Source of the DNA: an uncultured archaeon
GTDB taxonomy: Archaea > Altiarchaeota > Altiarchaeia > IMC4 > QMZM01
Assembly: GCA_964549685.1 (NCBI GenBank)
Contig: CAZJVE010000020.1
Span: forward strand, 1 to 14,634
Length of the DNA stretch: 14,634 nt
Direction: 5' to 3'
Shown here: positions 1 through 14,634 of the stretch, piece by piece
Layout of the letters: each line of letters begins with the position of its first letter
Numbering within the stretch: the stretch's first letter is position 1
The notes under the pieces: model-generated
Told to the model about the DNA's origin: nothing
Database searches by the model: none
Seen by the model: the letters and a program-made list of their open reading frames with translations, nothing else
Translations under genes and position numbers: made by a program

Positions 1-7650: not shown

Positions 7651-8049
7651 CTAATGCCTGCCGCACTGCCCCTCGCCGTGGGAATCGCTTCTGAATTCGT
7701 GCCTTGAGCAGGCGCTTCCATCACCGGCCTCCTGAATTTCTCCGTTCTCCCACTGGGAGATTGCGTCCCTTACCGTGCCATGGGCACCGATATAGACCTT
7801 TATACCGCTCTCTTTGAACAGGTCCATGGCTCTCCAGCCAAGCCCAGCGCATAAGAGGATGTTGACTCCATTATCGGCCAGTAACTCAGGTGGATAACCG
7901 GAGCCGCCCATGTGGTGGCTCGTGTTCTCGATGGCCTTGGCCTCCTTGGACTCTGTGTCGTAGATTGTATAGTGGGTCACTCTTCCAAAGTGCTCTCCAA
8001 CAGGCTCTTCCATGCCTCTCTCCCCGTCGGTTGGTACTGCAATTTTCAT
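7651..8049 (-). CDS. NifB/NifX-family (dinitrogenase FeMo-cofactor biosynthesis domain, COG1433-like) protein
   Basis: MKIAVPT...HFGR...GLGWRA...GIKVY; Cys/His-rich C-terminal tail (CSRH..SH...CGRH). Confidence 0.88.
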   Translation of the reverse strand: MKIAVPTDGERGMEEPVGEHFGRVTHYTIYDTESKEAKAIENTSHHMGGSGYPPELLADNGVNILLCAGLGWRAMDLFKESGIKVYIGAHGTVRDAISQWENGEIQEAGDGSACSRHEFRSDSHGEGQCGRH

Positions 8050-8064
8050 CTATGAAAACACCTC

Positions 8065-8206
8065 TTTAAGTTAATCCGATTCATCGTTTTTATCCTCTTT
8101 TGGCACGTTCTTTTTGGGTCGACATTCATCTATTCGCGCTCTACTGGCGCATTACGACGGGTCGTTTGGTGTTGGCGGCCTCAGTCATTCTAGCGACCTC
8201 AAAGGA
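8065..8206 (-). ncRNA. Putative bridge RNA / seekRNA of IS copy 2 (ends approximate)
   Basis: Target match ttcatcta 8125-8132 (= 8045-8052); donor match gtcattcta 8184-8192 (= 9292-9300); GUCG/CGAC, GCGC/GCGC and GGUCG/CGACC stems. Confidence 0.75.
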
Positions 8207-9232
8207 TCAATGAAAACTCGAGGCTCGCATTGCCGTGCCGTAAGCTTGATAGTATGTTCCTCTTTTGAGCATCCAAAATATTGAAACGAGGAGTTTCCTT
8301 GCCACCGCTACTATGGCAATCCGCTTCCCCCTCTTCTTTTCCAACTTTAGGTAGATATCTCTCATCCTGCCTGGGGACTTGATTGCCTTGTGAGCGGCCT
8401 GAACTAGTATCCATCTCATGAGACATCTTCCCTGCTTTGTTATTCTGCCATGTCTCAGAGTGTTGCCCGACTGGTAGACTCTTGGAACCAAACCAGCATA
8501 TGAGCATAACTTTTCGGGACTATGGAAACGATCCAAGTCGCCTATCTCACTCAGTAGGAGTACTGCTGAAAAAGGACCTATTCCTGGAGCAGACTGAATA
8601 ATGTCCATCCAGGGACATGCTCTTGCTCTTCTCTGGAGTTCTGTCTCTGTTAAGCCTATCCTCTGGTTCAGTTCGTCAATCAGTTCCAAGTCATGATCGA
8701 CGATCATACGACTGCTATCCCTCAACTCGATGCTCTCAAGCAGTTTCCTACCGCCTTTCCCAAACAAGTCCGAGTAATGGCTCTGTACACCCTCCCTTGC
8801 TAGTACTGCATGTATCCTGTTCTTCAGCGATGTCCGCTGTTTCACCAAGGATACACGATGCGAGACCAGGACCCTCATATCCCTTATGTTCTTATCTGGC
8901 ACGTATGACTCCGGAATCAGGTCTGCTCGCAGGAGATCGGCCAGTATCCTTGAGTCTATCTTGTCCGTCTTTATCTTCGCATCTGCTATCGCCTTTGTTT
9001 TCAAAGGGTGAGCGACTACAACATCAAAGCCGGCATCATCTAGGTAATCATAAATTGGAGTTGAGACAGACGAGGCCTCAACTACCACCTTAGAGTTCCC
9101 TTCAACCCTCTCAATCAGTTCGTCAAAGCCATCCTCTGTGTTGAGGAACCTGAGTTCATCCATCTTGTTACCTTTCTCGTTCAACATCGTTGCATAACAA
9201 AACCTTTTATGCACATCTACACCTACATACAT
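8207..9232 (-). CDS. IS110-family DEDD transposase/recombinase
   Basis: YVGVDVHK (D), VVVEAS (E), KTDKIDS (D,D), SAPGIG, SYAGLVPRVYQSG, GRITKQG, AVARKLL. ATG 9232 lies 6 nt after GGAGGTG. Confidence 0.96.
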   Translation of the reverse strand: MYVGVDVHKRFCYATMLNEKGNKMDELRFLNTEDGFDELIERVEGNSKVVVEASSVSTPIYDYLDDAGFDVVVAHPLKTKAIADAKIKTDKIDSRILADLLRADLIPESYVPDKNIRDMRVLVSHRVSLVKQRTSLKNRIHAVLAREGVQSHYSDLFGKGGRKLLESIELRDSSRMIVDHDLELIDELNQRIGLTETELQRRARACPWMDIIQSAPGIGPFSAVLLLSEIGDLDRFHSPEKLCSYAGLVPRVYQSGNTLRHGRITKQGRCLMRWILVQAAHKAIKSPGRMRDIYLKLEKKRGKRIAIVAVARKLLVSIFWMLKRGTYYQAYGTAMRASSFH

Positions 9233-9236
9233 TATT

Positions 9237-9283
9237 AACACCTCCTTGTTAGTTAACGCTCGATTAACTATTGAGGAGGTGTT
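9237..9283 (-). promoter_or_regulatory. Hairpin sequestering the transposase Shine-Dalgarno (copy 2)
   Basis: AACACCTCCT/AGGAGGTGTT 10-bp stem plus TAGTTAA/TTAACTA 7-bp stem. Confidence 0.7.
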
Positions 9284-9297
9284 TTCATGTCGTCATT

Positions 9298-9759
9298 CTA
9301 TGCTCTGCCCCGGCCCATTCCTTGTCCGCGGCCCATTCCTCCGCCCTGACCTCGGCCCATGCCTCCGCCCATTCCCATTCCTTGGCCCTGGCCCATGCCG
9401 AAGTGGCCCTCGACGGTAGAGTCTGAAACGGGCTTCAACTCCCCGCTGAGGTATTTGGTAACGGCATCTTTTACGCTGCCCTGGGCCTGAACCATCTTTA
9501 TCCCAGCCGAGGAGAGGATTCTCGCTGCGTTCGGGCCAAAATTTCCAGCCATCACTGCTTCTGCCTTCTTCTCGGCTATAAACTGAGAGGCCTGGATTCC
9601 TGCCCCTCCTGCAGCATCAGAAAATTCATTTGAAATTACCTCTGCGCCTTTTATCTCGTTGCCCTCGGCCTCCACCATAGTAAAGACGGGGCATCTCCCG
9701 AAGAAGGGGGATACCTCGTCATCGAGGCCTCCTTTTGTCGTTGCAACCACAATTTTCAT
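9298..9759 (-). CDS. NifB/NifX-family protein with Gly/Met/Arg-rich tail
   Basis: MKIVVAT...SPFFGRCP...GGAGIQA...GNFGPNA...AGIK; tail GMGRGQGG repeats. Confidence 0.9.
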   Translation of the reverse strand: MKIVVATTKGGLDDEVSPFFGRCPVFTMVEAEGNEIKGAEVISNEFSDAAGGAGIQASQFIAEKKAEAVMAGNFGPNAARILSSAGIKMVQAQGSVKDAVTKYLSGELKPVSDSTVEGHFGMGQGQGMGMGGGMGRGQGGGMGRGQGMGRGRA

Positions 9760-10070
9760 TTTTCCTTCTCCAGGTCTTTCAGCCTCTGCTTTATCTCCTT
9801 CAGCTGCTCCTCTAAATCGGACATTACGTTCTTCAGATAGGTTCTCTCCTCCTCCACAGAGGGCTCACTGTAGACCGGTGCAGGGCCGTAGAATCCTCTG
9901 CCGTATGCAGGGAATCTCCTGAATCCCATCCCCCTGCCGAGGCCTCTTCCGAGGCCAAGCCTCGGTGCCGGGTTTGCATAGCCCGGTGCTGAATAGCCGG
10001 AGCAATAACCGGCCCTCCTTCCCGTCATAGGGCCCTCTCCTCGAGGCCCTGTTCCATCGCCTGCTGGCAT
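9756..10070 (-). CDS. DUF5320-family protein
   Basis: MPAGDGTGPRGEGPMTGRRAGYC N-terminus, GRG-rich middle, coiled-coil C-terminus; ATG 10070 lies 7 nt after GAGGTG. Confidence 0.85.
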   Translation of the reverse strand: MPAGDGTGPRGEGPMTGRRAGYCSGYSAPGYANPAPRLGLGRGLGRGMGFRRFPAYGRGFYGPAPVYSEPSVEEERTYLKNVMSDLEEQLKEIKQRLKDLEKEK

Positions 10071-10091
10071 TTTTATCACCTCTTTTTATTA

Positions 10092-10105
10092 TGAATATAT
10101 ATTCA
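10092..10105. promoter_or_regulatory. Perfect palindrome TGAATATATATTCA, candidate operator upstream of DUF5320
   Basis: Identical copy at 11566-11579; intergenic; just downstream of an AT-rich TATA-like element on the minus strand. Confidence 0.7.
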
Positions 10106-10116
10106 AAACTTAAATA

Positions 10117-10869
10117 TTAACGTATTTCCTCAAAACCGTTCTTTTCTGTTACAATCTGTACTTTTATGTCCGGAAGATGTTTCTTTGCCGCCTTCCCGAG
10201 CTCGTGCATAAGCTCGACGGATGGGCTTTTTATTTTCTCGTATTCCGGATCCAGTGTCCTTTCGGCTCTGAACTGCTGCAGCGTGTAGAGAGAAAAGCCG
10301 GTGTCTTTTACGACCTTTGCAATCTCCTCTATGTCCTCCTTGCTGTCGATGAGGCCCGGCACTATCGTGGTTCTGGCCTCCTTCTTTTTGTCCCAGCCCT
10401 TCAGGACGGAGAGGCTTTTCCTAACCCTGGCGACAATCTCCTCCCAGTGCTCCGGCAGCCCCGCGACCCTTCCGTACCTCTCGTCGAGGGGCGCCTTAAT
10501 GTCCGTCGAGAAGAAGTCCAGATACTGCAGCGAATTCCCCAGCATCTCGGGGAAATACAGGTTGGTGTCTATCTTCAGCAAGAGTTTTGTTTCCGATTTT
10601 ATTCTTTTCAGTAGCTCGATGGTTTCCTCCTGCAAGAGGGGTTCTCCACCCGTCACAGAGACGGCATCGACCAGGAAATTATCCTTAAGCTTTTCCATAA
10701 TTTCATCTACTTCGATCTCTCTGCAGTTCTCCTCCTCGAGCACGAGCTCCCTGTTCTGGCACCATGGGCAGCGTAGGGGGCAGCCGCATAGATATACAAC
10801 GGCTGCCGACTTCCCTGGATAGTCCAGCGTCGAGTGGTCGACTATTCCTGCGAAGTTTATCCTTGTCAT
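10117..10869 (-). CDS. Radical SAM protein, anaerobic ribonucleotide reductase activase (NrdG)-like
   Basis: STLDYPGK.AAVVYLCGCPLRCPWCQN, VTGGEP, KIDTN, DIKAP, RTTIVP, LQQF. Start moved to ATG 10869 (ATGA overlap). Confidence 0.85.
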   Translation of the reverse strand: MTRINFAGIVDHSTLDYPGKSAAVVYLCGCPLRCPWCQNRELVLEEENCREIEVDEIMEKLKDNFLVDAVSVTGGEPLLQEETIELLKRIKSETKLLLKIDTNLYFPEMLGNSLQYLDFFSTDIKAPLDERYGRVAGLPEHWEEIVARVRKSLSVLKGWDKKKEARTTIVPGLIDSKEDIEEIAKVVKDTGFSLYTLQQFRAERTLDPEYEKIKSPSVELMHELGKAAKKHLPDIKVQIVTEKNGFEEIR

Positions 10870-11207
10870 TTGCTGAACTCCTCTATAGCATCTAGCACCA
10901 TCCTCATGCATGTAAGGGCGGGGCCACCGGCCATCAGGACCGTTGCAAAGCACGCCTCGACAATCTCGTCCTTTGTCGCTCCTGCGTCAAGCGCTCCCTT
11001 GGTGTGGATGGCGATGCAGTAGTCGCATCCGGCAGCAAGCGCCACCGAGAGTGCTATAAGCTTCTTCACCTTCACCGGCAGGGCGCCATCCTCCTCCACG
11101 GTGTGCCTCTTCAGCACGCCGAACGGTCCCATCAGTCTCTGGTAGTCCTTTCCAAGATACTCCATGGTGCTCTTTGATTCTTCCAGTTTGTCTTCCATGT
11201 ATCCCAT
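10866..11207 (-). CDS. Carboxymuconolactone decarboxylase / AhpD-family protein
   Basis: GALPVKVKKLIALSVA..AGCDYCIAIH..GALDAGATKDEIVEA..MAGGPA; GAGGTG SD 7 nt upstream. Confidence 0.9.
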   Translation of the reverse strand: MGYMEDKLEESKSTMEYLGKDYQRLMGPFGVLKRHTVEEDGALPVKVKKLIALSVALAAGCDYCIAIHTKGALDAGATKDEIVEACFATVLMAGGPALTCMRMVLDAIEEFSK

Positions 11208-11234
11208 TTATGTTCACCTCGTTTTAATCTAATT

Positions 11235-11561
11235 TTATTGCCCCCTCCTCCGGCAGCCCCTTCCCCTGCCTACGATCTCATAGTCGCCGCCCTCGATCCT
11301 TATCAGCTTGCAATTCACCAGGGCGTCGGAAATTTTGCTCCTTGCGGAGTTGAGAATTCTGTTGAATGTTGGCTGGGATATTCCCATCCTCTTGGCAGCT
11401 TCCTCCTGCTCAATCCCCTCGAAGTCCTTCAGCCTGAGGGCCTCGAACTCGTCCATCGTCAGGACGGATTCCTCCAAATCGAATGCCCTTATACCTACGG
11501 GCTTGAACGCGCATATGCTGGGCTCGGAGAGAATCCTCCTGCACCTCCTTGGGCGTGGCAT
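11235..11561 (-). CDS. DUF134 (COG1342) predicted DNA-binding HTH protein
   Basis: MPRPRRCRRI...FKPVG...EFEALRLKD..G..QEEAAKRMGISQPTFNRIL..AR.KI..ALV...IRIEGG. Confidence 0.92.
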   Translation of the reverse strand: MPRPRRCRRILSEPSICAFKPVGIRAFDLEESVLTMDEFEALRLKDFEGIEQEEAAKRMGISQPTFNRILNSARSKISDALVNCKLIRIEGGDYEIVGRGRGCRRRGQ

Positions 11562-11565
11562 GTTA

Positions 11566-11579
11566 TGAATATATATTCA
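11566..11579. promoter_or_regulatory. Perfect palindrome TGAATATATATTCA, candidate operator 4 nt upstream of the DUF134 start codon
   Basis: Shares 17 nt (TTATGAATATATATTCA) with 10089-10105; TTTTATT element at 11584-11590 on the minus strand. Confidence 0.7.
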
Positions 11580-11602
11580 GAAGAATAAAAGCTATCTAGA
11601 TG

Positions 11603-12508
11603 TTACTGATGCTCATGCCTTCTCTTCAGCCTGTCGATGTCCCGGTGAGTATGCTCGTGTATGTGGAGGTGGACGTGTCCACCTTCTGTCTCGATGGTTC
11701 TTGTGAGATTTTTAATCGCCTCGTCAATGGACAGGGGTATGTCCCCCGTGCTATACCCAAAACAGGAAAGCACCTCGAAGAGTTGTGTAATTAACGGTAA
11801 CTCGAGATTTGCCTTCCACAACAGTTCCTTGTCGGTGAATATCTCCCGCGGGGTTCCCTCCCGGATTATCTTCCTGTCCAGGACGTAGACCCTGTCAGCA
11901 ATCTCTGCCACGGAATTAACGTCGTGCGTTGCGATTACTATCGTCTTTCCCTCCTTCTTCAGGGCCTTTATCAGGGCTATTATGTCGCGCTTGCTCCTGG
12001 GGTCGAGGTTGGAGAGGGGCTCGTCAAAGACGAGAATTCTCGGTTCCATGGAGAGTATGGTTGCTATTGACGCCTTCTTCTTCTCCCCGAAGGACAGGTT
12101 GTGGGGGCACCTCTCCCCGAGGTCCGGGAGGCCGACGCTCTCCAGTGCTGATGAAACTCTCCTTTTAACTTCCTTCTCAGGAAGCCCGAGGTTCATTGGA
12201 CCGAAAGCAACGTCATTGAACAAAGTGGTGGAGAAGAGCTGGTCGTCGGGGTCCTGGAACACAAGTCCTATATCCTTTATCAGTTCCCAGGTATCCTTTC
12301 CCTCGATGCTGCTGCCGAGAATCTCCACCACGCCATCCCCCCTGAGAATCCCGTTCAGATGCAACAAAAGGGTGGACTTCCCTGCGCCGTTTGGGCCGAG
12401 GACTGCTACTGACTCGCCTTCCTCTATCCCGAGGCTTATATTCCTGAGGGCCTCCGTACCGTCTGGATAAACATAGCTCAGGTTCTTTAATTCTATCGAT
12501 GCCGGCAT
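11603..12508 (-). CDS. cbiO: ECF transporter ATPase (CbiO/NikO) with His-rich C-terminal tail
   Basis: GPNGAGKST, FQDPDDQLF, LSFGEKKK, FDEP, ATHD; start at ATG 12508 directly after the cbiQ stop (12520 also possible). Confidence 0.92.
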   Translation of the reverse strand: MPASIELKNLSYVYPDGTEALRNISLGIEEGESVAVLGPNGAGKSTLLLHLNGILRGDGVVEILGSSIEGKDTWELIKDIGLVFQDPDDQLFSTTLFNDVAFGPMNLGLPEKEVKRRVSSALESVGLPDLGERCPHNLSFGEKKKASIATILSMEPRILVFDEPLSNLDPRSKRDIIALIKALKKEGKTIVIATHDVNSVAEIADRVYVLDRKIIREGTPREIFTDKELLWKANLELPLITQLFEVLSCFGYSTGDIPLSIDEAIKNLTRTIETEGGHVHLHIHEHTHRDIDRLKRRHEHQ

Positions 12509-12509
12509 T

Positions 12510-13220
12510 TTAGAGTACATGCAATGAAACTGCGAAAATTATGACTATAATTCCCTTCACATAGTCGACATTCTTAATCTCGAATTCGGCCAGGGAATTC
12601 ACGACCCCCGAATAGCCCCGGGAAATCATGGCCCCATAAACTCTCTGCGCTCTCTCATAGCTCCTCACGAACAGCATGGCAATTGAATTCCCGATTGTTA
12701 TCATCGTGCGCATATCCGTCCTCCCCTGAAACCCTCTTGCCTTTAACGAGGTGAACATCCTATGAATCTCATCAGCGAAGAGGAATATGTAGCGGTAAGT
12801 AAACTGGACTGTCTGAATCAATTTGTTCGGTACCCTGAGCTTTTCCATGGCCTTCAGCACCTGCTCGAATCTGGTTGTAGATAACATCGCAAGGGCAAGG
12901 AGTATCGCCGAAAATGCCCTTAGGGCAACCAGTGCCCCCTTCTCAACACCCTGGCTGGCGGTAATGGACAGGACAATGAAGATAAACAACACGAAGAGGA
13001 AAACCCACCTCATGCGCTCAAGAACAAAATTCAGCGGAATTCTTGAGATTAGAATGATGAGGAAGGATAGGATTAACCCTAAAGCTGCCGGAATCAAATC
13101 GTCCAGCAGTACTATCGAGAATATCAGAAGCAGGATGGATGTCAGTTTAACCCTCGGGTCCCACCTGCTCAATGGGCTTTCAATTCCTGCATACCTGTCA
13201 ATCTCATCTAGTTTAGGCAT
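12510..13220 (-). CDS. cbiQ: ECF transporter T component (CbiQ/NikQ)
   Basis: SPLSRWDPRVKL, FTYRYIF, LKARGF, LFVRSYERAQRVYGAMISRGY. Confidence 0.92.
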   Translation of the reverse strand: MPKLDEIDRYAGIESPLSRWDPRVKLTSILLLIFSIVLLDDLIPAALGLILSFLIILISRIPLNFVLERMRWVFLFVLFIFIVLSITASQGVEKGALVALRAFSAILLALAMLSTTRFEQVLKAMEKLRVPNKLIQTVQFTYRYIFLFADEIHRMFTSLKARGFQGRTDMRTMITIGNSIAMLFVRSYERAQRVYGAMISRGYSGVVNSLAEFEIKNVDYVKGIIVIIFAVSLHVL

Positions 13221-13674
13221 TCTTCTTTCTTGTTAGATAAAGCATCGCGATTCCTGCCAGTCCAAGGAGATAGCCGAGCCCCGCTATTATCCCTTGGTAG
13301 GGGGATAGTCCGGTTTCTCTTCTAATCCCTTCGCCTGCAGACTGCATTGATGTCATGTTAATAATCTCCTCGACTCTGTGACCGGGAAGGTCAGTAGATT
13401 CGATTTCGACTCTGTAGGTATCAGCTCCGATCTTCGGCGGGAAGCCGTATTCTCCCTTCTCGTCAGTAACGCCTTCAAGGTAGAATTCCTCGATGCCGTC
13501 TTTTATCGCATATATCCTGGCTGTTCCGTCTGCTATGGGCTTCCCTCCCCCGAACCAGGACTTCACCCTTATCTCCCCGATTCTGCTGCTTATATGCACT
13601 CTATGGGCAGCTGCCATGCCTGAAAGGATTAGTAATATGGTCAATGCTATCAAAAACTTTTGTCGAGTAGACAT
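13213..13674 (-). CDS. CbiL/NikL-like auxiliary protein of a Ni/Co ECF transporter; first codons are intron-derived
   Basis: Signal peptide followed by AH-R-V, FGGGKP, GVTDEKGEYGF, C-terminal TM IIAGLGYLLGLAGIA; adjacent to cbiQO. ATG 13674 lies inside intron domain VI. Confidence 0.75.
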   Translation of the reverse strand: MSTRQKFLIALTILLILSGMAAAHRVHISSRIGEIRVKSWFGGGKPIADGTARIYAIKDGIEEFYLEGVTDEKGEYGFPPKIGADTYRVEIESTDLPGHRVEEIINMTSMQSAGEGIRRETGLSPYQGIIAGLGYLLGLAGIAMLYLTRKKNA

Positions 13675-13760
13675 TTTCAACAATCCTCCTTATTTATTTT
13701 CATTTTGATTGCTTAATGCCCCTCACAGAACCGTGCTTGCGGTTTTCCCACACACGGCTC
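13662..13760 (-). ncRNA. Group II intron ribozyme domains V and VI
   Basis: DV 13760-13728 GAGCCGUGUGUGGGAAAACCGCAAGCACGGUUC (AGC triad, 2-nt bulge). DVI: GAGGGGCAU (13724-13716) pairs with AUGUCU[A]CUC; branch A at 13668, seventh nucleotide from the AC 3' end. Confidence 0.9.
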
Positions 13761-13775
13761 TTCAGCAACACATCC

Positions 13776-14634
13776 TCAGCACGAGGACAGGGCATAGGTG
13801 TTGTGATATATCCTTGGCGTAGGCAGAGGATTCCATTCCAGGAAGCGTAAATATTGCTCCCAGTTATAGCTCCTCTTCTGGCTCCGGCGGTTTATCCACT
13901 TATGGGCAAGTCTCTTTGTGCAGGCATAAAATTTCTGCAACTCCCTGAAGTTTCCGCTTATCCCATAGTATCGGTAGTGGCCTGTCAGCTTCATCTCAAG
14001 TATCCGCCACCATTCATCCATCTTTACCAGATTTCTGACTTTCCTCAACCACTGGTTCATCGCTTTCGTCTTCTGTCTGAACCTCTTAGTGCTGGTCTTC
14101 CGACCCAACCTGAACCTGCCTCCCCGGGTTTTACAGCAATAGTGTGTGAACCCAAGGAAGTCAAAAGTTGCCACTTTCCCTCTCTCACGTCGAGATTTCC
14201 ACCAGGTATTACGACCGAACTCTATTATCTGGCTCTTGCTCTCTGCAATCTCCAGCCCAAATCTCTCCAGCCTTTGCCTTAGCATTCCCTTGAATGCTGT
14301 CGCTTCATCACCATACTGAAAGCAAACTATAAAGTCATCAGCATAGCGTGTCAGCTGGGCAAAGCCTCTCAGTCCCTTCCTGACCTCATCTTCAAACCAT
14401 ATATCCAGTGCATAGTGAAGGTATATGTTAGCGAGTATTGGACTTAACACCCCACCCTGGGGTGTGCCTTTATCCGTCTCTATATACTTGCCTTCCTCCA
14501 TTATGCCCGCTCTCAGGAAGCGACCGATTATACTCAGGAAACTTGGGTCCACTATCCTTCGCTTCAAGCACATCATCAGCTGCTTGTGGTCTATGGTGTC
14601 AAAATAGCTCTTTATGTCCATATCCACAACCCAG
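13776..14634 (-). CDS. ltrA: Group II intron reverse transcriptase/maturase, N-terminus outside the window, no endonuclease domain
   Basis: WVVDMDIKSYFDTIDH, GTPQGGVLSPILANIYLH, RYADDF, FDFLGF, domain X GHYRYYG; ends shortly after RRSQKRS..W..PLP. Confidence 0.95.
   Translation of the reverse strand, partial: WVVDMDIKSYFDTIDHKQLMMCLKRRIVDPSFLSIIGRFLRAGIMEEGKYIETDKGTPQGGVLSPILANIYLHYALDIWFEDEVRKGLRGFAQLTRYADDFIVCFQYGDEATAFKGMLRQRLERFGLEIAESKSQIIEFGRNTWWKSRRERGKVATFDFLGFTHYCCKTRGGRFRLGRKTSTKRFRQKTKAMNQWLRKVRNLVKMDEWWRILEMKLTGHYRYYGISGNFRELQKFYACTKRLAHKWINRRSQKRSYNWEQYLRFLEWNPLPTPRIYHNTYALSSC

Follow-up and report, generated by a model that had tools for sequence, protein, structure and literature searches.

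The intron at the end of the window, which is the whole stretch of 14,634 nt analysed here, is a reverse transcriptase (RT)-encoding, endonuclease-less, IIB-like group II intron that has retrohomed to the start codon of a transporter gene. It belongs to a lineage that, in the reading we consider likely, homes to Shine-Dalgarno (SD) sequences with their start codons and supplies replacement initiation signals from its own domain VI (DVI), so that the host gene could be translated from unspliced RNA. On the sequences compared, an SD and an AUG within DVI appear as a hallmark of the whole intron lineage, and not as a peculiarity of the nikL-like gene interrupted here.

The window intron and the interrupted gene

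The window is the complete contig C20 of a genome, G000, assembled in 27 contigs and 1.17 Mb. The host is archaeal, as the earlier note had thought probable: its genome, 85% complete, has S19e, and no bacterial L20 was detected in it. The contig breaks off within the intron, inside the RT open reading frame (ORF), and the 5' half of the intron lies on contig C19, whose last 55 nt are identical to the end of the window; the RT frame is unbroken across the join. Public contigs of two runs, which may be the source samples, cover positions 13000-14634 and reach more than 3 kb past the window end. Contigs of four DNA runs show neither a joint or loose end at 13661/13662 nor an intron-less form; as rare variants are dropped from contigs, this speaks neither for nor against such a form. 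A look-up of RNA runs for 12600-14634 listed none, and no second intron copy was found in G000, at its 85% completeness.

All features described below lie on the minus strand. The match of Rfam model RF00029 (DV-DVI) covers 13762..13662 and stops at 13662, scoring 52.0 bits (E 5.7e-08; gathering 40). Domain V, the catalytic hairpin, occupies 13728..13762 (model positions 1-36 of the RF00029 alignment), and the enlarged DVI, made of a basal helix and a distal stem with its loop, occupies 13662..13724 according to RF00029, the minimum free energy (MFE) fold and the consensus structure. The earlier note had drawn DVI at this place, and the drawing is borne out: the fold reproduces the extra stem AGCAAUC/GAUUGUU with a 21-nt A-rich loop (-14.1 kcal/mol, z -3.7, reached by 1 shuffle in 200), and the basal helix is GAGGGGCAUU/AAUGUCU(A)CUC. 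The SD-like AAGGAGG (13685..13691) lies mostly in the loop, with AAGGAG (13691-13686) unpaired and the final G (13685) paired, closing the distal stem. After a spacer of 10 nt follows the AUG (13672..13674, read from 13674 to 13672), paired in the 3' strand of the basal, branch-point helix, 4 nt ahead of the bulged branch-point A at 13668, which is unpaired in both the MFE and the consensus structures and lies 7 nt from the intron 3' end. The 3' splice site (13661..13662), with intron ...CGAC / AAAAG exon, is given by the end of the RF00029 match and by the empty-site allele described below. The AUG stands 13 nt before this site, and the final 13 intron nucleotides, AUG UCU ACU CGA C, are in one frame with the AA AAG UUU UUG of the exon, as the earlier note had it, within an ORF of 153 codons. 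A DV/DVI with a bulged A and a 3' end of the form AY (...GAC) is what a group II intron should show.

Across both contigs the intron measures 1999 nt and its RT about 436 aa. Its 5' end is GTGCG, at position 3094 of L001, in agreement with the GUGYG consensus. RF02005 (group-II-D1D4-6) matches L001 3127-3414 with 102.4 bits (gathering 49), this domain I model beginning 33 nt into the intron, and 574 nt in total lie from D1 to the RT start. The 3' part of the RT/maturase ORF (285 aa; PF00078, E 6.7e-24) occupies 13776..14634 and runs on into C19, and PF00078 is matched on both RT halves. TIGR04416 scores 208.9 bits for the 285-aa piece, a partial protein set against a cut-off of 300, and 375.7 for the full-length relative L014. 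The RT terminates about 35 aa beyond the TIGR04416 match, and no endonuclease (HNH/En) domain was matched in it by Pfam or NCBIfam. The constituents of a mobile RT-encoding group II intron, namely DV/DVI, ribozyme, RT ORF, EBS1-IBS1 pairing and an empty site, are thus all present. Among named plasmid relatives, the best matches are from Cytobacillus and others, with RTs 51% identical, and from S. meliloti, at 43.7%. Membership in class D (IIB3, RmInt1-like) was considered and rejected: the motif LX3AX3PXLF[V/A]HW is absent, and the RT C-terminus reads ...YLRFLEWNPLPTPRIYHNTYALSSC, without LF[V/A]HW.

The 5' exon on C19 ends ...GGAGGTGTCGGGATGA and continues into the intron as GTGCGCCGAG, that is, the start codon with one further base, ATGA, followed by GTGCG, as had been predicted from the 3' half alone. 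In GGAGGTGTCGGGATGA the stop codon of cbiM overlaps the ATG of the next gene, and the intron is inserted in this cbiM/nikL-like overlap, right behind ATGA and ahead of the A that follows it. The congeneric genome G001 carries the empty site, ATGA/AAAAGTTTTTGATAGCATTGAC; in the longer read, ...GGAGGTGTCGGGATGAAAAAGTTTTTGATAGCATTGAC, both exons are exactly joined, with CbiM directly adjacent to the interrupted gene. The empty site ATGA/AAAAGTTT encodes MKKFLIAL, and the insertion 4 nt into the ORF claimed by the earlier note is thereby confirmed. The homologue P0121 (95% identical, 150 aa) also begins MKKFLIAL, and none of the seven intron-less homologues begins MSTRQ, their starts being MKKFLIAL, MRNIL, MKKIL, MRKTL, MKKIL, MKIKR and MKIKR. 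On the three points at which the earlier note had declared itself open to refutation, the 5' exon, the 3' splice site and the homologue starts, nothing was found that contradicts it.

The 3' exon (13213..13661, the first 4 nt of the gene, ATGA, being on C19) encodes a NikL-like small transporter subunit, and the gene was detected in 4 of 41 related genomes, G000 counted. It is followed by cbiQ (12510-13220; PF02361, E 1e-33) and a gene for an ABC ATPase (11603-12520; PF00005, E 7.2e-27), which gives the operon order DUF4198 - CbiM / intron / NikL-like gene - CbiQ - ABC ATPase. This agrees with K-M-L-Q-O, the gene order of NikKMLQO-type ECF Ni/Co transporters. The NikL-like label rests on the size of the homologues (149-160 aa), on the name of one of them ('nickel transport protein'), on the operon context and on a score of 56.5 bits against NCBIfam NF058648 (NikL), which is below the cut-off of 100.

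The lineage and its target sites

Relatives of the intron were gathered by RT similarity in genomes and metagenomes; since such scans ignore DVI, the DVI feature does not bias them. The genome scan gave 59 relatives at 58 loci, and from the metagenome scan the best 80 of 248 relatives were taken. The set of 108 loci comprises the window intron, 27 genome loci with an RT identity of at least 57% and the 80 metagenome loci. In 10 of them no DV was recognised by regular expression and 5 are cut at the 3' end, which leaves 93 with a 3' end, at 85 unique sites. The hosts include ANME-1/Methanophagales, Syntrophoarchaeum, Omnitrophota, Elusimicrobiota, Clostridia and other bacterial phyla. Two bacterial MAGs carry several copies, each of them at ATGA: six in the first (L029-32, L037 and L040) and four in the second (L019-22).

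At 83 of the 85 unique sites an AUG occurs 13 or 16 nt upstream of the predicted 3' splice site. At 74 of these 83 a GGAGG lies no more than 20 nt upstream of the AUG, at 8 more there is a 4-mer core and at 1 there is none; the GGAGG-to-AUG spacer is 9 nt in 58 cases, 6 nt in 10, 5 nt in 3 and 10 nt in 3. The occurrence of the SD-spacer-AUG-tail arrangement in 74 of the 85 unique sites, together with a distal stem that varies by compensatory changes (described below), places the arrangement seen in the window beyond chance. The reading frames downstream agree with it, within limits. Where 150 nt or more of 3' exon are available, at 67 sites, no frame is open for longer than that of the DVI AUG in 56 cases, the other two frames leading in 3 and 8. 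The predicted frame stays open over 48 codons or more at 48 of these sites (2 and 5 for the others) and falls short of that length in the 3' exons of the other 19. Many copies are near-identical and recent, so that intact downstream ORFs are no proof of tolerance. A hydrophobic, signal-peptide-like N-terminal segment is encoded by 26 of the 48 ORFs. The AUG with its 13-nt tail is structurally constrained and is present in outgroups that have no SD, and an in-frame AUG is thus no evidence when taken alone; likewise, a single fixed geometry makes it automatic that the AUG is in frame at every site.

The 5' junction could be mapped for 62 introns, 58 of which are inserted after NTG plus a purine: ATGA in 49 cases, ATGG in 6, TTGA in 2 and GTGA in 1, with 4 others. 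A host GGAGG is found at -20..-5 in 45 of the 62 junctions and a 4-mer in 11 more, and the first base of the 3' exon is A at 73 of the 85 unique sites. The earlier note had expected an EBS1 complementary to the start region, and in the window intron UCAUUC does pair with GGAUGA. The EBS1 loop has the form GUU-CAU-NNN, with UCAU facing AUGA, and it covaries with the target across the 62 introns: CCAU occurs in EBS1 at 4 of the 6 ATGG sites and at none of the 49 ATGA sites. In the off-target, retargeted copies EBS1 and exon have changed to match (given as EBS1/exon: L018, UUGG/CCAA; L140, UCAAGG/CCUUGA; L151, CGCAGAAA/UUUCUGCG; L028, CGUG/CGCG).

EBS2 is a single-stranded GAAAU-N6-GUG segment, with EBS2/exon pairings such as UUUACC/GGUAAA (L086), AUCCUCC/GGAGGAU (L112), CUUCC/GGAAG (L130) and, in the window, CACC/GGUG. 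Complementarity of EBS2 to its own exon averages 4.24, against 3.79 +/- 0.09 for shuffled exons, and none of 2000 shuffles reaches 4.24. Most EBS2 sequences pair with GG plus downstream bases, and the spacing to IBS1 varies by 0-3 nt. Taken together, EBS1 and EBS2 pairing imply that the lineage reads the 3' part of the SD plus AUG and a purine, and homing to a ribosome-binding site with its start codon is the best reading of these complementarities. By way of observation, the CAU of EBS1 is like the initiator anticodon, and EBS2, ending in CC and extending up to AUCCUCC, is like an anti-SD sequence. The idea that EBS2 is in general a full anti-SD mimic was discarded, since only some copies, such as L112, pair with GGAGG itself.

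History and proposed function of the domain VI signals

A consensus fold of 34 distinct DVIs contains 16 pairs, 8 of them with compensatory changes, and in the distal stem 5 of 6 pairs are compensatory; the GGAGG columns are nearly invariant in the same set. Three DVI architectures, of about 45-60, 69 and about 120 nt, occur in the lineage, each with the SD 5-10 nt before the AUG. The outgroups L151 (RT identity 60%), L053 (43%) and L152 from S. meliloti (43.7%, with a coding sequence of 435 aa) are not inserted at start codons, and their DVIs are short (32-39 nt) and have no SD hairpin. Two of the three nevertheless have an AUG, at -13 in L053 and at -16 in L151, and as it occurs there in the absence of an SD, the AUG is probably an ancestral sequence of the helix and the SD hairpin the derived part.

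In the RT tree, whose deep nodes are weakly supported (0.05-0.67), the SD-bearing state extends over a clade of some 103 leaves (support 0.88), within which three nested sets have no exact GGAGG: a sub-branch of 8 members, the L151 group and L140. The 8-member sub-branch (0.88) lies within the ANME-1-type SD-bearing clade (0.999) and has changed GGAGG to GAAGG; 6 of its members are without GGAGG and 2 are not scorable, and the tail contains stops in two copies. The SD decays in copies that have left start codons: GGAGG is present in the DVI of 57 of 58 copies at start codons and of 0 of 4 at other sites, these four being few and mutually related.

From this anatomy a mechanism can be proposed. 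Insertion would cut the host gene from its own SD and AUG, and the derived hairpin would present GGAGG 5-10 nt upstream of the basal-helix AUG as a replacement. A tail of 13 or 16 nt (1 mod 3) would take the place of the 4 nt ATGA, so that the host frame would be kept, and initiation on unspliced RNA would yield MSTRQ-KFLIAL... instead of MK-KFLIAL..., with a positive charge retained ahead of the signal-like segment. Initiation at the old host AUG runs into an early stop, after 11 or 36 codons in most copies and after 117 in the window copy. With a 30S subunit at the DVI site, the branch A and the 3' splice site would both be covered, which should make initiation and branching mutually exclusive on one RNA molecule. 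We infer, with the comparison across the lineage as support, that the host gene may be translated from the DVI site without splicing and that ribosome loading would compete with branching, as the earlier note had proposed. As to the use of SD sequences by the host, an SD-like peak is found at -14..-10 upstream of crude gene starts in G000, and an SD-like 5-mer at only 81 of 825 of them.

The ANME-1-type elements differ in two respects. Their SD is wholly paired in a helix of -33.8 kcal/mol, which would hinder initiation, and the frame that begins at the host start codon is free of stops through D1-D3 and into the RT. It is conceivable, and we put it forward only tentatively, that initiation signals are swapped in a wider sense, with an ANME-1-type RT of about 650 aa made from the host start, and that occupancy of the DVI site decides between splicing and mobility on the one hand and expression of the host gene on the other. 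Seen as a swap, the intron would take the SD and AUG of the host and return a substitute SD and AUG in domain VI. Organellar group II introns such as yeast aI1/aI2 have an IEP ORF that continues the frame of the upstream exon, and the ANME-1-type sublineage is like them in its frame from the host start into the RT; the window copy, with its stop after 117 codons, is not. We know of no bacterial or archaeal intron with an IEP ORF arranged in this way.

Other explanations of the DVI signals were weighed against replacement initiation. The signals might serve the intron itself, a ribosome on the SD and AUG protecting the precursor or lariat or blocking branching, with the protein from the 3' exon incidental. 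The place of the AUG, within the branch-point helix and at 4 nt from the branch A, would suit such a role, as would the sequestration of the ANME-1-type SD in a strong helix, which has a regulatory look, and there is a precedent in the protection of group II intron RNA by ribosome association, reported for Ll.LtrB (PMC3851717). We nevertheless hold this explanation to be unlikely, as it fails to predict the loss of the SD away from start codons (0/4 against 57/58, and the nested sub-branch without GGAGG) or the keeping of the host frame by both tail lengths, 13 and 16 nt.

A more improbable alternative is that with its GGAGG...AUG the intron imitates its own homing site inside DVI, and that this motif pairs with EBS2 and EBS1 in folding, auto-inhibition or the guidance of reverse splicing and is not read by ribosomes. 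The DVI motif GGAGG-N9-AUG does resemble the target GGAGG-N5-8-AUGA, and EBS1 contains CAU and EBS2 ends in CC; but the base after the DVI AUG is U, whereas EBS1 reads A or G, and DVI does not covary with EBS1, the CCAU introns L096, L114, L117 and L131 keeping AUGU and the retargeted L018 (EBS1 UUGG) retaining its AUG. Moreover, GGAGG as well as the AUG already has a pairing partner within DVI, in helices that covariation supports. Least probable is chance or hitch-hiking, in which a functionless A/G-rich insertion in DVI happens to resemble an SD beside a structurally required AUG. That the AUG is older than the SD hairpin (L053, L151) and that many of the sampled copies are recent would fit such an origin; it is opposed by a GGAGG that is nearly invariant although the flanking stem covaries, by a spacing confined to 5-10 nt across three DVI architectures of unlike length, and by the strict association with start-codon sites. 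Replacement of the initiation signals thus remains the reading that we favour.

Relation to known introns and significance

The earlier note had likened the intron to bacterial group II lineages that specialise in translation start and stop signals, a parallel that holds for the insertion site and fails for the kind of intron. The IIB1 (CL1) start/stop-codon clade (Avi.groEL and EcKTE56.groEL; Michel et al. 2007, via PMC12584367) is characterised, in the accessible text of PMC12584367, by a 5'-subterminal insertion of 300-700 nt (subdomain Ia), an RT with endonuclease, proteobacterial hosts and insertion in housekeeping genes. Both groups colonise the translation start and stop signals of protein-coding genes; of the four features compared, this one is common to both, and the other three (insertion, endonuclease-bearing RT and hosts) are not found here. 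The window intron has no subdomain Ia insertion, its RT is En-minus and about 436 aa long where that of the clade has a C-terminal endonuclease, its lineage lives in archaea and many bacterial phyla, and its targets are often genes for secreted or membrane proteins. In the groEL introns, according to the same text, the first intron base restores the signal that insertion broke (UAA to UAG), and the present lineage would likewise make good the interrupted start, with an intron-borne one. An intron-borne SD and AUG is not mentioned there for the IIB1/CL1 clade.

Other comparisons are likewise limited to the parts of the sources available. Group IIC introns insert after intrinsic terminators (PMC3001079), and IIC-attC introns have outward-facing promoters (PMC4424553). 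In both, as here, the choice of site limits damage to host genes, and in IIC-attC introns, too, intron-borne expression signals serve the downstream host gene; unlike the present lineage, with EBS1/EBS2 pairing and translation signals in DVI, IIC introns find their targets by DNA or RNA structure (terminators, attC), and IIC-attC introns supply a promoter. The En-minus IIB-like classes D, E and F (RmInt1 of class D / IIB3, PMC4615759; IIE/IIF ribozymes, PMC3753933) share an RT of ~420-440 aa, a small IIB-like ribozyme and EBS1 and EBS2 in domain I, and differ in their short DVI without an SD hairpin and in homing to IS elements or intergenic sites. The S. meliloti plasmid intron (RT 43.7% identical) is also alike in its DVI base and 3' end, GUGAGGG...CUACUCGAC. 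In the searchable literature, neither an SD or start codon in domain VI nor an En-minus lineage homing to SD plus ATG was found described, and Michel et al. 2007 and Simon et al. 2008 may bear on both; as far as their accessible texts go, neither trait appears in PMC12584367, PMC4028801, PMC4424553, PMC3552965, PMC3753933, PMC8919778, PMC12350094, PMC8643678 or PMC4615759. This widespread and specialised lineage has apparently not been described so far.

If the proposed reading is true, annotation is affected, in that gene calling will assign a wrong start (MSTRQ...) to such genes or treat them as broken, and the lineage offers a compact and portable design for targetron-type tools that insert without knocking out. 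It would also show, in nature, a ribosome and a branch-point helix in direct competition with each other.

The usual view is that group II introns of bacteria and archaea persist because they keep out of genes or splice well enough. Landing on a translation start while carrying a spare one, so that the host gene does not depend on splicing, would be a third strategy, and it would explain how a retroelement could spread through many gene starts, often those of secreted-protein genes, in archaea and at least 10 bacterial phyla.

Reading frames from the host start codon into the intron

In the introns of the ANME-1-type sublineage, the frame set by the start codon of the interrupted gene continues from the 5' exon through ribozyme domains I-III and into the open reading frame (ORF) of the intron-encoded reverse transcriptase (RT). 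Across this stretch, which was compared in the copies at loci L014, L018, L034, L075, L080, L099 and L134, the host frame contains no stop codon in 576 nt in all seven copies, while the other frames of the same 576 nt carry 7-14 stops. Indels of 6 and 60 nt leave the host frame open, and its total length, from the host start codon to the RT stop, is 608-653 codons. Judged from sequence, the RT of the ANME-1-type introns may be translated from the SD and AUG of the host gene, and database proteins of 601-653 aa are consistent with this. The host-start frame of the main-type copies contains 1-12 stops.

For the intron of the window, whose 5' half lies outside it on another contig of the same genome (G000:C19), the displaced host ATG opens an ORF of 117 codons across domains I-III (locus L001, 3090-3443). 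The corresponding ORF ends after exactly 11 or 36 codons in most relatives, which may represent a conserved early stop.

Domain VI loop and the second mobile element of the contig

The loop of domain VI (DVI) in the window's intron (13692-13706, minus strand, lie within it) is A/T-rich (AAAAUGAAAAUAAAUAA) and 14 nt longer than that of the main type, a feature unique among the DVIs examined. The longer loop may be neutral or, given the archaeal host, TATA-like. The second mobile element of the contig is an ORF of 344 aa with a match to an IS110-family transposase (8207-9241, minus strand; NF033542, 266 bits, exceeding the cut-off of 140).

Copies at other gene starts

The ANME-1 copy at L014 sits on a TTG start, and the gene in its 3' exon encodes an N-terminus (RYEIEVISPVHIGSGG...) that may resemble a CRISPR RAMP-type protein. 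At L075, the 3' exon opens directly after the 3' splice site with GTTCTACTCGAC, a repeat of the last 12 nt of the intron itself. This repeat may have been left behind when an intron inserted there previously or in tandem.

Six near-identical copies are found in one MAG (L029-L032, L037 and L040) and four in another (L019-L022), each at the SD-ATGA of a different gene; several of the genes hit encode lipoprotein-like signal peptides. Since near-identical copies occur repeatedly within each genome, all of them at the SD-ATGA of different genes, their distribution suggests a recent proliferation through gene starts.
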